From positions 3,249 through 67,248 of the forward strand of contig JBDRIL010000029.1 of NCBI GenBank assembly GCA_043815885.1: DNA of 64,000 nt, given 5' to 3'. Made by a program: the position numbers and the translations under genes. The DNA is from an archaeon. Lineage in GTDB: Archaea; Iainarchaeota; Iainarchaeia; Iainarchaeales; 1-14-0-10-31-34. This document shows, in pieces, positions 1 to 64,000 of this stretch (the first letter of the stretch is position 1; the number at the start of each line of letters is the position of its first letter). Under the pieces are notes generated by a model. It saw only the letters and a list, made by a program, of their open reading frames with translations, had not been told where the DNA came from and ran no database searches.

Positions 1-774
1 CTGCTTGTTTTTGTATTTAGGATGAACAATTTTTTCAATTATTCCGATTGAATCTTCTGTATATTCTTTTTCTGAGGCCTTTGATTTAATTATCCAGTGG
101 CCTCCAAAAGGAATGAACTTGCAATTCAATTTATTGTTTATCTCTCTGGTGAGTTTGTTGGTGAGGATGCCTCCAACAATAATCAGGTTAGAGTTCTCTG
201 AAGCAATTGATTTAATTTCTGTATCAAGAAAAACAAAGGGAAAATCAATTTCACTGCACAGAGAGCCTAAAAAAGCAGAAAACTCTACTGCCAAGTGCGC
301 GTCCCTTGCCCTTGCCTTGAATTCCCCATGAGGATCAGGGCTTCCAACAACGATTTTTGCATTGAGTTTTCCATCCTTAATGAATGGCTCAAAGAATTCT
401 TCTAAACTGCCTTTCAATTCCTTTTTCTTGGTTTTGAAGGAAAAACCCTTTTTCCTGTAATTTTTTTCTTCAAAAGGAATAAGAGAAAGGGATTCAATTG
501 AAGGCCTATAGTATTTGGCTAAAGCGCCAAGCCTTTCCTCTGTCCTGTCCAATTCAATTAAGCCGGAAGATTTCAGTTTTTTAATGTAGTAATATACTTT
601 TTGTTCATGGAGATTCAATTCCTTTGCTATCTCTGCAGGGTAAGAGGGTTTTTTGGAGAGAAGCTGGAATATCTTCCATCCAGTCTCACTGAGCAAGGGT
701 TTGAGTGACCTTACCTCAGTGAATAATTTTGTTGGAATTTCATTTCCATTATCAGAGATAAATGCAGTCATATC
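1..774 (-). CDS. wHTH (ArsR-like) transcriptional regulator, 3'-partial (runs off window start)
   Basis: Read by hand on the reverse strand from ATG (complement of 772-774): MTAFISDNGNEIPTKLFTEVRSLKPLLSETGWKIFQLLSKKPSYPAEIAKELNLHEQKVYYYIKKLKSSGLIELDRTEERLGALAKYY..., open to position 1. Absent from the ORF track because it has no stop in the window. Winged-helix signature in the first ~90 aa. Confidence 0.6.
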
Positions 775-934
775 AACCAAGGCAATTTATTAAAATATCC
801 ATAACGGTATTAATATTATTTTAATAATGGTGCTAAATATTTATAAATAAATCGCTTCCTTCTATAATTTTCTTTTTAGTGGTCCAATAAAGGATTTAAC
901 GGGATTAATATATTAGTTAAAGAGTAATTATACT

Positions 935-2704
935 GTGTGCGGAATCATTGGTTTTGTTGGAAAACAGAGGGCAGACAGAATTATCTTTAATTCCCTGAAG
1001 AAGTTAGAGTACAGAGGATATGATTCTTGGGGGATGGCTTTTCCAGGAAAGGAAAGCATTGTTTCAGTGAAAAGAGTCGGAGCAATCTCTTCCCTCCCAA
1101 AAAAAACCAGTTTCAGCAATTCCTTCATTGGATTAGGGCATACGAGATGGGCAACACACGGAGGAGTGGAAGAAAAAAATGCTCACCCATTATTTTCCTG
1201 TGATAAAAGGATTGCCGTAGTGCATAACGGGATAATAGAGAATTTTTCTTCACTAAAAAAAGAATTAATCAAAAAAGGCCACAGGTTCAGGAGTGAAACT
1301 GATTCAGAGGTCATTGCACATTTAATTGAAGAGAGAGTTAAGAGAGGAGATGGACTGTTAAAGGCAGTTGCTTCCTCCTGCAGGAAACTGAATGGAAGTT
1401 ATGCTTTCCTGGTTTTTTCCCTGGATGAACCGGAGAAAATTATTGCAGTGAGGAATGAAAGTCCTTTGATTTTAGGGATCTCCAGAAAAGGAATCTTTGC
1501 TTCCTCTGATCAACTTCCAATTCTTTCCTTTACAAATAAATTTGTTTTTCTGGATGACGGAGAGATGGCTCTCCTTGAAAAAAATTCATTCAAGTGCTTT
1601 GCTCTTCCTTCCTTAAAACCAATAAAAAAACCAATTAATTCAATCACTTCAACCATCACTACCTCCGGAAAAAAGAAGTACAGTTACTTCATGATGAAGG
1701 AGATAATGGAACAACCCACAGTAATGAAGGATGTGCTGAGGCAGGAGAAAAAGAATTTTGATTCAATAAAGAAATTACTTGCAAAAAGAAGAATATTTTT
1801 TGTTGCAAACGGCACTTCATTCAATGCAGCAATGATTGGAAGAGATTACTTCAACAGAATTGCTGGAAAGAATTCAGAAGTAATCAATGCATCCGAATTC
1901 TGTTATGAGGCAGACTTCCTTCCAAAAAATTCAGTTTTAATTGCCATCTCCCAGAGCGGGGAAACAGCTGATGTGCTTGATGCAGTGAGGGAAGCAAAAA
2001 AGAAAAAACTTCCAGTTATTTCTGTTCTGAATATTTTTGGTTCAACCCTTGACAGAATGAGTGATAAAAGAATTTACCTGAATTGCGGGGAAGAAATTGG
2101 AGTAGCTTCAACCAAAGCCTTTACTTCTCAAGTGGCAATTCTTTATCTTTTGGCTAATGCATTGAATGGAAGATTCAATGAAGGATTGAAGGAATTAAGG
2201 GAGATTCCTAAAAAAATGAAGAAAACAATTCAATTGAATCATTCTAAAGTAATTAAATTAAGCAAGAAGATAAAGAACAAAAATGACGTTTACTTTATTG
2301 CCCGTTCAATTAATTTCCCTATTGCATTAGAGGGAGCATTAAAGTTAAAGGAAATCTCTTACCTTCATGCTGAAGCATTTTATGCAGGAGAACTGAAACA
2401 CGGGACACTTTCATTGATTGAATCAGCTACACCAGTAATAGCAATTGCTCCAAGCGATTCATGCATGAATGACACAATCAGAAACGCAATTGAAGCAAAG
2501 AGCAGAGGCGCAATGGTTGTTGGAGTGAGTGACAAAAAAAATAATTTATTTGATTTACAGCTATTGCTTCCAAAAACCTCTTCCCTTCTTTATCCATTGA
2601 TTGCAGTAGTTCCATTACAGTTGCTTTCCTATTACACTGCGATTTCTCTGAAGAGAAATCCGGATAAGCCAAGGAATCTGGCAAAGAGCGTGACAGTAAA
2701 ATGA
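935..2704 (+). CDS. glmS: glutamine--fructose-6-phosphate aminotransferase (isomerising)
   Basis: GTG start then Cys2 nucleophile (MCGIIGFVG), class-II amidotransferase N-terminus, two SIS domains, C-terminal KSVTVK typical of GlmS. Confidence 0.9.
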   Translation: MCGIIGFVGKQRADRIIFNSLKKLEYRGYDSWGMAFPGKESIVSVKRVGAISSLPKKTSFSNSFIGLGHTRWATHGGVEEKNAHPLFSCDKRIAVVHNGIIENFSSLKKELIKKGHRFRSETDSEVIAHLIEERVKRGDGLLKAVASSCRKLNGSYAFLVFSLDEPEKIIAVRNESPLILGISRKGIFASSDQLPILSFTNKFVFLDDGEMALLEKNSFKCFALPSLKPIKKPINSITSTITTSGKKKYSYFMMKEIMEQPTVMKDVLRQEKKNFDSIKKLLAKRRIFFVANGTSFNAAMIGRDYFNRIAGKNSEVINASEFCYEADFLPKNSVLIAISQSGETADVLDAVREAKKKKLPVISVLNIFGSTLDRMSDKRIYLNCGEEIGVASTKAFTSQVAILYLLANALNGRFNEGLKELREIPKKMKKTIQLNHSKVIKLSKKIKNKNDVYFIARSINFPIALEGALKLKEISYLHAEAFYAGELKHGTLSLIESATPVIAIAPSDSCMNDTIRNAIEAKSRGAMVVGVSDKKNNLFDLQLLLPKTSSLLYPLIAVVPLQLLSYYTAISLKRNPDKPRNLAKSVTVK

Positions 2705-3168
2705 TTTTAAGAAAAGCAAGAAAAAGCGATGCAAAAGGAATTGCAGAAGTAATGATTGAATTCTATAATATTTCTTCTATTAAGGAAGGAGTGAATGCAT
2801 TCAGGGAAGAAACATGTAGGGGGCATAATTTTATTGTAGCGATTGAAGGAAAAAAAGTGGTTGGATTTACTTCCTGGCTGGCGCATGGTTTGGCTAAACA
2901 CGGTCTGGCTGAATTGGACAGGATTGCTGTATTGGAGGAACTGAGAGGAAAAGGAACTGGAAAAAAACTATTCAATTTTCTGGAGAAGGAAGCAAAGGAA
3001 TACTACAAAAAAAGAAATTCAAGATTAAGAAAATTATTCATTTTAACGCATGCCTCAAATACAAAAGCTCAGGCATTTTATTCCTCGCTTGGATTAAAGC
3101 ATGAAACAACATTAAAGAATCATTATTATGCAGGGGAAGATGAATTCGTTTTCAGTAAATTTTTTTAA
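2701..3168 (+). CDS. GNAT-family N-acetyltransferase
   Basis: 155 aa; acetyl-CoA binding motif region RGKGTGKKLF; start overlaps glmS stop (ATGA). Confidence 0.7.
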   Translation: MILRKARKSDAKGIAEVMIEFYNISSIKEGVNAFREETCRGHNFIVAIEGKKVVGFTSWLAHGLAKHGLAELDRIAVLEELRGKGTGKKLFNFLEKEAKEYYKKRNSRLRKLFILTHASNTKAQAFYSSLGLKHETTLKNHYYAGEDEFVFSKFF

Positions 3169-3182
3169 TGAAGGTTTTTTGA

Positions 3183-4880
3183 ATGAAGATAAAGGCAGTT
3201 ATTTTTGATTTGGATGACACTCTTTTTGACTGCAGTGGAATGCTTGTAGAGAATGCAAGAAAACGCTCAGTAAAGGCAATGGTTAAAGCAGGACTGAATC
3301 TCGGCGAAAAGGAATTAATGCAGGAACAAAAAAAAGTATTGCAGGAAGATCCAAAATGTGATGTATTTGAATTAATTTTAAGGAACGCCAAGTTGAGTGA
3401 AAGAGAAAGAAAGAGGATTAAGAAGGCTGCACTGAAGGCATATAATTCAGATGTAGTTGAAAAAATAAAGCTCTTTCCAGATGTAATGCCTACTTTAAGG
3501 GAATTAAAGAAGAAAAAAATCAAGCTGGTAATAATTACCTCCGGCTTATACAGAAGACAGATGAAGAAAGTCAGGTTATTGAAGCTGAATAAATTAATGG
3601 ATTTAGTTTTAGTGCATGATATAGAGAAAGATCCCTCATTTTATCAGGAGCATTTTCTTGATGCACTAAAAAAATTCAATTTAAAGTCCTCTGAAGTGGC
3701 AGTGACTGGAGACAGGCTTTATGCAGAGATAAAGACTGCCAACAAGCTAGGAATGCATTCAATTCAGTTCATGCATGGAAGATTCAGGAAACTTAAACCA
3801 GAGAATGAATTAGAGAAGGCTGACTATAAAATCAGAAAGATTTCTGAAGTATTAAATATAATCAAAAAAATTGAGTCTCTTCCAACAAAAAAGGAATTTG
3901 AGGAACTGAAAGTAGTGGCAATTGGAGGAGGTACTGGACTGCCAAATGTATTGTTTGGATTAAAGAAATTTACTGCTAACCTTACTGCAATAGTTACTGT
4001 AACTGATTCAGGCAGAAGTTCGGGGAGACTGAGAAGAGAACTGAATGTATTGCCTCCAGGAGACATAAGGAATTGTTTGGTAGCGTTAAGTGATTCAGAA
4101 AAATTAATGAAGGACTTGTTCCAGTACAGGTTTTTTGGAGAGAATGAATTGAATGGCCACAGTTTTGGAAATTTATTTATTGCTGCTTTGGCTAAATTAA
4201 CTGGTTCTTTCGAAAAAGGAATTGAAAAGGCAAGCAATATCCTTGCAATAAAGGGAAGAGTGCTTCCTTCAACACTGGAAGACGTGTATCTTTGCGCTGA
4301 ATTAAAGAACGGAGAAATGATTGAAAGAGAGGAAGTAATCAGAAGCAAAGCCCTTCCAATAAAAAAGGTCTTCCTAAAACCATCAAATGCAAAACCACTG
4401 AATAAAGCAGTGAAAGCAATAATGGACGCAGATGCAATAGTTATTGGGCCGGGTTCATTGTTTACCTCCATTATCCCGAATCTCTTGGTTAATGGAATTC
4501 CTGAAGCAATAAAGAAATCCAAGGCAAAAAAGATTTATGTATCCAATATAGTTACCCAGCCAGACCAAACAAAAAACTTTACAGTCTCTGAACACGTAAA
4601 AACAATAGAAGAATATTTAGGAAAGAGAGTAATTGATTTTGTTATAATTAACAATATGCCCCCTCCAAAAAATTTATTGAAGAAATACAGGGAAGAAGAT
4701 TCAGGTTTAGTGAAGGCCAACAAAAAGGAATTAAAGAAAATCAATGCAAAAATAATTGAAGAAAACCTGATTGAAAAAATAAAGGAAGAAAAAAAACCCC
4801 TTCTATGGGAAAAAAAGTATTTATTAAGGCACGATCCATTCAAACTGGCTGAATGCATTCTGAGAACAGTGAAAGAATAG
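3183..4880 (+). CDS. HAD-superfamily hydrolase fused to YvcK/CofD-like (UPF0052, gluconeogenesis factor / 2-phospho-L-lactate transferase family) domain
   Basis: N-terminus has HAD motif I (VIFDLDDTLF). C-terminal half has VVAIGGGTGLPNVLFGLKKF...VTVTDSGRSSGRLRRELNVLPPGDIRNCLVAL, typical of the YvcK/CofD family. Confidence 0.7.
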   Translation: MKIKAVIFDLDDTLFDCSGMLVENARKRSVKAMVKAGLNLGEKELMQEQKKVLQEDPKCDVFELILRNAKLSERERKRIKKAALKAYNSDVVEKIKLFPDVMPTLRELKKKKIKLVIITSGLYRRQMKKVRLLKLNKLMDLVLVHDIEKDPSFYQEHFLDALKKFNLKSSEVAVTGDRLYAEIKTANKLGMHSIQFMHGRFRKLKPENELEKADYKIRKISEVLNIIKKIESLPTKKEFEELKVVAIGGGTGLPNVLFGLKKFTANLTAIVTVTDSGRSSGRLRRELNVLPPGDIRNCLVALSDSEKLMKDLFQYRFFGENELNGHSFGNLFIAALAKLTGSFEKGIEKASNILAIKGRVLPSTLEDVYLCAELKNGEMIEREEVIRSKALPIKKVFLKPSNAKPLNKAVKAIMDADAIVIGPGSLFTSIIPNLLVNGIPEAIKKSKAKKIYVSNIVTQPDQTKNFTVSEHVKTIEEYLGKRVIDFVIINNMPPPKNLLKKYREEDSGLVKANKKELKKINAKIIEENLIEKIKEEKKPLLWEKKYLLRHDPFKLAECILRTVKE

Positions 4881-4882
4881 AA

Positions 4883-6100
4883 TTATTTTTTTGGCTTCAT
4901 TACGATTAAAGTGTAGTTTTTTTCTTTCAGGAAGTTCTTTGCTGTTTCTTGTACTTGTTTTGAGGTAACGGAATGAATTCTTTTAAGGAAGTCTTTTGTG
5001 TACTTTACCTTGTTTCTCTTGTAATTAATCAGGTTTAAGGCTAAATCAAAATTGTTTTCTTCTGTGAGAAGCAGTTTTCCTTCAATGTATTGTTTTGCTT
5101 TATTCAATTCTTCTTTGGTTAGTTTTTTTTCTCTTAAGGCCTTTATTTCTTTTTCAATTAATTCCTTTACTAAAGGAATCTTTTCTTTTCTTGCCCCAAC
5201 ATACACGGCAAAGTAACCGAAGTAATTTCCTGCCTCTAAATGTGATTGTACTGCATAAGCAAGACCTCTCTTCTCCCTTATCTCCTGCATCAGCCTGCTA
5301 CTTAACCCACCCCCTAAATGAGCATTAATTACTTCCATTATATAGTGTTCTTTTTTAGTGGAAGGAGTGACCTGAAAACCATAAATTAAATGCGCCTGGC
5401 TTAATTCCCTTTTAATTAATTTGTTTCTTTCAGTTATTTTTTCTTTCCTGAATTCCTTTACATCTCTTGGTTTCTTTTTTTTCGTGGAAAATGATTCCTC
5501 AATTTTTTTCTTTACTTTCAATGGATTAATGTTTCCTACAACTGAAACAATTATGTTTGAAGGAGTGTAAAATTCATTAAAGTAATCAATGATGTTCTTT
5601 CTGCTGATTCCTTTCACTGTTTTCTTTGTTCCAATAATGCTCTTCATTTTATTGTCCTTAAAGCAGAGCTGCTGGAATAAATCAAAGAGGTAATTCGGAA
5701 CATTGTCCTTTATCTGGCTTATCTCTCTTAGAACAATCTTTTTCTCTAATTTAAGGTTTTTTTCCTTGAACAGGGAATTATTCAGGCAGTCCTGCAATAC
5801 GTCCAGTCCTTTACCAAAGTGCTTGTCCTGGACTTCAACAAAGAAACAAGTCATTTCATTGGAGGTGAATGCATTAATCTTTCCTCCAATTTTGTCAATC
5901 TCTTCAGCCAGTTCTTTCTTGTTTCTTTTCTTGGTTCCAGTGAAAGCCATGTGTTCAATTAAGTGAGCTATTCCTGAATGTTTTGTTTTCTCAAAAATTG
6001 AACCAAAATTAATTGAAATAAGGATTGCAACAGAATTACTGTCTTTTCTTTCCTTTACAAGCAGATTCAATCCATTACTCAAAACGAATTCTTTGATCAT
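4883..6100 (-). CDS. M16-family zinc metallopeptidase (insulinase-like)
   Basis: Inverted zinc-binding motif HLIEH (GIAHLIEHMAFTGT); two-domain M16 architecture; 405 aa. Confidence 0.8.
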   Translation of the reverse strand: MIKEFVLSNGLNLLVKERKDSNSVAILISINFGSIFEKTKHSGIAHLIEHMAFTGTKKRNKKELAEEIDKIGGKINAFTSNEMTCFFVEVQDKHFGKGLDVLQDCLNNSLFKEKNLKLEKKIVLREISQIKDNVPNYLFDLFQQLCFKDNKMKSIIGTKKTVKGISRKNIIDYFNEFYTPSNIIVSVVGNINPLKVKKKIEESFSTKKKKPRDVKEFRKEKITERNKLIKRELSQAHLIYGFQVTPSTKKEHYIMEVINAHLGGGLSSRLMQEIREKRGLAYAVQSHLEAGNYFGYFAVYVGARKEKIPLVKELIEKEIKALREKKLTKEELNKAKQYIEGKLLLTEENNFDLALNLINYKRNKVKYTKDFLKRIHSVTSKQVQETAKNFLKEKNYTLIVMKPKK

Positions 6101-6106
6101 AGAAAT

Positions 6107-9100
6107 TCACTGCACTACCTTGCCTGTAATTGCATCAATTCTCGCTTTTCTTTCCTTTCCATTTTCTTCCAGTGAAACGTAATAGAACGGCCTGTAAACC
6201 AGACTCACTTTTTTCACTATCACTGTCTTCCACATTTTCTGGAGAGACTTAATTACTTTTTCTTCAGAGAAATTAGCTTCGACTATTGAGACATTCTTTA
6301 ATTCAACCAAAGGCAATTCATTCAATGAATCAATCAATGAATGCCTTGAGTCAGGAGGAAGTTCTATCTCTCTGTTAAGGAAATAGGAGACCTTTCCCTC
6401 AGAACTAACTCTATCAACCAAACCCTTTTCAGTTAAATTGCCTAGAACTTTTTTTATTCTTGTTTCAGAGTAATTCTCTTCCTCCAGTTTTTCCTCCATT
6501 CCTTTCCTTTTAATTAAGCCAGCAAATACCTCTAACTGCTCTTCATCCAATTCCATTACCTTATTGAAGCCTCTTGATTCAATGAATTCATCATTCTTTA
6601 CGTGAATGAATTCCCCTGTAATGGCATTAATGAAACACGTAGTTGCAATGAATTCCTTGCTTTTGTTGAAGTCATTGAATGAAATCTTATAGACTGGCTC
6701 AAAAATAAGTTGAAGTTGCTTTACCTGCTCTTCCTTTCCAACCAACCCAAACCTTTTCCTTTTCCTTACCTTATTAACGATTTTCTTTGCTTCCTCTTCC
6801 TTTAATCTTAATGGAAATGAAAGAATGCTTTCCCTCTCTACCTTCTTTTCTTCCTGCTCTTTTATTCTTTCCTCTGCTTTTTCCTGTGCTTCCTTTATTA
6901 CTTCCTCTTTTTCCTTTAATTTTTCTGCAAGAACGACTCTGTCTGGTTCAATTACTGCCTTTCTTTCCTCCAATAAATCCAGTACAGAGGAAAGCATTGC
7001 CTTTGCCTTGTACTTGCTGTTCAATGAATTAATCAATTGATTGATTTTATCCATTCCTATTTCTCCATCCCTTCCTAATTCCCTGAACGCAATTTCCATT
7101 GCAAGGTTTTCCACCTGTTCCTTGCTCAGGCTTTTAACCAAAGAAATGGTTTCTGCATCCCTTCCCTCGTGCTGCGACATTCTTGGGCGGATACTCATCA
7201 CAAACGCTCTGCTTGTTTCCTCTCTCCTGTCACCAGTGAGAGCATAACCTATTGGAAGGCTTCTAATGAAATTGCTTTTCTTGTATTGGTGGGGAATGAT
7301 TGTAGGAATTCTCTTGTAAATAGCCTTTATGTCGTCATCAAAAACCAGTTTATGAGTCAAAAGAATATCCAATTGAGACAACACCCTTGTATCAATTGCT
7401 GATGGCTGCTGTGTAGCAAAAACTATACTGCAACCAGGCCTTCTTCCCTGCTTAACATACTCCACCAACGCATTTGTGGCAGGAGTATTTACATTTCCTG
7501 AAGGAATTAAGGTGTGGGCTTCATCAATAAACATCCAGGTAGGAGGAATATCTGTTTCAAGCAATGCATTCATTGAAGTAGCCTTCATTTTATTCGCTGA
7601 TTCTCTTCTAGTGGAAAGCTTTCTCGCTGAAAGAATTCTCCTTGCAAGAATTCCAATAACCAATGCAGTAACATTTGCTTCAAGAAAACTTGTATCCAAT
7701 ACAGTCAACTGGTTTTCTCTGGAGAGTTCCCCCAAAGGAGTTCCCTTTTCATCAAAGATCCCCCAGGACTTCGCTGCCTCAAACCTGCTGACTAACGCCC
7801 TAATGGAATCCTGTTTGTAGCCTCTTTCCCTGCTATTCAATTCTTCATCTGTCTCCAGACAGTTTATCATGCCATCCAGAGAAAAACCCTGCTTGTTTGC
7901 CTTAACGTATTTTCCTTCAATTGTCTTGTATCCATGCTCTACTTTTTTAATTACCTTATCCAAAAGCAAGCCGCTTGGACCAAATCTCTCCATTCCAAAA
8001 GTCAAACACCAGTCCTCTGAGGTAAGCAGTGAAGGCTGAATTGAAAAGGTTGCATCATAAGTGTTTTTTGGAGTTTCATTCTTCATTCCTGCTGGAATGA
8101 ATACCTTAAGGTTATCAAGGCCTTGAGGTTCTAACCCCCACTCAATCAATGCACTTAATTCCTTTTCTTCCTTGTTTGCATACTTCATGCTCCAGAACAC
8201 TCCAATAGGATCAATTACTACTATTCCAACATTGCTGTTTTTCAGTGCCAGTTCCTCTGCAATCACTCCAAGAACGTATGAATTATGAACAATTATATCG
8301 TTTGCAACAAAATTATAGTATTCTGGAACAGAAATATCATATACATCTTCTCCAGGAATTTCTTTTAACTCAGTTACCTCATCCCAAAAAATATCTGATT
8401 CTGCTATCATCTGTACTCCTTTATTCCCTTCAATCTGAGCCATTCTCAGTAACTTTTTTCTGGAAGGCGCGTAAGTTAAGGAACTATGGACGTAGTTTGG
8501 ATTATAACCCATTGCTCTCGAAGCAGCCTTACAATTTTTTGGTCTATAAATGCCCCAGATTTCTTTCGGAATAGTGTCTACATTTGGATTTCTTGAAACC
8601 TCAAGCATGTCTTTTATTGCATTTTCCTGTTTTAGTTCTTTTACCCCAAAAAAACCGATTTCCTGAATGAATCTGATTACACTTTCAGATGAAATAACTA
8701 ATTCAAAGGAATTGAATTTTTTCTCGTTACATTTGACTTTTTTGAACCTAAGCCTAGAGAGTATCCCAAATCTAATCAAAAGATTCTGCACTTGCCTTAT
8801 CATTTTATCTGAAGAACTAGAATAAGAAACCTGCCAATTATTTTTTCTTCTACTTATCGGATGAATACTGCCGTCACAACTGAAAAGCCTGTTCAGGAAT
8901 AATGCCAGCTGTTCTTTAGGAAGTTTTAATACTTCTTCTGGAATAACTTTCTCCTTTGTTAGCTTTCCATATAATCCAATGCTTTCAAACCATTTTGCCA
9001 GAGAACTCTTTTGCGCGACAATAAACCCTTTGCTTGTAAATTGCCCTTTTTTGTTTCTAACAACATTTGTTAAATCAATTGGTTTCTTTTTTTGTGCAAC

Positions 9101-10288
9101 TCTATAGCATCCGATTTTACTATGCACTTCTATTCTTAGGTTTTCATCAAATTCCTTTATGCTTTGGGAGAAATCTTCAAGAATTTTTTTGTCTTCGTTA
9201 CTGAATAAAACAAATGCATTTCTTAGATGCCCTTCCGCAATAAAGTAAGCCAATAACTTAATATCACACTCTCTCATCCTAGTGTTGCCAAATACATTAA
9301 GTGCCCTTGGCACTGCTATCCTGTCTTTTGCTTTTAGTTCTTGGGTTTGCATCCATCCATTAATTGTTAGGAGAGGATGTTCGGGAGTCAATTTTATTTC
9401 CCTTCCACTCCTTAACCGCAAATAAAGCAATTTGCTCACTTTTCTCTTATAAAATCCTTCTTTTTTCAATGGAACTACTTTTAGTTCATGGTTTAATCCA
9501 AGAACCCGTTTATCATTGTTTTCTAGTTCCTTTATAGGAATAACCGAGCCATCTTCCAAGGTTATCAATGAATCGCCAGTAAGGCATTTTCCACTCCCAC
9601 GAGCACCGCAAACAAACACTACATGAGGATTCAGTCCGTCAAGAAAAACCTTTTTTTTATTGTATCCCTCTTCCTCCAGCCTTCCAATCAATAATGCTGC
9701 ATCAGATCCATAATTAAGGAAAACTGATTTCTTTCTTCCAATGAATACAGATTCATTTTTCTCGTCCTCCAGAAATTGCAGAGGCATTGAATTTGCTGGA
9801 ACTTCTTCCACAAATTTTTCTTCTGGTTCAGGAGCGCCTTCCATTTCACTTATTGTTTCCCCGCGCTCTTCCTTTTCCTCTTCAACTTCTTCCTCTATTT
9901 CCTTTGTTGCAGACTTCAAAGCCTTTCTCAGAATGAGTTTCTTTAATTCATTTTTTGGAGGCAATTCCTTCTTCAATTCCTCCTCTGGTTCTTCAATGTT
10001 TTCCTCTTCTGCTTCCTCGTTTTCTTCCAATTCAATTTCCTTTTCAATTGACTTGTTTTCTTTTTTTTCCTTTGCGCCAATGCTTTTCTCAAAAGCTTCA
10101 GCTTTTGCGCCACTGCTTTTTTCAAAAGCGGTGTTTTCTTTTTCTGGCTTTATTGTCTTAATGATTTCCTCTACATGTTTTTCCTTTTTCCCGTCAAATA
10201 CCTCGTCAAATATATCCACGTCCTCCTTTACCCTGGATTTCTGTACTCTCTCTTCTGGAGAGAGTTCCCTTGGTTTTTCTTCATTCAT
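6107..10288 (-). CDS. HerA/FtsK-superfamily (DUF87-like) P-loop ATPase with an acidic low-complexity N-terminus and an intein inside Walker A
   Basis: Extein Walker A is GARGSGK|S (reconstituted across the intein). Walker B is MFIDEAH. HerA-like motif TQQPSAIDTRVLSQLDILLTHKL. The N-terminal ~220 aa are an E/K-rich linker. Confidence 0.75.
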   Translation of the reverse strand: MNEEKPRELSPEERVQKSRVKEDVDIFDEVFDGKKEKHVEEIIKTIKPEKENTAFEKSSGAKAEAFEKSIGAKEKKENKSIEKEIELEENEEAEEENIEEPEEELKKELPPKNELKKLILRKALKSATKEIEEEVEEEKEERGETISEMEGAPEPEEKFVEEVPANSMPLQFLEDEKNESVFIGRKKSVFLNYGSDAALLIGRLEEEGYNKKKVFLDGLNPHVVFVCGARGSGKCLTGDSLITLEDGSVIPIKELENNDKRVLGLNHELKVVPLKKEGFYKRKVSKLLYLRLRSGREIKLTPEHPLLTINGWMQTQELKAKDRIAVPRALNVFGNTRMRECDIKLLAYFIAEGHLRNAFVLFSNEDKKILEDFSQSIKEFDENLRIEVHSKIGCYRVAQKKKPIDLTNVVRNKKGQFTSKGFIVAQKSSLAKWFESIGLYGKLTKEKVIPEEVLKLPKEQLALFLNRLFSCDGSIHPISRRKNNWQVSYSSSSDKMIRQVQNLLIRFGILSRLRFKKVKCNEKKFNSFELVISSESVIRFIQEIGFFGVKELKQENAIKDMLEVSRNPNVDTIPKEIWGIYRPKNCKAASRAMGYNPNYVHSSLTYAPSRKKLLRMAQIEGNKGVQMIAESDIFWDEVTELKEIPGEDVYDISVPEYYNFVANDIIVHNSYVLGVIAEELALKNSNVGIVVIDPIGVFWSMKYANKEEKELSALIEWGLEPQGLDNLKVFIPAGMKNETPKNTYDATFSIQPSLLTSEDWCLTFGMERFGPSGLLLDKVIKKVEHGYKTIEGKYVKANKQGFSLDGMINCLETDEELNSRERGYKQDSIRALVSRFEAAKSWGIFDEKGTPLGELSRENQLTVLDTSFLEANVTALVIGILARRILSARKLSTRRESANKMKATSMNALLETDIPPTWMFIDEAHTLIPSGNVNTPATNALVEYVKQGRRPGCSIVFATQQPSAIDTRVLSQLDILLTHKLVFDDDIKAIYKRIPTIIPHQYKKSNFIRSLPIGYALTGDRREETSRAFVMSIRPRMSQHEGRDAETISLVKSLSKEQVENLAMEIAFRELGRDGEIGMDKINQLINSLNSKYKAKAMLSSVLDLLEERKAVIEPDRVVLAEKLKEKEEVIKEAQEKAEERIKEQEEKKVERESILSFPLRLKEEEAKKIVNKVRKRKRFGLVGKEEQVKQLQLIFEPVYKISFNDFNKSKEFIATTCFINAITGEFIHVKNDEFIESRGFNKVMELDEEQLEVFAGLIKRKGMEEKLEEENYSETRIKKVLGNLTEKGLVDRVSSEGKVSYFLNREIELPPDSRHSLIDSLNELPLVELKNVSIVEANFSEEKVIKSLQKMWKTVIVKKVSLVYRPFYYVSLEENGKERKARIDAITGKVVQ
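8282..9586 (-). mobile_element. intein (435 aa) with LAGLIDADG homing-endonuclease domain, inserted in the P-loop of the HerA-like ATPase
   Basis: Begins CLTGDSLITLEDG right after GARGSGK. LAGLIDADG blocks LLAYFIAEGH and LALFLNRLFSCDGS. Ends NDIIVHN, followed by Ser+1. Coordinates were derived by codon counting. Confidence 0.85.
10103..10138. repeat. 36-nt imperfect-hairpin repeat (TTTTGCGCCACTGCTTTTTTCAAAAGCGGTGTYTTC), in-frame within the HerA-like gene; a degenerate tandem copy lies at ~10071-10102
   Basis: Near-identical copies lie in the P0 gene at 27369-27404 and 27534-27570. On the coding (minus) strand it encodes TAFEKSSGAK. Confidence 0.8.
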
Positions 10289-10392
10289 TTAACCCACTAA
10301 AAAAGTATGTGCAAGGTAGTATTAAATTATTTCCTCTTCAGCAACCGAAATAAAGTAGTTTTATAAATCCTTAAAACATTTATTATTGTGAA

Positions 10393-10815
10393 ATGCGGCT
10401 CAGAAGGCTGATTCCAAGAAAAGATTATCCTACATGGAAACTAATTGCAGAAATCTGCCTAATCATAATTGTACTGATTACCCCGATAGAAATAGCCCAT
10501 TTGGTTTTTCACGTTGAAGTAGAAGAAAGGCTTCTGAGTTTTCTTGAAGTAATTGACTACCTTGCAATAATTGTTCTGTTGATTGACTTAGTGCACCATT
10601 ACCTCATAACGAAAAGAAAGGACAGATTCCTGAAAGAAAACCTGTTGCACATTCTTTCCTTTCTTCCATACATTCTATTCATCAAGGTAGCAGGAATATT
10701 CAAGATAGTAAAAGTAATCGCAACCGGCATGAGCAAAATAGTGAAAGTAAAATTCCACTCCAACGCACTAAAAGAAAGAGCCCACAAAATAATCAAAAAA
10801 GACAAGATTGAATAA
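10393..10815 (+). CDS. small integral membrane protein (hypothetical)
   Basis: 140 aa; hydrophobic helices (IAEICLIIIVLITPIEIAHLVF, LAIIVLLIDLVHHYLI). Confidence 0.45.
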   Translation: MRLRRLIPRKDYPTWKLIAEICLIIIVLITPIEIAHLVFHVEVEERLLSFLEVIDYLAIIVLLIDLVHHYLITKRKDRFLKENLLHILSFLPYILFIKVAGIFKIVKVIATGMSKIVKVKFHSNALKERAHKIIKKDKIE

Positions 10816-10862
10816 ACTGCGTTTTAAATTTAATTCTACTAAAATTATATTAATGGTTTTAT

Positions 10863-10936
10863 GGGCCGGTAGCACAACCTGGTAATGCGCTCGGTTCGCA
10901 TCCGAGAGAATTCGGGTTCAAATCCCGACCGGTCCA
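10863..10936 (+). tRNA. tRNA-Ala (anticodon CGC)
   Basis: Hand-folded cloverleaf: acceptor GGGCCGG/CCGGTCC with a G3:U70 pair (the Ala identity element); anticodon loop TTCGCAT; T-loop TTCAAAT; discriminator A. No intron. Confidence 0.85.
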
Positions 10937-10949
10937 TTTGGTGAAAAAA

Positions 10950-11780
10950 ATGAAATTAATTTATAATTCAGTTTTCCTTGAACACAATAGGGAAGGGCAT
11001 CCGGAGAATAGGGAGAGACTGCAGTATTTTTTTAATGAAAGGGAAACTGAAATTGGATCAGGGGAAAGATTTCTTGAATTAGTGCATTCAAGGGAATACA
11101 TTGAAAGAGTGAAGGACGCTTCTTCCAGGGAAGAATTTTTGGACGCGGATACTTATACATGCAGAAAGAGTTTTGAAGTTGCTTGTTTTGCTGTGGGAGC
11201 AGCAATAAAGGCTGCAGAGGAAAAAGCATTTGCTCTTGTAAGACCGCCAGGACATCATGCGAAAAGGAATTCAGCTGAGGGGTTTTGTTTGTTCAATAAC
11301 ATGGCAATTGCAGCAAAGCATCTCGCGGAAAAAGGAAAGAAAGTGCTTATAATTGATTTTGATCTGCATCACGGGAATGGAACGGAAGAATTAGTGAAAG
11401 GAGAGAAAAGGATTTTTTATTTTTCCACGCATCAGGCAGGAATTTATCCAGGAACAGGTTTCGGGGTGGAAGGAAATGTATTGAATGTATCTCTTCCGTA
11501 TAAAACTACTGATGCACAATACATTCAAATATTAAATGAAGAACTTATACATAACCTGGAATCTTTTTCTCCCGACATAATCGGATTGAGTGCTGGATTT
11601 GACTGTTATTACAAGGATTTAGATGCATTAGGAAAGGGAATGGGTTTTGAGCTCTCTACTAAAAGCTTTAAAAGAGTAAGGGAAATAATTAATGAATATG
11701 ATTCCTTTGCCTTGCTTGAAGGAGGATATAGGGCAGAAAGCATTCGTGATGGAGTTAATGTATTTATTGGAGAGGAGTGA
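10950..11780 (+). CDS. histone deacetylase / acetoin-utilisation (arginase-deacetylase superfamily) protein
   Basis: VRPPGHHA and IIDFDLHHGNGTEE motifs. An alternative TTG start at 10938 abuts the tRNA-Ala. Confidence 0.75.
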   Translation: MKLIYNSVFLEHNREGHPENRERLQYFFNERETEIGSGERFLELVHSREYIERVKDASSREEFLDADTYTCRKSFEVACFAVGAAIKAAEEKAFALVRPPGHHAKRNSAEGFCLFNNMAIAAKHLAEKGKKVLIIDFDLHHGNGTEELVKGEKRIFYFSTHQAGIYPGTGFGVEGNVLNVSLPYKTTDAQYIQILNEELIHNLESFSPDIIGLSAGFDCYYKDLDALGKGMGFELSTKSFKRVREIINEYDSFALLEGGYRAESIRDGVNVFIGEE

Positions 11781-12433
11781 ATAAAATGATTAAGATAGCG
11801 GCTTCAACCCTTGCAGCAGATTCCTCTAAACTGGAGGAAGAATTCAATAGAGTGGAGGAAGCAGGAGTGGATTTACTGCATCTGGATGTAATGGACGGAA
11901 AATTTGTTCCAAACAATGCATTGGGGTTTGAGGAAATTGAGGCAGTAAGGAAAAATACAGAACTTCCTTTTGATATTCATTTAATGATTGCTGAACCAGA
12001 GAAAAACATTGAGAGATATCTTGAATTCAGCCCCCATTACTTGAGTTTTCATTTAGAGGCTACAAGTAATGCAGAAGAATTAATTGAATTAATTAAGGGC
12101 AAGGAAGTAAAGGTTGGAGTGGCAGTAAATGCCCCAAGCAATATTGAGGAAGTATTTCCTTTTTTGGGCGAATTAGATTTTGTTTTGGTGATGAGCGTTA
12201 ATGCTGGGTTTTCAGGACAGAAATTTCTGGAAAATTCAGTGAAAAAAATAAGTGAATTAAGGAAAAAAATTGATGAAGAGAACCTGAAAGTGGAAATCGA
12301 GGTTGACGGAGGCATTAATGAAGAAAATGTTAAAAAAGTAATTGATGCAGGAGCAAACATTATAGTCAGTGGTTCCACTATTTTTAATTCCAAGGATTTA
12401 AAGGAAACAATAAATAAATTAAGAGGGAAATAA
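11777..12433 (+). CDS. rpe: ribulose-phosphate 3-epimerase
   Basis: LHLDVMDGKFVPN motif and C-terminal DGGIN...GANIIVSGS region. Confidence 0.85.
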   Translation: MNKMIKIAASTLAADSSKLEEEFNRVEEAGVDLLHLDVMDGKFVPNNALGFEEIEAVRKNTELPFDIHLMIAEPEKNIERYLEFSPHYLSFHLEATSNAEELIELIKGKEVKVGVAVNAPSNIEEVFPFLGELDFVLVMSVNAGFSGQKFLENSVKKISELRKKIDEENLKVEIEVDGGINEENVKKVIDAGANIIVSGSTIFNSKDLKETINKLRGK

Positions 12434-14083
12434 TTAGGCTTCTTCTGCAGCTTCTTCCACTGCATCCAGACAATCTTCTTTATAATTTTCATTCCTGATT
12501 TTATAACATGCGTCATCAATTAATGTCTCTACTGCAAAATTATAGTGACAGTAATCAGGGGTATTGTAAGGATAATCAAGAAAAACCCTCTCCCCTAAAT
12601 CGCATACAAGGTAATCCACAAGCTTTATTGCCAGTTCACTGAAGCATTGAATGTATGCTTCTGCTCCAAGCAAATCCCCGCAAAGAGAAGGATCTGAGAG
12701 ATTATAGGCAACGCCAACATAACAGTCAACCTTTGCTTCTGTTTCCCTTATCTTTAAGCAGACACTTGATTCATTGGTGTCTGCGGCTATTTTCACATAA
12801 CAGGCATCCCTCTTATTCACGTCAGCCGTAACTTTTTTGCAGTACTCCCAACTCAGTTCTGCTTCAGCTAAATCAAAGTAACAGTCATCAATCTTTTGCG
12901 GGTTAATTATGAGTTCACATATTTCTTTGCTTGGAGCTTCTTCGCCAAGCATTTCAAAGCATTCCTGCCGTACATTCTTGTCGCTTATTTCTTCGCATAC
13001 ATTAACTTCGAGTAAATTCTTGTCAACATCAAACAAACAATAATTCAATGCATTCAGGTCAGTTATATTCTTGCATATCTCTGTTTCAATTAAATTAACG
13101 GCTATCTGACGGAAGCAGTTGTTTGTCTGGGTTTTATCCATATAAAAAGAACAGATTGATTCTGTTTTAGTGGATGAAAGCAAATCATTCAGGCAATGGT
13201 CTTTCTTGAAGCCATTGGAATCCCTGGAGGTTGAAAGATAATCACATATCTCATAATTTTCCAGGCTTATTGCTACTTCCCAATAACATTGGTCCTTCTT
13301 TAAAGGGCTTGAAATCTGGCTGCACTCCATTACACTCTTCTGCGCTCCGGCAACTGCCTTAAAGCATAAATCCTTTTCACTTGAATCAATTAAATTCCTA
13401 CATATGTCTGCATTGCTTAAATCAAGGGCAATGGTCTTAAAGCATTCATCCCTCATATTTTGATTCCTTAAAGGAGAAACAAGTTTACAGTACTCTGATT
13501 CATTGGTTAGAATTGCAATCTCATTATAGCATTTATCTTTAGATAATTCCTTTATTAAACCGCACACAAATGCATCCTCGTTTTCTATTGCATACTCACC
13601 CAAACACAAATCCTTTCTAACCTGTGAGCCCTCTCCATCACACAGCCCGGCATAAGGAGTCATGTCCTGGTCGATTAAAACATTTCCGTCAACTGAATAC
13701 AATACAATAGCGCTTGCCTCAAGAGAATACTTACTCTCCCTCAAATCCTTTCCAACAGAAGTGACAACATAGTAATAAGTCAAACCCTCAATCAACCCTA
13801 AATCAATGAATTCCTTTTCAGTTAAAGGAGCAGAGGTAAGCTTAAGATAGTCTTTCCCGCTTAAAAGACTCCTGTAGACATTATAACCAATAACGTGTTC
13901 CTCGTTTTCCTTCATCCAGGAAAGCTTTATGGATTTAATCCCTGACTTAGCGACAACACTTGTAGGGGAGGCAATAGGCTGGGGAGTTCCATCTTCTCCA
14001 TCTACTCCATCCTCTTCAATACATCCACTAACCAGGATTAATCCTGTCAGGAAAATCAATAAAATTAAGGTCTTTAGATTCAT
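12434..14083 (-). CDS. secreted / lipid-anchored surface protein with an Fn3-like domain and ~10 tandem Cys-containing repeats
   Basis: N-terminal signal with lipobox-like LVSGC. An Fn3-like region (IKLSWMKENEEHVIGYNVYR). Repeating ~35-aa units, each with two Cys (KDxCYxxIA...C). Confidence 0.6.
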   Translation of the reverse strand: MNLKTLILLIFLTGLILVSGCIEEDGVDGEDGTPQPIASPTSVVAKSGIKSIKLSWMKENEEHVIGYNVYRSLLSGKDYLKLTSAPLTEKEFIDLGLIEGLTYYYVVTSVGKDLRESKYSLEASAIVLYSVDGNVLIDQDMTPYAGLCDGEGSQVRKDLCLGEYAIENEDAFVCGLIKELSKDKCYNEIAILTNESEYCKLVSPLRNQNMRDECFKTIALDLSNADICRNLIDSSEKDLCFKAVAGAQKSVMECSQISSPLKKDQCYWEVAISLENYEICDYLSTSRDSNGFKKDHCLNDLLSSTKTESICSFYMDKTQTNNCFRQIAVNLIETEICKNITDLNALNYCLFDVDKNLLEVNVCEEISDKNVRQECFEMLGEEAPSKEICELIINPQKIDDCYFDLAEAELSWEYCKKVTADVNKRDACYVKIAADTNESSVCLKIRETEAKVDCYVGVAYNLSDPSLCGDLLGAEAYIQCFSELAIKLVDYLVCDLGERVFLDYPYNTPDYCHYNFAVETLIDDACYKIRNENYKEDCLDAVEEAAEEA

Positions 14084-14326
14084 TCCATTAATAAAACTCT
14101 CTTCATATTAATAAATTTAACTCAAAAAAATATTCAATTTAGTTTAATTCGATTATGTAGCTTAACAAAAAACTATTTAAAACGATTACCACAACAATAG
14201 TTGTGGTATTGGGAGTTAAAGGAGGCAAGTCATACTGCTTTTGCGAAAGAATTCTTTTTCAACAGTCTTTAGATTAAAGACTGTGCAGTTCCCTGGCTTG
14301 CCTTCATCATAATTACTATTTCTTTA

Positions 14327-14379
14327 AAACTTTTAGGAAAAGTTTTATCAAAAAAATATTGTATACCTTCGGTATACAA
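14327..14379. repeat. bipartite hairpin element AAAACTTTTnnGAAAAGTTTTATCAAAAAA + nCCTTCGGn hairpin, copy 1
   Basis: Copy 2 is at 29198-29236, in the leader of the L1-P0-P1 operon; 28/30 nt identical in hairpin 1. Confidence 0.6.
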
Positions 14380-14525
14380 TAAAAAAAATTAGTTTTTATT
14401 TCTTTAATTTCCTTACTGCCCCCCTATTGACATCCACTTTTATAAATATTATCCCGTTGTAATAGGAGGGAGGATTCTATAACATTTTAATATCGTTTTC
14501 CCCTACAATAAATACTGCACTGAAA

Positions 14526-14720
14526 GCAGGGATGGCGGAGCGGTTTAACGCACCAGCCTTGAGCTGCCCCTTCTTTTCTTTTTCTAAAAGAAAAGAAGCG
14601 GTAAGTTGCCGGAAGAAAAGAAAAAATTAATTGCCCAAAAAGAAAGAAAGGATGGCTTCTTTAATTGCACAAGCGAGCTGGCGTCCGAAAGGACTCGGGA
14701 GTTCGAATCTCCCTCCCTGC
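14526..14720 (+). tRNA. tRNA-Ser (anticodon UGA), class II, with a 111-nt intron at canonical position 37/38 (14564-14674)
   Basis: Acceptor GCAGGGA/TCCCTGC, 3-bp D-stem GCG/CGC, anticodon stem CCAGC/GCTGG split by the intron, loop CTTGAG|A, long variable arm CGTCCGAAAGGACTC, T-arm GGGAG-TTCGAAT-CTCCC, discriminator G. Confidence 0.8.
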
Positions 14721-14846
14721 GTATCAGAACCTAGCGGTTCCGATACCTCCCTTACGGAAGGATATCTTTTCCTTTTCGCCAGCCTTTCAGAAAAAGGCTG
14801 TCAGATAGCTTCTTTAAAAAAGGCTTTGCATAAAAAAGTGATAGAA

Positions 14847-15302
14847 ATGAAGGAAAATGAATCGGATTTAATTGAAGAGGCAAGGGAAGCGTTAAAGAAT
14901 TCTTATTCGCCTTATTCCAAAACCAAAGTAGGAGCAGCAGTGCTTACCTCCAAAGGAAATATTTATCGAGGCTGTAATGTCGAGAGCAGCAGTTATTGGC
15001 CGAATCTATGTGCAGAGAGAGTAGCAATAGCGAATGCTGTATCCAATGGAGAGAAAAAAATCAAGACAATAGCAATTGCATCAAGCAGGGAAGGATATAT
15101 CACTCCTTGCGGTGGATGCAGGCAGGTAATATATGAATTCTCTGTGATTGCCGGCAGACCAATAAAAGTAATTCTTTCAAACAAGAAAGGTGACACAAAG
15201 GAATTATCAATAGAAGAATTGTTTCCATACCCATTCATTCCAAAGAAATTAAGCAAAAAAATGCTGGAGAAGAAAGAATTAAGTGAAATTGAATGGGTTT
15301 AA
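14847..15302 (+). CDS. cdd: cytidine deaminase
   Basis: Zinc ligand motifs CAERVA and PCGGCRQ. The track ORF 14631-15302 has an N-terminal extension that overlaps the tRNA exon; the real start is taken as the internal ATG at 14847 (MKENESD). Confidence 0.8.
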   Translation: MKENESDLIEEAREALKNSYSPYSKTKVGAAVLTSKGNIYRGCNVESSSYWPNLCAERVAIANAVSNGEKKIKTIAIASSREGYITPCGGCRQVIYEFSVIAGRPIKVILSNKKGDTKELSIEELFPYPFIPKKLSKKMLEKKELSEIEWV

Positions 15303-15832
15303 TTGAATTCTTTCACAAAGTAAAGAAGCTAAGGGAATTGAAGAGAAAGGGATGGAAGGATTTTGGAGTGGAAAATCCTGAGAGTGTTGCAGACCATTCC
15401 TTTAGAGTAGCTTTAATGACACTGATTTTTTCTGAAAAAATGAAACTGAATACTGAGAAGGCATTAAAGATGGCCTTGATTCACGATTTGTGTGAAGTGT
15501 ATTCAGGGGATTTAGCAGCAGAGGAAAAAATAAGCCGGGAAAAATATGAATCAGAGGAAAAAGGAATGAAAAAAATTGTTTCTGAATTGAATGAGCGAGA
15601 GGGAGAAGAATTAATGGATTTATGGAAGGAATTCATGGAAGGAAAAAGCAGGGAAGCAAGGATTGTGAGGGAAATTGACAGGCTTGAAATGGGTTTCAGC
15701 GCAGTGGAATACGAAAAAGAACAGAAGAAAGGAAAGGAATTCGTTAATACATTTATTCCTTTCGTGGAAAAAAGTTTAAAGGAAAAGGAATTAACTGAAT
15801 TATTCAATGAATTAAAGAAAGAATTAAAGTGA
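15293..15832 (+). CDS. HD-domain phosphohydrolase (YfbR-like 5'-deoxynucleotidase family)
   Basis: H...HD...D metal-binding motifs (HSFRVALMTLIF, IHDLCEVYSGD). Confidence 0.75.
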   Translation: MGLIEFFHKVKKLRELKRKGWKDFGVENPESVADHSFRVALMTLIFSEKMKLNTEKALKMALIHDLCEVYSGDLAAEEKISREKYESEEKGMKKIVSELNEREGEELMDLWKEFMEGKSREARIVREIDRLEMGFSAVEYEKEQKKGKEFVNTFIPFVEKSLKEKELTELFNELKKELK

Positions 15833-15839
15833 AATAAGA

Positions 15840-16334
15840 ATGAGAAAGAAAGTAATATTTGTTGCGGGCTCAGCAAAGAATATTTCAAAGAAAGTATATG
15901 AAATGGCAGAGGAAGTGGGAAGAGAGATTGCAAGAAATAACTGTATATTGATTTGTGGAGGTTTAAGCGGGGTAATGGAAGCAGTATCAAAAGGATGCAG
16001 GGAAGAAGGAGGATTGAGTATTGGAGTGATTCCTTCGGCAGAAAAAAGCGATGCCAATCATTTTGTGGATGTAGTGATTGCAACAGGAATCGGATTTGGA
16101 AGGAATTTTATTTTAGCACAATCAGCAGATGCAATGATTGTTGTAGCGGGGCAGATAGGGACACTCATAGAGAGTTCTGCAGGATATTACTGGAAAAAGC
16201 CAATAATTGCATTAAAGGGAAGCGGGGGAACAGCAGAAAGGATTGCAGGAACCTATCTGGATGAAAACAAGAGAATAAAGATTCTTTCAGCTAAAACGCC
16301 AAAAGAAGCAGTAAAACTGGCATTAAAAAAATAA
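15840..16334 (+). CDS. LOG-family / TIGR00725 Rossmann-fold nucleotide-binding protein
   Basis: ICGGLSGVMEAV and KGSGGTAERI (PGGxGTxxE-like) motifs. Confidence 0.65.
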   Translation: MRKKVIFVAGSAKNISKKVYEMAEEVGREIARNNCILICGGLSGVMEAVSKGCREEGGLSIGVIPSAEKSDANHFVDVVIATGIGFGRNFILAQSADAMIVVAGQIGTLIESSAGYYWKKPIIALKGSGGTAERIAGTYLDENKRIKILSAKTPKEAVKLALKK

Positions 16335-16375
16335 AAGAGTAACTATAAAAAATCTAATTAACCAAGATATTTCAG

Positions 16376-16516
16376 GCAGGGATGGCGGAGCGGTTTAACG
16401 CACCAGCTTGGAGCCGAACCCTTTTTTCTTTCCCGAAAGAAAAAGGGATAATTATTATTGTTTGACAAATAGCTGGCGTCCGAAAGGACTCGGGAGTTCG
16501 AATCTCCCTCCCTGCG
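16376..16516 (+). tRNA. tRNA-Ser (anticodon GGA), class II, with a 57-nt intron at 37/38 (16414-16470)
   Basis: 5' half and T/acceptor arms identical to the 14526 copy. The anticodon loop is TTGGAG|A instead of CTTGAG|A. Confidence 0.8.
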
Positions 16517-16640
16517 TATCAGAAAAACTACGTTTTTCCGATACCTTTTCCTTTTCGCCAGCCTTTTAGAAAAAGGCTGTCCGATACCCCCCTTACGGAG
16601 GATGCCTTCCTTAAAAAGCAGGCGCGCAAAAAAGTGAGAA
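16517..16640. repeat. duplicated tRNA-Ser 3' flank (hairpin CGCCAGCCTTTYAGAAAAAGGCTG, YCCGATACC, CCCTTACGGARGGAT modules), copy 2
   Basis: The same modules occur at 14721-14846 after the first tRNA-Ser, in rearranged order. Both copies end in AAAAAAGTGAnA(R)AAATGA and then a gene start. Confidence 0.7.
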
Positions 16641-17134
16641 AAATGAGTGAATTGAAGATTAATAGTTTGAAGATAGAGAACCCTGAAACAAACGAAATAA
16701 TTATCGGGCAAGGAAACTTTACAGTGAAAACAATTGAGGACTTTTATAATGCATTGGTTAGCGCTGCCCCGGAAATAGAGTTTGGAGTGGGAATGAATGA
16801 AGCAAAGCCAAAGCTGACAAGAGTGAATGGAAACAATAAAGAATTAATTCAGAGAGCAGGAGAAACCTGCAAGAAGATTGCAGCAGGGCATGTATTCGTT
16901 ATTTACTTCAAAAAAGCTTTTCCGATTCACGTATTGAATGCAGTTAAAGCACTTCCAACAGTTTGCTGCATTTACTGCGCTACATCCAATGAACTGGAAT
17001 TAATAATGGCAGAAACAGGGCTAGGGAAAAGTGTAATAGGGGTAGTTGATGGAACAGCAGCAGAAAAAATAGAGAACGAGGAAGAAAAAAAGCATAGAAT
17101 TGAATTATTGAAGAAGCTGGGTTTCAGGAAATGA
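16634..17134 (+). CDS. conserved hypothetical protein (possibly adenosine-specific-kinase-like family)
   Basis: 166 aa, no low complexity. The family assignment is from memory only. Confidence 0.3.
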   Translation: MRKMSELKINSLKIENPETNEIIIGQGNFTVKTIEDFYNALVSAAPEIEFGVGMNEAKPKLTRVNGNNKELIQRAGETCKKIAAGHVFVIYFKKAFPIHVLNAVKALPTVCCIYCATSNELELIMAETGLGKSVIGVVDGTAAEKIENEEEKKHRIELLKKLGFRK

Positions 17135-17141
17135 ATTCAAT

Positions 17142-17310
17142 GCGGCTATGGTCTAGTGGCAGGATTCAAGCTTCCCAACAACCGCAAATCGGTTGACGCT
17201 TAAAGCGTCAAGGGATTTCGCTTTGCTTCAATCCCTTATTAGGTTTTACATAAACTTTAAATGCGGTGGAGGAATAGCTTGCGACCCGGGTTCAAATCCC
17301 GGTAGCCGCA
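17142..17310 (+). tRNA. tRNA-Gly (anticodon CCC) with a 98-nt intron at 37/38 (17178-17275); an alternative Trp(CCA) reading is less likely
   Basis: Acceptor GCGGCTA/TAGCCGC (C2:G71, G3:C70), U8, D-arm GTCT-AGTGGCA-GGAT, anticodon stem CAAGC/GCTTG split by the intron, loop TTCCCA|A, T-arm CCGGG-TTCAAAT-CCCGG, discriminator A. The intron contains a 9-bp perfect hairpin TTGACGCTT/AAGCGTCAA. Confidence 0.65.
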
Positions 17311-17369
17311 TTAGATCAGGATACGTTTATATATTTTTGTATATATACATATTTATACAAGTGATTTAA

Positions 17370-17651
17370 ATGGTTTTGACTAAAACTTTGGAGAAAGGAG
17401 TTCTGCATTACCCCACTCTTAAAACAGTGTTAGCTGTTGAAGATGTTTTGAAAAATTCCAAAGGTCTTTTGAACAGAGAAGAGATTAAAGAAAGACTCCC
17501 TACAAAAATTCACCATCAGACTCTTAACCTTATTCTTGAATACTTAGAGGAAAGCGGTAAAATATTTATTGGAAAAAAAGGCATTCTCTGGACCTACAAT
17601 GAAAGCCCTAAATTCAAAAAGCTCTTGGAAAAAAGCATCCAAGTGAGATGA
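17370..17651 (+). CDS. small wHTH-like protein, putative antitoxin/regulator partner of the downstream RelE-like ORF
   Basis: 93 aa. Its 4-nt overlap (ATGA) with the next ORF suggests translational coupling. Confidence 0.4.
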   Translation: MVLTKTLEKGVLHYPTLKTVLAVEDVLKNSKGLLNREEIKERLPTKIHHQTLNLILEYLEESGKIFIGKKGILWTYNESPKFKKLLEKSIQVR

Positions 17652-18037
17652 TGGCAAAAGAAAAGTTGAGAAAGGAAATCAAAGTATCTTTTAGTCCAGA
17701 ATTTGATGAAGAATACAGAAAGTTGTTAAAAGAAGTTGTAGAGGACAGGGAAAGGGGCATTGAAAATTCATTTAACATTCAGTTGCTAAAAGCAATTGAC
17801 AGAACAATTAGTTTACTTAAAATACAGTCAGACTATGGAATCCACATTCCAAAAAACAGGATTCCAAGAGAATTTACTGAGAAATATGGAATCAACAACC
17901 TGTGGAAAGTAGACCTTCCAAGCTCTTGGAGGTTGTGCTATACATTGAAAACCAGTAGAATAGAAATACTAACCATTCTCTTAGAATTCATAAACCATAA
18001 GAGATACAATAAATTGTTTGGATACAAAAAGAAATAA
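17648..18037 (+). CDS. RelE/ParE-family toxin-like protein
   Basis: C-terminal NNLWKVDLPSSWRLCYTLKTSRIEILTILLEFINHKRY resembles the RelE/ParE core (WK/YRL-IY...ILRIGHRK pattern). N-terminal IKVSFSPEFDEEYRKL resembles RelE's first strand and helix. Confidence 0.5.
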   Translation: MMAKEKLRKEIKVSFSPEFDEEYRKLLKEVVEDRERGIENSFNIQLLKAIDRTISLLKIQSDYGIHIPKNRIPREFTEKYGINNLWKVDLPSSWRLCYTLKTSRIEILTILLEFINHKRYNKLFGYKKK

Positions 18038-18044
18038 GTCCGCG

Positions 18045-18061
18045 TCCCGGTAGCCGCATTA
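18045..18061. repeat. 17-bp direct repeat TCCCGGTAGCCGCATTA, duplicating the 3' end of tRNA-Gly (17297-17313)
   Basis: An exact 17-nt match lies 731 bp downstream of the tRNA, bracketing the two-gene cassette. This is an att-like arrangement. Confidence 0.8.
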
Positions 18062-18065
18062 AAAA

Positions 18066-19124
18066 TCACTGGCCATTGGCTTCCAATTCAATGATTTCGT
18101 TTATTTTTTGGAGAATGCATTTGTTTCCGGGATTTATTTCGGATTCCATTAATTTTTGCCTGTAGGATTCTTCTTTTTCAAAGAATTCTTCTAGGGAAGA
18201 AATGGAATGAGTTTCTTGCACTGAACCAAAACCGAGTTTTTGAATCATTGAGCCATTATAGTATCTTTCGGAGAAGGCCTTTGAACTGCACACGTAAAGA
18301 GGTTTTTTCAGGAAAACTGATTCTGCGAGAGTGCTTTGACCTCCATGGGTTAGAACTGCACTGCATTCCAGCAGGTCTTTTTCGAATTCTTTTTCACTCA
18401 TTCCCTTGAATACAAGATTGCCGGAATTAATTTCTTTTTCTGTCCCGTAAATAATGAATTTCTTTTCAGGGAATCTATTAAGGAGCGGGAGAAGGGCAGT
18501 TAATTCCTCTTCCATAAAATACACTACGTAATAGTCTTTTTTCTTTGGATTGTTTTTAAAGAAGTAATTTCTTACAATTGGATTAAAGAAGAAATCATTT
18601 TTATTGCAGGAGGAAGGATGAATAAAGGAAGTGATGAGGAAGTAATCTGATTCAATGAATGCATTAATAATCGGTTTATCGAGAATGTGGAAGGTTATCT
18701 TTTGATTGAAATTCATTGGAAATTTGATGTAATTCATTGAGTGCATTACTGAAAGGGTTACTACTGGCAGCCTGAATAATTTTCCTATGTAAACCCCGTT
18801 TACATCGAAATCAGAGACAATTAAATCAGGCTTGAATTTTCGGACTAATTTAATTAATTTCACCATATTGGAGGCAGCAATATAGGGGACTTTTGGAACA
18901 TTGTAGGCAAAGGTCCTGAACCGCTTAAGCCTTCCATTCCTGTAAACCAGATTAAACCAGTTAATTTTTTCATTGTAATGGAATTTCTTCTGGAGGTAAT
19001 CATGCGCTTCCCCGGAAGAAACAACAAATACCTTGTGTTCCTTTATTAATCCCTCTATTAATTGGCTGCTTCTTGTAGCATGACCTAAACCAACACCGCA
19101 TACAGTGAACAAAATTCTAGCCAT
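18066..19124 (-). CDS. GT1/GT28-family (MurG/UGT-like) glycosyltransferase
   Basis: N-terminal MARILFTVCGVGLGHATRS resembles the MurG/MGT G-loop; C-terminal THGGQSTLAESV donor-binding motif. Confidence 0.7.
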   Translation of the reverse strand: MARILFTVCGVGLGHATRSSQLIEGLIKEHKVFVVSSGEAHDYLQKKFHYNEKINWFNLVYRNGRLKRFRTFAYNVPKVPYIAASNMVKLIKLVRKFKPDLIVSDFDVNGVYIGKLFRLPVVTLSVMHSMNYIKFPMNFNQKITFHILDKPIINAFIESDYFLITSFIHPSSCNKNDFFFNPIVRNYFFKNNPKKKDYYVVYFMEEELTALLPLLNRFPEKKFIIYGTEKEINSGNLVFKGMSEKEFEKDLLECSAVLTHGGQSTLAESVFLKKPLYVCSSKAFSERYYNGSMIQKLGFGSVQETHSISSLEEFFEKEESYRQKLMESEINPGNKCILQKINEIIELEANGQ

Positions 19125-19131
19125 TTCTTTA

Positions 19132-19950
19132 TCACTTAATTAATTCATTCAATACATTAAATGGAGCAGTGAACTGGACTGAGGAAGGGTTAATCATTAC
19201 TTTTACATTGGAAAAATAAATGGTTAAAGGAGTGAAAGAAGTCTTTGATCTTTCTTCAATCAAATAAATTAATTTGTCTGCTGACTTAAACGGAAGAGAA
19301 AGGTTGTTGGCTTTTGGATTTAAATTGAATTCGCTTGCTGTCTTCTCCAGGAATTCTTTATCGCTTGATTCAAGCAGGAACTCCTCAATATTCATTTTTT
19401 CTGCAATCAATTTAATCTTTTTAAGGTTATCACTGTTAAACTCTAAGTTCAATGAATCATTGAAGCTAAGCTCCTTCAATGATTGGAGTTGCTCGGAAAA
19501 AACCTTATTCAGGTAATTCAAGTGCTTTATCCTCTTATCCAGTTTTGTCTTCAATAAATCAAGTTCAGAAAGAGAAAATTCAGCTGAATTTCTCGCCAGC
19601 TTCAGTAAATCATTGTCATTCTTTGACCTCTCAATCAGTATCTGCATTTTTTCCACTATTGAAGGGATTTCCTCCACGCTTGACTTGGATTGAATTAACT
19701 GATTCAATTTAATCACCAGCTTGTTCTTCATTTCACGGTTTATTTCTGAAGTGCCTTTATCAGTAATAAAAAAATTGTTTTCCCTTCTGTTCACTAAACC
19801 AAAAGAAGTTGCTTCCTTCAGGAACCTTGAAAGAGTGGCGCGGGCAGAATTAACTGAATTATACCCAGATGCAATCTTTCCAAGCAAGGCATTATAGGAG
19901 ATGCCCTGATTCTGCTTGATTATTAACAAAATTGAATTTTTAGTGGTCAC
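19132..19950 (-). CDS. hypothetical protein with an N-terminal wHTH-like domain and coiled-coil
   Basis: 272 aa; N-terminal LLIIKQNQGISYNALLGKIASGYNSVNSARATLSRFLKEATSFGLV resembles a winged helix. Confidence 0.35.
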   Translation of the reverse strand: MTTKNSILLIIKQNQGISYNALLGKIASGYNSVNSARATLSRFLKEATSFGLVNRRENNFFITDKGTSEINREMKNKLVIKLNQLIQSKSSVEEIPSIVEKMQILIERSKNDNDLLKLARNSAEFSLSELDLLKTKLDKRIKHLNYLNKVFSEQLQSLKELSFNDSLNLEFNSDNLKKIKLIAEKMNIEEFLLESSDKEFLEKTASEFNLNPKANNLSLPFKSADKLIYLIEERSKTSFTPLTIYFSNVKVMINPSSVQFTAPFNVLNELIK

Positions 19951-19989
19951 TGTTAATAAGGAAGTATTTAAATAATAAAAACCTTTCTT

Positions 19990-20565
19990 TTAGGGCAACC
20001 AAGAATTATTTTTCCTGTAAAAAATTATTAAAGAAACAGCCAATAATACAATCAACAAAGATAAATGATTTGCTTCAGGAAAGCCTGGAGTTCTCTTCAC
20101 TGCATTAGTCCAGATGGTTTTTCTTGAATTATCATACAAATGCTCTTCTGTTATGCCTTCTGATTCATCCAAGTAAGCTTCAGCTACAACGTAATAATTT
20201 TCGATTTCATCCAACTCAAAAGTCAATACAGTCTTATCAAATACATGAGTTTTTTCTAATGTTGCTCCTGCTCCAATAAGTTCTGCATCAAAAGATTCTT
20301 CAAATTCCTCCCCGCCAATAGGAAAACCTTTTTTATCAGCAATATAGAAATTCACGTCAACCAATCTTTCAACCGCATCGTAATTCCTTATATATGCAGT
20401 CGCAGACAGAGACGAATCTGGGCCTCTGACAGACGGATCAACTACAACCTTCTTCACTGCAATAACATTGCCTGCAGGCGCATCGCTATTGACGAAACCA
20501 ATAACTGCAAATAAAATTAAAAATAAAATTATTATTTTTTTCATTTCTTTTCCTGCCAAGCTCAA
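19990..20565 (-). CDS. secreted protein with signal peptide and a PGF-CTERM-like C-terminal anchor
   Basis: N-terminal hydrophobic signal (IIILFLILFAVIGFVNS). The C-terminus is TPGFPEANHLSLLIVLLAVSLIIFYRKNN, a PGF tripeptide then a TM helix then basic residues. Confidence 0.5.
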   Translation of the reverse strand: MSLAGKEMKKIIILFLILFAVIGFVNSDAPAGNVIAVKKVVVDPSVRGPDSSLSATAYIRNYDAVERLVDVNFYIADKKGFPIGGEEFEESFDAELIGAGATLEKTHVFDKTVLTFELDEIENYYVVAEAYLDESEGITEEHLYDNSRKTIWTNAVKRTPGFPEANHLSLLIVLLAVSLIIFYRKNNSWLP

Positions 20566-20706
20566 TTAATATTTCCCATTATAAAAAAGCCCGTTTTAGT
20601 TATTAATTCTTTCGATTTTATAATAATTTTTAAACACAAGGCAGTTTTTTGCGAAAGAAATAAAAACCTAAATTGCCTTTTAAGTACTAATAAAGGAAAT
20701 GATAGT

Positions 20707-21510
20707 ATGATTGCACCTTTGCTGAATTCAATTAAATTAATGGTTTCAAAGCCATTCTTTATAGTCATAGCCTTAATTGTTGCACTGATAAACAGCTTTG
20801 TATTGTTTTTTTTCCAGGAAACATTATTCGAGTTCATCCTTTCATTAATGGATGTGAATGCCTTTCCAACCAATAACCTGTTAATACTTCCATTCCAGCT
20901 TGTTTCAATTTACTTCAATGAATTACTGATACTGTTGCTTGTATTGTTTGTATCAGTATTATTGAATGTATTTCTTTTCTTTGCTTTCGCGGATTACGTT
21001 GGAGGAATCAAAAAAAAGAAGGCTTCTTTCGGGGCTTCACTTGGGTATGCAATCAAGAGCCTTTTTGAACAAATAAAGTTAGTGGTGTTTTTTGTTGTTC
21101 TTGTTGCCTTTGGTTTCCTTGTGCTTTGGATGTTTTTTTTACTCAGTGTCTACACTGTTTTTGGCGGGATACTGCTGATTATAGCAATGCTGTTATGCAT
21201 CTATCTGGTAATAAAATTCATTTTCACTCCGGCAATAATGGCAACAGAAAAAATAAAGTTAAAGGAATCATTGAAGAAAAGCTATGAGTTTTCAGGCAAG
21301 CATTTCTTTGAAATAATTCTCCTGCTAATCGTTTTATTCATAGTAAATGCATTAGTAGAAGTAGGAATAGGATACTACATAGTTTTAGCGCAACCGGAAG
21401 AAAACTTTTTTCTGGTAATAGACTTCATCATTACACTGCTGTTAACAGCCTACTTTACCCTTTTGTTCCCTGTCTACTATCAATTGAGAGAAAAGAATGC
21501 AGGCCTCTGA
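20707..21510 (+). CDS. polytopic integral membrane protein (hypothetical)
   Basis: 267 aa, about 7 predicted TM helices; ends 14 nt before the SMC-like gene. Confidence 0.5.
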   Translation: MIAPLLNSIKLMVSKPFFIVIALIVALINSFVLFFFQETLFEFILSLMDVNAFPTNNLLILPFQLVSIYFNELLILLLVLFVSVLLNVFLFFAFADYVGGIKKKKASFGASLGYAIKSLFEQIKLVVFFVVLVAFGFLVLWMFFLLSVYTVFGGILLIIAMLLCIYLVIKFIFTPAIMATEKIKLKESLKKSYEFSGKHFFEIILLLIVLFIVNALVEVGIGYYIVLAQPEENFFLVIDFIITLLLTAYFTLLFPVYYQLREKNAGL

Positions 21511-21524
21511 AAGAGTGAAAATAA

Positions 21525-24311
21525 ATGATTAAGATTTCAAAGCTGAGGTTAAAGAATTTCAAGTCATTTACTAAAGCAACAATCCCTTTTTCAAGGGGCT
21601 TTACAGCTATTGCCGGAAGCAATGGGTCAGGGAAATCCAATATCCTTGACGCATTAATGTTTGTATTGGGGATTACCTCCCTCAAAATGCTTCGGGCATC
21701 AAAACTCACTGATTTAGTCAATCATTACAGCAAGGACAGCTATGCATTAGTGGAAATGGATTTAGCTGGAGAAGACAAGAATTACGTTATCTCCAGGGAA
21801 GTGGACAGAGAGGGAAAGAGCGTATTCAGGATGGAGGGAAAGAGAAGCAGTCTGGGAGAAATCACTTCACTCTTGAAGGAATTAGGAATTAAGGCAGACG
21901 GATACAATATCGTGGTCCAGGGAGACGTTACAAGAATCATTGAAATGAATGCCGTTCAGAGAAGGGAAATCATTGATGAATTAGCTGGAATAAGGGAATT
22001 CGATGAAAAAAAAGAGGAAGCAATAAAGGAATTAGACAAAGTGGACAGAAAGATAAGAGAGGTAATGATTGTATTAAAGGAAAGAGAAACCTACCTGAAT
22101 GAATTGCAGAGGGAAAGGGAAGCAGCATTAGAGTACCAGAACCTGAGCGGAGAGTTAAAGAAAACCAAAGCAACAATCGTGGAAAAAGAAATCGGGAAAA
22201 TAAAAAAAGAAATAAATGAATTCAACCAAAAAAAAGAGAAACTGAATGCTGAAAGGAATTCCATTGAAAAAAAATTATCCGAAATGAAATCAAGGGAAGA
22301 GGAAACCAGGAAAAAAGTAGAGGAACTGAATGAAAAGATTCTTTCAGCAAACCAGAAAACCTATGCAGGAATAGGGATTGATTTAGAGGAAGTTAAATCA
22401 GACAAGAGACTGGCAGAAGAGAAGATTAATTCAAAGAAAGAGCACATCAACGTAATGAGCAACAGGATAAATTCACTGAATGAAAAGAAAGAAGTAATCA
22501 GGGAAAAAGAAAAAGAATCAAAGAAGAGACTGCAGGAATTAAGGGAAGAAAAAAAGGAAGCAGAGAAATCACTTGAAGAAACAGAGAAGTCCGCCGGAAT
22601 AAAAGCAAATTTCACTGAATTAAGGGCATCCCTAAACAGGGCAGAAAAGGGGCTGGATGAATGCCTGAATGAATTAAATGAAGGAAAGGAATCCTTCTAC
22701 CAGAGGAAATCTGAAATAGGCTCCTTGGCAAAAGAAATCGGGAATGCAGAAAAAATCCTGGAAGAATTAAAGGAAAACAAGGCAGCAAAGGAATTAAAGG
22801 AAAAAAGCGAAAAAATAAAGAAAGCAATAAAGAAAATGAATGAAGTCGAAGAAGAAATAAAAAAACTGAATAAAAAAATCAATTCAAAGGAACTGAATGA
22901 AAGAATCAAGGAATTAAGGCAGGCAAGGGAAAGAATACTGAAAGAAATGAGCGAAGTAATTGATCTGGCAAGAGAGGCCGGAGGAATGAGAAAAGAGGAA
23001 ACAGTGGAGGCAGAGAAAAAGAAAAGCCAAAAGGAATTAAAGAAATCAGAAGAAGCAAGGGAAGCATTGAACAATACGATTAAGAAACTAGAGAAAGAAA
23101 AAGGGAAACTGGAAGAAGAAACAAAGAAATTAAGGAATGTATTGATGGAGGAAAACGAGGCAATAGAGGGACTGAATGAATTAAGGAACAAATTAAAGGA
23201 AATTTCCTTGAATGAGGATTCAATTGAGAATTCATTGAAAGATAAAAAGAATTCAGTAAGTGAAATAGAGAAAGAAATAGAGGAATCAATGAAGGAAGTT
23301 GATTCACTGGAAGAAGGAATAAAGAAGGAAGAAAAAAGAACTGAGGAATTAAACAAAAGAATAAGGGAACTGAATATTGAACTGGAAAAACAAAGCCAGG
23401 AAAGCAAGCATTTTTATGAAGACAAGGAAAGAGAACAAAAGAGCCTTGAATCAATAAATGAAAGAATAACAATATATGAAGAAAAAATAGGTAAACTGGG
23501 AAAGGAAGAAAATGTGCTGGAAATAGAGAACTCAAAGAACGAAGTAAGGATAACTGACTTGGAAGAAGAGAAAAAGGAGTTTGAAGGAATTGAATTATTG
23601 GAAGGAGTTGAATTAGCTGAATTAAAGCAATCCCTTCCTGAAATAGAGAAAAACATAACCAAGCTTGGAGCAATAAACATGAAGGCAATTGATTCCTTTA
23701 ATGTGTTTGCCGAAGAATTACTTGAAATAAAGAATAAGGCAGAGAAATTAGAGCAGGAAAGGATTGCAGTGCTTGAAATGATTGACAAGATTGAAGTAAA
23801 AAGAATCAATGTCTTTAATGAATGCTTTAATCAAATAAATTCAAACTTCAATAAAATGTATTTCTCCCTGGCTGAAGGAGAGGGAAAGCTGAAGTTAAGT
23901 GATGAAAATAATCCATTGGATTCAGGATTGCTTATTGAAGCAAGGCATGTAGCAGAAAAAGTGAAGGGAATTGATTCCATGAGCGGGGGAGAAAAAAGTT
24001 TAACTGCATTAGCCTTTTTGTTTGCAATCCAGCTCTACCAGCCTGCCCCGTTTTATTTCTTTGATGAATCCGATGCAGCACTGGATAAACCGAATTCAAT
24101 AAAGATGGCCAGAATGATTAAAGAAATATGCAGGAAAAACCAGTTTATCGCCATTACTCACAATGACACACTCATAAAGGAATCCGACCAAATAATTGGT
24201 GTAGCCTTAAACGAACAAAAAAGCTCGGTAATAGGATTAAAGCTAAAGGAAGAAATAGAAAAAGAATTAAAAGAAACAAAAACAGAAGAAATAAAGGAAA
24301 CAATAAATTAA
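21525..24311 (+). CDS. SMC-family ABC-type ATPase with long coiled-coil, apparently lacking a hinge domain
   Basis: N-terminal Walker A (AGSNGSGKSNILDALMFVLG). SMC-typical VVQGDVTRIIEMNAVQRREIIDELAGI. C-terminal signature MSGGEKSLTALAFLFAI and Walker B FYFFDESDAALD. 928 aa. The middle is continuous K/E heptad coiled-coil with no Gly-rich hinge and no CxxC zinc hook. Confidence 0.75.
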   Translation: MIKISKLRLKNFKSFTKATIPFSRGFTAIAGSNGSGKSNILDALMFVLGITSLKMLRASKLTDLVNHYSKDSYALVEMDLAGEDKNYVISREVDREGKSVFRMEGKRSSLGEITSLLKELGIKADGYNIVVQGDVTRIIEMNAVQRREIIDELAGIREFDEKKEEAIKELDKVDRKIREVMIVLKERETYLNELQREREAALEYQNLSGELKKTKATIVEKEIGKIKKEINEFNQKKEKLNAERNSIEKKLSEMKSREEETRKKVEELNEKILSANQKTYAGIGIDLEEVKSDKRLAEEKINSKKEHINVMSNRINSLNEKKEVIREKEKESKKRLQELREEKKEAEKSLEETEKSAGIKANFTELRASLNRAEKGLDECLNELNEGKESFYQRKSEIGSLAKEIGNAEKILEELKENKAAKELKEKSEKIKKAIKKMNEVEEEIKKLNKKINSKELNERIKELRQARERILKEMSEVIDLAREAGGMRKEETVEAEKKKSQKELKKSEEAREALNNTIKKLEKEKGKLEEETKKLRNVLMEENEAIEGLNELRNKLKEISLNEDSIENSLKDKKNSVSEIEKEIEESMKEVDSLEEGIKKEEKRTEELNKRIRELNIELEKQSQESKHFYEDKEREQKSLESINERITIYEEKIGKLGKEENVLEIENSKNEVRITDLEEEKKEFEGIELLEGVELAELKQSLPEIEKNITKLGAINMKAIDSFNVFAEELLEIKNKAEKLEQERIAVLEMIDKIEVKRINVFNECFNQINSNFNKMYFSLAEGEGKLKLSDENNPLDSGLLIEARHVAEKVKGIDSMSGGEKSLTALAFLFAIQLYQPAPFYFFDESDAALDKPNSIKMARMIKEICRKNQFIAITHNDTLIKESDQIIGVALNEQKSSVIGLKLKEEIEKELKETKTEEIKETIN

Positions 24312-24312
24312 T

Positions 24313-26694
24313 TTATTTCTTTTTGCTTGGTTTTTTCTTTTTTACTTTTTCTATTTGTTTTTCTTCCTTGATTAGACTGATTATTTCGTCTGCTGAAGGG
24401 ATTTTTTCGTCTTTTAATTCCTTTTCCGCCTGTTCGGCCCGCTTCTTTAGCTTGAATTCATCTAATTTGTATTTATCCAGTGCCTTTTTGTAGTCTTCTC
24501 CTGTAATCAACTTTTTTTCCTTCAGTATTTTTAGGTCTCTCAGTGATTTTTCCCTTGCTGAAAATTCCACTCTCAATCTATCGATTTCAATTGCATGCTT
24601 GGACCTGAAACTTATTTCTTTATTCAGTACATCCATTTGTTTCTTGTATCTTGCCATGAGTTCATCGTGCTTTTCTTCGCTTATCTTTCCATCTGAAAAA
24701 GCAGTATCAATCCTTCTCTGCAATGACATCAATCTGTGCAGTTGCCCTTCCAGGGAATACTTCTTCTTTGAATAAACTCTTGTAAGAATGACTGCTTCCA
24801 TCATTACAATGAATAAAAGGATAACGAACAGGGAAATGACTCTTGCAAACGCCTGCTGGTCAAAGGCTTCAGTGAACTGGTATTTCTTTTCTAATTGAGG
24901 AAGGCCTCCCTCAGTAACATAGTCTTCCGGAGAGAATTGCTCATAATAAATGTAAATCTCTTTAGAGACACTGAAAAGGTTTTCTGCCAAGAGAACGAGA
25001 TTAAAACCGCTCTTGGCTTGTTCTATTGCCTTGCTTCCATAGCCTTCATTGTAATAGAATTCAGAGGAATTATAGTAGTATTTTGCATGGTCCAAATAAA
25101 GCCTGCCCCAGACAAACTTTCTTATTCCCTTTTTTTCTTTCTCCATTTCCCCTTCCAGATAATCAATTTTTTCCTTTAGCATTGAATGTATTTCACTGAA
25201 GTCCTTGTCCTTTAATTTAATATAGGAATCAATTAAAGCAAAGGAAGAAGCTGAATCAAATGCAGTGGCTAAATACCATCCCATTTCCTGTTCTTTTTTT
25301 GCTGCATTAAGCCTTCTCTCTGCATCCCCTAATTCGTCTCCTTCAGCTATACTTAACCCGTTTTCAGAATTAACAATGTAATTGCTTGAGAAGTCCTTGA
25401 ATGCGTCATCCTTCCTTACCTTTGCATTACTTTCAGTGGTTCTTGCATGGAATTCCCTTGATGCCTCAAACCATGCAACAGCAAATTCATATTCCTGAAT
25501 TTTTTTTATTGTTTCAGCTTCACTTATTTCTCCAGTGGTTACATCAACAACTAAAGTCTTTTCTCCGGTTATTTCATCTATGTTATTCATTGCCCATGCA
25601 AGCCTCTGCTGGGCCGCGATATGCCATTCAATTAAATCAATTGGAACAGTCATGTCAAGATTGGTTTTAAGGCCCTGGATATTCTTTCTCAAGTCATTTA
25701 CTTTCAGCTTGAATACCTCTGAATCAGATTGAAGCAATGAAGGATTATCTGCAATATCCTTTACCATTGAAGCATAAACCTTTGCAATAAATGCATTGTT
25801 TGCTGCAGAATACAGGTAATTGTTTTCAAACATTGCCTCTGTTTCCTGAAGGCTTTGTTCTGCCAGATTAAGTGTTGAAAGAAGGAATGAGATTTCAGCC
25901 TGGTCTTCTATTGCAGTGGTTTCCATTGACTTTCTTGCTTGCTCTATTTTTACCTTGGTTTCCTCTATAATGTTCGCAGTTATTTCATGCATTGGCCTTA
26001 GCTCTTCCACAAAGGCTGTTGGTTCCGGAGAGAATTGTTTTTCTGGAACTGCCCCTTTATTAATGTCAATCTCCTCCCAATCAGAAAACGCGATTTCCAG
26101 TACCTCATCAATTGAATCAACTTCAACCACCTTTATCCCCCATTCCTCAAAAGCGTGGTCAATCAGGTTAATGTTTTTCACTGAACCTTCTTCCCTGATG
26201 ATTTGCTTTGCCTCCCCTTTTGGAATCATGAATAAGGTTATTCCTTCCTCTGAAGCCTTTCTTGTTTTCTGGAAGACGCCTCCAACACTTCCCACTCTGG
26301 CGGCCTCTGTAACAGTTCCAGTAATGGATACCTCGCCGCTTAAAGGCAAGTCCTTGAGCATTGAAATCGTAAGCAATGCCATTGCTGCTCCAGCACTGGG
26401 GCCTTCAACAGCAGAAGCACTTGAATCAATATCAAATAAGTAATCATATTTATCCACTCCATCAAAGTAATTCTTTGAAACCCTTACTGCAGTCTTTTCA
26501 GCACTCTGGGTAGTGGTTCCAACCAATGGAGTTAAATTACTCCAAATCTCTCCAGTGCCGGGAATAATATTCAAATACAAATCAGCTACAACAGGATTTC
26601 CATCAGAGGTAATTGCAAAAATCTTCATATGCCCTTTAGGAAGAACCGCGAAAGCATTCACTGAAAACAGTAAAAGCAAAAACCAGTAAAACAA
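24313..26694 (-). CDS. secreted, membrane-anchored S16 (Lon-type) peptidase-domain protein with a cytoplasmic SHOCT-like coiled-coil tail
   Basis: Signal peptide (MFYWFLLLLFSVNAFA). Lon proteolytic domain motifs (EGPSAGAAMALLTISML...GGVFQKTRKA) with no AAA+ Walker motifs. One TM helix (FARVISLFVILLFIVMMEAVILT). C-terminal GKISEEKHDELMARY and LITGEDYKKALDKY SHOCT-like motifs. Confidence 0.65.
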   Translation of the reverse strand: MFYWFLLLLFSVNAFAVLPKGHMKIFAITSDGNPVVADLYLNIIPGTGEIWSNLTPLVGTTTQSAEKTAVRVSKNYFDGVDKYDYLFDIDSSASAVEGPSAGAAMALLTISMLKDLPLSGEVSITGTVTEAARVGSVGGVFQKTRKASEEGITLFMIPKGEAKQIIREEGSVKNINLIDHAFEEWGIKVVEVDSIDEVLEIAFSDWEEIDINKGAVPEKQFSPEPTAFVEELRPMHEITANIIEETKVKIEQARKSMETTAIEDQAEISFLLSTLNLAEQSLQETEAMFENNYLYSAANNAFIAKVYASMVKDIADNPSLLQSDSEVFKLKVNDLRKNIQGLKTNLDMTVPIDLIEWHIAAQQRLAWAMNNIDEITGEKTLVVDVTTGEISEAETIKKIQEYEFAVAWFEASREFHARTTESNAKVRKDDAFKDFSSNYIVNSENGLSIAEGDELGDAERRLNAAKKEQEMGWYLATAFDSASSFALIDSYIKLKDKDFSEIHSMLKEKIDYLEGEMEKEKKGIRKFVWGRLYLDHAKYYYNSSEFYYNEGYGSKAIEQAKSGFNLVLLAENLFSVSKEIYIYYEQFSPEDYVTEGGLPQLEKKYQFTEAFDQQAFARVISLFVILLFIVMMEAVILTRVYSKKKYSLEGQLHRLMSLQRRIDTAFSDGKISEEKHDELMARYKKQMDVLNKEISFRSKHAIEIDRLRVEFSAREKSLRDLKILKEKKLITGEDYKKALDKYKLDEFKLKKRAEQAEKELKDEKIPSADEIISLIKEEKQIEKVKKKKPSKKK

Positions 26695-26883
26695 ATAATT
26701 TCTTCAAAACACTACACCATTCAACAAACAATCCAATTACTATTAATAAATAAAAAGGAATTTAAATAGTTAATGGATTCCAAGTCCCCTGTTTTCGAGT
26801 TAAATTTATTAATTAGAAAAAGCCCTTAACATTCATTCAGTGGAAGCTAAAACAAAAAAGAAAGAAAAAGAAAAAGAGGGCTT

Positions 26884-27186
26884 TTAGCCGAATAATGCGC
26901 CTAGTCCTGCTGCAGCTTCTTCTTCGGTTTTCTTTTCTTCTTCTTCGGATTTTTCTTCTTTCTTTGCTTCCCCGCCTGCAGTTTGGGCCGGAGCTGCTGC
27001 AACTGGGGCAACTGAAGCTGACTTGATTGCTTCCTCGATGTTTACATCCTTCAAAGAAGCAACTAAAGCCTTCACCCTGCCTGAATCAGGCTTGATTCCA
27101 GCGGCCTCCATTACAGAAGTAACTGACTTCTCGTCAATAGGCTTTTTTGCTGCATGCAAGAGCATTGCCGAATACACGTACTCCAT
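26884..27186 (-). CDS. rpl12: ribosomal stalk protein aP1 (L12e)
   Basis: MEYVYSAMLLHAAKK N-terminus, Ala/Glu-rich hinge, canonical C-terminal GLGALFG. Confidence 0.9.
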   Translation of the reverse strand: MEYVYSAMLLHAAKKPIDEKSVTSVMEAAGIKPDSGRVKALVASLKDVNIEEAIKSASVAPVAAAPAQTAGGEAKKEEKSEEEEKKTEEEAAAGLGALFG

Positions 27187-27218
27187 GAGTCATTCCTCCT
27201 TTTCAATTAAAATAAAAA

Positions 27219-28502
27219 TTATTTCTTCTCCTTTTTTTTGGTTTCTTTCTTTTCTACTGGTTTCTCTTCTTTCTTGGGTTTCTTTTTTGCTTCTTCTTTT
27301 TTTCCAGTCTTTTTTTCTTCCATCTTTGGTTTCTCTTCTTTCTCTTTTTCTTCCTTTGGTTCCTCTTCTTTTGCGCCACTGCTTTTTCTAAAAGCGGTGT
27401 CTTCTTTCTTTGGTTTTTCCTTTGCTTCTTTTTCTTCAACTTTAGGTTTTTCTTTTATTTCTTTTTTCTCCTCGCCTTTCTTCTCTTCTGGCTTCTCCTC
27501 TTTTTTTGGGTCTTCCTCGGGTTTCTTTTCTTCTTTTGCGCCACTGCTTTTTTCAAAAGCGGTGTCTTCCTTTTTCTCTTCTTTAGAGTCTTCTTTCTTT
27601 TCTTCAGCTTTCTCTTCTTTGGCTTCCTTTTTTTCCTCTTTAGATTCTTTTGTTGCTTCGGGTTCCTTCACCATTGATTTCAGTGAATCTGCCTGAAGGT
27701 TTGCCTTTCCGAGAAGATTGCTGATTGTTTCCTTGTTGAAGATTTCTGCATCCAATGCAACACTAAGGGAATCCCTGTATGCCTTGGACAAAAACAGCTT
27801 TATTGTGTCTTCATTAGTGTAATAAATATTTAAAGCCAGATTGAGTGAATTCCTGTAGGCTTGCTGGAAGTCACTGAACAGCTCGTCTATATCAATGTCC
27901 ATTACTTCTGCCTTGAATATCTCTCCCTTTTCATATACTGCAATTACATTTAATCCAACCTTTATTGGCTTAATATTCAGTTTCTGGAGAGTGCCTGAAA
28001 CAACCTTTGAGATTTCTTCTCCTTTCCTGCATACAGTCTTGTCTTCTGAAATAAAGATTGAGCTTCCCTGAATCCTTACCTTTAATCCTGCTCCCTTTAA
28101 GTCACTTAGTGCAGGGCCTGGAGGCAAACCAGTATCTCCTGCAGGAACAAGGATATCATCAGGGGCAATTATTCCGGGTTTTGCTGAAACCCTTCCTTTA
28201 TTCTTTTTAATTAAAGCATAGAGTTCAAATGGATTCATTTGAGTGAAGATTATTGCAACTGAGCCTTTAACTTCTTCAAGCAATTTGCTTTCCTTTAGCT
28301 TTGATTCCTTTAATGCATTTAGTATTACTCTGGTTTTGGAAACCTTTATTACTGCTTTATCATGCAATAACTTCCTTATGTCCTGGAAGAGGTTGGCTGG
28401 AAATCCAGTAATATCAGCTACAGCAATAACCGGATAACTCTCAATTAACTGTTTTAATTCAGTTACTTCCTTTTTCTTCCATTCAGTTGTATGACGGGTC
28501 AT
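27219..28502 (-). CDS. rplP0: ribosomal stalk protein aP0 (uL10) with an expanded K/E-rich C-terminal tail
   Basis: uL10 N-domain (VIAVADITGFPANLFQDIRKLL). The tail of ~150 aa is K/E repeats carrying two copies of EDTAF(E/R)KSSGAKEE and ends KKEKK rather than GLGALFG. Confidence 0.85.
   Translation of the reverse strand: MTRHTTEWKKKEVTELKQLIESYPVIAVADITGFPANLFQDIRKLLHDKAVIKVSKTRVILNALKESKLKESKLLEEVKGSVAIIFTQMNPFELYALIKKNKGRVSAKPGIIAPDDILVPAGDTGLPPGPALSDLKGAGLKVRIQGSSIFISEDKTVCRKGEEISKVVSGTLQKLNIKPIKVGLNVIAVYEKGEIFKAEVMDIDIDELFSDFQQAYRNSLNLALNIYYTNEDTIKLFLSKAYRDSLSVALDAEIFNKETISNLLGKANLQADSLKSMVKEPEATKESKEEKKEAKEEKAEEKKEDSKEEKKEDTAFEKSSGAKEEKKPEEDPKKEEKPEEKKGEEKKEIKEKPKVEEKEAKEKPKKEDTAFRKSSGAKEEEPKEEKEKEEKPKMEEKKTGKKEEAKKKPKKEEKPVEKKETKKKEKK
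27369..27404. repeat. 36-nt hairpin repeat copy in the P0 tail (encodes DTAFRKSSGAK)
   Basis: TTTTGCGCCACTGCTTTTTCTAAAAGCGGTGTCTTC; 35/36 identical to 27534-27570 and 10103-10138. Confidence 0.8.
27534..27570. repeat. 36-nt hairpin repeat copy in the P0 tail (encodes DTAFEKSSGAK)
   Basis: TTTTGCGCCACTGCTTTTTTCAAAAGCGGTGTCTTCC. Confidence 0.8.
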
Positions 28503-29179
28503 TTCTTTTCCACCACTAGAGGATAAATTTTAATCGGAGGGCCCATTGTAAGCTTAACGAAAACACTCTTCACGTTATTCTTTTTTCCCTCCAACTTTGA
28601 TTCAATTGCCTCATAGACAGTTAAAATGTTTTCAGTTAATTGTTCGTCAGGCATTTTTTCCTTTCCAACAGACAAATGCACTACAGGCATAAACTTTCCC
28701 TTTTTATTGGAGATTCTGGTTGAAGTAGCAGCAGATTCAACTAAAGATTTAACTGCATTAACGTTTGCCGGTACAGGCTTAGGCATTTTTCCTTTTGGAG
28801 CAAGAGCCTGCCCCAAAAACTTTCCAACAGTAATCATTGCAGGGCCTTCTGCGAGCAATACATCAAAAGAAGCAATTAATTCCTGCAACTTTTTCTTGTT
28901 CTTGCTTAAAGCTTCAATCTGTTCTTCCAGTATTACTTCTGCACCGATTTCCTTCAATTGAGTAGCAAACGGCTTGTCCTTTACAAACACCACAAAAGAA
29001 CTCTTTCCCTTTGCACCAGTACTGTGAGGCAATTTAACTTCCACATCCAGCCTGTTCTCTGCCTTCTTGAAGTCAAGCCCCTTAAAGTTAATAGTTAAAT
29101 CCACTGACTGCTCAAACTTTCTGCTCTTTGACTGGTCCCGAGCCTTCTGCAATGCAGCCAATACTTCTTTTTTATTCAC
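28499..29179 (-). CDS. rpl1: ribosomal protein uL1
   Basis: LDVEVKLPHSTGK and conserved L1 core; overlaps the P0 start (operon). Confidence 0.9.
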   Translation of the reverse strand: MNKKEVLAALQKARDQSKSRKFEQSVDLTINFKGLDFKKAENRLDVEVKLPHSTGAKGKSSFVVFVKDKPFATQLKEIGAEVILEEQIEALSKNKKKLQELIASFDVLLAEGPAMITVGKFLGQALAPKGKMPKPVPANVNAVKSLVESAATSTRISNKKGKFMPVVHLSVGKEKMPDEQLTENILTVYEAIESKLEGKKNNVKSVFVKLTMGPPIKIYPLVVEKK

Positions 29180-29306
29180 TCTAAAAAAACCTCCTGCAAA
29201 ACTTTTCCGAAAAGTTTTATCAAAAAACCCTTCGGGATGGCAGTAATAACGGATTAAAATTAAGATTTAATAATAAATAAGTGAAAAAAAGGGTTTAAAA
29301 AGGGTG

Positions 29307-29663
29307 CTATTTAATGCCGTGCCTTCTCTTCAACAACTCAATCCGCGCTTTCTGAGCATCACTTAATTGAAATGGTTTTTTAGGCTCCAGACGAATTCTT
29401 CTCTCTCTTTCTCTTGATCTTCTCTTAGCATCTTCATAAATCATATCCTTATAAAGGTTTTTTGCCTCTCCCTGAATCCTTTCTATTGTTGCAGGAGGAA
29501 GCCCGTCAAGCAATGCTGAAATCGTTTCTTGCATTTGTAGTTTGAATCTTCCTACTATTATCTTAGTTCTGGCTTTCCTTCCAAGTTTAAGCAATTCAAG
29601 TTTTAGTCTAAAAATTTGTTCAGCTTTTTCTAGTAATTCCGGAGGCAGAGGTTCTTTTTCCAT
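29307..29663 (-). CDS. hypothetical basic coiled-coil protein
   Basis: 118 aa, Arg/Lys-rich C-terminus; no family recognised. Confidence 0.3.
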   Translation of the reverse strand: MEKEPLPPELLEKAEQIFRLKLELLKLGRKARTKIIVGRFKLQMQETISALLDGLPPATIERIQGEAKNLYKDMIYEDAKRRSRERERRIRLEPKKPFQLSDAQKARIELLKRRHGIK

Positions 29664-29689
29664 TCAAATAAATTAAGAAGGAAGGTAAT

Positions 29690-30937
29690 TTATTTAGTTT
29701 TTGTTTGGGGAAGCTTTTTCTCTATTTTTACGCGGAGGATTTTTGGGGTTTTTACTTTTACTGCAGTGAATTTGTGGTTTCCGACCATTACGCTTTCGCT
29801 TTCCTTTGGAAGCCTGTCCAGTTTTTCTATAATAAAGCCGCTGACTGTATCAAAGTCAATGGAAGAGAACTTGGTTTTAAGTATTGAATTGACTTCCTTT
29901 AATGGGATGTTTCCATTTACTTCAATCGTGTTTTCATTGATTTTGTTTATTTCAGGGACAATGTCTGTTTCATCCACTATCTCTCCAACTATTTCCTCCA
30001 GTAAATCCTCTAAAGTAACCACTCCAAGAACTGTTCCGTGTTCGTCTACAACTACTGCAATGTGAATGTGTTTTTTCTGGAATTCGGAAAGCAATTTATC
30101 TATTTTTTTAGTGCGCGGAACAAACATTACCTCCCGCATTATATCCCTTAATCTAGTGTCGGTTTTTCCTTCAGCCAGATAAGTCCAGGCATCCTTTACA
30201 TAAAATATTCCGATAATCTGTTCAGTGTTTTTTTCGTAAACAGGAATTCTGGAGAAAGGAGTTTCAGCCAAAAAATCCTTTACCTCTGCAATGGTCTGGC
30301 TTGCTTCAAGGCCCTTCATTTCACTTCTGGGAGTCATTACCTCCGAAACCTGTAAATCATTGAATTTGAATATCTTGTAAATCATTTTCTTTTCCTCTTC
30401 CTCTATTGCTCCTTGTTCTGCACCCATTGTAACCATCATTCTGACGTCTTCTTCTGTCATGGGTTCTTCTCTGGCTCCAATTACCCTGGTAATGAGTCTG
30501 GTGATGCCCTGCAATACCCATATAAGCGGAGTTAGAAGAATGGAGAGAAAATGAATTATTCTGATTGAAAACAAGGCAATTACTTCAGAGTTCTGTACAG
30601 CAATGCTCTTTGGGGTTATTTCCCCAAATACAAGAATAAGAAAAGTCATTATTCCCACAGCAATGCTTACTCCATAGCTCTGGAATATATTTAATGCAAT
30701 AGAGGTAGTGATTGCAGCAGCAGCAACATTCACTACATTATTTCCAACAAGAATAGTGATTAAAATCTTGTGAGGGTTCTGCTTGAATTCATTCAATAGT
30801 TCAGCGCTTCTGGAACCCTTCTTAAGCAATCGCTTAACCCTCACCCTGCTCAGAGAAATGAGTGCGGTCTCAACAGAGGAAAAAAATCCGCTCAGGATTA
30901 AGAGGACTGCAAGAATAATTAAATTTGTTTCAAGCAT
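29690..30937 (-). CDS. CNNM/CorC-HlyC family transporter (DUF21 TM domain, CBS pair, CorC_HlyC)
   Basis: N-terminal DUF21 helices (LILSGFFSSVETALISLS), a tandem CBS region, and a C-terminal transporter-associated domain. Confidence 0.8.
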   Translation of the reverse strand: MLETNLIILAVLLILSGFFSSVETALISLSRVRVKRLLKKGSRSAELLNEFKQNPHKILITILVGNNVVNVAAAAITTSIALNIFQSYGVSIAVGIMTFLILVFGEITPKSIAVQNSEVIALFSIRIIHFLSILLTPLIWVLQGITRLITRVIGAREEPMTEEDVRMMVTMGAEQGAIEEEEKKMIYKIFKFNDLQVSEVMTPRSEMKGLEASQTIAEVKDFLAETPFSRIPVYEKNTEQIIGIFYVKDAWTYLAEGKTDTRLRDIMREVMFVPRTKKIDKLLSEFQKKHIHIAVVVDEHGTVLGVVTLEDLLEEIVGEIVDETDIVPEINKINENTIEVNGNIPLKEVNSILKTKFSSIDFDTVSGFIIEKLDRLPKESESVMVGNHKFTAVKVKTPKILRVKIEKKLPQTKTK

Positions 30938-31122
30938 TTCTAATTCACTTGAAATAATAAAGCGTTAATTCTTTATAAATTATGCTCTTTTATGTAAAAA
31001 AAAGCTTGTCCCTAATGGATTGCAGGTTAGGATTTCTGCGTCTGGGAAAGGGAAAAATAGGGAAAAATCGTTAAAAAATCGAACCAAATGTTTAAATATA
31101 AGGTGAGGCAATAATATAAAGG

Positions 31123-31140
31123 CACACAATATATAGTGTG
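31123..31140. promoter_or_regulatory. NrdR-box-like palindrome CACACAATATATAGTGTG in the nrdD promoter
   Basis: Matches the bacterial NrdR box consensus acaCwAtATaTwGtgt. It lies 64 nt upstream of the ATG, beside AT-rich TATA-like sequences. Confidence 0.55.
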
Positions 31141-31203
31141 TTTTTGGTGGAGTAGGCTCAATATACGGGGTTTTTCTGGTATTAATGTTATATAGGTGAG
31201 AGA

Positions 31204-34200
31204 ATGAAGTGTCCTTATTGCGGGAGTGAAGAAAGCAAGGTTGTGGATAAGAGGGAAACAGATGATTTGGTTAGCAATAGAAGGAGGAGAGAGTGCCTTA
31301 AGTGCAGTAAAAGGTTCACTACATATGAAAGAATTGAAAGGATTGAATTGAATGTAGTGAAAAAGGATGGAAGAAGGGAAGCATTCAATAGGGAGAAACT
31401 GATTACTGGGATAACTAAAGCATGCGAGAAAAGGCCTGTTGGAAGGGAAAAAATTGAAGCAATAGTGAATGAAATTGAATCAGAACTGCTTCAAAGAAAG
31501 GAGACAGAAATTCCTTCAAGAGAGATTGGAGAACTGGTAATGCAGAGACTGAAGAAACTGGATGAGGTTGCATTCATTAGGTTTGCTTCAGTGTACAAGA
31601 CTTTTACTGATGTAGCTGAATTTGAGAGAGAGCTGAAAAATTTAAAGGTTGTAGAGGAAAAGTCCTCAGGAGATTCTACAGATATATTGCTGCAAGTGGC
31701 TACTCATGCAGCTGGATCCACAATTGGGTGGAGAAGGAGCAGGATAACTGAAGCATTAATGAAGGAAGCTGATTTAAGCAAGGACAATGCAGAAGAAATC
31801 GCCCAGTCAGTTGAAAAAAAGGTTTTTGCTTCAGGAATAAAGACTATTTCTGTTTCACTGATAAGGGAATTAGTGGATAATGAATTGTTTGTTAGGGGAT
31901 ATGAGAAGAAGCTGGAGAAACAGGGATTAATTGGAATGCCTTCCTATAATTTGAATCAATTAATCTATAACATGAGTCTGGAGAACAGCAATGTTCGTTC
32001 AAACAGCCCTGAAGCAATTAATTTAGCGATTGCAGAGAATGCATTAAAGCAGTATGCTTTAAGAGAGATATTTTCGAAAGAAGTATCCAATGCTCACTTA
32101 AAGGGAGCACTGCATTTGCATGACTTGGGTTATCCTATCCGCGTGTATTGTTCAGCGCATTCGCTTGAATTCATTAAAAAATATGGTTTAAGGCTGATCA
32201 ATCTTTCAACTGCATCTACCCCGGCAAAACACGCCCATACTTTAACTGGGCACTTGAATACATTTCTTGCCTCAATGCAGGCATACTATGCTGGAGCATT
32301 AGGAATAAGTTTTGTGAACGTATTCTATGCCCCTTACTTTGTCGGAGCCGACTACAAGGAAATGAGACAGCAAGCACAATACCTTATTTTTTCGTGTTCA
32401 CAGAATGCATTCTCTAGAGGCGGACAATCACTTGTTCCTGAGGAAACAATCTGGGTAAAGGAAGGAGAGAAATTAAAGCAAGCAGGGATAGGGGAATTGG
32501 TTGATGAATTTATTGAATTGGATGAGAGAAAGGAAGAATTAATTGACGGGACAGAGATAAGCAGGAACAACTTCAAGGGAATTGAAGCAATTTCCTTTGA
32601 CGAGGAAGGAAAGATTAGCTGCAAGAAGATAAGTGCTTTTGCAAGGATTCCATTCAAGGGAAAAATCTATTCAATTACCACGAATAAAGGAGAAGTGAAG
32701 GGAGTTACTGGAAGCCATTCAGTGTTTGTATGGAATGGAAGGAAATTTGAAGCAAAAAAGGCAGAAGAGTTGAGGAGAAATGATTACATTGTAACTGCTT
32801 TAAAGGCAAAAGGATTAGTGGGAGAAAGGAATGAACTGGATTTAATTGAATTTTATTTGAACAGGAAGGAAGCAGAAAACGAGGTAAGGGTCTATGATAC
32901 AGAGGAAAGATTCAAGAAGGCATTAATGGAGAGATACGGAAGAAGTTTCTATAAGGAATTTGAAAAAGATACTGGAGTTAAAGCTGAATGCGTTAGGAGC
33001 AATTGGTTGAGATACAAAAAAATTCCGTTAAAGTATTACTTTGAGTTTGTTGGAAACCCCGAAGAAGAAAAACTGATTTACAAGGGAGACAGCCAGACAG
33101 TGTTTCCAGCAAGAAGCAAGGTAACTAAAAGTCTAGTGAAATTGCTTGGATATTATGTGAGTGAAGGACACAATAGTCTGAGAAGCAGAAGCTTTATTGC
33201 AGTAAGCAATAAGGAAGAAAAATTCATTGAGAGCGTGAAGGAATGCCTGAATGAATTGAGTTATCATTACATAGTGAATGAAAATAAAAGGAATGGAGTG
33301 AAAACAGTTGTAATTCAAGGCATTCTTGCAAAAATCATTAGTGATTTAGGGGAAGAGGAAAATGGAGTGAAGAAGATTCCATTCATTATTTATAATGCAT
33401 CAAAGGAATTGCAGAAAGAATTCCTGAATGCATTCCATGAAGGAGATGGATTAAAGAGAAGGAACAGTTATGCAATAGCAAATACCTCTGAAAATGTAGT
33501 GAATGGAATCTCGCTTCTTATGGCAATGAATGAAAAAGACTTCCATTTATTCAAGAGAACTTATGCGAATGAAAAATGGAAGCCTTGCTATGAATTAAGG
33601 GAATCATTAATGGATAACAGGGTAATAGACCACAAAATAAGCAGGGAATTAATTGGAAGAAAAGGGTTTAGAAAGGAATTAAAGAATTTGAGTGCTGACA
33701 TTGAAAGCAAAGGAGGAACAAAAACTCAACAAATTCAGTTGCTTCAAATGTTAATGGAAGCAGAGGTTGGGTTTGCAAGAATAAAGGAAATCAATACCTG
33801 TGATTATGAGGGATTTGTTTATGATGTAAGTGTTCCGGGAAATGAATCATTTTTAGGAGGCACTGGATTAATCTTCTTCCATAACACTCTATTTATCGAT
33901 TTTAATATTCATTTAGGGATTCCTGAATTTTTGAAAAAGGTTCCGGCAATCGGTCCAGGAGGAAAGTATACTGGAAAGACTTATGAAGAGTATGAAAAGG
34001 AAGCTCAATTGTTTGCTAAGGCTTTAATGGATGTATGGAGAGAAGGAGACGGAGATGGAAAGCCTTTTCCTTTCCCTAAACTGGATCTGCACGTTAATCA
34101 GGAAAGCTTTGACGATCCAAGACAGTTTGAGTTATTGAAGTATGCTTGCTTGATTTCTTCAGAGAATGGAGCTCCTTACTTTGCATTTGACAGGGATGCA

Positions 34201-35085
34201 GTGAATTTATCCATGTGCTGCAGGTTAAGGACAAAGTTAACTGATACTTATGTTTTAGAGCATCCTGAAAGCATTAGGTATTGTGGTTTTCAGAATGTTA
34301 CAATTAATTTGCCTCAGGCTGCTTACAGGGGAGGAAAAGGAAATATAGAGAAGTGCATTGAGGAAGTAAGGAATACAATGGATTTGGCAATGAAGGCTCA
34401 TTTAGAGAAAAAGGAATTCATTTCCACTTTAATGAAGGAAAACGGTCCTTTATGGCAGGTGGGAAAAGTCTCTCCTGATGGAATTCCTTACCTGGACTTA
34501 GATAAAGCTACTTATATTATTGGATTGATTGGATTGAATGAATGCGTTAAGCACTTAATTGGAAAGGAACTGCATGAATCAGATGAAGCATTCAAGCTGG
34601 GATTAAAGATAATTTCTGCAATGAATTTAAAGACAAAGGAACTGGAAAAAGAGACAGGGCTTAGAGTTGCATTAGAGGAAAGTCCGGCTGAATCAGCTTC
34701 ATTGAGGCTGGCGAGAGTTGATTTAAAGGAGTTTCCTGAAAGCAAGGAATATGTGAGAGGAAACAAAGAAACAAGGGAAGTGTATTACACTAATTCAATC
34801 CATCTCACTCCTGATGCTCCAGTGAGCATTAGTGAGAGAATTGAAAAGCAGGGAAAGTTTAATCCATTAATTGAGTCAGGAGCAATAACCCATGTATTCT
34901 TAGGAGAACAAAGGCCAGAACCAGAGGCAATACTTAATTTAGTGAAAAAGACATGGGAGAACACTCAAAGCGACCAAATAGTTATCTCTCCTGAATTCAC
35001 TGTGTGTGATGACTGCAACAGAGTAAGCCCTGGCTATAAAAGAAAGAATTTAGGAGGTAATCGAAATGAAAGAAAAAGAAGTTGA
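31204..35085 (+). CDS. nrdD: NrdR-like repressor (Zn-ribbon + ATP-cone) fused to class III anaerobic ribonucleoside-triphosphate reductase NrdD, interrupted by an intein
   Basis: Residues 1-~148 look like full-length NrdR (MKCPYCGS...[46 protein letters not shown]), continuous with the NrdD body. The main frame ends [11 protein letters not shown]... with no glycyl-radical motif. Confidence 0.8.
32428..33885 (+). mobile_element. intein (486 aa) with LAGLIDADG homing endonuclease, in NrdD after ...FSRGGQ
   Basis: Block A is [13 protein letters not shown] (Ser1). Block B is [17 protein letters not shown] blocks [10 protein letters not shown] and [10 protein letters not shown]. Blocks F/G are [24 protein letters not shown], followed by Thr+1. 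Confidence 0.85.
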
Positions 35086-35224
35086 AGCTGTCTGCCCTCA
35101 CTGCGGAAGCAAGAATGTATACGGAATAAGCAGGGTAGTGGGATATTATTCAGTAATAAATAACTGGAATAAAAGCAAACAGGCAGAATTTTCTGACAGA
35201 CAGAAAGGAGACTATTCATTGTGA
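35066..35224 (+). CDS. small ORF (52 aa) encoding the NrdD C-terminal Zn-ribbon half and glycyl-radical motif (RVVGYYS)
   Basis: Read by hand: [52 protein letters not shown]. It is preceded by a GGAGGT Shine-Dalgarno 8 nt upstream, is in the +1 frame, and overlaps the nrdD stop by 20 nt. It is below the ORF-track size cut-off. Confidence 0.65.
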
Positions 35225-35229
35225 GTTGA

Positions 35230-35481
35230 ATGAATGCAAAAATTTTCTGGAAAGAAGGCTGTCCAAATTGCCCGGCAGCAAAAGAGTTAGGAAAGAAACT
35301 GGAAGAAAAAATTAAAGTAGAGTATCTGAATATAGAGGAAGTGGATGGATTGGCTGAAGCTTCTTTTCACGGAGTAATGAGCACTCCAACACTGATTGTA
35401 CTGGATGAAAATGAAAAAGTATTAAAGCAATGGAACGGAGAAGTTCCAAAAGAAGAAGAAATAAAAGAACTGATTAAATGA
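35230..35481 (+). CDS. thioredoxin/glutaredoxin-like redoxin (CPNC active site; NrdH-like)
   Basis: WKEGCPNCPAAK active site and thioredoxin-fold motif MSTPTLIV. Confidence 0.75.
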   Translation: MNAKIFWKEGCPNCPAAKELGKKLEEKIKVEYLNIEEVDGLAEASFHGVMSTPTLIVLDENEKVLKQWNGEVPKEEEIKELIK

Positions 35482-36206
35482 ATGGAATCGAGATTGTTGG
35501 AATCCAGAAGAATTCCTTGATTGATTATCCTGGAAAAATTGTTTCAACTGTTTTCCTGAATAAATGCACGTTTAGATGCCCTTTCTGCCACAATCCGGAA
35601 TTAGTATTGAATACTGATTCCAACAGAATTAAGGCAGAGGAATTAATTGAATTTTTAGAGAAAGAGAAAAAATGGATTGACGGAATCTGTCTTACTGGTG
35701 GAGAGCCAACACTGCATGAAGCTTTACCTGAATTCATTTCCAGAGTAAAGGAAAAAGGTTTTTTGGTTAAGCTTGACACGAATGGAACCAATCCAGTAAT
35801 GCTGAAAGAATTAATTGAAGGAAAGAAGCTAGATTACATTGCAATGGACATTAAAGGCCCTTTAGAGAGATATGAAGAAATTGTGAAAAGCAAGGTGAAT
35901 GAAAAAGCAATTCAAGAGAGTATTGAATTAATCAGGAATTCAGGAATTGAGTATGAGTTCAGGACAACAGTTGTTCCGGAAATATTCTTGGATGGAGATG
36001 AAGAAAGAATTGGAGAATGGCTGAAAGGAAGCAAAAAATATGTATTGCAGCAATTCAATAATGAACACAAATTATTGGATCATTCATTCCAGCACCTGCA
36101 AGCTTTTTCTCCGCAAAAAATGCAGGAAATAAAAGAAAAAATGAATCCCTATTTCGAGAAAGTGGAATTAAGAGGGGTTCCAACTGCATTGAAGAAGGAA
36201 AATTAA
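35478..36206 (+). CDS. nrdG: anaerobic ribonucleotide reductase activating protein (radical SAM)
   Basis: CTFRCPFCHN (CxxxCxxC) radical SAM cluster motif; gene context. Confidence 0.8.
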   Translation: MNGIEIVGIQKNSLIDYPGKIVSTVFLNKCTFRCPFCHNPELVLNTDSNRIKAEELIEFLEKEKKWIDGICLTGGEPTLHEALPEFISRVKEKGFLVKLDTNGTNPVMLKELIEGKKLDYIAMDIKGPLERYEEIVKSKVNEKAIQESIELIRNSGIEYEFRTTVVPEIFLDGDEERIGEWLKGSKKYVLQQFNNEHKLLDHSFQHLQAFSPQKMQEIKEKMNPYFEKVELRGVPTALKKEN

Positions 36207-36685
36207 TTAGATTTCTCTTTGAGCATTTCGTCGTACATTCCGGCGTCAACTTCTTTGATTACTTTGTTGGGTTTCTTGTTTTCGACTGTTACTCCAAGAG
36301 AATAAGCTGTTCCAAGGACTTCTTTTAAAGCGCTTTTAATTTTGTAGGATTTCATGTTTGAAATCTTCATTTCTGCTATCTTTATTGCCTGCTGAATGGA
36401 GAGGTTTCCTGCAACCTCTTCCTTTGGGTTGGCGGAAGCTTTCTGTAAATTTAATTCCTTTTTAATTAAAGCACTTACTGGAGGGCTTCCAACCTCTATC
36501 TCGAAGTTTCTGCGTGAATCAACTTTAACTGTTACTGGAACCTTCATTCCAGCAAAAGCCTTGGTTTTAGCATTAATCTCTTCCACTATTTTTCCGATAT
36601 TCACTCCTAAAGGGCCTAGAGCAGGGCCTAAAGGTGTGGCAGCAGTTGCCTTTCCTCCTTCAATCATTGCTTTAATTTCAGGCAT
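36203..36685 (-). CDS. rpl11: ribosomal protein uL11
   Basis: PLGPALGPLGVNIGKIVEEINAKT and the conserved L11 N- and C-domains. Confidence 0.9.
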   Translation of the reverse strand: MPEIKAMIEGGKATAATPLGPALGPLGVNIGKIVEEINAKTKAFAGMKVPVTVKVDSRRNFEIEVGSPPVSALIKKELNLQKASANPKEEVAGNLSIQQAIKIAEMKISNMKSYKIKSALKEVLGTAYSLGVTVENKKPNKVIKEVDAGMYDEMLKEKSN

Positions 36686-36698
36686 AAGAAAATCACTT

Positions 36699-37139
36699 TT
36701 ATTCCTTTATAATTCTAATATGTTCTGCTCTGATAGTAATTGGAATCTTTACTGCTGCTTCAAGCAATTCAACTGTAACCTCTTCCTTTGTATCATTCAC
36801 TCTAAGGACACGGGCTTTTTCTCCCTTGAAAGGGCCAGTAATTAGCTCTACCCGCATTCCTTCCTTAATGGACTTCATTAAAGGTTTTGCTTCAAGCAGT
36901 GAACTCAACTCATCAATCTTTATCTCTCCTCCAATTATTCCTTTTCCCTTAATGTGAGGAGTATTGGTTATTGCCCTTCTTACAGTTAACTCTGAATCCG
37001 CTTCAATCAATACATATCCTTTCAGGCCAGGGATAACGCTTAAAGAATAAATCCCCAATGCCTCTTCCTTTACCTTATTGGAAAGGATATCCACAACTAG
37101 GGATTCCTGTCCTGCAGTTGTTCTAATGGTAAAAATCAT
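36699..37139 (-). CDS. spt5: transcription elongation factor Spt5 (NusG)
   Basis: NGN domain (MIFTIRTTAGQE) and KOW motif (GMRVELITGPFKGEKARV). Confidence 0.85.
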   Translation of the reverse strand: MIFTIRTTAGQESLVVDILSNKVKEEALGIYSLSVIPGLKGYVLIEADSELTVRRAITNTPHIKGKGIIGGEIKIDELSSLLEAKPLMKSIKEGMRVELITGPFKGEKARVLRVNDTKEEVTVELLEAAVKIPITIRAEHIRIIKE

Positions 37140-37173
37140 TTTTCTTCAAACCTTTTTATTTGATTTAAATTTA

Positions 37174-37263
37174 TATCAAAAGACATTAGATATGAAACTT
37201 TTTTAATGTCTTTTGATAGCTATCAAAGGACAAATTTTTTATCTATATTTTTGTCCTTTGATA
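37174..37263. promoter_or_regulatory. two tandem perfect 15-bp inverted repeats sharing the half-site TATCAAARGACA, in the secE-spt5 intergenic region
   Basis: First repeat: TATCAAAAGACATTA, 15-nt spacer, TAATGTCTTTTGATA. Second repeat: TATCAAAGGACAAA, 15-nt spacer, TTTGTCCTTTGATA. Followed by AAAACCC-atcga-GGGTTTTT. Confidence 0.55.
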
Positions 37264-37368
37264 TTAATTTTGGAATAATTTAAAAACCCATCGAGGGTTT
37301 TTAAAGCTTTAAAAAATCTTTGATTTTTTAAATAAACTTATTAAAATATGTTTTGAAAGAAAAAAAAA

Positions 37369-37542
37369 TTATTTTATTCCAAGCATAATGAAAGTCAACA
37401 TTATGACAAAACCAATTACTCCGATTAAGATTATCCCTAATCCAGTTACCTTTGACATTACCTTGAATTCATCCATATCCGGTTTTTTAGATACAGTTAG
37501 AATTCTTCTAGTGCTTTCCCAGAATTTTCTGAAGTTAAACAT
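37369..37542 (-). CDS. secE: protein translocase subunit SecE / Sec61-gamma
   Basis: Read by hand (below the track cut-off): MFNFRKFWESTRRILTVSKKPDMDEFKVMSKVTGLGIILIGVIGFVIMLTFIMLGIK. Single C-terminal TM helix; conserved position between ftsZ and spt5. Confidence 0.7.
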   Translation of the reverse strand: MFNFRKFWESTRRILTVSKKPDMDEFKVMSKVTGLGIILIGVIGFVIMLTFIMLGIK

Positions 37543-37548
37543 ATTTCA

Positions 37549-38679
37549 TCAACCAGTAAATTCAATTCCTAAATCAACCATTCCTGTTTCATCAGTTAAC
37601 TGCTTTATGTCGCCGAGATAAGGGAATTTTCCTCCGGCAACAACAACCATTGCCTGAATCTGTTTTTTTGGAAGGTCTTCTTCAATCATTGCACCCCAGA
37701 TGATGTGAGCATTTGGAGAGATTTTAGATGAAACTGCTTCAACAATCATTTCTGCTTCCCTTAAAGTCATGTCTGTCCCGCCAACAACATTAATCAATGC
37801 CTTTCCAGCATCCATTATATCTATATCAAGTAAAGGAGAAGTTAAAGCATTCTCTACTGCTTCCAATGCACGGGAATCAATTGTTTTTTCAGAACGGCTT
37901 TCCCCTAAACCAATCATTGCTGCACCCCCTCTTTCCAGAATTGTCCTCAAATCAGCGAAATCTAAATTAATTAATCCTGGCTTGGTGACCATTTCAGTTA
38001 TTCCTTTTACTGCATTGGTTAAGACTTCATCTGCAACCTTGAATGCAGCATTTACAGGCAGATCAGGAGCTATCTCAAGGATTTTATCGTTTGGAATGAC
38101 AATTATTGTGTCTGCCTCTTTCTTTAATTTAGTTAACCCATCCAATGCATTCTCCATTCTCTTTCTTCCTTCGACTGTAAAAGGAAGAGTGACTACAGCA
38201 ATAGTTAAAGCCTTTGAATTCTTTGCAATTTTTGATACAAGAGGGCTGGCGCCTGTACCAGTTCCCCCACCTAAACCACAGGTAATAAAAACCAAATCTG
38301 AATCTCCAATCAATTCAATTAATTCTGCTTCAGATTCTTCTGCAGCAGCTTCTCCAACAGAGGGATTGCTTCCAGAACCTAACCCCCTGGTTAGCTTTCT
38401 TCCAATCAAGACTTTCTTGTCTGCAGTTACTGCAAGTAAGTCTTGGGCATCAGTATTAACTACAATTGTTTCCGCGCCGTGAATTCCAACTTCACTCATT
38501 CTGTCAACAGTATTGCTTCCTCCACCACCGACTCCAACTACCCTTATCTTTGCCTTGCTTGCTTCAAGAATCTTAATTAATTCTTCGTCTTCTTCGCCTC
38601 TAACCATTCTCTTTCCTTTTGGGCCGAGCCTTGTTTCGGCTACAGCTCTCCTCACGGCTTTCTCCACAACACTCTTCAC
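37549..38679 (-). CDS. ftsZ: cell division GTPase FtsZ
   Basis: Tubulin signature GGGTGTG (LGGGTGTGASP) and N-terminal VVGVGGGGSNTV. Confidence 0.9.
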   Translation of the reverse strand: MKSVVEKAVRRAVAETRLGPKGKRMVRGEEDEELIKILEASKAKIRVVGVGGGGSNTVDRMSEVGIHGAETIVVNTDAQDLLAVTADKKVLIGRKLTRGLGSGSNPSVGEAAAEESEAELIELIGDSDLVFITCGLGGGTGTGASPLVSKIAKNSKALTIAVVTLPFTVEGRKRMENALDGLTKLKKEADTIIVIPNDKILEIAPDLPVNAAFKVADEVLTNAVKGITEMVTKPGLINLDFADLRTILERGGAAMIGLGESRSEKTIDSRALEAVENALTSPLLDIDIMDAGKALINVVGGTDMTLREAEMIVEAVSSKISPNAHIIWGAMIEEDLPKKQIQAMVVVAGGKFPYLGDIKQLTDETGMVDLGIEFTG

Positions 38680-38886
38680 ATTAAATCCCCCTCACAATTC
38701 CACAAAGTTTTTAGGCTCAATAATTTTCGTATAAATATAATTTGCTCCAAGATGATTTAAAAAACTTATTGATTGCACTTTTATTCACTTTCAAAGGAAA
38801 ACAAAAGTAATAATTTCATGCAAGGAAAAAAATTAAAAGCAATAAGAACAATAAAAAAGAGGACTCCCGTCTATAAGTATACATAA

Positions 38887-40355
<1,469 letters not shown>

Positions 40356-40428
40356 ATTCCAAAAAAAACGGAAACAATAAAAAAGCTCTCATCTTTTTTT
40401 ATAAAGGAAACAGAATTAAAGTGATTAA

Positions 40429-41019
40429 ATGCAAGTAAAAAAAGTGTATTTATTGGTGCATCCAATGTATATACTAGATGTTACTGGAGAAAAAAGTAAG
40501 TTAAGCAAAGAAGAAATAACGAAATATTTGGAATTAACAGAAAAGAATATCAAAAAATGGATGAAAATTGCAAAAAAATGTAAAAAAACACCGAATGAAA
40601 TAATGATAATTATTGGCACAGACTATTTGGTTAACGGAAAGCACCCAGAATCCAAAACAAAAAAAAGGATTAATTCTTTTGACCCAAGAACAAAGAATAT
40701 CCTGCTTAAAGCAAAAAAAGAATTAAAGAATAGGCTAATTTATCTGCCTGCAGATTTTAAGGGAGAATTGGATAAGTTACTTGAAAAAAGGGGCATGAAA
40801 ATAAACAACAAAACAGCGCTTGAATACTTCGGAGAATATGGATCGCAATGCGGGGAATACCTTGCGAATATGCTAAAAGAAAAATTTAGTCTTGAGAAAA
40901 TTTACTACCGCAGAGAAGCGAGCATACATTCTTCAGAAGATTTACGTGCAGAAGAACATCTAAAGAAAAGACGCTTAAGGTCCTGGTTAAAAAAAGTCAG
41001 TTTTAAGAGGCGGTTTTGA
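40429..41019 (+). CDS. hypothetical basic protein embedded in the pyr operon
   Basis: 196 aa, no recognised family; same strand, between pyrI and pyrD. Confidence 0.35.
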   Translation: MQVKKVYLLVHPMYILDVTGEKSKLSKEEITKYLELTEKNIKKWMKIAKKCKKTPNEIMIIIGTDYLVNGKHPESKTKKRINSFDPRTKNILLKAKKELKNRLIYLPADFKGELDKLLEKRGMKINNKTALEYFGEYGSQCGEYLANMLKEKFSLEKIYYRREASIHSSEDLRAEEHLKKRRLRSWLKKVSFKRRF

Positions 41020-41022
41020 AAA

Positions 41023-41934
41023 ATGCTTGAAACAGAATTAATCGGAAGAAGGCTGAAGAATCCGACAATACTGGCTTCAGGCATTCTTGGAATGAGCAGT
41101 TCTTCTTTAATAAATGTAATAAATAACGGTGCCGGAGCTGTAACTACAAAGAGTTTTTCTTTAAAGGAAAGAAAAGGACATAAGAATCCAATCTTATGCG
41201 AATTTGATGGAGGATTCATTAATGCAGTTGGATTAAGCAATCCAGGAATAGAGGAAATGAAAAAAGAGATTAATGAATTCAAGAAGAAATGCAATGCTCC
41301 GCTAATTGCAAGTGTTTTTGCTGAAAGAATGAATGAGTTTGGAGAGATTGTGGAGAAAACCTCTGAATTAAAGCCTGATTTCATTGAATTGAATATCTCC
41401 TGCCCAAACGTGGATGAAGAAATGGGAAAGCCATTTGCATGCAATAAAGAGAGTGCAATGCAGGTAACAGAAATCGCGAGAGAGAGAACAAAAATTCCCT
41501 TAATTGTAAAGCTCTCTCCAAATGTAGATGATATTACAGTAATTGCAAAGGCAGCGGAAGAAGCAGGAGCAAATGCAATAAATGCAATTAATACTCTTGG
41601 GCCGGGAATGGTAATTGATGTTAAGACAGGAAAACCAATTCTTGCAAATAAATTCGGTGGAGTGAGCGGAAAAGCAGTTAAGCCGATTACTGTGGCAAGT
41701 GTTTACAAGATTTATGAAAAAGTGAATATTCCAATAATTGGAACTGGAGGGGTTGCTAAAGGAGAGGATGCAGTGGAATTATTAATGGCAGGGGCTTCTG
41801 CTGTAGGCATAGGAACAGGAGTTTATTACCGAGGAATAGATGTATTCAAGAAAGTGTGCGAGGAAATGAAGAAATTCATGAAAGAAAACGGATACAGGAA
41901 TATAAAGGAATTAGTGGGGAAAGCGCATGAATGA
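41023..41934 (+). CDS. pyrD: dihydroorotate dehydrogenase catalytic subunit (class 1B)
   Basis: LKNPTILASG, NISCPN and GTGGV motifs. Confidence 0.85.
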   Translation: MLETELIGRRLKNPTILASGILGMSSSSLINVINNGAGAVTTKSFSLKERKGHKNPILCEFDGGFINAVGLSNPGIEEMKKEINEFKKKCNAPLIASVFAERMNEFGEIVEKTSELKPDFIELNISCPNVDEEMGKPFACNKESAMQVTEIARERTKIPLIVKLSPNVDDITVIAKAAEEAGANAINAINTLGPGMVIDVKTGKPILANKFGGVSGKAVKPITVASVYKIYEKVNIPIIGTGGVAKGEDAVELLMAGASAVGIGTGVYYRGIDVFKKVCEEMKKFMKENGYRNIKELVGKAHE

Positions 41935-42721
41935 ATTACAGAAACCAGAAGTAATTCCAATAAAGAAAGTAATAGAAGAAGCTGAGGACTTAAAGACATT
42001 TGTTTTTGAGAAAGAATTGAATGCAGTTCCAGGACAGATTGTAATGGTTTGGATTCCTGAAGTCGGAGAGAAACCTTTTGGGGTTTCAATGCAGGGGAAA
42101 AAGGAATTCGGGATTACAGTGAAAAAAAGAGGTTCTTTCACTGAGAGAATGCATGAATTAAAGGAAGGAGATTTGGTCGGGATAAGAGGCCCTTATGGAA
42201 ATGGATTTGAATTAAAAGGAAAAATAATTTTTTGTATTGCCGGAGGTTATGGAGCGGCTCCACTGCTTTTCTTGGCTACAGAGGCAAGAAAGAAGAAAAT
42301 GAAGGTAACTTTTTTGCAGGGGGCAAGGACAAAAAAATTCCTGCTTTATGAAAATAAATTAAAGAAAGAAGGAATTGATGCAAGGGTTTGTACGGATGAC
42401 GGAAGCAAGGGAAGGAAAGGAAATGTATGTGATGGGTTGGAGGAAATTGGTTTAAAGAAATTTGATTGCGTTTACTGTGTTGGGCCGGAAAAAATGATGA
42501 ATGAAGTCGTGGAGTTATGTGAAAAGGCCAAGGTTGAAGTTCAGGTGAGTCTTGAAAGGCACTGGAAGTGCGGTTATGGTTTGTGCGGGAACTGCTGTGT
42601 TGACGGAACTGGAGAGAGAACGTGTGTTGAAGGCCCTGTTTTCAGCGGAAAGAAATTAAAGAAAATAACTGAATTCGGGAAGCATCATAGAAGCAGTTCA
42701 GGAAAGAAGGAAGAAATATGA
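41927..42721 (+). CDS. pyrK: dihydroorotate dehydrogenase electron-transfer subunit
   Basis: FAD/NAD-binding fold and C-terminal Fe-S motif CGYGLCGNCC. Confidence 0.8.
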   Translation: MNELQKPEVIPIKKVIEEAEDLKTFVFEKELNAVPGQIVMVWIPEVGEKPFGVSMQGKKEFGITVKKRGSFTERMHELKEGDLVGIRGPYGNGFELKGKIIFCIAGGYGAAPLLFLATEARKKKMKVTFLQGARTKKFLLYENKLKKEGIDARVCTDDGSKGRKGNVCDGLEEIGLKKFDCVYCVGPEKMMNEVVELCEKAKVEVQVSLERHWKCGYGLCGNCCVDGTGERTCVEGPVFSGKKLKKITEFGKHHRSSSGKKEEI

Positions 42722-44043
42722 GTCTGCTAATAAAAAATGGAAGAATCTTTTTTCAGGGAAGACTGATTGATGAGGATATTTTAATTGAAGGAGATAAGAT
42801 AGAAGAGATTGGTTCAATTGAGGAAGCAGATGAAGTTATTGATGCAGGGGGAAAGATTGTATTGCCTGGGGCAATTGACTGTCATGTGCATTTCCGTGAA
42901 CCAGGAATGGAATGGAAAGGAGACTGGAATTCAGAGAGCAAAGCTGCAGCAAAGGGAGGAGTTACCACTGTACTTGAAATGCCTAATACCAAACCCCCAA
43001 CTGCAACTGTAAAGGATTTGGAGGAAAAGAGAAAGATTGCTTCAAGGAAGAGTGTAGTGAATTATGGATTGTTTTTTGGGGCGACAAATAATAATTTCAG
43101 GGAAATTGAAAAAGCAGAGGGGATTGCCGGAATTAAAGTTTATATGGGTTCAACCACAGGAGACTTATTGGTTACAGAAGACACTGCTTTAAGGCAGGTA
43201 TTTCAAAAGGGGAAAAAAAAGGAAAAGGTTGTGGCAGTTCATGCAGAGGAAGAAGAAGAATTAAAGAATGATTTAAAGGAAGCAAAGCGGTTTGGATGGA
43301 ATAAGGCTGAATTTCACGACGGAATAAGGAGCAAAATGGCTGCAGTAAAGGCAGTGAAAAAGGCATTGGAGTTACAGAAAGAGGTTGGGAATAAGCTTCA
43401 CTTCTGTCATGTAACCACCTCAGAGGAATTCAGGGAAATCGAGAGATGCAAGGCAATAAGAAAAAACATTACCTGTGAGGTTACGCCTCATCACTTGTTT
43501 TTAACTCATAAGATTGCAAAGGAGAGAGGAAATTACTCTAAAGTTAATCCTCCTTTGAGGCTGAGAACAGACCAGATAGCGTTAATGAGAGGGATAAATT
43601 TTGGAGTAATTGATTTAATTGCAACAGACCATGCCCCGCATACAAAAGAAGAAAAGGAAAAAGGTTATTGGGAGGCGCCAGCAGGAATGCCTGGGGTAGA
43701 GACAATGATGCCATTAATGCTTAATGCAGTGAATGAAGGAAAAATAACCCTGGAAAAATTAATTGAATTGGTTTCTATCAATCCCTGCAGGGTTTATGGA
43801 ATAAAGAATAAGGGAATGATAGAGGAAGGAAGGGATGCAGACTTAATTGTGGTTGACTTAAATAAAGAACAAAAAATAAAGGAAGAAGAATTATTCACTA
43901 AATGCAAGTGGAGCCTTTTTGATGGAATGAAACTAAAAGGAGCAGTGGAAAAAACAATAGTGAATGGGAAAATTATTTATAGTGATGGCAGTATAATTAA
44001 TGAAAGCAAAGGAAGAGAAGTGGAATTTGAGGGAGAGGATTAA
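42718..44043 (+). CDS. pyrC: dihydroorotase
   Basis: Metal-binding AIDCHVHFREPG and amidohydrolase fold. Confidence 0.85.
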   Translation: MSLLIKNGRIFFQGRLIDEDILIEGDKIEEIGSIEEADEVIDAGGKIVLPGAIDCHVHFREPGMEWKGDWNSESKAAAKGGVTTVLEMPNTKPPTATVKDLEEKRKIASRKSVVNYGLFFGATNNNFREIEKAEGIAGIKVYMGSTTGDLLVTEDTALRQVFQKGKKKEKVVAVHAEEEEELKNDLKEAKRFGWNKAEFHDGIRSKMAAVKAVKKALELQKEVGNKLHFCHVTTSEEFREIERCKAIRKNITCEVTPHHLFLTHKIAKERGNYSKVNPPLRLRTDQIALMRGINFGVIDLIATDHAPHTKEEKEKGYWEAPAGMPGVETMMPLMLNAVNEGKITLEKLIELVSINPCRVYGIKNKGMIEEGRDADLIVVDLNKEQKIKEEELFTKCKWSLFDGMKLKGAVEKTIVNGKIIYSDGSIINESKGREVEFEGED

Positions 44044-44724
44044 ATGGAGAAGTATAAAGAGGACTTCATTAAGTTCCTGATTGAAAGCAAGGCACTGGCT
44101 TTTGGAGAATTCACCTTAAAGAGCGGAAGAAAGAGCCCTTACTTCATTAACACCGGAATGTTTGATTCAGGGGAAAAAATAGCAAAACTTGGATTCTATT
44201 ATGCGAATAAGATTACAAAGGAATTCAGTAAAAAAGATTACGATATAATTTACGGTCCTGCCTATAAAGGAATTCCCCTTGCATTAACTACTGCAATTTC
44301 TCTGGCAAAGGATTTTGGAATAGATAAAGGATATTCTTTTAACAGAAAGGAAGAAAAAGAACACGGAGATAAAGGCGCAGTAGTCGGGGCAAAAATAAAG
44401 GAAGGAGCAAAAATAATAATACTGGATGATGTATTCACTACAGGAGAAACAAAAGAGGAAACAATAGAGTTACTGAATTCAATAGGAAAAATAGAATATG
44501 TCTGTGTATTAATTGCAGTTGACAGAAAGGAAGTAGGAGTGGAAGGAAGTTCAGCAATAAAGGAATTCGAGAAAAAGCACGGGATTCCAGTGAAATCAGT
44601 AGTGAATATAAGGGAAATAATTGAATTCCTGCACAATAAAGAGATTAATGGAAAAGTTTATGTAAATGATGAAGTAAAGAAGGAAATGGAAGCATATCTT
44701 GAAAAATATGGAGTGAAGGAATGA
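44044..44724 (+). CDS. pyrE: orotate phosphoribosyltransferase
   Basis: PRPP-binding motif IIILDDVFTTGET. Confidence 0.85.
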   Translation: MEKYKEDFIKFLIESKALAFGEFTLKSGRKSPYFINTGMFDSGEKIAKLGFYYANKITKEFSKKDYDIIYGPAYKGIPLALTTAISLAKDFGIDKGYSFNRKEEKEHGDKGAVVGAKIKEGAKIIILDDVFTTGETKEETIELLNSIGKIEYVCVLIAVDRKEVGVEGSSAIKEFEKKHGIPVKSVVNIREIIEFLHNKEINGKVYVNDEVKKEMEAYLEKYGVKE

Positions 44725-45587
44725 AAATAGAATGGAATGAATTCTTGAAAAAATCAGCAGAGGAAAACAGGAATATTGTCTGCATGGGGATTGACCCGGT
44801 AATAGAAAAAATAGAGAAAGTAGCAAAAGGAAAAAATATTGAGGAAAGGTTATTCAATTTTTATTCTGAAATAATTGAGGAAGCAAAGAAAGAAGGAGTT
44901 TTGCCTGCAACAGTTAAACCCAATTATGCTTTTTTCGCGCAATACGGTTTTGAGGGAATGAAGGCATTAAAGAAATTAATAGAAAAATTTAAGGAAGAAG
45001 GAGTTCCAGTTATTTTTGACGGAAAGAGGGCAGACATTGGAAAGAGTTCTGCTGCTTACGCGAGAGAATTATTTGATTTCTGGGAGGCTGACTCCATTAC
45101 AGTCAATCCATTCATGGGCTCGGATTCAGTTGAACCATTCATTAAGTATTGTGAGGAAAAAGGGAAAGGAGTGCATCTATTAAACAGAACCTCCAATCCA
45201 GGAGCAAAGGATTTCCAGAATTTAATGGTTGAAGGAAAACCATTGTATCTGAAGGTATCAGAGAAAGTAATTGAATGGAGTGAAAACGCAAAAGGAAATT
45301 TGGGAGTGGTGATAGGAGCAACATCTCTGGATGAATTAAAGGAGATTGCCAAATTTTTTGTTGATTCAGGAAAAGAGATTCCATTGCTTATTCCCGGTGT
45401 TGGAGCACAAGGCGGAAGCGCAAGAGAAGTTACAGAGGCACTGAAAAAAAACAATTATGATTTGAGTTTAGTGAGGATTAATTCTTCAAGCGGAATAAAT
45501 TATGCTTTTGAGAAAAAGGATTCCAAAGATTTCAGCGGAGAGGCAGTGAAGGCATTAAAGGAATTAATTAAGGAAATAAATTACTGA
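44721..45587 (+). CDS. pyrF: orotidine-5'-phosphate decarboxylase (type 2)
   Basis: VCMGIDP and FDGKRADIGKS motifs. Confidence 0.8.
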   Translation: MKIEWNEFLKKSAEENRNIVCMGIDPVIEKIEKVAKGKNIEERLFNFYSEIIEEAKKEGVLPATVKPNYAFFAQYGFEGMKALKKLIEKFKEEGVPVIFDGKRADIGKSSAAYARELFDFWEADSITVNPFMGSDSVEPFIKYCEEKGKGVHLLNRTSNPGAKDFQNLMVEGKPLYLKVSEKVIEWSENAKGNLGVVIGATSLDELKEIAKFFVDSGKEIPLLIPGVGAQGGSAREVTEALKKNNYDLSLVRINSSSGINYAFEKKDSKDFSGEAVKALKELIKEINY

Positions 45588-45591
45588 TTTT

Positions 45592-47214
45592 GTGGGGGCA
45601 GGGAAAATGAAGGAGGAAAAAGGGACTGGTTCTGCATTAACGCTTAGAGCTCTCTTATTTGGAGCATTTCTTTCAATCATTGTTGCAAGCTATTCTGCCT
45701 ATGCAGGATTAAAGATTGGGGGGGTTTACTGGCCGATAGTCACTACCTCCCTTATTTCAATGGTTTTCTTTCTCTTTCTTGGAAAAACAAATGTAAATGA
45801 AATTAATGTTGCCCAGACAGCTGGAAGCGCTGGAGGACTGCTTGCAGCAGGAATCATCTTCACTATCCCGGCAATATGGATGTTGGGATTGGAGATAACT
45901 TTATTGGAAATATTCCTGATTTCATTGATTGGAGGAATTACCGGAATAATTTTTTCTATCCCTCTCAGAAAAAAAATGATTGAGGAAGACAAGCTTCCTT
46001 ATGCTGACGGAACCGCGGCAGCAGCACTGATTAAAGCAGGGGATGAGGGAGGAAAGAAAGCAAGAATTTTATTCTATGCATTTGGAATAGGGGCAGTTTT
46101 TTCTTTTATCAGGGATTTCCTGCAATGGATTCCTGCAGCAATTAATCTGGATATGATGAAAGCAGGAATAGCAAAAATATTTTCTTTTGGTTCAAGTGTT
46201 TCACTGATTCCTTTTGCAGGGGGATTCTTGATTGGGCCAAGGTTCACTGCTGCATGGTTTCTTGGAGCGATAATAACTTACTTCGTAATAATTCCTTATT
46301 ATGTTTCCACTGGATTGATTGCAGAAAAGTTTGCAGTACTGGCTGAAATTGCAAGGCCTTTGGGGGTGGGAATAGTTATTGGTTCAGCAATAATGTATTT
46401 CATTATCAAGGGAATTCCTTCCCTGAAGAAGCTGTTTTCAAGCTGGAAAGACGCAAAAACAGGAAAGCTTTCAGGAATTGCATTGATTTTCGCGGTTGGG
46501 ATCCTTACAATAATCACTAACATGAATCTTCCATTGGCGATTATTGCAATTGTCGGCGCATTCCTGATGGCCTTTGTTGGAGCTAGAGTAACTGGAGAAA
46601 TGAATGTCGATCCAATGGAGATATTTGCAATGATTGTACTGCTTATTGCAAAGATATTCTTTGGATTCAATGCAATCTATCTGGTAATGGTTGCAGCAGT
46701 GGTATGCATTGCAGCAGGAGTAGCAGGAGACCTGATGCAGGACCTAAAGACAGGATTCATTCTTAAAACAAAACCAGAACACCAGGTTATCGCACAACTT
46801 GTAGGAATAATTACTGCTTCCTGCGTAATCGGAATAGTTTTATTCGCAATAAAACCCTACGGTTTTGGAGGATTGGAATTTCCCGCGCCACAGGCAATAG
46901 CAGTAAGCGAAGTTTTGGGCCCTGCTTTCTTAAGCTTTCCTTTATTGGTTGGAGTGTTGTTGGGGATAATTGCTACACTCATTACTTCTTTGATTCTGAA
47001 AATGGGAATTATTCCAATTGCTTTTGGAATCGGATTGTATGTACCGATTGAATTGTCTCTTCCTTTATTCATTGGAGGAATGATTAGGCTGGTTGCTGAC
47101 AGGAAAAAAATAACTGAAAAGGCAAGGTTAGTTGCAGCAGGAGTGATTAGCGGAGAAGCATTAATCGGGGTAATAATTGCGATTGCCGGGCTTGTTGGGG
47201 GAATGCTTGCGTGA
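45592..47214 (+). CDS. OPT-family oligopeptide transporter
   Basis: 540 aa, about 16 TM helices, OPT-like N-terminus (GSALTLRALLFGAFLSIIVASYSAYAGLKIGG). Confidence 0.65.
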   Translation: MGAGKMKEEKGTGSALTLRALLFGAFLSIIVASYSAYAGLKIGGVYWPIVTTSLISMVFFLFLGKTNVNEINVAQTAGSAGGLLAAGIIFTIPAIWMLGLEITLLEIFLISLIGGITGIIFSIPLRKKMIEEDKLPYADGTAAAALIKAGDEGGKKARILFYAFGIGAVFSFIRDFLQWIPAAINLDMMKAGIAKIFSFGSSVSLIPFAGGFLIGPRFTAAWFLGAIITYFVIIPYYVSTGLIAEKFAVLAEIARPLGVGIVIGSAIMYFIIKGIPSLKKLFSSWKDAKTGKLSGIALIFAVGILTIITNMNLPLAIIAIVGAFLMAFVGARVTGEMNVDPMEIFAMIVLLIAKIFFGFNAIYLVMVAAVVCIAAGVAGDLMQDLKTGFILKTKPEHQVIAQLVGIITASCVIGIVLFAIKPYGFGGLEFPAPQAIAVSEVLGPAFLSFPLLVGVLLGIIATLITSLILKMGIIPIAFGIGLYVPIELSLPLFIGGMIRLVADRKKITEKARLVAAGVISGEALIGVIIAIAGLVGGMLA

Positions 47215-48017
47215 TTGGAATAGATTTCGGGGCTTCCTATATTGATTTAGTGCAATTTAAAGGAAAAAAATTAATCAGTAAGGTTTCCTTCAAAACAGAA
47301 AAGAATTCCTTCAATAAATTAAAGAAACTACTCAGAAGAAAGGAATTTGAAGGAGAAGAGGTATTTATTACCGGAGGGAAGGCGGGAGATAAACGAATTC
47401 TAAAATTGCTTAAAGGATTTAAAGTAGAAAGAGTGGATGAAATAAATGCAATTGGAGAGGGAGCAAGATTTCTCTCAAAAAAGAAGAATTTCCTTACAGT
47501 GAATATTGGAACTGGAACGCCTTTTGTTTTTGTTAAGGGAAAAAAAATAATTCATTTAGGCGGGACAGGCTTAGGCGGAGGAAGTTTAGAAGGATTAGGC
47601 AAGATTTTATTGAACAAGAGAGTGGAAGAATTGGAGGAAGTAGGAAGAAAAGGAAAACTGGAATTGGATTTAAAGGTAAAAGATATTATTGGAAAGGGAA
47701 TTGGAATAATTCCTGCTGATGCGACTGCAAGCAATTTCGGGAAAGCAATGAAAATAAAAGTAAAAAGAGAAGAAATTGCCTTGTGTTTGCTTAATTTAAT
47801 GGCAGAAGGAATTGGAGTAATGAGTGTGTTTGCTGCAAGAAGCAGTGGATGCAGTGAAATTGTTTTCACTGGGAGGGTTACCGCAAAAAACAAGTTCATC
47901 CGGGAAAGAATAAAAAAAGTAATGAAGCTGTTTAACAACAAAGGAGTCTTTCCTTCAAATGCTGAATATGCTACAGCAATTGGAGCTATTGTATCAAATA
48001 TGAAGAATTTATCTTAA
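47211..48017 (+). CDS. ASKHA-superfamily kinase/ATPase (pantothenate kinase / BadF-BcrA-like)
   Basis: MIGIDFGASYIDLV phosphate-1 motif and GGTGLGGGSL glycine loop. Confidence 0.5.
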   Translation: MIGIDFGASYIDLVQFKGKKLISKVSFKTEKNSFNKLKKLLRRKEFEGEEVFITGGKAGDKRILKLLKGFKVERVDEINAIGEGARFLSKKKNFLTVNIGTGTPFVFVKGKKIIHLGGTGLGGGSLEGLGKILLNKRVEELEEVGRKGKLELDLKVKDIIGKGIGIIPADATASNFGKAMKIKVKREEIALCLLNLMAEGIGVMSVFAARSSGCSEIVFTGRVTAKNKFIRERIKKVMKLFNNKGVFPSNAEYATAIGAIVSNMKNLS

Positions 48018-48138
48018 TTAAACAGAATTTTTATTCCGTTATTTTTTTCCTCGAATATATCCGTCTTTTTTTATTTTATCCATGGTTTTTTTTGGCAAAT
48101 CCTTTAGATGGTCTGGCGCTTTAGCCTTAGATTGAGTT

Positions 48139-48414
48139 CTATTTCCTCTTGCGTTTGGTCCTTTTGCCTTTTTCGTACAAACTTGCGGAATTGCCCACAG
48201 CCAACACACTTCCTGTAGAAACTTCTTCAGGTTTAGGCCACTCTCCTTTAAGCTTACGGCGGTCTATTCCTCTAACTTCAACTTTTTGGCCTCCAATATT
48301 CATAGTTGCCTCAAATTGAACAACTTTTTTTCTATTAGGACCTTTAACTACACGCAATGTATAGTTTCTTCTTTGGTTTCTTCTACCCTTAGGCCCAGGT
48401 CTTTTTGCCGGCAT
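48139..48414 (-). CDS. small basic protein (hypothetical; possibly RNA-binding)
   Basis: 91 aa, pI very high, KRKRK tail; no confident family. Confidence 0.35.
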   Translation of the reverse strand: MPAKRPGPKGRRNQRRNYTLRVVKGPNRKKVVQFEATMNIGGQKVEVRGIDRRKLKGEWPKPEEVSTGSVLAVGNSASLYEKGKRTKRKRK

Positions 48415-48523
48415 TCATTTATCACCTCTACTTAAAAGTAAAGGCTTTTCTAATATAAAAAAGGATTAGTCAGAAATAGCTTTTTAAATTAGAATAACGT
48501 ATTCTTTTTCAGAGGAGAGGAAA

Positions 48524-50044
48524 ATGGAGAAGTACGCTCAAAAGATGAAGGCAAAGCTGTTTGATATCAAGGCAGGAAAGTATATTTCCATAATCCATGA
48601 GATTGATGCAAAGGAATTAGGGATCTTTAAGCTTGACAGGATTGAAATATTTAACCCAAGGACAAGGAAAAGGATTGTAACTGTAGCGGATTTAACTGAT
48701 TCAGAGGTAAAAGAGAATGAGATTGGATTGTTTGATGATGTGAGAAGGGAATTGGGCGCAAGAGCAAAAGAGAAACTGATTATCAAGGCTGTTTGCCGCC
48801 CTAAAAGCGTTGAATTCATTAAAAAGAAGGTTGACGGAAATGCATTGAGCGAGGAAGAAATAATTGCGGTAGTGAATGACATCAATGACAATAAACTGAG
48901 TGAAATCGAAGCCTCAGCATTTCTTTCAGCCGTATTTATTCATGGATTTACCTTGAATGAAACTGTTGCAATGACTAAAGCAATAATAAAGAATGGAAGC
49001 AGGCTTTCCCTGGGAAAAAAACATGTTGTGGACAAGCACTGCATTGGAGGAATAAACGGAAGAAGCACAATGATTATTGTTCCAATAGTAGCTTCATGCG
49101 GATGCTTTATTCCAAAGACTTCTTCCCGTTCAATTACTTCTTCTGCCGGAACCGCAGATACAATGGAAGTGCTTGCCCCTGTCTCACTTTCAATTAAAAA
49201 AATAAAGAAAATAACCTCCAGGCTTGGAGGGGTTATTGCATGGGGCGGGGCAATTGATTTGGCTCCAGTGGATGACAAAATAATTCAGTTGGAACATCCA
49301 TTAATGCTTAATCCTCCGGAACAAATCATTGCATCAGTAATGGCAAAGAAGGCTTCAGTCGGGGCAAAGTATGTTGTAGTGGATATCCCTATCGGAAGAG
49401 AGGTAAAGATAAAGACAGTTGAAGAAGGGGAAGAAATGGCAAGGAAATTCATTGAAGTAGGAAAAAAATTTGGGATAAAAGTGGAAGTAATTTTAACCAA
49501 TGGAGAGAATCCAAGCGGAAGGGCTTTTGGGCCTGCACTGGAAGCAAAATACGTAATGGAGATACTGGAAGGAAAGTTTTTTGATGAGTTGGCTGAAAAG
49601 AGCTGCAGGCTGGCAGGAAGTCTATTGGAGTTAGCAGGAAAGGAAAAGAAAGGAAAGGGAATGAATAAGGCAAAAAAGACACTTCTTTCAGGAAAGGCTT
49701 TAAATAAGATGAGGGAAATCATTAAGGCGCAGGGAGGAAAGATTTTTTCCTCTGAACAGGTAAAGCTGAGCCCGCTAAAAGAAAAAGTTTATTCAAAGAG
49801 CGAGGGAGAAATAAAAAACATTAATGTAAAGACATTGAATGACATTGCAAAGATTGCTGGAGCGCCAGCACACAAGAAGGCAGGGGTAATGCTTTTTGTG
49901 GATGAAGGACAAATGATAAGAAAGGGAGACATATTGTTTGAGGTGTATGCAGAAAACAAGAGAAAACTGGAATTAGCGGTAAAAGCAGCAAAGGAAACAA
50001 AAGCAATTGAAATGGATGACACAATAATAGAGAAAATATGTTGA
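48524..50044 (+). CDS. AMP phosphorylase / thymidine phosphorylase family (DeoA-like)
   Basis: About 500 aa, archaeal AMPpase size; nucleoside phosphorylase family motifs HCIGGINGRST and SSRSITSSAGTADT. Confidence 0.75.
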   Translation: MEKYAQKMKAKLFDIKAGKYISIIHEIDAKELGIFKLDRIEIFNPRTRKRIVTVADLTDSEVKENEIGLFDDVRRELGARAKEKLIIKAVCRPKSVEFIKKKVDGNALSEEEIIAVVNDINDNKLSEIEASAFLSAVFIHGFTLNETVAMTKAIIKNGSRLSLGKKHVVDKHCIGGINGRSTMIIVPIVASCGCFIPKTSSRSITSSAGTADTMEVLAPVSLSIKKIKKITSRLGGVIAWGGAIDLAPVDDKIIQLEHPLMLNPPEQIIASVMAKKASVGAKYVVVDIPIGREVKIKTVEEGEEMARKFIEVGKKFGIKVEVILTNGENPSGRAFGPALEAKYVMEILEGKFFDELAEKSCRLAGSLLELAGKEKKGKGMNKAKKTLLSGKALNKMREIIKAQGGKIFSSEQVKLSPLKEKVYSKSEGEIKNINVKTLNDIAKIAGAPAHKKAGVMLFVDEGQMIRKGDILFEVYAENKRKLELAVKAAKETKAIEMDDTIIEKIC

Positions 50045-50045
50045 G

Positions 50046-50861
50046 TCATTCAATTAATTCATTGAATATTTCCACTAATTGCTTTGTTTCAAGCAAATAA
50101 ACCTTTTCTTCGCTTAATTCCAATCCATCTGATTTTTTTTCATTCAAATTCATTCTTTCTTTCAGGAACGGAAGGGAATTCCTTAATGCAGCAGAGAGAT
50201 TTTTTTTCTTGTAACGAAAAATGGTTTTAATGAATTCAGTAAAGAGTTGGTCGTCAATTGCTTCACCAAACCTTTTATTCCAATTCAATTTAATTATGGA
50301 GGAAGAAGTCGGAGGACAAGGATAAAAAGAGGAAGGAGAAATTCCCTCAATAAAAGACGTTTCACAGAAGTAATCATTCAGTACAGACAAGGCAATGTAT
50401 TCCCTGAAGCCGGGTTCGGCTGAAAGCTTTCCAGCGAATTCCCTCTGAAACAACATTACAGCTGAATCAAATTTGAGTTCATAGAGCTTAAACATTATAT
50501 CCGAAGAAATGTGGTACGGAGGAGAGGAAACAACCTTATTGAAGGAAGGAATTTCTTCTTTCAAGAAATCACCTTCAATTAAATTAATCCTGTCAGATTT
50601 TATCTCGTTTTTTAGTACTTCAGCTAATGTCTCGTCTCTTTCCACTGCAATTACTTTACAGCCTTTTTCAAGAATCTTTTTAGTCAAAAAACCTGTTCCA
50701 GCACCAATCTCTAAAACAATATCTTTCTCGTTTAGGCTTGCCTGTTCTACCATTTCATTCAATACATTTTCATTGATTAAGAAGTTCTGAGAGAGTTTCT
50801 TTTTGGATTTGAAATGATATTTTACTGAAAGATTGTTTAATTCATTCAATAAATCAGTCAT
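50046..50861 (-). CDS. ksgA: 16S rRNA (adenine1518/1519-N6)-dimethyltransferase
   Basis: SAM motif VLEIGAGTGFLT and NFLINEN; sits next to DUF655. Confidence 0.85.
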   Translation of the reverse strand: MTDLLNELNNLSVKYHFKSKKKLSQNFLINENVLNEMVEQASLNEKDIVLEIGAGTGFLTKKILEKGCKVIAVERDETLAEVLKNEIKSDRINLIEGDFLKEEIPSFNKVVSSPPYHISSDIMFKLYELKFDSAVMLFQREFAGKLSAEPGFREYIALSVLNDYFCETSFIEGISPSSFYPCPPTSSSIIKLNWNKRFGEAIDDQLFTEFIKTIFRYKKKNLSAALRNSLPFLKERMNLNEKKSDGLELSEEKVYLLETKQLVEIFNELIE

Positions 50862-50869
50862 AAAAAGAA

Positions 50870-51439
50870 TTAACGTCCCTTCCTGAATTCATCCTGCTTT
50901 GAGGGAGGCCTAACAAAAAGATAATGCTTTAGTGAAGGTTCCCCTAACTCAAGCATTATTCTCTTCACTAAGAGATTCACTGGATTAGGCATTAAATTCA
51001 CTCTCTTAGCCAATCCCTCAAAGGACTCAAATGGCTTCTTTTCTCTTTCCTTCAATATATTGAACATGTGCTTTTTCCCCAAACCAGGGAGAAGCTCTAA
51101 TTGATGCATTCTAATGGTTATCGGTCTAGCGTTATTAAAGAAATCAATGAATCTCTTTGGTTCAGAGAGAATGATTTTCTCTATTGCCTTCTCTATTTCA
51201 GCCATAGAATTATTGGTTAAGTCATCAAAGAAAATCCTTTTCTTAATGTACTGTACCTTGTCCCTTTCCTCTTTTCCAACATAAACTTCTTCTATTGTTT
51301 TTAAGGGAGACTTTGGGATTATTTCAAGTAAAGTAAAGAATTCCTTCCCAATAACCTGAGCAATTGGATCACTCTTAAAAGAACTGCTCTTTCCGCTAGG
51401 CAGGTAATCCAATACCACTGCTGTTTCTTCATTAGGCAT
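50870..51439 (-). CDS. DUF655-family HhH protein (conserved archaeal neighbour of ksgA)
   Basis: LPGLGKKHMFNILKEREKKPFESFEGL helix-hairpin-helix region; conserved gene order rpoF-L21e-DUF655-ksgA. Confidence 0.7.
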   Translation of the reverse strand: MPNEETAVVLDYLPSGKSSSFKSDPIAQVIGKEFFTLLEIIPKSPLKTIEEVYVGKEERDKVQYIKKRIFFDDLTNNSMAEIEKAIEKIILSEPKRFIDFFNNARPITIRMHQLELLPGLGKKHMFNILKEREKKPFESFEGLAKRVNLMPNPVNLLVKRIMLELGEPSLKHYLFVRPPSKQDEFRKGR

Positions 51440-51472
51440 AATGAATCAATTCCCCCCCTCTCTCCCATTAAT

Positions 51473-51847
51473 TTATTTCTTCTTTTTCTTTTTTATTTTT
51501 ACTACCTGGCTTCTATCATAATCTTTTTTAATCAATTTAATTATTTCATCGTGTTTTTCAACAGGAAGCTTTGAGCCTTTTGGAAGCATTAAAAGAAGCA
51601 ATTCCTTAGTATCAGGAAGAATATCAACTAACTTTATTGCTATCTCGTCATTTACTCCCTCTATTTTTTTTAGTTCCTGCAATAATTTTTCTGCCTTTGC
51701 CTTGGTTAAGTGAGAAAACTTTTCAGCATGCTTTAAGGTTAAACCTTGCTCATAGGAAAGCTCTCCTTCCTTTGCTCTCTCTCTCAATAATTCCTTTACT
51801 TCAACCAATGGAATGATTTTTTTGTCCAAAACCTTTTCTTCCATCAT
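51473..51847 (-). CDS. rpoF: DNA-directed RNA polymerase subunit Rpo4/F
   Basis: Rpb4-like helical protein (ELSYEQGLTLKHAEKF; IAIKLVDILP). Confidence 0.7.
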   Translation of the reverse strand: MMEEKVLDKKIIPLVEVKELLRERAKEGELSYEQGLTLKHAEKFSHLTKAKAEKLLQELKKIEGVNDEIAIKLVDILPDTKELLLLMLPKGSKLPVEKHDEIIKLIKKDYDRSQVVKIKKKKKK

Positions 51848-51862
51848 TTATTGCCACTTCCT

Positions 51863-52162
51863 TTAATTCGCTTCCTTTATAACCAATTTCTTTAAATGCA
51901 CTGGATGCACAATAACCCTCTTTCTCATGTTTCCGTCTTTAAGGGAAACAATATAACAGCTTCCTCTCCTTCGCTCAACCCTTCCAGTCTTTCCCTGAAA
52001 CCTGTGATGGGGCAAACCAGAATGAATAGCGCTATTGATGCTTATCTGGACTATATCCTCTTCATCAAATTCTTCCAGTAATTTATTCACTGTGGGCTTT
52101 CCTTTTCCTTTCATCTTATCTCTCTGCTTTGCTCTCTTTCCTTTTGCTTTTTTATTAGGCAT
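51863..52162 (-). CDS. rpl21e: ribosomal protein eL21
   Basis: GLPHHRFQGKTGRV and IVHPVHLKK resemble the L21e core. Confidence 0.8.
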   Translation of the reverse strand: MPNKKAKGKRAKQRDKMKGKGKPTVNKLLEEFDEEDIVQISINSAIHSGLPHHRFQGKTGRVERRRGSCYIVSLKDGNMRKRVIVHPVHLKKLVIKEAN

Positions 52163-52272
52163 AAAAATCCACCACCTATATCTAACTAAATCTAATCAAA
52201 CTAATAATCTACTACCCAGAAAAATGTTTAATAATGTATTCCTTAGAAGCCTAAGTATAAATTAGAGTGATT

Positions 52273-53562
52273 TTATTCGTATCTTAACGCTTCAACTGGT
52301 TTTAGTTTTGCTGCGGCTCTTGCAGGCATTACTCCTGAAACCATTCCGATTGCAGTGGATAAAACTATGGCAATTATGATTAGTTGAGGAGATACAAATG
52401 TATTTAATCCGCCCCTCATCATTGGCATTGCCATGATTCCAATCAATGATATTCCAACTGATACAAGTGTACCAAGTAATACTCCGATTAATCCCCCCAC
52501 CAAACCAAACAACCCTGACTCTATTATGAATAGCCTCAATATTTCGTTGTTTGTAGAACCCAATGCCTTCAGTATGCCTATCTCTCTTGTTTTTTCCAGT
52601 ACTGAAGTAAACATACTGTTTGCTACGCCTATTGCCCCAACAAGTAATGAAATTGCTGCAATTGCCCCCAGAAATAGTGTAAGTGTTCCTGTGATGGAAC
52701 TTACCTGTTCTTGAATTGCCTGAGTGGATGAAACAGTAAAATCCTGGGTTTGTTCGGTTACCCTTCTTGAAAGCATCAGTGATTCAGTGATTTCCTGAGT
52801 TACTTCTTCAGCCATTTCTGCATCAATTACCTTTACCTGAATTGAAGAAAAAGTGTCTTTATTTAAGTCTGTTACAGTCCAGGCACTATTCAGTGACATG
52901 TAAACTGTTGAATCAGAGTTACTGAAACTAAACCCTCCCCCACCGGTTCCTTCCAGGATTCCAACCACAGTAAAAGGCTTGTCTTCTATTGTTATTCTTC
53001 TCCCCAATGTAATTGGTTGCTTAAACATTTCATTGGCTATCCTGTCACCAATCACTACTGCCGTTAAATCGCTTGCAGTTAAGTATCTTCCTGAAGCAAG
53101 CTCCAGATTAGAGGTTTCCTTCCATGTATTTGGATTTACTCCCTGAATGCTGACAGAAGACTTTTCTGCCAGAAATACTAGTTCTCCTCTTCCAGAAACA
53201 ATTTCAGTTACATACAAAATATTTGGATTTCCACTGATTGTTACTGCATCCCTTTTTGTCAGTGTTGGATCTTCGGTTGAGGAGGAAGTAGTTTGAGCGT
53301 TATCCCTGCCTCCTGAAGACATGCCCCCCCGAAAAGCCCCTCCAAAAGCTCCTGCCTGGCTATATCCTGGGGTGACTGTTATCATGTCCGCCCCTAACCC
53401 AGAAAGACTTTCAGTTACACTTGCCTGGGCGCCCTCTCCAATTGAAATAATTGAAACAACTGCCGCAACACCAATAACGATTCCCAAAAGAGTCAACCAG
53501 GAACGAAGCCTTCTGTGGAGTATGCTGTTGAATGATAATTTGAAGGAGTTAGTTATATTCAA
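52273..53562 (-). CDS. ABC transporter permease, FtsX/MacB family
   Basis: N-terminal TM, large extracytoplasmic domain, three C-terminal TM helices with the FtsX signature (LKALGSTN). Confidence 0.8.
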   Translation of the reverse strand: MNITNSFKLSFNSILHRRLRSWLTLLGIVIGVAAVVSIISIGEGAQASVTESLSGLGADMITVTPGYSQAGAFGGAFRGGMSSGGRDNAQTTSSSTEDPTLTKRDAVTISGNPNILYVTEIVSGRGELVFLAEKSSVSIQGVNPNTWKETSNLELASGRYLTASDLTAVVIGDRIANEMFKQPITLGRRITIEDKPFTVVGILEGTGGGGFSFSNSDSTVYMSLNSAWTVTDLNKDTFSSIQVKVIDAEMAEEVTQEITESLMLSRRVTEQTQDFTVSSTQAIQEQVSSITGTLTLFLGAIAAISLLVGAIGVANSMFTSVLEKTREIGILKALGSTNNEILRLFIIESGLFGLVGGLIGVLLGTLVSVGISLIGIMAMPMMRGGLNTFVSPQLIIIAIVLSTAIGMVSGVMPARAAAKLKPVEALRYE

Positions 53563-53568
53563 TTTCAG

Positions 53569-55011
53569 TCACTTCTTTGGTTTTTTGAGGGAACTCATTC
53601 CTCCCCTAAAAAGTGAAGTGACTTGGCTTTTGTAAAAGAACCAAGCCAGCAAAAACAGTGAAACTACGCTTACAGCCAGTACTGCTATGAGGTCTGAACC
53701 CAGCAAAAATATCACTGCAAGGAATAAAATTGCTATTACTGCAAGTATTTTGGATAATTTTTTCCATTCCTTGTTTCCTGCCTTGAACTTATTAAAGGCA
53801 ATTGCACCGCCAACAATTAACACAAGCAAAATCCATGAAGCAAATGCAAATTCATTTGCAGAGGTTTTTTTAAGGCCACTCAACTGTGTATCGGAAGAAG
53901 CTGGAGTTAGCTGTACCTGTTTCTGAATGCTTTGCCTTTCTCCGGTTGTATCAGTATAATCTATCCCCAAAAGCAGAGTTCTTGCTTCTCTAATTCCTTC
54001 AAATGCATTGCTGTCTTGTGGGTTTTGCTGCATTCCTTGTCTGCCTCCAAACCCGCTTGTGTCTCCCTGCAATGAAGTGGTTCGCATCTGGAAATTCGCT
54101 AAAGTAAAGTCTCCTTTATTCAGGTTACCGAGTATTGCTGTATTGCTTCCGCTGATAGTTATTCCTTCCTGTTTCGGGATTCTTACAACCACTGCTCCTG
54201 CATTGTTTGAGCCAATGTTTGCAATACTGATTGAAAGCTGCCCAGTATTCATTATTTCTGCACTTACTTCAAAATCAGTTGCCCCTCCAATTATTAATCC
54301 TACCTGGGATTTTTGAGTTCTTATCCCACTGACATCAGTGAAAGCCATATTTATATCCAATGGATAGATTCCTGTTGTAATATTGGGGTCTGCAGCAACA
54401 ATGTATGAAACCTTTGCTTCTTGGTTTGGCTGTAAAACTGAAACATATCTCTTGTTGTCCGAACCTAAAGGAAGAACTAAATCATTTTTTTCTTTCCATG
54501 AAAAAGAAATATTTGATACTGCTGTACCGCCAATGTTTTTAATAGTGAAAAATAATTCTGTCTGGTTGCCTGGATTTATTACCTTGGGTTCAAGCCTTAC
54601 ATCAAGGTTCTTCTCTGTCTCTGAAACCGGAACCAGAATGCTTTGCGATTGTGTTATTGATTCTTCTACATCCCCTCTTTGATAATTCATTGTCAGAAAC
54701 AAAGGATAATAGCCGGGAAGAGTGTCCTCTTTTACCCTGAACTTGAAGATAAGGGTTTTAGTTGAACCTGCTTTCACCGAATCCACACTGTCATTTAAGT
54801 CTATTGGTTCAATTTGGTCGCTGACATCAAGAAAAGCTTCCAGGTTAACAATCGGGGTAACGGTTCCCTTGTTTTCAATGTCCACTACAAGACTTACAAC
54901 GTCTCCAGCATGAATTGTTGAAGGCAAAAAGCTTGTTCCACTGACTTCAATCAAGAAAGCCAAGTCAGCGTGGGCTGACTGAAATCCAATCAATCCAATC
55001 AAAAAAACCAA
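53569..55011 (-). CDS. large extracellular protein with signal peptide and C-terminal TM anchor, in the ABC operon
   Basis: 480 aa; beta-rich, T/S/N-rich repeats; two TM helices near the C-terminus. Confidence 0.5.
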   Translation of the reverse strand: MVFLIGLIGFQSAHADLAFLIEVSGTSFLPSTIHAGDVVSLVVDIENKGTVTPIVNLEAFLDVSDQIEPIDLNDSVDSVKAGSTKTLIFKFRVKEDTLPGYYPLFLTMNYQRGDVEESITQSQSILVPVSETEKNLDVRLEPKVINPGNQTELFFTIKNIGGTAVSNISFSWKEKNDLVLPLGSDNKRYVSVLQPNQEAKVSYIVAADPNITTGIYPLDINMAFTDVSGIRTQKSQVGLIIGGATDFEVSAEIMNTGQLSISIANIGSNNAGAVVVRIPKQEGITISGSNTAILGNLNKGDFTLANFQMRTTSLQGDTSGFGGRQGMQQNPQDSNAFEGIREARTLLLGIDYTDTTGERQSIQKQVQLTPASSDTQLSGLKKTSANEFAFASWILLVLIVGGAIAFNKFKAGNKEWKKLSKILAVIAILFLAVIFLLGSDLIAVLAVSVVSLFLLAWFFYKSQVTSLFRGGMSSLKKPKK

Positions 55012-55045
55012 CAGAATTGAACTAATTTCCTTTTTTTTTCATTTT

Positions 55046-55759
55046 TTAATTCCTCCTTCGATGATTTTTTCCATCATAAATGATTTTTCCATCCCTTAAT
55101 TCAATGACCCTTTCAGCATACTTCGCAATGTCTGATTCATGGGTTACAACTACAACTGTTTTTCCCTCTTTTTTGTGCAAATCTTCAAATAATTTCATTA
55201 TTTCATAGCTTGTTTTTGTGTCCAGGTTTCCTGTTGGCTCGTCTGCAAGAACCATTGAAGGCTCAGCAGACAGGGCTCTTGCAATCGCTACCCTCTGTCT
55301 TTCTCCTCCTGAAAGCTGTGCAGGCAAATGTCTTTCCCTGTGCTCCAGTCCAATGAGTTTAATTAATTCCTTGACTTTTTTCTTTATTTTTTCTTCACTG
55401 AATTCATGGATCTTCATTGGCAAGGCAATGTTTTCAAAAACATTCAATGTAGGGTATAAATTAAAAACCTGAAAAACAAAGCCAATTTCTTTTCCCCTGA
55501 TTCTGGCAATCCTTGATTCAGGAAGCTGTGTTATTTCTGTTCCACTCAAAAAAACCAATCCCTTTGTTGGAATATCCAGAGCGCCAATCATATTAAGTGC
55601 AGTGGATTTCCCTGAACCTGAAGCACCAACTACAGCCACAAACTCTCCTTCCTTAACGTGCATGCTGATGCCTCTAAGTGCAGGCACTTCAACTGAATCC
55701 ATTTGATATATTTTCCAGACATCCTTCAATTCTAAAACAGTATTTACCATTTCTCTCAC
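55046..55759 (-). CDS. ABC transporter ATP-binding protein (MacB/LolD-like)
   Basis: Walker A GASGSGKST, signature LSGGERQRVAIARAL, Walker B LADEPTGNLD. Confidence 0.9.
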   Translation of the reverse strand: MREMVNTVLELKDVWKIYQMDSVEVPALRGISMHVKEGEFVAVVGASGSGKSTALNMIGALDIPTKGLVFLSGTEITQLPESRIARIRGKEIGFVFQVFNLYPTLNVFENIALPMKIHEFSEEKIKKKVKELIKLIGLEHRERHLPAQLSGGERQRVAIARALSAEPSMVLADEPTGNLDTKTSYEIMKLFEDLHKKEGKTVVVVTHESDIAKYAERVIELRDGKIIYDGKNHRRRN

Positions 55760-55790
55760 TTAAATAAAGATTATATGCCTTTAAAAGAAA

Positions 55791-55809
55791 GATGGACTTT
55801 AAGTCCATC
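55791..55809. promoter_or_regulatory. perfect 19-bp palindrome GATGGACTTTAAGTCCATC upstream of the ABC operon
   Basis: 9-bp arms around a central T; lies between a GGGCC-n10-GGCCC hairpin and the ABC ATPase start. Confidence 0.4.
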
Positions 55810-55896
55810 CTGAATCTGGATTATTTAGAATAAATAAAAGTGAGGGCCTATTTCCAAAGGCCCCCTTAACTTTCTTGGAGGTTTTAAGAATGGATT

Positions 55897-56379
55897 TCAG
55901 AAGGGGGGTTTCCATTTATTCATTGAATGAAATCCTCTGCCAAAACCTCTCATGGGCATTTGATTAAGGCCAAGCTCTTCTGCAAGAGCATTAGCTGTTT
56001 CATGGTCACCGCTCTTTCTTGCATTATGGAGTTCCACAAATGAATCAAAGTTTTCCTCTGTAATTAAATCAGTTATTTTTGGCCTGCTTTCAATTGCTTC
56101 AACCCATGCATCATAATCTCCGTCTTCCAGGGCCTGTTCAACAGAAGCCCTTGCCCTGTATTGTTCAGTCAGTTGATGGAAGTTTTCCTCTGTCATTCTT
56201 TCAGCAATGTTTCCGCATTTCCCTGTTTCAGGCAATGCCTGAATGAACGCATCATAGTCCTCGTTCTCCAATGCATTCTTTGCTGCTTCATTCCCCTGAA
56301 AGCCTCCGAATGCATACACTCCTGATGCTGTTACAACACAAACTGCAAGAGTAAACAACATCAAAAAAGATTTTCTCAT
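55897..56379 (-). CDS. secreted protein with two internal repeats
   Basis: Signal peptide. Two ~45-aa repeats: ALENEDYDAFIQALPE...TEENFHQLTEQYRARAS and ALEDGDYDAWVEAIESR...TEENFDSFVELHNARKS. Confidence 0.5.
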   Translation of the reverse strand: MRKSFLMLFTLAVCVVTASGVYAFGGFQGNEAAKNALENEDYDAFIQALPETGKCGNIAERMTEENFHQLTEQYRARASVEQALEDGDYDAWVEAIESRPKITDLITEENFDSFVELHNARKSGDHETANALAEELGLNQMPMRGFGRGFHSMNKWKPPF

Positions 56380-56519
56380 TCAATACCACCTCTTTTTTTT
56401 ATTGCGGCTTTCTGCCACACAGTAAGAATGCTGGTTTTCTCATTTATAAGGAAGAAGGACAGAAAATGTGCACTTAACGTCCATATGTTTTTTATATTGC
56501 CTTTCCCACAAAATAATAA

Positions 56520-57236
56520 ATGCCTCCGTATTTTGCAGGACCATTTGCAGGACCAATTTTGGAATTGCTCATCATAGAGCTTGCTTATTTTATTGTAGTT
56601 GTAGGAATCTGTCTTACCATATATTTCAGGACTAAAGAGCTTTACAATATCTCCCAACATAAAGGAATCTTTTACTTCAGGAACATCTTCCTTTATTTTG
56701 CTTTTGCATACTTTTTCAGGCTGATTAATGCTTTATACATGCTCTCAAATGAAGCCCTTGACTTGGGATTCAGAAGAGGTTTTTTCCAGTTTGACCTCTT
56801 ATTTGTAAGTTATTTCAGCACAATGGCTATCCTATCGCTTTTAATGGCTGTAATGACTAGAAGCATTAAAAAAAATGTACAGACAGCCGATTACATACTT
56901 CATGGAATTGCATTGATTTCCTCTCTTTTTGTTTTTGTGACCAGATCATTTCCCCTGCTGTTTCTTGTACAGACAATTGTTTTAATAGGAGCAGTCATAA
57001 CTGTATTCATTACTCCCCAGAAAAAGAAACCCAAAAGACTCCTTTCACAAAACACTGTTACTTATGCTTTATTGGCTGTCTTCTGGGTTATTAACCTGCT
57101 TTCATTCAACAATAGATTCATCCCGCCTGATTTAAAGATTATTTTTTACCTTCTTTCAATTGCTGTTTTTGTCTCCATCTTTTTAAGGGTGCAAAAGAGG
57201 TTGCCTTCAAATGCAAAAAAAGAGAAACAGGCTTGA
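56520..57236 (+). CDS. polytopic membrane protein (hypothetical)
   Basis: 238 aa, six or more TM helices. Confidence 0.5.
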   Translation: MPPYFAGPFAGPILELLIIELAYFIVVVGICLTIYFRTKELYNISQHKGIFYFRNIFLYFAFAYFFRLINALYMLSNEALDLGFRRGFFQFDLLFVSYFSTMAILSLLMAVMTRSIKKNVQTADYILHGIALISSLFVFVTRSFPLLFLVQTIVLIGAVITVFITPQKKKPKRLLSQNTVTYALLAVFWVINLLSFNNRFIPPDLKIIFYLLSIAVFVSIFLRVQKRLPSNAKKEKQA

Positions 57237-57486
57237 CATAATATACTCAATACTAGGAATCATCCGGGAACACTATAATTCAATAAAGCCCACTCCCTTA
57301 CTGAGATACACCAATATTTCCTCCCAAAGCTTTTCCGAATACTACAAAGAACTAAAAGAAAAAGAATTCATAAGAGAAGAAACAGACAAAAAAGGAAGAA
57401 AATACATTTCCCTAACAGACAAAGGATTCAAATTCCTTGAAAAATACAGAAACCTCAAAGGATTCATAGAAGAATTCGATTTATGA
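57211..57486 (+). CDS. winged-helix transcriptional regulator (small archaeal wHTH)
   Basis: LDIIYSILGII...KPTPLLRYTNISSQSFSEYYKELKEKEFIRE...GRKYISLTDKGFKFLE. Confidence 0.6.
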   Translation: MQKKRNRLDIIYSILGIIREHYNSIKPTPLLRYTNISSQSFSEYYKELKEKEFIREETDKKGRKYISLTDKGFKFLEKYRNLKGFIEEFDL

Positions 57487-57592
57487 AGCCCTACTTTTGT
57501 TTACGTCAGTTCAACACTTTCATGTGCCTTACTTTGTCATTGGAAGAAAGCTTTAAATAGTTCCCAGTTCTTTATTTTATTGGTGAAGTATT

Positions 57593-58042
57593 GTGGGTGC
57601 AAGACGTGCAGCAAAAAGAACAGGTCCAAGCGGTTCACTTGCTGCAAGAAAAGGAAGAGGAGGACCGATATCGACTGCTGCGCCCCAGAAAGGAAGGCAT
57701 CGAAAGAAAAAACACGTTTCAGGAAGTGGCCAAGCAGGACCGCAACAATCTGCTCCCAGAAAGAAGGGAGGAAAGCGTCAAGAAGCAAAAATGACACATG
57801 GAAAAGCACTTAAACTGCAATATAAAACGGAAGGAGCAAGTGGAAGCGTGGTCTCAGGAGGAGGCAAAAGCAAATTCGCTCAAAAGCAAAGTACTGACCT
57901 AAAGTTCAGAATCCGTGAAGGGGATATTAGAAGGTTGATGCAACAGAGAAACGTTTCCCGTAAAGAAGCTGAGAAAATTTTAAGGAATGAAGAATTTTTA
58001 AGGCAAAAGGAGAGAGAAAAGAGCAGTTTTGGTAGATACTAA
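57593..58042 (+). CDS. highly basic G/R/S/Q-rich hypothetical protein in a compositionally atypical segment
   Basis: The longest of three overlapping frames; this segment is noticeably more GC- and purine-rich than its flanks; the coding status is uncertain. Confidence 0.3.
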   Translation: MGARRAAKRTGPSGSLAARKGRGGPISTAAPQKGRHRKKKHVSGSGQAGPQQSAPRKKGGKRQEAKMTHGKALKLQYKTEGASGSVVSGGGKSKFAQKQSTDLKFRIREGDIRRLMQQRNVSRKEAEKILRNEEFLRQKEREKSSFGRY

Positions 58043-58093
58043 TTTAGTATTCTAATTATTCCTAAACTTCGAAAAAAACCTAATATTATAGAT

Positions 58094-58807
58094 TTATGTC
58101 CTGCTTTTCTTAAGAATATAAACAGCAAAATGAGGGTATTTTGTTTCGGAATACCATTTGAAAGGTTCTTTTCCTGTAGCCAAAGGCTTATGTAATTCCA
58201 GTATTTCAAAACCTGCTTCAGAAAATATCTCCCTGTAATCTTTTTCTGTCCAATAGTAGTCATAAAAAATTATGTCTGTTCCCCTAAACCCAATTTTAAC
58301 CTGCATCCCGCTTTTTATATCTTTATTTTCAAGATAACTGTAAATAAATGAAGCACAGTCATGCCTATACATATTCTCTGCATCAGTCACTATTATGATT
58401 ATTCCTTCTTTCTTCAGAACCCTGTTTAACTCAAAAAATATTTCTTTCATCTTTTCTTTGGATGGAATTTCCATTAACACCAAAGAAACCAATATTAAGT
58501 CAAGTGAAGAATCAGTGCTGGGAATTCTATTATTTTTAATAAGATGATATTCTCCTTCAAGATCAAACTTTTTAGCTTCGGTTATCATATCCTGGCTTGC
58601 ATCAATGCCGATTGTCTCCAAACCCAGTTTTTTTAAGAATCTGGTGGAACGCCCGCCTCCACAGCCAAAATCAAGAGCCTTTCTACCTTTAACATATTTT
58701 TCAATGAATCCAGGGATATCACGATACGCTAAATAAAATGTGTCCTTAATATCTAGCTTGGAATATTCCTTTGCAAACCTTTGATATTCATGCGATGCCA
58801 TAATCAT
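58094..58807 (-). CDS. class I SAM-dependent methyltransferase
   Basis: LDFGCGGGRSTRFL motif I; DASQDMI motif. Confidence 0.8.
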   Translation of the reverse strand: MIMASHEYQRFAKEYSKLDIKDTFYLAYRDIPGFIEKYVKGRKALDFGCGGGRSTRFLKKLGLETIGIDASQDMITEAKKFDLEGEYHLIKNNRIPSTDSSLDLILVSLVLMEIPSKEKMKEIFFELNRVLKKEGIIIIVTDAENMYRHDCASFIYSYLENKDIKSGMQVKIGFRGTDIIFYDYYWTEKDYREIFSEAGFEILELHKPLATGKEPFKWYSETKYPHFAVYILKKSRT

Positions 58808-58876
58808 TTATTGTCCTTTTTTTCATTTAAACCTTTTCTTTAAGGCACACTAAAACTGACTGATCCACGACAATAT

Positions 58877-59042
58877 CCAAAAATGGGCTAACGGACACAG
58901 GCTTTACCATAACTTCATTAAAGAAAATTCAACAATCGGAATGACGCCTTCAGAGAAAGCAGGAATTGAATTAAACTTAAACAGAAATAAGTGGTTGAGT
59001 TTATTAGAACAAAGCTTAAACTCCACACATAAACAAGAATAA
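58877..59042 (+). pseudogene. fragment of IS6-like transposase (C-terminal ~50 codons), remnant second copy
   Basis: Translates as ANGHRLYHNFIKENSTIGMTPSEKAGIELNLNRNKWLSLLEQSLN. It is ~90% nt identical to the reverse complement of 60852-61010 and in the opposite orientation to the intact copy. Confidence 0.75.
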
Positions 59043-59084
59043 TCAGTTTTTGACCGTATTATTTTTTATATTTGAAAGACTTTC

Positions 59085-59588
59085 TTGTTAATGGAAGGTG
59101 ATAAATTAATGCCGGGAGGAAAAAGAACTGTAAAACGAAGCTCAGGATTATATAAACCCACTACCGTCAGAGGTGTAAAAGTAGGTAAACCAGAGAGCGG
59201 GACTCTTCATACATTCAGACCAAAGGAAATTTTGGAAAGAAAGAAATTTAACTATTTAGCGGATTTTCGTAAGCTTAAGGATTTTATTGTTCTTGGTAAA
59301 CGTCAACTGCCTCTTAAGACAGGTGAATTCGCATTCATAAACACTAATACAGGAAATTTTGTTGGAAAGGGAAGGAAAAATAAGTTTGAATTCTTGGCTA
59401 CCCATAAAGTTGGAAGGAAATGGGAAAGCTATGAAAAAATGCCAGAACCAAAAATAATTCCTATTTCCGAAATTAAAAGTGGATACTCTATTGCAATAGC
59501 AGGACGCAAAGAAAAACGAAAAACAACAACAAAAAGGGAAAAGAAATCGATAGAGCCAGAGCATGGTGGCGGAATGAGAAACTTTTAA
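59085..59588 (+). CDS. hypothetical basic protein (accessory region)
   Basis: 167 aa, K/R-rich, no family recognised. Confidence 0.35.
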   Translation: MLMEGDKLMPGGKRTVKRSSGLYKPTTVRGVKVGKPESGTLHTFRPKEILERKKFNYLADFRKLKDFIVLGKRQLPLKTGEFAFINTNTGNFVGKGRKNKFEFLATHKVGRKWESYEKMPEPKIIPISEIKSGYSIAIAGRKEKRKTTTKREKKSIEPEHGGGMRNF

Positions 59589-59635
59589 TTTTTTCACCTC
59601 CTTTCGATTTTTTTCTTTTAAAACTGACGAATACG

Positions 59636-59800
59636 ACAGGGTTTTTTGCCTGACGAATTTTCGACAGAGCCCTGAAAGCGGCATTGTCGTAAAGGGGGTT
59701 GATTTGATTGGAAAAAAGTAAAGTGTCGAATTCGGTTGGTATTGAAAGGAAAGGGGGTGAAAAAAACGAAAAAATTAATAAGGAGCTTTCCCTTTTAGAT
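59636..59800. repeat. conserved ~165-nt leader module (GAATACGACAGRGCCCTGAAAGCGGCATTGTCGTARRGGGGTTGATTT...GTCGAATTCGGTTGGTA.TGAAAG...CGAAAAAATTAATAAGGA), copy 1
   Basis: Copy 2 is at 63335-63490. Each copy precedes a divergent small TM peptide and may encode a shared N-terminal peptide SNSVG(I/N)ERKGGE(K)NEKINKE. Confidence 0.7.
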
Positions 59801-59968
59801 AAGGTTTTGGGGTTTGAGCTTATGAAAAAGGGAGCAGTTAATTTAATTGTAGTTTTTGTGCTACTTTATGTTTTCTTTGTGTATGTCATGAAGATAAACT
59901 TAGTTATTTCATATGTTGTGGCAATAGCAATCGCATTAATTTTAGCTTACTCGAATGATTGGCTATGA
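59708..59968 (+). CDS. small membrane protein (conserved leader region + divergent TM core), paralogue of 63384-63653
   Basis: TTG start in the track ORF; an alternative internal ATG gives a 48-aa TM peptide MKKGAVNLIVVFVLLYVFFVYVM... Confidence 0.45.
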   Translation: MEKSKVSNSVGIERKGGEKNEKINKELSLLDKVLGFELMKKGAVNLIVVFVLLYVFFVYVMKINLVISYVVAIAIALILAYSNDWL

Positions 59969-60231
59969 CTATTAAAGAATTAGAAAAAAAAGTTGCAGAG
60001 CTGGAAATCAAGGTAGGTTTTGATAACCGATTGAAAGGGATAGAAAATAAACTTTTAGATTTGGACAAAAAATTTAGTGAACATAAAAAAAGTTGGATGG
60101 AAAAAGTCACATTAAAAAGTTTAGTAGATTGGACTTCAAAAAATGTAAGGGATTTATCAATCCAAATAATAATAACAATAATAATAGCAATAATAGTTTT
60201 CTTGATATCTATTTCTTCAATAAAAATTTGA
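59959..60231 (+). CDS. small coiled-coil protein with C-terminal TM helix
   Basis: 90 aa; overlaps the previous ORF's stop. Confidence 0.4.
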   Translation: MAMTIKELEKKVAELEIKVGFDNRLKGIENKLLDLDKKFSEHKKSWMEKVTLKSLVDWTSKNVRDLSIQIIITIIIAIIVFLISISSIKI

Positions 60232-60244
60232 AAAAAAACTGATT

Positions 60245-60832
60245 TTATTTTACTGATTGTTCCAACAAGTATTCAAGTAAACCTATCTTCTTGAATATCT
60301 CATGAATCACATCAACGTATTCGTGTCGCACTTGTTTCTGGATTTCCACTTGTTTGTTAAATCTTTCTCCTTTCATAAAAGGGTTTTTCATTAATTTATG
60401 CTCATTATAAGTTGTATAACTTGCAATAATGTCAGCAAGTTTTTTTCCGTTTTCTTCTATTTTCCTAATTTCCCCGATAATTAATCTCTTTTTTTCAAAA
60501 TTATTTTTTCCTTTAATGCCTCTTAAAAAATAAGGTATTTGCTGTTTGTCTTTCAGTGCCTTAATGGTGCTTAAATCCTTTAAAACTTTATTAGGTTTAG
60601 ATAAATGTCCCCACACAAATTCAATCATTATTCTGTATCCTTCTTTGTTTAAGAATATTGGATTTTTTTTATCGTGGTATTTGATTGAAAGCCCTCTGTA
60701 TTTTCTTTCAAAACTTCTGCAAGTTTTAATATTTTTTGGAAGCATGAATTGTTTTTGTAGAAGGGCTTTTTTGTGTTTCTGAAAGCTTTGATATGAACGT
60801 AATCTTTTCAATCTTTGTTTTAATTTTTTCAT
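60245..60832 (-). CDS. hypothetical basic protein
   Basis: 195 aa; abuts the transposase gene. Confidence 0.35.
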   Translation of the reverse strand: MKKLKQRLKRLRSYQSFQKHKKALLQKQFMLPKNIKTCRSFERKYRGLSIKYHDKKNPIFLNKEGYRIMIEFVWGHLSKPNKVLKDLSTIKALKDKQQIPYFLRGIKGKNNFEKKRLIIGEIRKIEENGKKLADIIASYTTYNEHKLMKNPFMKGERFNKQVEIQKQVRHEYVDVIHEIFKKIGLLEYLLEQSVK

Positions 60833-60851
60833 TTAATTAATTATTGTTGTT

Positions 60852-61973
60852 TTATTGATTTAAGCTTTTCTCTAATAGGCTTAACCACTTATTTCTTTCA
60901 AGCTTTAAATCAATCCCTGCTTTCTCTGAAGGCGTCATTCCGATTGTTGAATTTCTTTTAATGAAGTTATGGTATAATCTGTGTCCGTTAGCCCATTCTT
61001 GTGTTGTCTTGTTTGACTTGAATCCTCTTCGCACTTTATCGAATTCCCTGAATTCATTATGATACCTTTCTACAAGATTGTTGTTTATTAAGTGCCTTCT
61101 TCCAACAATACTGATATGCTTTGTTCTCTTTGACTTGGTTCTGAATTCTCTCTTGATTGCTTTTGGATAGCTTCCAAGAGAATCAGTAATAATGAATTTA
61201 GGTTCTTCTGCTTTAGGATTGTTTTCTTTTACTTCAATGAAATGCTCTTGAGCATCCTTAATTTTTCTTCCTTCTGTGATTGTTGAAGCTAAGACAAATC
61301 TTGTTTTATGGTCTATTGAATTCCAAGCATAAACCCATTTTCCTTTGGATTTAACTAATTGTTCATCAGTATGAATTTGTCCGCTTAATTCAGGAGTGAA
61401 TTTCTTAGTGTATTCATCCATTTTTGCAGTGAACTTATTAATCCATCTTCGGATTGTATCAAAATGAATTCTGATGTTATAGAATTGGTAAACAGTATCA
61501 GAAATATCTCTCAATGATAAGCCTTTGAAGTATAAATCCATTGTTAAAGTAATGATTTTTGGGTTTGCTTTAACTCTTTTCAATGGCTCTAAAACAAATA
61601 GTTTTTTACAGGCTCTGCATTGCCATCTTTGTTTTATTCCTGCACTTGTCTTTCTTTTCCCGTATTTAACTATTAGGTCTGAATAACAGTGAGGGCATTC
61701 CTGTTTATTTGCATTGAATTCTTCCTCTATATTGAAGTCATCTAATTCTGCCTTGTTTTTCATTTTTAAGTAAAATTTGATTGAGTGAATGTGTTTGCAT
61801 TCAGTTTTCCTGTATTTGAAGTCAGGGCATTCACAACTCCATAGGTTAGCGTTCTGCACTTTATATTTTCCATTTCCAGATTGAGAAGGAATAATCCATT
61901 CATTCTCATTAACCATTAAAGGAGTATCGCCTTTAGACAAAATCGCTAAACCCCTAATTTCTCTTTCATTCAT
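60852..61973 (-). CDS. IS6-family-like DDE transposase with N-terminal SWIM-type zinc finger
   Basis: CECPDFKYRKTECKHIHS (CxCxnCxH) zinc finger. DDE region resembles IS6/IS26 (WVYAWNSIDHKTRF..., FIITDSLGSYPKAI, RRHLINNNLVERYHNEFRE, NGHRLYHNFIKRNSTIG). Confidence 0.75.
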   Translation of the reverse strand: MNEREIRGLAILSKGDTPLMVNENEWIIPSQSGNGKYKVQNANLWSCECPDFKYRKTECKHIHSIKFYLKMKNKAELDDFNIEEEFNANKQECPHCYSDLIVKYGKRKTSAGIKQRWQCRACKKLFVLEPLKRVKANPKIITLTMDLYFKGLSLRDISDTVYQFYNIRIHFDTIRRWINKFTAKMDEYTKKFTPELSGQIHTDEQLVKSKGKWVYAWNSIDHKTRFVLASTITEGRKIKDAQEHFIEVKENNPKAEEPKFIITDSLGSYPKAIKREFRTKSKRTKHISIVGRRHLINNNLVERYHNEFREFDKVRRGFKSNKTTQEWANGHRLYHNFIKRNSTIGMTPSEKAGIDLKLERNKWLSLLEKSLNQ

Positions 61974-62034
61974 AATAAATCACCTTATACCAATTTCGGT
62001 ATATACAATATAGGGCATAACCTTTTTAAAGGTT

Positions 62035-62053
62035 TCGGTATATTGGTATATTT
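62035..62053. repeat. 19-nt direct repeat TTTCGGTATATTGGTATAT (second exact copy 62199-62217; partial copy 61996-62006)
   Basis: Brackets the RHH ORF, immediately upstream of the transposase start. Confidence 0.7.
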
Positions 62054-62054
62054 T

Positions 62055-62189
62055 ATGTCTGAAAAAGCTAAAACAAGTTTGACATTAGATAAAGACTTAT
62101 GGAAGAAATTCAAAGTAAAGTGTGTTCAAGGGGAAAAGTCATATACTGCTGTAATCGAAGGACTTATCAAAGAGTGGCTTAAAAAATAG
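62055..62189 (+). CDS. 44-aa ribbon-helix-helix (CopG/Arc-like) protein
   Basis: Read by hand: MSEKAKTSLTLDKDLWKKFKVKCVQGEKSYTAVIEGLIKEWLKK. Matches the RHH pattern (beta strand SLTLDKDLWKKF, then two helices). Flanked by 19-nt direct repeats. Confidence 0.5.
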   Translation: MSEKAKTSLTLDKDLWKKFKVKCVQGEKSYTAVIEGLIKEWLKK

Positions 62190-62249
62190 CTAAATTTCGG
62201 TATATTGGTATATGTTTATTTATAAAGGTTTTTATCAATAGATTATGTT

Positions 62250-62519
62250 ATGGCAAAAGAAATTATTTTTGATGAATTAAAAAAAGAAGAAGCAATTCTA
62301 CTTCTCAAGGCATTTGATTATAAATTGGATAAAGAAGGACATATTTTAAGACCTTCTGGAAGCAAAATACCTTCAGAATTACACCCTAATAAATATCTTA
62401 CTTTAAAGGATTCAGCGTTGGTTCCTGCTGGTTCAATGGACGTTATTGATGCTAATCCAATATCTATTTCAAAATTTATTAGAGAACGGACGGTAGAAAA
62501 AGATGTCTGTTCCCGTTGA
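62250..62519 (+). CDS. hypothetical protein
   Basis: 89 aa; overlaps the next ORF. Confidence 0.35.
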   Translation: MAKEIIFDELKKEEAILLLKAFDYKLDKEGHILRPSGSKIPSELHPNKYLTLKDSALVPAGSMDVIDANPISISKFIRERTVEKDVCSR

Positions 62520-63267
62520 GGAGCTAATAAAACAAGTTTCAAGTTTGCCTTTGAAAGAGGCACTAGCCTTATTAGTAGTAAATAAGGTTTTGGAGTTTTC
62601 TGGGAAAGGGTATTCTGCTTTAAAGCAAATCATAATTGATAAATATAATGAAGGAAAATATGCGTTTGTTCCAAATAAAGAAGAAGCACAGAAATTAACG
62701 GAATTTGAGACAAGTTCTACTTACAAACAAATAAAGATTCTTGTTCCATCTTATCGCTATATTGATATTATTAGAACAGGCTTGTTAATTGACTTTTACC
62801 ATTGCAGAAATTTAAATGGAGATAAAGAAAGAGTTTTTAAAATTAAACAAAGTATAGCAAACACGCCAAATGGCAAAACCTTATTAAAAATTACGAACCT
62901 TCCTTCAACCCCTTTTTTTAGTATCATTCTTAAGTATTTATATGATTTAAAAATTAATAATAATTATTCAGAGAAACAACTTGAAGAAACATTTGATGAA
63001 ACCATTTTACAATGGAAAGAATCCTCAAAATTCGTTGAAAATAAACATTCTGTGCAATCTATTATTAATTTTTGCACAAAGCAAATAGAATCAGATAAAT
63101 CACCAATATTTCTTCTGGCAATGCGACAAGCTGTAACAAAGTTGAACAAAGCTATTGAGACATTAGAAAGAAAAAACTTTTTTAAAGCCAACAATTATAT
63201 AAAAAGAATTATAATTTTAGAAGAAGGGAATCATCCAAGAGTAGAGGTTATGCTGATTAAAGAGTAA
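62503..63267 (+). CDS. hypothetical protein
   Basis: 254 aa; no family recognised. Confidence 0.4.
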   Translation: MSVPVEELIKQVSSLPLKEALALLVVNKVLEFSGKGYSALKQIIIDKYNEGKYAFVPNKEEAQKLTEFETSSTYKQIKILVPSYRYIDIIRTGLLIDFYHCRNLNGDKERVFKIKQSIANTPNGKTLLKITNLPSTPFFSIILKYLYDLKINNNYSEKQLEETFDETILQWKESSKFVENKHSVQSIINFCTKQIESDKSPIFLLAMRQAVTKLNKAIETLERKNFFKANNYIKRIIILEEGNHPRVEVMLIKE

Positions 63268-63334
63268 CAAACAGCCCCCGAAGTAAGCGTGAATAACATA
63301 TGCTAAAATCAACCGCATCCGACTTAATTTTCAT

Positions 63335-63490
63335 CAACCGAGAATACGACAAAGCCCTGAAAGCGGCATTGTCGTAGGAGGGGTTGATTTTGAGTGAAAT
63401 TAATGGTTTGTCGAATTCGGTTGGTAATGAAAGAAAAGGAGGTGAAAACGAAAAAATTAATAAGGAAAACGCCCTTATTAATCGTGTTAG
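63335..63490. repeat. conserved leader module, copy 2
   Basis: Matches 59636-59800 at ~85% identity. Confidence 0.7.
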
Positions 63491-63653
63491 GGAGTTTAAT
63501 ATGGGCTGGTTTAATGTCCCCAAAAGTAAGTGGAGAACCATTGGAGTAGTTTTTTTTGTTATTGGAGCTTTTCTAATATTTTTTACTGATTACAGACAAT
63601 ACGGAGTAATAATAGCTATTTTAGGGGCAATCATTAATTTAGTTAATGGATGA
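63384..63653 (+). CDS. small membrane protein, paralogue of 59708-59968
   Basis: Shares the N-terminal LSNSVGNERKGGENEKINKE; a divergent TM core begins at the internal ATG (MGWFNVPKSKWRTIGVVFFVIGAFLIFF...). Confidence 0.45.
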   Translation: MILSEINGLSNSVGNERKGGENEKINKENALINRVREFNMGWFNVPKSKWRTIGVVFFVIGAFLIFFTDYRQYGVIIAILGAIINLVNG

Positions 63654-63967
63654 TTGATATGACTGAACAGCTACCACAACAAATGTTTGAAGCTGGTAAG
63701 TTAAAACACAAAAGACTTATTTCAACAATGCAATTATTTATTGGTTTTTTAACTGCAATAGAAATTGGGGTGTTAACTTTGTTTCTACAAAAAGAGGAAT
63801 TATTTTTATCAAAAGCAAATTTATTTTATTTAATATATTCGATTTTTTTAGCAATACTGCTTAGTTTTATAGGTCTTAGCTCGATTTTAGTAAATTTAGA
63901 AAAAACACTTGGGTGGAAACCAGAATTGGAAGAAAAAACTAAGAAAAAGAAATGGACTTGGTTCTAA
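63650..63967 (+). CDS. small membrane protein (two TM helices)
   Basis: 105 aa; overlaps the previous ORF's stop. Confidence 0.4.
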   Translation: MIDMTEQLPQQMFEAGKLKHKRLISTMQLFIGFLTAIEIGVLTLFLQKEELFLSKANLFYLIYSIFLAILLSFIGLSSILVNLEKTLGWKPELEEKTKKKKWTWF

Positions 63968-64000
63968 TTTTTTGACTTCGTAGTTAAAGTTTATTACTCA

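Follow-up and report, generated by a model that had tools for sequence, protein, structure and literature searches.

The window, a 64,000-nucleotide stretch of an Iainarchaeota contig with a G+C content of 36–37%, contains two copies of a short hairpin element, both read on the minus strand. Copy 1 occupies positions 14326–14381 and lies 243 nt upstream of the ATG of a 549-aa open reading frame (12434–14083, minus strand). Copy 2 (29198–29238) lies in the leader of the gene for ribosomal protein L1 (28499–29179, minus strand, GTG start; Pfam Ribosomal_L1, E = 1.2e-45), the first gene of L1-P0-P1, and ends 3 nt before the Shine–Dalgarno sequence GGAGG and 18 nt before the L1 GTG. Pfam also confirmed P0 and P1 downstream of L1. 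The preliminary description had named this operon correctly, had put the second copy just upstream of the L1 Shine–Dalgarno sequence and start on the coding strand, and had put the first about 240 nt from the start of what it read as a surface protein gene on the minus strand; the operon and both placements hold.

On the minus strand the 30-nt core of the element reads TTTTTTGATAAAACTTTTC-nn-AAAAGTTTT, and the corresponding plus-strand pattern, AAAACTTTTNNGAAAAGTTTTATCAAAAAA, matches exactly at 14326–14355 and 29198–29227 and nowhere else in the window, as the claim of a twofold element required. No third copy of this pattern, which specifies 28 bases, was found in the window at up to three mismatches, and 100 dinucleotide shuffles of the window yielded no match. 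Relaxed half-site and palindrome searches likewise found no degenerate copies in the window, so the element is not AT-rich low-complexity noise.

Read on the minus strand, copy 1 comprises the hairpin TATTGTATACC-GAA-GGTATACAATA (14381–14357), a T7 run (14356–14350), GAT (14349–14347) and the palindrome AAAACTTTT-CCT-AAAAGTTTT (14346–14326). Its place had been given as 14327–14379, which is right except at the ends: it starts one base earlier, at 14326, and its hairpin extends to 14381. Copy 2 comprises the hairpin (AT) CCC-GAA-GGG (29236–29228), a T6 run (29227–29222), GAT (29221–29219) and the palindrome AAAACTTTT-CGG-AAAAGTTTT (29218–29198). On the plus strand, the core is followed by the hairpins TATTGTATACC-TTC-GGTATACAATA at 14357–14381 and CCC-TTC-GGG at 29228–29236. 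The short GC hairpin described earlier is therefore present, but its supposed TTCG loop is in both copies a TTC/GAA triloop closed by a C-G pair, which reads CTTCG and does not make a proper C(UUCG)G tetraloop. Whichever strand is folded, copy 1 forms two separate hairpins (z = -5.0 and -5.6), and the minimum free energy folds of the two copies differ. A structured minus-strand region of ~150 nt (14325–14165) adjoins copy 1; no homologues of 14160–14325 were found in 1.1 Mb of compared loci. No Rfam family matched the element, the L1 leader or this structured region, either at gathering thresholds across the whole window or in E-value searches of both sites and one relative.

In the L1 leader, the element sits within a second, conserved hairpin. 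Its 5′ arm, CUGCC (29239–29243, minus strand), is preceded by the conserved CCGUUAUUA (29252–29244), and its 3′ arm, GCAG (29197–29194), runs into the Shine–Dalgarno GGAGG (29194–29190). Twenty related L1 leaders can be aligned with the window sequence to either side of the element, and in the resulting alignment (A3) the entire segment is an insertion between the two arms. The host hairpin has the form ACUGC(C)...(G)GCAG-GAGG with flanks CCGUU and AUAC; its loop measures 3–5 nt in relatives, and the element fills the apical loop in the window. The covariation analysis in relatives that had been proposed did reveal a covarying hairpin, and it is this host hairpin around the element: 94.6% of cells are paired, four of the five pairs show compensatory changes, and the covariation score is 0.53, where shuffles gave 0.215 (0/500) and slid controls no more than 0.12. 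In the predicted fold of the leader, pairing of the insert is internal, and the host stem CUGC/GCAG is retained.

The L1-stalk motif of 23S rRNA has the form helix - GGGAGGC ... GCCGA..AAAUACC - helix. Among the compared loci there was no archaeal 23S rRNA, a candidate in L111 having proved a false positive. Compared by eye with the bacterial (E. coli) 23S rRNA, the host leader resembles the L1 stalk in CCGUU..AUUAC-UGC...GCA-GGAGG, and its relatives in GGCCGUUG..AUACCAC..GUGGAAGGUG. What the other L1 loci have in common is a covarying hairpin that abuts the Shine–Dalgarno sequence, with flanks like those of the 23S L1 stalk. Archaeal L1 is a repressor of the mRNA that encodes it, acting through a motif that this mRNA and 23S rRNA have in common (PMC2175363). 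From these alignments, the candidate L1 operator in the window leader is probably the conserved, covarying hairpin that the element interrupts; the earlier suggestion of an operator in this leader thus probably stands for the host hairpin and falls for the element.

By-eye alignment of L1 upstream regions places the probable TATA box of the operon, TTTTTAAA (context cccTTTTTAAACCCTTTTTTTCAC), at 29294–29301 on the minus strand. It lies at the same relative position as ccTTTATAAACCTTTCAC in relatives and fits the TATA consensus of the genome, TTTATAAA / TTTTTATA. This equivalence of position would place the element inside the 5′ UTR. A native T7 run lies between the Shine–Dalgarno sequence and the start codon in the window L1 leader and in that of L132, which suggests that T-runs are tolerated in L1 5′ UTRs.

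Beyond the window, a 24-nt motif of the element was found in more than 117 loci, at least 108 of them archaeal, where at most about 10 would be expected by chance, taking the entire 596-Gb database as 65% A+T. The idea of a small repeat family is thereby upheld, on a scale far beyond the window. The hosts include Micrarchaeota, Iainarchaeota, Nano-, Pace- and Woesearchaeota, ANME-1/2, Syntrophoarchaeum and others; single MAGs carry several copies, and the distribution among related genomes is sporadic. Copies of the motif are found in intergenic DNA, within introns of tRNA genes, in pilin leader peptides and, in frame, within protein genes. Read 5′ to 3′ in the forward orientation, the unit consists of a mini-hairpin, T4–7, GAT and a 21-nt A/T-rich palindrome, AAAACTTTT-N3-AAAAGTTTT, the mini-hairpin having a C-GAA-G loop on stems of arbitrary sequence and varying length. 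Among the matches listed, a T-run of at least four precedes GAT in 113 of 127 copies, and 52 of 127 have a GAA-triloop hairpin upstream, against 7 of 127 with one downstream (Fisher p = 8e-12).

The T4–7 and GAT tag accompanies 127 of the 128 palindromes among the matches listed. It also accompanies 21 of 54 sister palindromes, which keep it as a one-sided TTTTGAT while their outer arm pairs covary (CAAAC/GTTTG, GAAAC/GTTTC, GCAAC/GTTGC and others). Twenty-one exact bases across phyla, the fixed GAA loop and the fixed tag of T-run and GAT indicate constraint, although such constraint could reflect a host function instead of recognition by a mobilising enzyme. No published description of the motif was found in the literature searched, which included work on Micrarchaeota tRNA introns and ANME repeats, and the family is apparently undescribed so far. 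A viral origin was rejected, as only two matches were found in 2.9 million viral contigs.

The unit is inserted as a discrete block. In ANME-1, EhaR-like HAD orthologues that are 88–97% identical carry zero (P0008, P0010), one (P0006, P0007, P0009, L031) or two (L052) units of 12 aa, always at one codon position. In the DNA, the filled site differs from the empty one by exactly 36 nt inserted into an A/T run, the empty site reading ...CTTTCTTTAAAAAAAAAAGCTTTACC... and the filled site ...CTTTCTTTAAAACTTTTAAGAAAAGTTTTATCAAAAACGCTTCGCGAAAAGAAAGC.... IS200/IS605 TnpA proteins contain 13-aa in-frame inserts relative to PDB homologues, and further in-frame copies occur in a kinase-like ORF (named by eye), an S-layer-like protein and pilin leader peptides. 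The motif also lies within canonical tRNA introns in seven genes called by ARAGORN and in four more identified by eye. In at least seven tRNA genes, the palindrome makes up the hairpin inside the intron, immediately following the 5′ splice site; introns related to one another are found in different tRNAs, and two near-identical tRNA-Asn genes differ by one additional sister unit. The forward orientation is rare in ORFs (3/25 copies, p = 0.002) and absent from introns (0/7, p = 0.016), a bias in transcribed contexts that fits selection on tolerated insertions.

No regular target-site duplication was seen in the family; the flanks of most copies show no repeat in excess of the null distribution, and the few that do have repeats of variable length (9–28 nt). 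Copy 1, together with 15 additional nucleotides, is bracketed by an 11-nt direct repeat, TTAAAGAAATA (14317–14327 and 14397–14407, minus strand). It is the longest flank repeat at this copy, and the null distribution seldom yields one of this length. Flank duplications of a similar type, though longer, are present at L016, L088, L111 and L078.

The explanation favoured here, with moderate confidence, is that both window copies are members of a dispersed family of very short palindromic insertion elements, ~36–55 nt long, that fold on themselves. The element would be a REP/RPE-like mobile mini-element, structurally insulated and probably near-neutral in the L1 leader, and may have promoter or terminator activity on the side. 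As selfish or near-neutral DNA, the element may survive where a self-contained hairpin does little harm, as in RNA loops, introns, protein surface loops and spacers. Since the insert folds on itself and leaves the host stem, its flanks and the Shine–Dalgarno sequence intact, the L1 feedback site should still work.

Among other explanations, it is possible, though unlikely, that the element is a portable transcription signal used by the host. The GAA hairpin with its T5–7 run would terminate transcription, and a BRE-like CGAAG with the TATA-like TTTTGATA would re-initiate it ~20 nt downstream, at the palindrome end. Copy 2 would then drive or attenuate L1-P0-P1, and copy 1 would drive a ~150-nt minus-strand RNA (14325–14165) or the 549-aa gene. 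TTTTGATA is one base away from the local TATA consensus TTTTTATA / TTTATAAA and the element ends 20 nt after it, while at local leaderless ATGs the 3′ end of the TATA box lies ~23–25 nt before the start. Archaeal TATA boxes typically precede the transcription start by about 23–26 nt. Some copies abut tRNA 5′ ends (L002, L047) or the ATGs of ORFs identified by eye as L3 and S15 (L069, L092); these four copies, together with the near-consensus TTTTGATA at approximately the right spacing, suggest that some copies may act as promoters. A general promoter role was rejected, however, because gene starts within 200 nt downstream are not enriched (46 in the forward and 60 in the reverse orientation). 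Furthermore, the conserved L1 promoter lies upstream of copy 2, in the same relative position as in relatives, and copies in frame in proteins or within introns cannot usefully be promoters.

A pattern scan flagged the hairpin and T7 run of copy 1 as terminator-like on the minus strand, a terminator-like hairpin at 14208–14187 would close a discrete unit downstream of it, and the avoidance of the forward orientation in genes and introns is what a terminating T-run would produce. Against this, the same scan did not flag copy 2, T7 is natively tolerated in L1 5′ UTRs, and the family shows no enrichment at gene 3′ ends or in convergent spacers, on which ground a general terminator role was rejected. 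Neither window copy directly follows the end of a co-directional gene.

A second alternative, which we regard as very unlikely, is that a dimeric DNA-binding regulator uses the palindrome as its operator, with a small regulon to which L1-P0-P1 and whichever gene or RNA follows copy 1 would belong. The perfect 9+3+9 symmetry around a variable spacer, beside gene starts in both window copies, would suit such a protein. However, single genomes contain sister palindromes with compensatory arm changes, in some cases right next to each other (L005, L040, L079, L100), which points to hairpin or palindrome symmetry as the constraint and not to the half-site of one protein. The one-sidedness of the conserved tag, the copies in introns and in frame in proteins, and the sporadic distribution among related genomes also argue against a regulator.

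Less probable still is the reading offered in the preliminary description, that the element is an L1-binding autoregulatory RNA mimicking rRNA, or a riboregulator common to L1 and the surface protein gene. Copy 2 does lie in the 5′ UTR on the coding strand, directly before the Shine–Dalgarno sequence, and in that respect, being in the L1 operon mRNA near the translation start, it is like the autoregulatory site of Methanococcus L1, which mimics 23S helices 76–78 and through which L1 self-repression is known (PMC2175363). Yet the element is absent from all 69 of the other non-identical L1 loci, with no match at up to three mismatches in 321 kb, so that the expected conservation upstream of L1 in relatives did not appear. 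Nor does it resemble the 23S L1-binding site: it consists of an A/U palindrome and a GAA hairpin, unlike the E. coli L1-stalk strands AGGUGGGAGGCU and GAGCCGACCUUGAAAUACCACCC. It has no motif in common with the Methanococcus site and is not conserved with L1, and the interrupted host hairpin is the better candidate. Moreover, many phyla carry the motif within tRNA introns, in coding sequences and at unrelated loci, and the strand transcribed in introns and coding sequences is opposite to that in the L1 leader. The comparative data appear largely to refute an L1-operator role for the element.

That the copies are a chance coincidence of A/T-rich low-complexity sequence, as a window of this base composition and 9-mer arms that are not over-represented on their own might suggest, is practically out of the question and already refuted by the empty shuffles, the lack of degenerate copies, the excess of database loci over expectation and the flanking architecture conserved across the family.

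Among the known systems closest to the element are REP elements, which are 20–40 nt palindromes with arms that covary between sub-families and a one-sided tag, and which sometimes lie in frame in genes (PMC3733652). The likeness to the REP/RAYT system extends to element size, arm covariation, the one-sided tag, multiple sub-families per genome, tandem or nested arrangement and in-frame copies; a 21-nt palindrome present twice in 64 kb and in more than 117 loci also agrees with a 20–40 nt palindrome in many copies. The tag, however, is a T-run with GAT instead of GTAG or CGTC, the stems are A/T-rich and not G+C-rich, and a GAA-triloop mini-hairpin is added to the palindrome. The element has archaeal hosts and often resides in tRNA introns, and no RAYT was found in the window. 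REPs are known as species-specific, whereas the same 24-mer of the element is common to several phyla. Archaea, above all the DPANN and ANME lineages, are not known for repeats of REP or RPE type.

Rickettsia palindromic elements (RPEs) are ~100–150 bp long and confined to Rickettsia; the present unit is 36–55 nt and occurs in many archaeal phyla. The likeness lies in palindromic selfish DNA found in frame in protein genes and in RNA genes, an insert of this type being tolerated because it is a self-contained module. In-frame inserts with insert-free orthologues were found for the family (EhaR-like HAD, TnpA) and not for the window copies. RPEs are mentioned in PMC3733652.

The element is likewise non-autonomous, short and dispersed, as MITEs are, with nested insertions and the potential to change expression of neighbours. 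MITEs such as Correia elements carry promoter or terminator activity. The element, by contrast, is several-fold shorter and has neither delimiting terminal inverted repeats nor a regular, fixed-length target-site duplication, the filled and empty sites differing by a clean 36 nt in an A-run. Archaeal BHB tRNA introns, for which transposition has been proposed in Thermoproteales, offer a further parallel, as the family palindrome forms the intron hairpin in at least seven tRNA genes. The window copies, however, lie outside tRNA genes, and copy 2 is transcribed opposite to the intron copies; a BHB intron at copy 2 was rejected on inspection of 29190–29252, as no bulge–helix–bulge could be drawn around the copy. 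Such a motif consists of two 3-nt bulges on either side of a 4-bp helix formed with the exons.

Two routes of spread can be envisaged for the mobile mini-element. The first would act in trans, through an enzyme that recognises single-stranded hairpins, because the one-sided tag of T-run and GAT beside a covarying palindrome mirrors the GTAG-tagged REPs moved by RAYT transposases, which are Y1 HUH enzymes whose genes REPs often flank. The second would be microhomology-mediated copying into A/T runs. No Y1 TnpA was found in the 64-kb window by tblastn, and the top 25 Pfam families there include no transposase. A link to IS200/IS605 ends was rejected, as the flanks of the TnpA genes present in ANME-1 loci carry no related hairpins and bear no obvious relation to the element.

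A more far-reaching proposal is made tentatively, with a chance that we put well short of even: that A/T palindromes tagged with a T-run and GAT form a hitherto unrecognised class of mobile mini-elements in archaea which, at ~36 nt, would rank with the smallest known. Such elements would spread between phyla (DPANN, ANME-1/2, Syntrophoarchaeum and perhaps some Firmicutes) and insert precisely into A/T runs and hairpin loops by a mechanism undescribed for archaea. This might be an HUH/Y1-type enzyme acting on tagged single-stranded hairpins or, since the element is so strongly associated with tRNA introns, movement at the RNA level by way of the machinery that splices and ligates tRNAs. If so, much tRNA intron sequence and many small in-frame insertions in the proteins of these lineages would derive from the element.

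For annotation, these comparisons correct an attractive but apparently wrong assignment, as the repeated hairpin is very probably not the L1 operator. An element that is nearly identical in sequence from one archaeal phylum to another accounts for a large part of many tRNA introns and adds 12–13 residues in frame to proteins. If mobile, it would help to trace horizontal exchange between hosts and their episymbionts, would be a source of variation in introns and protein loops, and would call for caution in predicting RNA motifs and promoters in these genomes.

Within the population itself, copy 1 is identical in three other assemblies and copy 2 is present in all records of the window's L1 locus; no presence/absence polymorphism of either copy was found among these. 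The only difference between assemblies around copy 1 is an unrelated 54-nt palindromic indel 3′ of tRNA-Ser.

The 30-nt pattern of the element matched exactly at two places in the window, 14326–14355 and 29198–29227 on the + strand, and nowhere in 100 dinucleotide shuffles, confirming the repeated hairpin element of the preliminary description. There was no third copy in the window at up to three mismatches, and no degenerate copies turned up there when only the palindrome, only the tag half or individual arms were searched for. On the minus strand, both copies share one layout: a small hairpin with a C-GAA-G loop, a T-run, the tag GAT and the palindrome AAAACTTTT-N3-AAAAGTTTT. The small hairpin is TATTGTATACC-GAA-GGTATACAATA in copy 1 (14326–14381) and CCC-GAA-GGG in copy 2 (29198–29238), and the T-run is 7 and 6 nt long, respectively. 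The cores are identical at 28 of 30 positions; the hairpin stems are unrelated in sequence.

An exact scan with GATAAAACTTTTNNNAAAAGTTTT of a 596-Gb collection, one genome per GTDB species, matched at least 117 stretches, against a chance expectation of ~10 even with the whole collection at 65% A+T. The suggestion of a small repeat family is thereby supported and extended to a widespread one, of which no prior description was found in the literature. Among the matches listed, 108 are archaeal by record title: ANME-1/Methanophagales (26 loci), Micrarchaeota (about 19), Methanosarcinales including ANME-2 (12), Iainarchaeota/Diapherotrites (11), Nano-, Pace- and Woesearchaeota (6), Syntrophoarchaeum (2), Thermoplasmata (2) and other or unclassified archaea (30). 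Nine are bacterial, and viral contigs gave two motif matches only. Four of the bacterial loci come from one Oscillospiraceae MAG, Lab288P1bin2 (WRAG01), in which the 24-nt motif occurs at four or more places (database loci L066, L071, L078 and L108). Upstream of each copy are a G+C-rich hairpin (GCGCCC-N3-4-GGGCGC) and AAGAATTTT; two copies lie immediately 5′ of a Shine–Dalgarno sequence and ATG. Cross-domain spread, convergence or mis-binning could each account for the motif in this MAG.

The bipartite architecture of the window copies recurs family-wide. Among the matches listed, 113 of 127 copies have a T-run of at least four ahead of GAT, and a GAA-triloop hairpin lies upstream in 52 of the 127, mostly 5–7 nt from GAT, and downstream in only seven. 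The tag accompanies 127 of 128 perfect palindromes, always on one side only, although this figure is inflated because loci were picked by that tag; the informative copies are the few additional ones. The 3-nt palindrome spacer is variable. In 54 sister palindromes (same matches), the outer arms differ yet stay complementary (CAAAC/GTTTG, GAAAC/GTTTC, TAAAC/GTTTA, GCAAC/GTTGC and ACAAC/GTTGT), and 21 of the 54 bear the family's own tag, TTTTGAT/ATCAAAA. Palindrome and tag are under constraint.

The unit is a discrete insertion that recurs and is polymorphic for presence or absence. In an ANME-1 housekeeping gene, orthologues of an EhaR-like protein that are 88–97% identical have zero, one or two 12-residue units at one shared position. 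The empty site reads ...CTTTCTTTAAAAAAAAAAGCTTTACC... and the filled site ...CTTTCTTTAAAACTTTTAAGAAAAGTTTTATCAAAAACGCTTCGCGAAAAGAAAGCTTTACC..., an in-frame insertion of 36 nt within an A/T run; filled and empty DNA show no clear target duplication. In the doubly filled allele, the first unit holds a sister unit nested in its A-run. Family-wide, the only flank repeats are a few local duplications of 9–28 nt, one of which is the 11-nt repeat TTAAAGAAATA flanking window copy 1. Tandem duplication of the unit was observed at L007, L016 and L088.

The family is best classed with small palindromic insertion elements of the REP/RPE kind. The pentanucleotide TTGAT is the cleavage and target sequence of ISDra2. 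A one-sided tag beside a covarying palindrome also resembles the GTAG-tagged REPs, which are mobilised by RAYT transposases (PMC3733652). Neither a TnpA search of the 64-kb window nor the flanks of ANME-1 TnpA genes yielded a cognate enzyme. Spread by microhomology-mediated copying would also fit the data: units insert into A/T runs, occur at TnpA deletion junctions (L098 and L109) and show local duplications. We infer that the unit is selfish or near-neutral DNA, persisting where a self-contained hairpin is harmless. In the window as a whole, transposases are absent among the top Pfam families; two ORFs combine intein-splicing and LAGLIDADG domains, and the genes are otherwise ordinary housekeeping genes.

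ARAGORN with intron detection located the motif in seven tRNA genes (Phe, Lys, Gly, Ala, Thr and two Asn), within canonical 37/38 introns, as a hairpin immediately 3′ of the 5′ splice site; four further intron-bearing tRNAs with the motif were recognised by eye (L008, L051, L072 and L112), some having two such introns. The tRNA-Asn genes of L095 and L100 are nearly identical, but one of them has an additional sister unit in its intron. Copies also adjoin tRNA 5′ ends (L002 and L047), follow tRNA 3′ ends (L026 and L046) and, at L091, lie 3′ of the end of a 16S rRNA gene read by eye. Long ORFs contain 25 copies, including kinase-like (by sequence reading), S-layer-like, EhaR-like HAD and IS200/IS605 TnpA proteins. 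In the TnpA ORF of L006, alignment to solved TnpA structures runs up to the unit, and a second insert of 13 residues comes from a sister palindrome. ANME-1 TnpA genes (L006, L048, L050, L098 and L109) have up to three in-frame inserts of 13–15 residues derived from the unit and sister units; in L098 and L109, the gene has internal deletions whose junctions coincide exactly with the unit. In the pilin-like precursors of L062, L065 and L081, the unit lies in the basic leader peptide before ...QSAMEYLMTYGW. Type-IV-pilin-like precursors of this sort (...KAQSAMEYLMTYGWAILI...) occur in Micrarchaeota L029, L062, L065 and L081, with the unit encoded in basic N-terminal leaders and sometimes accompanied by a GGCTTC-type hairpin repeat.

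Where transcribed, the unit is biased in orientation. Within ORFs, 22 of 25 copies encode K-T-F-x-K-S-F-I-K and only three are forward (p = 0.002, even allowing for one closed reading frame); none of seven intron copies is forward (p = 0.016), the tRNA-sense strand reading AAAAC...ATC in every motif-bearing intron. Between co-directional genes, 16 copies are forward and 29 reverse. The bias may reflect avoidance of a sense-strand T5–7 run, or of the more hydrophobic peptide of the other strand. The forward orientation may itself have promoter and/or terminator activity, as TTTTGATA is suitably spaced and differs from the local TATA consensus at a single base, and four copies stop exactly where a gene or tRNA begins; because copies lack a general association with gene starts or ends, such activity would be at most a side-effect in some of them.

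Copy 2 precedes the L1 gene (28499–29179, minus strand; Pfam), whose partners P0 and P1 are likewise Pfam-confirmed on the minus strand. When L1 was used to scan metagenomes, 70 loci were recovered; the nearest relative that is not identical to it shares 62% identity. Their upstream regions have a common promoter-like box, ccTTTATAAACCTTTCAC (cccTTTTTAAACCCTTTTTTTCAC in the window), about 80 nt upstream, and the leaders end in a hairpin whose 3′ arm continues into the Shine–Dalgarno sequence (ACUGCC-AUUU-GGCAG-GAGG, ACCGC-UUCG-GCGG-AAGG, ACCAA-UUCG-UUGG-UAGG and others). Aligned with 20 such leaders, the window matches on both sides, the whole element lying between the two arms of this host hairpin. 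The alignment supports this hairpin well: 94.6% of cells are paired, compensatory changes occur at four of five pairs, and covariation scores 0.53, compared with 0.215 in shuffles (0/500 reach 0.53) and at most 0.12 for slid partners.

A conserved L1-operon leader of DPANN-type archaea spans 29190–29301 (minus strand) in the window and recurs at loci L123–L173, in the order ccTTTATAAACCTTTCAC, hairpin A (GCCU..AGGC), CGUUG, variable hairpin B and UACCRC-UUCG-GYGG-AAGGUG-ATG, with CCGUU-ACUGC-loop-GCAGGAGG as a 3′ alternative. Its stems covary and its flanks resemble the 23S L1-stalk strands; Rfam searches (gathering score on the window; E ≤ 10 on both regions) returned no family for it. In a second leader type, the same loop is occupied by different variable hairpins, among them ANME-type palindromes (L128, L145 and L146). 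L1 binds a motif common to rRNA and its own mRNA (PMC2175363), and the conserved leader is probably the L1 autoregulatory operator, occluding the Shine–Dalgarno sequence. The E. coli L1 stalk reads AGGUGGGAGGCU ... GAGCCGACCUUGAAAUACCACCC, DPANN leaders GGCCGUUG-[variable hairpin]-AUACCAC-UUCG-GUGGAAGGUG, and the window leader CCGUUAUUAC-UGCC...GCA-GGAGG. Compared by eye with this bacterial rRNA, the stalk likeness would belong to the host leader and the host hairpin would stand for helix 76. The proposal that the element itself is the L1 operator or rRNA mimic is rejected, as it is absent from all 69 other L1 loci and the stalk likeness lies in the host leader instead.

On this comparison, the apical loop of the host hairpin would mark the point from which the remaining rRNA extends, so that the loop, and copy 2 in it, would be far from the protein-binding junction. 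On folding, the host stem CUGC/GCAG is kept and the insert self-pairs as a 12-bp hairpin (CCGAAGGGUUUU/AAAACUUUUCGG); L1 feedback regulation is therefore expected to survive the insertion. The T6 after the inserted hairpin could cause transcription attenuation, yet a native T7 lies between the Shine–Dalgarno sequence and start codon in the window leader and in L132. Downstream, the P0 (L10) gene (27219–28502, minus strand; 427 aa) has a long, repetitive Lys/Glu-rich C-terminal extension, unusual in length for archaeal P0, made of direct-repeat families D1, D3, D4 and D8 (~27220–27640).

Three other assemblies of the population have copy 1 in identical form. The copy is found in a divergent spacer of 440 nt, between a 549-aa ORF without a Pfam match (12434–14083, minus strand) and an intron-containing tRNA-Ser(UGA) (14526–14721, + strand), which default ARAGORN and Rfam at the gathering threshold both missed. 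Between copy 1 and the ORF, a segment of ~150 nt (14160–14325) is strongly structured (z = −7.4 on the + strand, −6.4 on the − strand), forming a three-way junction closed by AGGCAAG/CUUGCCU, extended on the + strand to 11 pairs via two G-U pairs, with a terminator-like hairpin (14208–14187) at its minus-strand end. Neither an Rfam family nor a homologue in 1.1 Mb of compared loci was found for this segment, which may encode an undescribed small RNA or form a long, structured leader. Copy 1 itself may be part of a leader, stand upstream of a small-RNA gene or be plain spacer DNA. The tRNA intron (~112 nt at 37/38, about 14564–14675) holds a palindrome in the style of the unit, CTTCTTTTCTTTT-TCT-AAAAGAAAAGAAG (14570–14598). 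Just 3′ of the tRNA (~14722–14745), a 54-nt indel separates the window from the otherwise identical assemblies L194 (JGI Ga0180007_10022684) and L195 (GCA_018818325.1, JAHISD010000053.1): in place of the window's small GAACC-TAGC-GGTTC hairpin, they carry a longer palindrome (GACAAATCAGTT ... AACTGATTTGTC). This hairpin site is polymorphic between strains for a palindromic segment other than the unit. About 60–100 nt upstream of the tRNA, an imperfect inverted repeat, CCCCCTATTGACA ... TGTAATAGGAGGG (14420–14480), brackets the TATA-like TTTTATAAATATTA.

Follow-up and report, generated by a model that had tools for sequence, protein, structure and literature searches.

The introns of archaeal tRNA genes are recognized by position and fold, lying canonically at position 37/38 with the splice sites in two 3-nt bulges that stand a 4-bp helix apart, the bulge-helix-bulge (BHB). 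How archaeal tRNA genes gain and exchange such introns is an open question, and to our knowledge intron "transposition" has so far been inferred only from similar introns in Thermoproteales. A second body of comparable sequences comprises the REP/BIME and MITE repeats, which are short imperfect palindromes of 20-45 nt, mosaic in build, situated outside genes, often arrayed, variable between strains, and apt to break short-read assemblies.

In Thermoproteales, near-identical introns occur in tRNA genes of different identity, which implies recent intron movement (2010 work; PMC4090602, PMC4033280), and these sources suppose the movement to take place at the DNA level by an unknown mechanism. tRNA genes are furthermore hot spots for foreign DNA, and fragments can be duplicated beside insertions (PMC3293823, PMC3218864).

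Here we describe two tRNA-Ser genes in a 64,000-nt stretch of archaeal DNA (the window) that share palindromic modules in their 3′ flanks, together with the wider module family in sequences that carry handles of the form L019. This family bears on the question of intron gain and exchange, being traceable across introns, leaders and trailers with flips, tandem arrays, strain indels, a filled/empty pair and a compositionally distant copy, and these features together make the distinction between DNA-level and RNA-level intron movement testable.

The tRNA Genes and Their Introns

With introns allowed, ARAGORN called three intron-bearing tRNA genes, at 14526-14721, 16376-16516, and about 17141-17311, all of which were missed by its default run and by Rfam at the gathering threshold. 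The first was called as Ala(tgc) with the intron placed inside the anticodon; read with a canonical BHB and a long variable arm, its sequence is that of a tRNA-Ser(UGA). The second, with an Rfam tRNA score of 43 bits, is tRNA-Ser(GGA), and the third, which comes after the PF04008 gene, is tRNA-Gly(CCC) with a 98-nt intron (Table 1). Module repeats make standard tRNA finders miss or mis-call tRNA genes in DPANN genomes, and they also break short-read assemblies at tRNA loci.

Both tRNA-Ser introns lie at or next to position 37/38 in a BHB or its relaxed form; that of tRNA-Ser(UGA), as read from the sequence, has CUUG/CAAG as its central helix and AG|C and CG|A as its bulges, and that of tRNA-Ser(GGA) is a relaxed version (UUGG/ACAA). 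A sequence-only reading had given the intron lengths as 111 and 57 nt, of which the second is borne out and the first measures 112 nt. The shorter intron is a short form of the longer one, with which it has a 5′ hairpin in common at 83% identity over 70 nt. Removal of the introns leaves mature tRNAs of 84 nt each, and the likeness of their halves that had been noticed is real: the 5′ exons differ at positions 32 and 34 only, so that the exons are identical outside the anticodon loop, and the 3′ exons agree at 46/46 positions. The two genes evolve in concert, both in the window and in L019.

Table 1. Features of the two tRNA-Ser loci and the genes around them (window coordinates).
Feature	Position	Strand	Remarks
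tRNA-Ser(UGA)	14526..14721	+	exons 14526-14563 and 14676-14721; intron 14564-14675 (112 nt, "module I")
H1 hairpin (H1a type)	14722..14747	+	UAUC-A-GAACC-uagc-GGUUC-C-GAUA, then CC; abuts the discriminator; folded
HB hairpin	14746..14766	+	CCUCCC-UUAC-GGAAGG, then AUAUC; folded
T-tract TTTTCCTTTT, CGC, H2 palindrome	14767..14800	+	H2 = CAGCCTTT-CAGAA-AAAGGCTG (14780-14800)
Second A/HB copy, decayed	14801..14846	+	TCAGATAGCTTCTTTA; TATA-like TTTAAAAAA at 14813-14821; GTGAT before cdd ATG
Cytidine deaminase (cdd)	14847..15302	+	Pfam PF00383, E=5.7e-19; absent from this position in L019
HD_3/YfbR-like hydrolase	15293..15832	+	Pfam PF13023, E=1.5e-40; absent from this position in L019
SLOG cluster-4 (TIGR00725, LOG-like)	15840..16334	+	Pfam PF18306, E=2.3e-41
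tRNA-Ser(GGA)	16376..16516	+	exons 16376-16413 and 16471-16516; intron 16414-16470 (57 nt)
H1 hairpin (H1b type)	16517..16545	+	UAUC-A-GAAAAAC-uac-GUUUUUC-C-GAUA, then CC; folded
T-tract TTTTCCTTTT, CGC, H2 palindrome	16546..16579	+	H2 = CAGCCTTTT-AGA-AAAAGGCTG (16559-16579)
Second A + HB	16580..16642	+	A TCCGATACC; HB CCCCCCTTACGGAGG; TATA-like CTTAAAAAG at 16610-16618; GTGAG before ATG
PF04008 "adenosine-specific kinase"	16643..17134	+	Pfam; orthologues in L004, L005, L007

Modules Shared by the Two Flanks

Each tRNA-Ser gene is followed by ~125 nt assembled from the same modules. Immediately 3′ of the discriminator base both flanks carry GTATCAGAA; a 56-nt block of 88% identity comprises the T-tract and the hairpin CAGCCTTTYAGAAAAAGGCTG, TCCGATACCYCCCTTACGGA is 19/20 identical, and a 39-nt block that reaches the ATG of the downstream gene is 72% identical, which agrees with the similar start regions noted earlier for the two downstream genes. 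Since dinucleotide shuffles predict 0.00-0.01 matches for the long modules, this homology of 72-88% identity is far above chance. When the modules were folded as RNA, H1 and HB formed hairpins, and compensatory changes keep the hairpins in H1 variants and in H2; in the alignment of the H2 family (A3), 95% of the cells are paired and 3 pairs are changed on both sides, which 0/500 shuffles reach.

The flanks had been described as the same modules in different order. The order does differ, although alignments point to no rearrangement, both flanks being copies of one composite non-coding array with the order H1, HB, T-tract, H2, A, HB. This array is intact as the 106-nt canonical intron of tRNA-Glu(CUC) in L018, and most of it adjoins tRNA-Pro(UGG) in L012. 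In tetranucleotide usage both contigs agree with the window (r about 0.975), and the L018 contig comes from the same or a sister population. From such a parent, two small deletions between short direct repeats gave the two orders, and they would have arisen by slippage at GATAyCT and CCTTA. The second H1, of the H1b type, has no HB after it.

In their flanks, the TTTTCCTTTT tract that both carry probably ends the tRNA transcript, L019 having a plain T9 run at the same place, and the TATA-like box 25-30 nt upstream of each ATG probably drives the downstream gene; a scan for sigma-70 promoters and intrinsic terminators has low information value for an archaeon. The 3′ part of the first intron also shows a 14-nt likeness to the flanks (GATGGCTTCTTTAA), which taken alone is no more than chance would give and may instead go back to a common origin of the 3′ part of module I.

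On another reading the flank likeness would be only a relic, with no wider element involved: a tRNA-Ser gene would simply have been duplicated locally, intron and 3′ flank included, and a change of anticodon and neutral decay would have come after. The identical exons, the common intron hairpin, the flanks of 72-88% identity and the concerted evolution of the two genes all accord with it. Against it, the same modules stand at tRNA genes for Gly, Glu, Ile, Pro, and Leu and in other genomes; in L019 the same pair of tRNA genes has trailers that are plain and unrelated; and H1a of the first flank and H1b of the second are distinct family variants, both of them present in L015 as well, so that neither arose from the other by mutation in place. 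As a complete explanation local duplication is therefore contradicted, and we hold it to be very improbable; it survives as one step, namely a duplication or gene conversion between the two loci.

Gene Order Around the tRNA Genes

The proteins encoded between the tRNA genes were identified earlier as a cytidine deaminase, an HD hydrolase and a LOG-like protein, and Pfam agrees (HD_3/YfbR-like and SLOG cluster-4 for the latter two). The PF04008 protein, used as a query against species-representative genomes, gave no match.

It had been suggested that these genes form a segment captured between direct repeats, and in its fuller form this reading makes cdd-HD-SLOG a mobile cassette, integrated or captured by recombination at direct repeats that are linked to the tRNAs and serve as att-like sites. 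Two similar units of tRNA and flank in direct orientation do enclose the three genes, a block of 1.5 kb, and cdd and HD are missing at this position in L019. The comparison of relatives tells otherwise. In L019 the order is tRNA-Ser(UGA), ~500 nt, SLOG, tRNA-Ser(GGA), with plain trailers and with neither cdd, HD nor modules, so that the tRNA pair encloses SLOG there as well; in L020 and L022, SLOG is likewise followed by tRNA-Ser(GGA), and the H1/HB modules are absent from all three. It follows that the bracket is gene order of long standing, to which the modules of the flanks were added later and specifically in this lineage. Furthermore, neither an integrase nor a recombinase is encoded nearby, the repeats are whole tRNA genes that differ from each other rather than a duplicated 3′ part of one, as tRNA-derived att repeats would be, and H1-HB, module I, the 56-nt palindrome described below and the whole flank have no match in virus, phage, or plasmid collections. 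We regard a captured cassette as extremely improbable; cdd-HD-SLOG is an ordinary gene order with variable content, in which only cdd and HD vary.

A Wider Family of tRNA-Linked Modules

The search for further copies placed the modules in a wider family of mosaic palindromic units in low-GC DPANN archaea that bear the public labels Micrarchaeota or Diapherotrites. Its members, of which the H1 unit reads AUCAGAAcc..ggUUCCGAU and the HB unit CCUCCC-UUAC-GGAAGG, are found almost only in the parts of tRNA transcripts that are removed in maturation, i.e., 5′ leaders, 3′ trailers, and introns, of six tRNA types (Gly, Glu, Ile, Pro, Leu, and Ser), in both orientations and sometimes in tandem arrays; one copy stands directly after the stop codon of a protein gene. 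The earlier alternative of a tRNA-linked element reused at two loci thus holds in spirit and is too narrow, as the family is not specific to tRNA-Ser, not always a trailer, and independent of the downstream gene.

Near-identical copies of the window H1a occur in L007, L008, L011, L012, L015, and L018. H1-HB is 31/32 identical in the tRNA-Gly(CCC) intron of L007, and an antisense copy is contained in the tRNA-Ile(GAU) intron of L008, whose genome has 51% GC and a tetranucleotide correlation of r=0.42 to the window. Antisense copies also stand directly 5′ of tRNA-Ser(UGA) in L011 and, as a tandem H1a/H1b array, directly 5′ of tRNA-Ser(GGA) in L015, with whose H1b units the window H1b is 100% identical over 24 nt. 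The covariance model R1, under which the window H1a and H1b score 54.3 and 30.1 bits, found 13 strong copies in the 205 kb scanned; 12/13 lie inside a tRNA gene or at most about 150 nt from one, the exception being the copy after the protein gene, and the ATCAGAA end always abuts the tRNA exon. Exchange in the opposite direction is seen as well. Over its first 60 nt, the intron of the window tRNA-Ser(UGA) matches the 3′ trailer of tRNA-Ser(CGA) in L007 at 93% identity, L012 and L015 have related copies as trailers, and module I is found in Ser and Pro introns. Five tRNA genes in L019, L020, and L022 are preceded by H2-type palindromes at a fixed distance of 1-4 nt, and one such palindrome is present on a viral contig, where it precedes a gene and has no tRNA beside it.

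Two comparisons show the modules varying between close relatives. The sister genomes L005 and L007 share 82-93% identity where their DNA is syntenic, and their tRNA-Gly(CCC) introns are conserved apart from a 27-nt H1 insertion, which gives a filled and an empty site. Within the strains nearest to the window, a 56-nt palindrome occupies the H1 loop of L001 and L003 and is absent from the window and L002. Three independent assemblies from nearly identical strains agree with the window here as far as 16607, where they break inside the second A/HB repeat. As metagenome assemblies break at module repeats, some arrays may be mis-assembled, and the sample of the family is small, at about ten independent loci. 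Pattern matches in L009, L010, L013, L014, and L017 (5/11) were set aside as probably chance, lying in coding DNA or in DNA of unrelated composition.

Possible Functional Signals and the 16S rRNA Resemblance

The modules could instead be functional RNA or DNA signals under selection, such as processing determinants, bidirectional terminators or insulators, or promoter elements, and their recurrence at many tRNA genes would reflect that they work at such sites. Palindromes kept through compensatory changes, a T-tract after H1/HB in trailers, H2 at its fixed distance from tRNA genes and upstream of the gene on the viral contig, and H1-HB conservation of about 97-100% between genomes of 36% and 51% GC would all be expected of such signals. 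However, the same modules are found in either orientation and in leaders, trailers, and introns alike, and therefore no single RNA-level role fits them; arrays with T-tracts lie inside introns, where a terminator would do harm; and close relatives do without modules at orthologous sites (L005 vs. L007; L019). Rfam 15 contains nothing at gathering score over the flanks, the sole flank match having 18 bits (E=0.4), and the association of the modules with unrelated downstream genes and with intron interiors is not that of a known cis-regulatory RNA or riboswitch upstream of nucleotide-salvage genes. We consider the functional reading unlikely on balance. A guide RNA of the C/D-box or H/ACA type was also considered and rejected, since neither a C box (RUGAUGA) nor an ACA is present on either strand and Rfam gives no match.

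A more specific resemblance concerns the ribosome. The final 26 nt of E. coli 16S rRNA (GAACCTGCGGTTGGATCACCTCCTTA-3′) can be aligned with H1-HB, with 24-25 identical bases and three 1-nt gaps, the target being the E. coli molecule and not the 16S of the lineage itself, and the score is reached by 0 to 5 of 2000 shuffles. H1-HB might accordingly be a working mimic of the 16S 3′ terminus (helix 45 3′ strand and anti-Shine-Dalgarno tail), or in antisense its complement, released by tRNA processing and acting on ribosome biogenesis or translation, and it is in keeping with this that HB pairs a CCUCC segment with a GGAGG-like one. Yet the resemblance was noticed after the fact and to E. coli, the fold of H1-HB differs from helix 45, and both orientations are present, so no single RNA species would be made. 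Such a role appears quite improbable to us.

Comparison with Known Systems

Like the transposed introns of Thermoproteales, H1-HB occurs in non-orthologous introns, those of tRNA-Gly(CCC) in L007, tRNA-Glu(CUC) in L018, and tRNA-Ile(GAU) in L008. Those introns are BHB-bounded and in one orientation, whereas the modules are also found in leaders and trailers and after one protein gene, in both orientations, as tandem arrays, and across genomes that differ greatly in GC content; moreover, they enter existing canonical introns and create no new intron positions, and their lineage is DPANN. The module-bearing introns of L007, L018, and L008 are themselves canonical archaeal introns, at or next to position 37/38 with a BHB or relaxed form, except that their content is not private to the gene but common to the flanks of other tRNA genes.

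With REP/BIME sequences the modules share the palindromic build and the mosaic arrays, although in L012 and L015 the arrays are direct tandems and not alternating as in classical BIMEs, and no RAYT (IS200/IS605-like) gene was seen in a non-exhaustive scan of ORFs. With MITEs they share terminal inverted repeats (H1 arms ATCAGAA/TTCCGAT) and dispersed copies; target-site duplications, however, are not evident, no consistent direct repeat being present at the module junctions inspected, where the only case is a CTGATA microhomology at L008. What sets the modules apart from both classes is their strong link with the introns and borders of tRNA genes. A tRNA-Leu 3′ fragment after an H2 module in L022 is reminiscent of virus or plasmid integration into tRNA genes, from which, as from split and permuted tRNAs, the window loci differ in having no integrase, kilobase-scale element, or att duplication, and in keeping their tRNA genes in one piece.

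Proposed DNA-Level Mobility of the Modules

The reading that we favor, and consider rather probable, is that the modules are mobile or recombining palindromic elements at the DNA level, MITE- or REP-like, which are tolerated where RNA processing discards them; their mobile behavior is partly shown and partly inferred. Insertion would take place at the tRNA foot or within the loop of a hairpin or intron already present, and the copies would be tolerated since the maturation enzymes (RNase P, RNase Z, and the splicing endonuclease) remove their sequence. In the window, the array separates each tRNA-Ser 3′ end from the position at which a relative has a plain oligo-T terminator, and concerted evolution of the linked tRNA-Ser genes probably helped the flanks to become alike. 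Some introns, this suggests, grow through colonization of sequence that the cell discards anyway.

Several observations weigh against mobility. No transposase, recombinase, or target-site duplication was found that is tied to the modules; the sole transposase in the window is an IS6-type DDE enzyme (60852-61973), to which H1 could not be linked, as related terminal inverted repeats are absent at 60.8-62.0 kb. The near-exclusive tRNA link and the rule of the ATCAGAA end could point to function or specific targeting instead of passive tolerance, the fixed position of H2 in front of tRNA genes looks like a transcription signal, judging from its placement, and the 16S resemblance is not accounted for by a purely selfish element.

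A broader proposal, which we put forward as possible though doubtful, is that tRNA introns in these DPANN archaea have been enlarged, and perhaps founded, by DNA-level insertion of horizontally spreading palindromic modules that also land at the 5′ and 3′ feet of tRNAs, with H1-HB, the commonest module, copying the 3′ terminus of 16S rRNA. If this is true, the inverted copies and the L005/L007 pair would be the first cases caught in the act and would argue against an RNA-level route by reverse splicing, and the likeness of H1-HB would hint at an origin from an rRNA gene end or at a ribosome-acting RNA made by tRNA processing.

Regarding the maturation of the trailers, removal by the splicing endonuclease was considered and rejected, as no BHB can be drawn across the discriminator; pairings between leader and trailer are short (3-4 bp) and compete with H1.

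Intron-containing tRNA genes

Default ARAGORN and Rfam at the gathering threshold detected only a tRNA-Ala(CGC) in the window (GC ~36%), the other tRNA genes being missed because of their long introns. With introns allowed, ARAGORN reported three further genes at 14526-14721, 16376-16516 and ~17141-17311. Under a canonical bulge-helix-bulge (BHB) reading, with a central helix CUUG/CAAG and bulges divided as AG/C and CG/A, the first is tRNA-Ser(UGA) with a long variable arm; the ARAGORN label Ala(tgc), which arises because the intron is placed within the anticodon, was dropped. Its exons differ from those of tRNA-Ser(GGA) only at positions 32 and 34, and the two introns have a 5' hairpin in common. 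The sequence-only reading had the intron length of tRNA-Ser(GGA) right at 57 nt and that of tRNA-Ser(UGA) one short at 111 nt, the count being 112. In tRNA-Gly(CCC) the intron position is fixed and its content turns over quickly: orthologous introns measure 98 nt in the window, 96 in locus L004, 25 in L005 and 52 in L007 (with an H1 insertion), and the 96-98-nt introns of the window and L004 are unrelated to those of L005 and L007 at the identical position.

Coordinates and settings of the features (L, fetched comparison loci; orientation relative to the tRNA gene unless a strand is given)
Feature	Locus	Position or setting	Orientation	Sequence	Remarks
tRNA-Ser(UGA) intron	window	14564-14675			112 nt
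tRNA-Ser(GGA) intron	window	16414-16470			57 nt
tRNA-Gly(CCC)	window	~17142-17311			98-nt intron of three hairpins
H1	window flanks	abuts tRNA		UAUC-A-GAAcc..ggUUC-C-GAUA	hairpin, from folding
HB	window flanks			CCUCCC-UUAC-GGAAGG	from folding
T-tract	window flanks			TTTTCCTTTT
H2	window flanks			CAGCCUUU..AAAGGCUG	palindrome, from folding
A unit	window flanks			TCCGATACC
TATA-like box	window	14813-14821		TTTAAAAAA	25-30 nt before cdd ATG
TATA-like box	window	16610-16618		CTTAAAAAG	25-30 nt before PF04008-gene ATG
H1-HB	L007	tRNA-Gly(CCC) intron	sense		31/32 identical to window flank 1
Module array	L018	tRNA-Glu(CUC) intron	sense		full array
Module	L008	tRNA-Ile(GAU) intron	antisense		genome 51% GC, tetranucleotide r=0.42 vs window
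Module	L011	directly 5' of tRNA-Ser(UGA)	antisense
Module array	L012	directly 5' of tRNA-Pro(UGG)	antisense
Tandem H1a + H1b array	L015	directly 5' of tRNA-Ser(GGA)	antisense		H1 variants of both window flanks
Module	L011	66 nt 3' of tRNA-Leu(GAG)	sense
Module	L011	no tRNA; right after stop codon of a protein gene	not applicable
Module L	L015	7342-7395, 8691-8722
Module L	L015	~8170-8230	inverted
Module L	L011	~7120-7160
tRNA-Leu(GAG) with 3' duplicate	L022	8636-8790		GGGCAGTTTGAATCCTCCACTCTGCA
Tandem repeat	L020	8690-8800		AAACCCTTTCCAAAGGGTTTAACTAAATGTACGGGATAAACCCGTACTGC	~49 nt, at least 2.5 copies
H2-type palindrome	L024	5918-5948		TTTTTGATCAACCTTTTTTTCAAAAAGGTTG	viral contig
Upstream non-coding element	window	~14204-14305
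Upstream non-coding element	L019	7184-7245
DDE transposase gene	window	60852-61973	- strand		PF13610, E=9.6e-20

Two flanks from one array

Directly after the discriminator base, the 3' flanks of tRNA-Ser(UGA) (flank 1) and tRNA-Ser(GGA) (flank 2) both carry GTATCAGAA; they further have three blocks in common: one of 56 nt, 88% identical; TCCGATACCYCCCTTACGGA; and one of 39 nt, 72% identical, reaching the ATG. Dinucleotide shuffles lead one to expect essentially no such blocks, and the proposal that both flanks are built from the same modules is thus borne out. The apex of H1 varies between the flanks and remains paired (GAACC/GGUUC vs GAAAAAC/GUUUUUC). The order of units is H1-HB-T-H2-A' (decayed) in flank 1 and H1-T-H2-A-HB in flank 2, and in their pairwise alignment there are two gaps with short direct repeats at the edges of each (GATACCT/GATATCT and CCTTA/CCTTA), so that both flanks derive from a single H1-HB-T-H2-A-HB array via two slippage-type deletions. 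This parent array was found as the 106-nt canonical intron of tRNA-Glu(CUC) in L018, and most of it adjoins tRNA-Pro(UGG) in L012. Both loci come from the metagenome that also yielded L003, which is almost the same strain as the window; in tetranucleotide usage they are as close to the window as the window is to itself (r ~0.975).

A module family tied to tRNA genes

Copies at other loci were gathered by scanning public genomes and metagenomes for a pattern, with BLAST and a covariance model run on the fetched loci. The covariance model gave 13 strong copies in 205 kb, two of them in the 64-kb window, and no strong copy in L004, L005, L019, L020 or L022. In all tRNA-linked cases the ATCAGAA end of H1 lies 1-2 nt from the junction and points toward the tRNA exon. 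The modules form a family tied to tRNA genes, with neither tRNA-Ser nor the downstream genes as the common factor. Exchange also runs in reverse, the intron sequence of the window serving as a trailer elsewhere: over its first 60 nt (module I), the tRNA-Ser(UGA) intron matches the 3' trailer of an intron-less tRNA-Ser(CGA) in L007 at 93% identity. Relatives of this module occur behind Pro and Ser tRNA genes as trailers (L012, L015) and also within introns (L011, L015, L019). The more distant L019, L020 and L022 have H2-type palindromes positioned 1-4 nt upstream of tRNA genes; in L022 such palindromes also occur antisense within a tRNA-Arg(UCU) intron and between two protein genes.

Several other structures were also seen. 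In L022, an H2 palindrome comes after tRNA-Leu(GAG), and behind it stands a second copy of the last ~24 nt of the tRNA, which could be a duplication or insertion scar or an unusual gene structure. A further module, L (AGTACTAC..GTAGTAC..GGCGTCAACTGACGGAACGGTT), stands immediately 5' of two tRNA-Pro genes and is inverted in other tRNA flanks. The tandem repeat of L020 directly follows an intron-less tRNA-Ser(GGA). An H2-type palindrome on a viral contig (L024; IMGVR_UViG_3300048041_000145, 33.8 kb, 32% GC) stands just upstream of the Shine-Dalgarno sequence and ATG of a gene, with no adjoining tRNA.

Insertion and turnover

The syntenic DNA of the sister genomes L005 and L007 is 82-93% identical. 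In their orthologous tRNA-Gly(CCC) genes the exons are nearly identical and the 3' part of the intron is common to both, and the L007 intron has 27 nt extra (H1 plus ACCTCC); this filled and empty pair shows insertion into a pre-existing intron. Among strains nearly identical to the window, L001 (3968-4026) and L003/L016 carry a 56-nt palindrome, GTGACAAATCAGTT...AACTGATTTGTCA, whose arms are perfect over 13 nt, within the H1 apical loop of flank 1; it is absent from the corresponding site of the window (14733/14738) and from L002, and no further copy occurs in the fetched loci, the window or viral contigs. In L019 a plain T9 run directly follows tRNA-Ser(UGA), where the window has H1-HB ahead of the T-tract. 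Three independent assemblies stop at window position 16607, within the second A-HB unit, and L004 begins 49 nt before the PF04008 gene, which is the behaviour expected from multi-copy repeats in short-read assemblies. At 60-64 kb the window falls to 30% GC, below the remainder, and contains an IS6/IS240-type DDE transposase gene; this region is probably an insertion sequence or island, and no sequence link between it and the hairpin modules was seen.

How the modules may spread and act

The modules are palindromic, occur in both orientations and in arrays, are common to non-orthologous tRNA genes and to different genomes, and are gained and lost between close relatives. We lean, with some confidence, toward a DPANN lineage harbouring a family of hairpin modules that colonise discarded portions of its tRNA genes. 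Spread or recombination would take place at the DNA level, because reverse splicing hardly yields inverted copies, and the modules would persist in those segments whose transcript is discarded, namely leaders, trailers and introns. Within the window, the tRNA transcripts would end at the T-tract, and the TATA-like boxes may serve as promoters of cdd-HD-SLOG and of the PF04008 gene, whose leaders would be very short. A serious rival is that the modules, mainly H2, are functional as terminators, insulators, promoter elements or processing signals; the H2 stem is retained, with 95% of cells paired and three pairs altered on both sides, which 0/500 shuffles reach.

Among kinds of element, transposed tRNA introns and REP/MITE-type palindromic repeats come closest to such a colonising family; each fits partly and fails in a defining feature. 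Rfam gave no match for the modules, and full-text literature searches returned no account of the same modules across introns, leaders and trailers, nor a DPANN counterpart; the closest topics were intron transposition in Thermoproteales, split and permuted tRNA genes, and integration-based models.

H1-HB (window 14723-14754) also aligns to the last 26 nt of E. coli 16S rRNA (rrsH, L023 88-113), GAACCTGCGGTTGGATCACCTCCTTA-3', with 24-25 identities and three single-base gaps, a score reached by 0-5/2000 shuffles. The matched stretch is the 3' strand of helix 45 plus the anti-Shine-Dalgarno tail. This resemblance, spotted post hoc with E. coli rather than the lineage's own 16S as target, may serve as a lead only.

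Gene order around the tRNA-Ser pair

Domain identities agree with the initial assignment of the genes between the two tRNA-Ser as cytidine deaminase, an HD hydrolase (HD_3/YfbR-like) and a LOG-type protein (SLOG cluster-4/TIGR00725); a PF04008 "adenosine-specific kinase" gene follows tRNA-Ser(GGA). L019 has the order ribulose-phosphate epimerase, a 538-aa gene (other strand), tRNA-Ser(UGA), ~500 nt, SLOG and tRNA-Ser(GGA), that is, the frame of the window without cdd and HD (tblastn) and without H1/HB. In L020/L021 and L022, SLOG is followed by an intron-less tRNA-Ser(GGA), with tRNA-Ser(UGA) 5 kb upstream in L022. The bracket is therefore ancestral gene order in which only cdd-HD is variable. 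No integrase lies near it, and the proposal of a segment captured between direct repeats finds no support; the other proposal, a tRNA-linked element reused at two loci, pointed in the right direction, the actual family being broader than the two-locus tRNA-Ser pattern and of more interest. In L005 and L007 the PF04008 gene has upstream neighbours other than those in the window.

The linked pair evolves in concert: within the window, and likewise within L019 (7311-7492, 8634-8798), the UGA and GGA genes do not differ outside the anticodon loop, and about eight positions differ between the two pairs. Such concerted evolution may be the route by which the flanks became alike. Upstream of tRNA-Ser(UGA), a conserved non-coding element without an Rfam match is present in both loci, with TGGTATTGGGAGTTAAAGGAGGCAAGTCATACTGC 91% identical and extra apical hairpins in the window copy; its long stem GGAGGCAAGUCA/UGGCUUGCCUUC is retained via two compensatory changes, and it is a candidate small structured RNA.

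Follow-up and report, generated by a model that had tools for sequence, protein, structure and literature searches.

How does a two-gene cassette that encodes no recombinase come to lie between two exact copies of a tRNA 3′ end? The question is posed by the tRNA-Gly(CCC) locus of the window (the whole 64-kb stretch of DNA from a DPANN archaeon analyzed here), which an earlier note had read as a classic attL/attR pair left by an element that integrates site-specifically into a tRNA gene. The reading we favor, at a probability of about 0.6, is that a 731-bp cassette inserted at tRNA-Gly(CCC) with a 17-bp target duplication, and that this cassette is a miniature mobile toxin–antitoxin (TA)-like element without a recombinase of its own.

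Architecture of the tRNA-Gly(CCC) locus

The features of the locus are listed below in window coordinates.

17142–17177, + strand: exon 1 of tRNA-Gly(CCC), anticodon CCC at 17174–17176 (ARAGORN with introns allowed, and direct reading)
17178–17275, + strand: tRNA intron, 98 nt, at the canonical position 37/38, strongly structured, predicted relaxed bulge-helix-bulge (ARAGORN and predicted fold)
17276–17310, + strand: exon 2 of tRNA-Gly(CCC), ending at the discriminator A (ARAGORN intron mode)
17297–17313, + strand: left copy of the 17-bp repeat, read as a target duplication; 14 nt of tRNA 3′ end plus TTA, completing the functional tRNA
17314–18044, + strand: inserted cassette, 731 bp (promoter, two genes and 7-bp tail), absent from the relative L006
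17320–17369, + strand: promoter and putative operator with reiterated TATA-like boxes, a function assigned from sequence
17370–17651, + strand: gene 1, 93 aa, winged-helix protein, putative autorepressor/antitoxin (AF2 and Foldseek)
17648–18037, + strand: gene 2, 129 aa (128 aa in GenBank), RelE/ParE-fold protein, putative toxin (AF2 and Foldseek)
18045–18061, + strand: right copy of the 17-bp repeat, a non-functional tRNA 3′-end fragment
18062–18077, + strand: flank AAAATCACTGGCCATT that originally followed the tRNA, adjoining the tRNA 3′ end in L006 and here pushed away from it by the insertion

Detection of the intron-bearing tRNA-Gly(CCC) required the intron mode of ARAGORN, which bore out the 98-nt intron described in the earlier note; default ARAGORN and Rfam made no call for this gene. 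Three intron-bearing tRNAs are present in the 64-kb window, and default tools miss such tRNAs. The predicted pre-tRNA fold has a minimum free energy of −61.5 kcal/mol (z = −4.3), and the homologous tRNA-Gly introns measure 96 nt in L006 and 52 nt in L008. Within the intron, two arms of 9 nt each (TTGACGCTT and AAGCGTCAA) are separated by one base, ACCGCA and TGCGGT form a 6-bp inner helix in the predicted pre-tRNA, and a 4-bp anticodon–intron helix also forms. The hairpin arms and the ACCGCA/TGCGGT pairing reported earlier are therefore retained, whereas the bulges measure ~5 nt against the 3 nt of a strict bulge-helix-bulge, and the model is that of a relaxed one.

The 17-mer TCCCGGTAGCCGCATTA begins with the final T-loop base, continues through the 3′ strands of both the T stem and the acceptor stem to the discriminator, and is followed by TTA within the repeat; this is precisely the tRNA segment favored by integrases. 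As the earlier note had stated, this tRNA 3′ end recurs exactly: there are two exact matches in the 64-kb window, 748 bp apart, and no further site with up to 3 mismatches allowed, while two or more matches occurred in 0 of 100 dinucleotide shuffles. An origin of the 17-mer from a retro-element or a tRNA primer was ruled out, since the repeat runs into genomic TTA and not CCA and is thus a duplication at the DNA level, not a copy of the mature tRNA.

An empty site in a close relative

Comparison with related genomes, which the earlier note had proposed, yielded an empty site at tRNA-Gly in L006, a relative 86–90% (~88%) identical to the window. There, the kinase and tRNA-Gly are followed by a single equivalent of the 17-mer (TCCCGGTGGCCGCATTA) and then directly by the flank found at 18062–18077 of the window. 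L006 positions 20–720 align to window positions 16613–17313, and 704–736 to 18045–18077. In the outgroups L007 and L008, the gene pair is likewise absent after the kinase and tRNA. With one 17-mer and the same downstream flank at the empty site, the 731 bp represent a real insertion; insertion, duplication and empty site are seen together at tRNA-Gly. Duplication of the target on insertion leaves the tRNA gene intact, with its old 3′ fragment now downstream of the cassette.

The empty site was located by protein search followed by contig look-up; a genome-contig scan with the adenosine kinase as query returned no relative. A second clean empty site was sought among the collected loci and not found, the pairs L102/L160 and L157/L066 being informative, not clean. 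The only clean comparison is that of the window, and target duplication at the other loci is read from their geometry.

Could the repeat have existed beforehand, with L006 losing the segment by deletion between its copies? The single copy in L006 could equally result from deletion between short repeats, but this account is very improbable: chance is not expected to produce an exact match of 17 bp, as the shuffles indicate, the second copy is precisely the tRNA 3′ end next to the original flank of that tRNA, and the pair is missing from this site in the outgroups. An insertion would be required to explain the repeat itself even if L006 had undergone a deletion. The closest protein relatives (L001–L005) do literally carry both genes with no tRNA and no flanking repeat beside them, a finding that the earlier note had linked to a chance repeat. 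They sit at other loci, however, so their repeat-less pairs do not make the 17-mer a chance match.

The cassette and its two genes

Between the repeats, the AT-rich palindromic promoter region and the two overlapping ORFs (93 and 129 aa) are present as the earlier note described them. Upstream of gene 1 is a promoter of the BRE/TATA type, in which TTTATATA lies at 17326–17333 and the perfect palindrome GTATATATAC at 17339–17348; the promoter matches a family-wide motif, (C)GAAAGATATTTATATAAGTTTATATA, at which conservation begins in an alignment of 27 upstream regions. Genes 1 and 2 overlap by 4 bp (ATGA), and only 56 bp (promoter) and 7 bp of the cassette lie outside the ORFs. The element is indeed minimal and without an integrase, its 731 bp consisting of promoter and two ORFs with no room inside for one. 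Nucleotide homology between this and other cassettes is limited to 17320–18040, within the repeat-bounded 17314–18044. Since the repeat-bounded block is the unit common to more than 100 cassettes, a tiny hitch-hiking cassette is favored over a decayed remnant, the two options that the earlier note had offered. The cassette is a unit running from the promoter edge to the stop codon, and the TA-like operon is the whole of the mobile unit.

The AF2 model of gene 2 (pLDDT 79, pTM 0.71) was compared with the PDB using Foldseek. The top 50 matches were all RelE/ParE-superfamily toxins, with probabilities up to 0.99 and target-normalized TM-scores of 0.6–0.69 at E-values of only ~1e-2; the best structural matches were YoeB, PrpT, RelE, ParE and HigB2. 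The RelE/ParE-like core ascribed earlier to the 129-aa ORF is therefore upheld at the level of fold but not at the Pfam threshold. Gene 2 of the window had no Pfam match at E ≤ 5, and the profile check against TA families produced matches in homologues only, all sub-threshold (ParE_like in 11 of 20 and ParE_toxin in 8 of 20; 19.7 vs 24.4 bits and 21.8 vs 23 bits). For the two proteins of the window, Pfam, NCBIfam and PADLOC gave nothing usable (with no NCBIfam or PADLOC match), a profile search against PDB sequences returned noise only, and hhalign of gene 2 with E. coli YoeB gave a probability of 9.6%. The gene 2 toxin family comprises 781 clusters at 50% identity, and residues R95, Y98, H117 and Y120 are conserved across 89 sequences.

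The gene 1 model (pLDDT 80, with a C-terminal helix predicted at 80–91) matched PadR/LmrR, MarR, IclR and ScpB-type winged-helix proteins in Foldseek. Twelve residues are invariant among 89 sequences, and invariant positions map to its recognition helix and wing. Both genes are under strong purifying selection (dN/dS ~0.05 for each). Conservation is higher in gene 1 than in gene 2, a pattern not usual for an antitoxin. A type II toxin–antitoxin operon anatomy is supported for the pair; we infer that it may work as such an addiction module, and it defines an unannotated family of ~125-aa RelE/ParE-fold proteins together with their partner. The gene 1 product would act as an autorepressor on the reiterated TATA-like operator, with its C-terminal helix neutralizing gene 2. 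The gene 2 product would be a RelE/YoeB-like ribosome-dependent mRNA endonuclease, a proposal made because Arg95, His117 and Tyr120 are conserved.

The cassette family in DPANN archaea

The gene 1 family was found in 344 species genomes across DPANN and is, as far as seen, restricted to these archaea. Gene 2 lies directly downstream of gene 1 at 71 of 89 loci in a first set and at 57 of 80 metagenome loci; among 71 related loci, the majority have an overlap of −4 or −1. Some genomes contain two cassette copies (L038/L039, L053/L067 and L062/L065), one orthologous site shows loss of gene 2 (L066 vs L157), and in L160 gene 1 occurs with a different partner. The 117 loci fell into 75 context groups, hence at least 75 contexts, and both flanks were shared by only 9 pairs. 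Many cassette pairs are 85–92% identical over ~650–720 bp, and, with 500 bp of flank available, homology ends at about −53 from the ATG and at −7 to +9 from the stop codon. The family is a discrete promoter-to-stop-codon unit found in many unrelated contexts.

In L001–L005, the pair is located amid housekeeping genes (RNase P p30 and rpl15e); a conserved Rpp30/rpl15e context for the cassettes was dismissed, as it holds in 4 loci only. In 20 loci, no RNA gene was found beside the cassette. With only one relative in 2.9 million viral contigs (IMG/VR), carriage by a virus or plasmid is unlikely.

Flanking duplications at other loci

Exact repeats of at least 16 bp flank 10 of 69 cassettes, compared with 8 of 1127 shifted control windows (Fisher p = 6e-9). 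Local direct duplications are found at the cassette ends in ~15–20% of loci, so that a sizeable minority of copies is bracketed by duplications of its own local target; at the 80–85% of loci with no detectable flanking repeat, the repeats may have decayed, be too short for detection or never have been present. The repeats adjoin the promoter and the stop codon, an arrangement replicated in the metagenome loci, and the duplicated targets are gene boundaries with both neighbors intact. These repeats are copies of local sequence, different at each of ~20 loci and ranging from 16 to ~124 bp (including 16, 17, 21–23, 29–37, 41, 57, 69, 76, 106 and 124 bp). Some of the longer duplications have third copies in the locus, and L084, L069 and L042 were dropped as clean long target duplications because their repeats are multi-copy there. 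tRNA ends account for 2 of the ~20 duplicated targets, against a rough expectation of 1.3% (p ~0.03): one is that of the window, the other a 22-bp duplication of the tRNA-Ser(TGA) 3′ end at the cassette of L034.

At L082, L063 and L042, the repeat is present three times with different cassettes between its copies. The L082 array consists of a wHTH/RelE-like, then a PIN_2/VapBC-like and then a DUF4258 cassette, L042 contains DUF3800, and the repeat copies are 85–97% identical. Recombination at a site used more than once accounts for such triple repeats no less well than separate staggered-cut insertions do.

The cassette ends were also examined for sequences of their own. A family-wide test for terminal inverted repeats gave 10.87/16 observed vs 10.86/16 in controls, and the best inverted pair near the ends of the window cassette is 23 nt at 78% in AT-rich DNA. 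Identity as a DNA transposon or MITE was rejected on the lack of terminal inverted repeats and the variable length of the target duplication. No att core is shared across the ~20 repeat-flanked cassettes. The 7-bp tail of the window cassette holds no attC-like element, and attC-like folding of the repeats was rejected (z = −0.4 to −1.0, no better than shuffles). Neither a recombinase nor terminal inverted repeats nor a common att site is part of the unit.

Mode of insertion

At least 75 contexts and locus-specific, variable repeats constitute the pattern of target duplication and not that of a fixed attP × attB exchange, and we read the 17-bp repeat of the window as probably a target duplication made on insertion and not the product of a tRNA-specific integrase. 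What remains of the attL/attR interpretation is a true insertion with a duplicated target at a tRNA 3′ end. A fixed att exchange is not supported, in view of the range of contexts, the variable local repeats, the lack of a shared core and the low share of tRNA targets. Had a site-specific event taken place nonetheless, the cassette, or a larger and later decayed ancestor, would have carried an attP identical to the tRNA-Gly 3′ end, a tyrosine recombinase would have acted in cis (and been lost) or in trans, and the 17-mers would be attL and attR. The empty site is compatible with this, the 17-mer (T-loop to 3′ end plus 3 nt) lies where the att cores of archaea and bacteria are usually placed in a tRNA (PMC2853133), and L034 duplicates its tRNA end in the same geometry. 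However, no integrase or fragment of one is present in or next to the element, whose DNA outside ORFs amounts to 56 bp and 7 bp and whose flanking genes are an adenosine kinase and a glycosyltransferase. The search for integrase fragments that the earlier note had recommended was extended to the unassigned ORFs of the window, and those tested contained no recombinase domain; the only transposase gene found in the window, of IS6 type, lies at a distance of 43 kb. Since the repeat-bounded block is the family unit, an identical course of decay would be required on many separate occasions, and the repeats elsewhere all differ, vary in length and lie mostly outside tRNAs. Lengths of 17–22 bp are, moreover, short for archaeal att sites. 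Together, these points make site-specific integration distinctly unlikely.

A Campbell-type route would turn the repeats into the means of spread and not the scar of a de novo insertion: recombination between the repeats around an earlier insertion would release a circle of cassette plus one host-derived repeat, and re-insertion of the circle where a naive genome has the corresponding sequence, through homology or microhomology, would restore the direct repeats. This would accommodate the arrays in which one host-derived repeat separates different cassettes (L082 and L042) and the many loci with diverged repeat copies (85–97% identical), as expected if one arm came from the donor; short-repeat-mediated deletion also seems active in the lineage, as a polymorphism of the GT gene suggests. 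This route cannot, however, make the first insertion at each of many distinct sites, and the 16–22 bp of exact identity without extension in the window, L075 and L034 would be a very short substrate for homologous recombination. Neither a circular junction nor a plasmid or viral carrier was found, viral contigs included in the search, and we regard the route as quite unlikely. A further alternative concerns function only and is compatible with mobility: the pair may be a domesticated, DPANN-specific regulator and effector with a cellular role other than addiction, its scatter reflecting poor synteny in DPANN. The low dN/dS, the unusual conservation of gene 1, the wide distribution and the housekeeping neighborhood of L001–L005 all agree with such a role, as does the report that DPANN keep unusually conserved TA-like genes in housekeeping contexts (PMC6393860). 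Against it stand the lack of the pair at the tRNA-Gly site of so close a relative as L006, the strong enrichment of flanking target duplications and the sharp breaks of homology at the cassette ends, along with the two-copy genomes, the loss of gene 2 at an orthologous site and the other partner in L160. We consider domestication unlikely, while granting it some weight.

Insertion of a mobile TA-like cassette with target duplication thus remains the preferred reading. A staggered break filled in around incoming DNA is one example of a route that would duplicate the target, and addiction together with intact neighboring genes may allow such insertions to persist in streamlined genomes. In some relatives, cassettes of other TA types stand in arrays between the same repeats, so the insertion enzymology is probably host-encoded and not specific to this cassette. 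A more speculative extension, which we hold to be improbable, is that DPANN acquire genes generally without a recombinase. Any incoming DNA would then be inserted with a long, variable target duplication, and addiction cassettes (wHTH/RelE-like, VapBC, DUF4258 and DUF3800) would exploit the route, building integron-like arrays free of integrase. In its boldest form, the winged helix of the cassette itself (with invariant His/Tyr) and a break-promoting toxin would trigger the insertion.

Implications

Type II TA loci are usually "mobile" through carriers such as plasmids, prophages, integrons and transposons; here, the TA-like operon is itself the entire mobile unit. A hallmark that Kobayashi's group reported in bacterial restriction-modification (RM) systems, insertion that duplicates a target of variable length without any mobility genes, now appears in archaea with a different addiction module and at dozens of independent sites, which suggests a general insertion pathway, and the many natural junctions supplied by the family can serve in working it out. 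For annotation, the lesson is that a tRNA-end repeat around foreign DNA does not by itself prove an integrase. The gene pair is, in addition, widespread in poorly understood DPANN lineages.

Comparison with known systems

As in RelBE, YefM-YoeB, ParDE and HigBA, the cassette is an operon of two genes in which the small DNA-binding gene comes first and the second overlaps it by 4 bp, and, as in type II TA loci, it has its own promoter with a palindromic, reiterated (here putative) operator. Gene 2 shares the fold of RelE/ParE toxins. Like YoeB, it has an Arg in a WRLxY strand and His/Tyr near the C-terminus, for which we take the YoeB counterparts to be R65 (placed by alignment), H83 and Y84. 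Several features set the family apart. Its members all score below the Pfam gathering score, unlike curated RelE/ParE toxins. Gene 2 proteins measure ~125 aa with an extra helical insert, compared with ~85–95 aa for RelE/ParE toxins. The partner is a PadR/MarR-like winged helix instead of an RHH, Phd/YefM or HTH-XRE protein, and it is more conserved than the toxin.

tRNA-targeting integrative elements and their CIME-like derivatives resemble the cassette in that a tRNA 3′-end repeat bounds foreign DNA, the tRNA is intact and an empty site exists; the cassettes differ in having no integrase in cis, no common att core or target and variable repeat lengths. To our knowledge, the integrative elements described so far are all far larger than the cassette.

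Long direct repeats of variable length (8–514 bp) also accompany the insertion of IS1634/IS1549 elements, which are frequent in Euryarchaeota and for which there is no mechanistic model (PMC2266710), but these encode a DDE transposase and have terminal inverted repeats, neither of which the cassette possesses. Promoter-bearing TA cassettes of chromosomal (super)integrons are self-contained operons that are mobilized as cassettes and can lie in either orientation, arrayed between similar repeats (PMC2654758), to which the L082 array is comparable. Integron cassettes depend on attC hairpins and an integrase, whereas the repeats here are host-derived, differ between genomes and show no attC fold, and no integron integrase was seen.

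The closest precedent is the "insertion with long target duplication" of bacterial RM systems, the mechanism of which is unknown (Nobusato et al. 2000; Furuta, Abe & Kobayashi 2010, PMC2853133). In these cases, addiction modules lacking mobility genes have been inserted, and the accompanying target duplications are long and variable (PMC2853133, PMC3874152). Furuta et al. used a duplication length of >30 bp to separate long target duplication from integrase cores, and no archaeal case survived their screen (PMC2853133); a 2013 review ascribed the behavior to RM, not TA, systems. The RM case is bacterial and the cassette a 0.7-kb TA-like pair in DPANN archaea, and the cassette duplications are shorter (16 to ~124 bp), that of the window, at 17 bp, falling below the cut-off. 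In both, nevertheless, an addiction-type unit that lacks inverted repeats and a linked mobility gene sits between direct copies of a sequence present only once at the empty site, the duplication varies in length from case to case, and its targets often overlap the 3′ ends of neighboring genes or tRNAs. Repeats around RM units can support amplification, and those around the cassettes may be likened to them in this respect as well.

Insertion of a two-gene cassette at tRNA-Gly(CCC)

The 17-mer TCCCGGTAGCCGCATTA occurs at two sites in the window, 17297–17313 and 18045–18061, with no third site in the window even when up to three mismatches are tolerated; none of 100 dinucleotide shuffles contained two matches. 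It spans the last T-loop base of tRNA-Gly(CCC), the discriminator and three genomic bases (TTA), so it represents a duplication of DNA, and a copy of the CCA-tailed tRNA is ruled out. The window belongs to a 67.8-kb contig from an uncultured DPANN-type archaeon, with GenBank locus tags ABIE23_02975/02980.

Features of the tRNA-Gly(CCC) gene and the adjacent insert (tRNA parts from ARAGORN, introns allowed)
17142–17177: tRNA-Gly(CCC) exon 1
17178–17275: tRNA-Gly(CCC) intron, 98 nt, at 37/38
17276–17310: tRNA-Gly(CCC) exon 2
17314–18044: insert between the 17-mer copies, 731 bp
5′ part of insert: AT-rich promoter, 56 bp, with TTTATATA and the palindrome GTATATATAC
17370–17651, after the promoter: 93-aa ORF (gene 1)
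17648–18037: 129-aa ORF (gene 2), ATGA overlap with gene 1
3′ end of insert: tail, 7 bp

The observation made in an earlier note from the sequence alone is confirmed: ARAGORN in intron mode recovers the tRNA with its 98-nt intron (missed by the default ARAGORN run and by Rfam), the tRNA 3′ end recurs exactly at 18045–18061, and a palindromic AT-rich promoter and overlapping 93-aa and 129-aa ORFs lie between the repeats. The pre-tRNA is predicted to fold much more stably than shuffled sequences (z = -4.3). Its intron had also been proposed as a bulge-helix-bulge substrate; the 9-nt inverted arms and the ACCGCA/TGCGGT helix are both present, but the bulges around the 4-bp anticodon–intron helix measure about 5 nt, which makes it a relaxed rather than a strict motif. 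Four tRNAs fall within 7 kb, including tRNA-Ala(CGC) at 10862–10937 and two detected solely in ARAGORN intron mode: tRNA-Ala(TGC) (14526–14721, 112-nt intron) and tRNA-Ser(GGA) (16376–16516, 57-nt intron).

Comparison with relatives, suggested in the same note, revealed the site without the cassette. L006, a Logan contig whose adenosine kinase shares 90% protein identity with that of the window, aligns at 20–720 with window 16613–17313, covering the kinase and tRNA-Gly (96-nt intron) through ...GCATTA; its positions 704–736 align with 18045–18077 (the 17-mer and AAAATCACTGGCCATT), and 728–2405 with 19117–20804. L006 carries a single 17-mer (one G/A difference), followed immediately by the sequence found in the window after the second copy. 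This is a textbook empty site, and the window insertion is real. The gene pair is also absent from two further relatives, the more distant L008 (kinase–tRNA-Gly arrangement) and L007 (kinase only), making a gain in the window's lineage the parsimonious reading of the compared sequences. L006 may instead have lost the cassette precisely through the repeats, although such a loss would itself presuppose prior insertion.

A glycosyltransferase gene (18066–19124, minus strand, PF13528) is likewise missing from L006. It is bracketed by AAAATCACTGGCCATT (18062–18077) and AAAATTCTAGCCATT (19111–19125), with its start and stop codons both within these repeats. The gene may have been deleted from L006 through a short repeat, or may represent a second insertion whose duplication has since diverged.

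Gene products of the cassette

Gene 1 is modeled as a winged helix with an additional C-terminal helix (pLDDT 80) and resembles PadR/LmrR, MarR, IclR and ScpB-type proteins. Its invariant residues are grouped on the recognition helix (H49–N53) and the wing (G71, W74), matching a promoter motif conserved family-wide, (C)GAAAGATATTTATATAAGTTTATATA, the putative operator. Both genes show dN/dS of about 0.05 (88 pairs).

The RelE/ParE-like core claimed for gene 2 holds at the level of predicted fold and not of family matches: the window protein has no match in Pfam, NCBIfam or PADLOC, and its homologues match below threshold, 11/20 to ParE_like (best 19.7 vs 24.4 bits) and 8/20 to ParE_toxin (best 21.8 vs 23 bits). 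The AlphaFold model (pLDDT 79) has a beta-alpha-alpha-beta-beta-beta topology, and its top 50 Foldseek matches in the PDB are all RelE/ParE-superfamily toxins (YoeB, PrpT, RelE, ParE, HigB2, YafQ), with probability up to 0.99 yet E-values of only about 1e-2. Among 89 distinct family members, three residues (G64, R95, Y98) never vary, and W86, W94, H117, Y120, F124 and Y126 are conserved at 97–98%; a weak profile alignment places WRLCY over YoeB HRLVY, with R95 opposite R65. From the fold matches, conserved residues and R95/R65 alignment, we infer that gene 2 may act as a RelE/YoeB-like RNase rather than poisoning gyrase in the manner of ParE.

The cassette family and its flanking duplications

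Gene 1 has relatives in 344 species-representative genomes, drawn from Woese-, Pace-, Nano-, Aenigm-, Micr-, Iain- and Nanohalo-archaeal lineages, and in more than 551 metagenome stretches. A gene 2 profile search returned 781 clusters at 50% identity, and viral contigs are essentially devoid of the family. Gene 2 directly follows gene 1 in 71/89 loci of the first set (80 species-genome loci, the window and earlier fetches) and in 57/80 metagenome loci. When grouped by any flanking protein similarity, 117 loci fell into 75 contexts, with both flanks common to only nine locus pairs, several of these pairs being a single contig present in both collections (100% identical). Cassette pairs are often 85–92% identical at the nucleotide level, and in comparisons that included 500 bp of flank this homology ends ~53 bp before the ATG on one side and a few bases at most from the stop codon on the other. 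The window cassette aligns to others only over 17320–18040, just within the repeat-bounded 17314–18044. The 17-mer-bounded block is thus the mobile unit of the family, which speaks against a decayed remnant of a larger element.

Variants were also observed. L160 (1868–2667) pairs a gene 1 homologue with an unrelated 160-aa partner (no Pfam match), L091 has its gene 2 homologue inverted relative to gene 1, and L066 (3001–3258) keeps gene 1 and has lost gene 2, while L157 has both at the same site. In four loci (L035, L113, L127, L148) a conserved extension of ~160 bp precedes gene 1 (about -215 to -53) and contains two hairpins (TCCCATAC...GTGTGGGA and CTGCG TC CGCAG). It matches nothing in Rfam and may represent a small RNA or a hitch-hiked flank.

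Exact direct repeats of at least 16 bp bracket 10/69 first-set cassettes. In 2000 trials with mismatched loci no repeat was longer than 15 bp, and same-geometry windows shifted within the same loci gave 8/1127 with repeats (Fisher p = 6e-9). The pattern recurs in metagenome loci (L161, L114, L157, L106, L102, L139 and others). No repeat is detectable at about 80–85% of loci. In gapped comparison, the left copy ends 36–90 bp before the ATG, at the 5′ promoter edge, and the right copy mostly begins between -10 and +21 relative to the stop codon; at several loci the duplicated target provides the gene 2 stop codon. Repeat lengths at two-copy loci are 16, 17, 19, 21–23, 29–37, 41, 57, 106 and 124 bp (L084, L069 and L042 were excluded from the clean set because of multi-copy repeats), and the clean empty-site comparison is that of the window only. 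Duplicated targets lie at gene boundaries and both neighbors are left intact, as in L075, where the target includes an overlapping stop/start ATGA; L034, with 22 bp of the tRNA-Ser(TGA) 3′ end duplicated, is the sole tRNA case besides the window. Two related genomes, L102 and L160 (~75% nucleotide identity), share a neighborhood in which the cassette occupies different gene junctions, A-cassette-B-C against A-X-B-...-cassette-C; the L102 duplication (~21–29 bp) includes the gene A stop codon and the gene B start codon.

Mode of insertion

Site-specific integrases exchange a fixed core that the element brings with it, so related elements are expected to have both core and target in common. Integrase action would fit the classic att geometry of both tRNA cases (window and L034) and the shortness of a 17-bp repeat, but it is rather unlikely, because related cassettes differ in repeat sequence and target: the repeats are different at every locus, each copied from local sequence. 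With no common core or target among related cassettes, the pattern is that of target duplication made at insertion, and we read the 17-bp repeat of the window in this way rather than as site-specific att exchange. The attL/attR interpretation in the earlier note is thus partly supported: a true insertion at the tRNA 3′ end, with an empty site, stands, and the att signature of tRNA-specific integration is not supported. No terminal inverted repeats of the cassette were found. Under target duplication, two variably spaced strand breaks would yield duplications of variable length. We read the cassette as a non-autonomous selfish module, which would be retained through addiction and because the duplication leaves the tRNA intact.

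A single transposase gene, of the IS6 type, was found in the window, 43 kb from the cassette (60852–61973, minus strand; DDE_Tnp_IS240, E = 9.6e-20), with a zinc-ribbon/SWIM-like N-terminus and neighboring small ORFs without family matches. A 1393-aa HerA-like helicase gene (6107–10288, minus strand; DUF87/HerA) is split by an intein that carries a homing-endonuclease domain of the LAGLIDADG type (Intein_splicing 1.3e-24, LAGLIDADG_3 3.3e-21).

Three loci (L082, L063, L042) have a host-derived repeat in three copies that are separated by different cassettes. In L082 (2831–4910; Ca. Nanoarchaeia JAUYJU010000033.1), copies of 76–106 bp, 94–97% identical, in which a small hydrophobic ORF begins, alternate with a wHTH/RelE-like pair and a PIN_2 (VapC-like) gene whose 86-aa partner is encoded on the opposite strand, and a DUF4258 gene follows the third copy. 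A DUF3800 gene occupies the second interval of L042 (1–2477), and L063 (851–3366) retains a gene 2 3′-end remnant before its third copy, which suggests a possible earlier tandem amplification. The array repeats, including that of L082, show no integron attC-like folding. Such arrays could arise by repeated use of one fragile site, by unequal crossing-over or by Campbell-type re-insertion of excised circles carrying one repeat. They suggest that the route of insertion is open to cassettes other than the wHTH/RelE-like one, and shared repeats with different cassettes lower the chance that the cassette's own proteins catalyze insertion.

Relation to known systems

The cassette combines a divergent RelE/ParE-type TA-like module with insertion by variable target duplication in DPANN archaea, where the TA-like operon is itself the mobile unit. 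The closest published parallel is "insertion with long target duplication", in which restriction-modification gene complexes, likewise addiction modules, are inserted without mobility genes and with long, variable duplications by no known mechanism, with reports confined to bacteria (PMC2853133; PMC3874152). IS1634 and IS1549 also make variable-length repeats, again without a mechanistic model (PMC2266710); unlike the DPANN cassette, which has neither, they carry transposases and inverted repeats.
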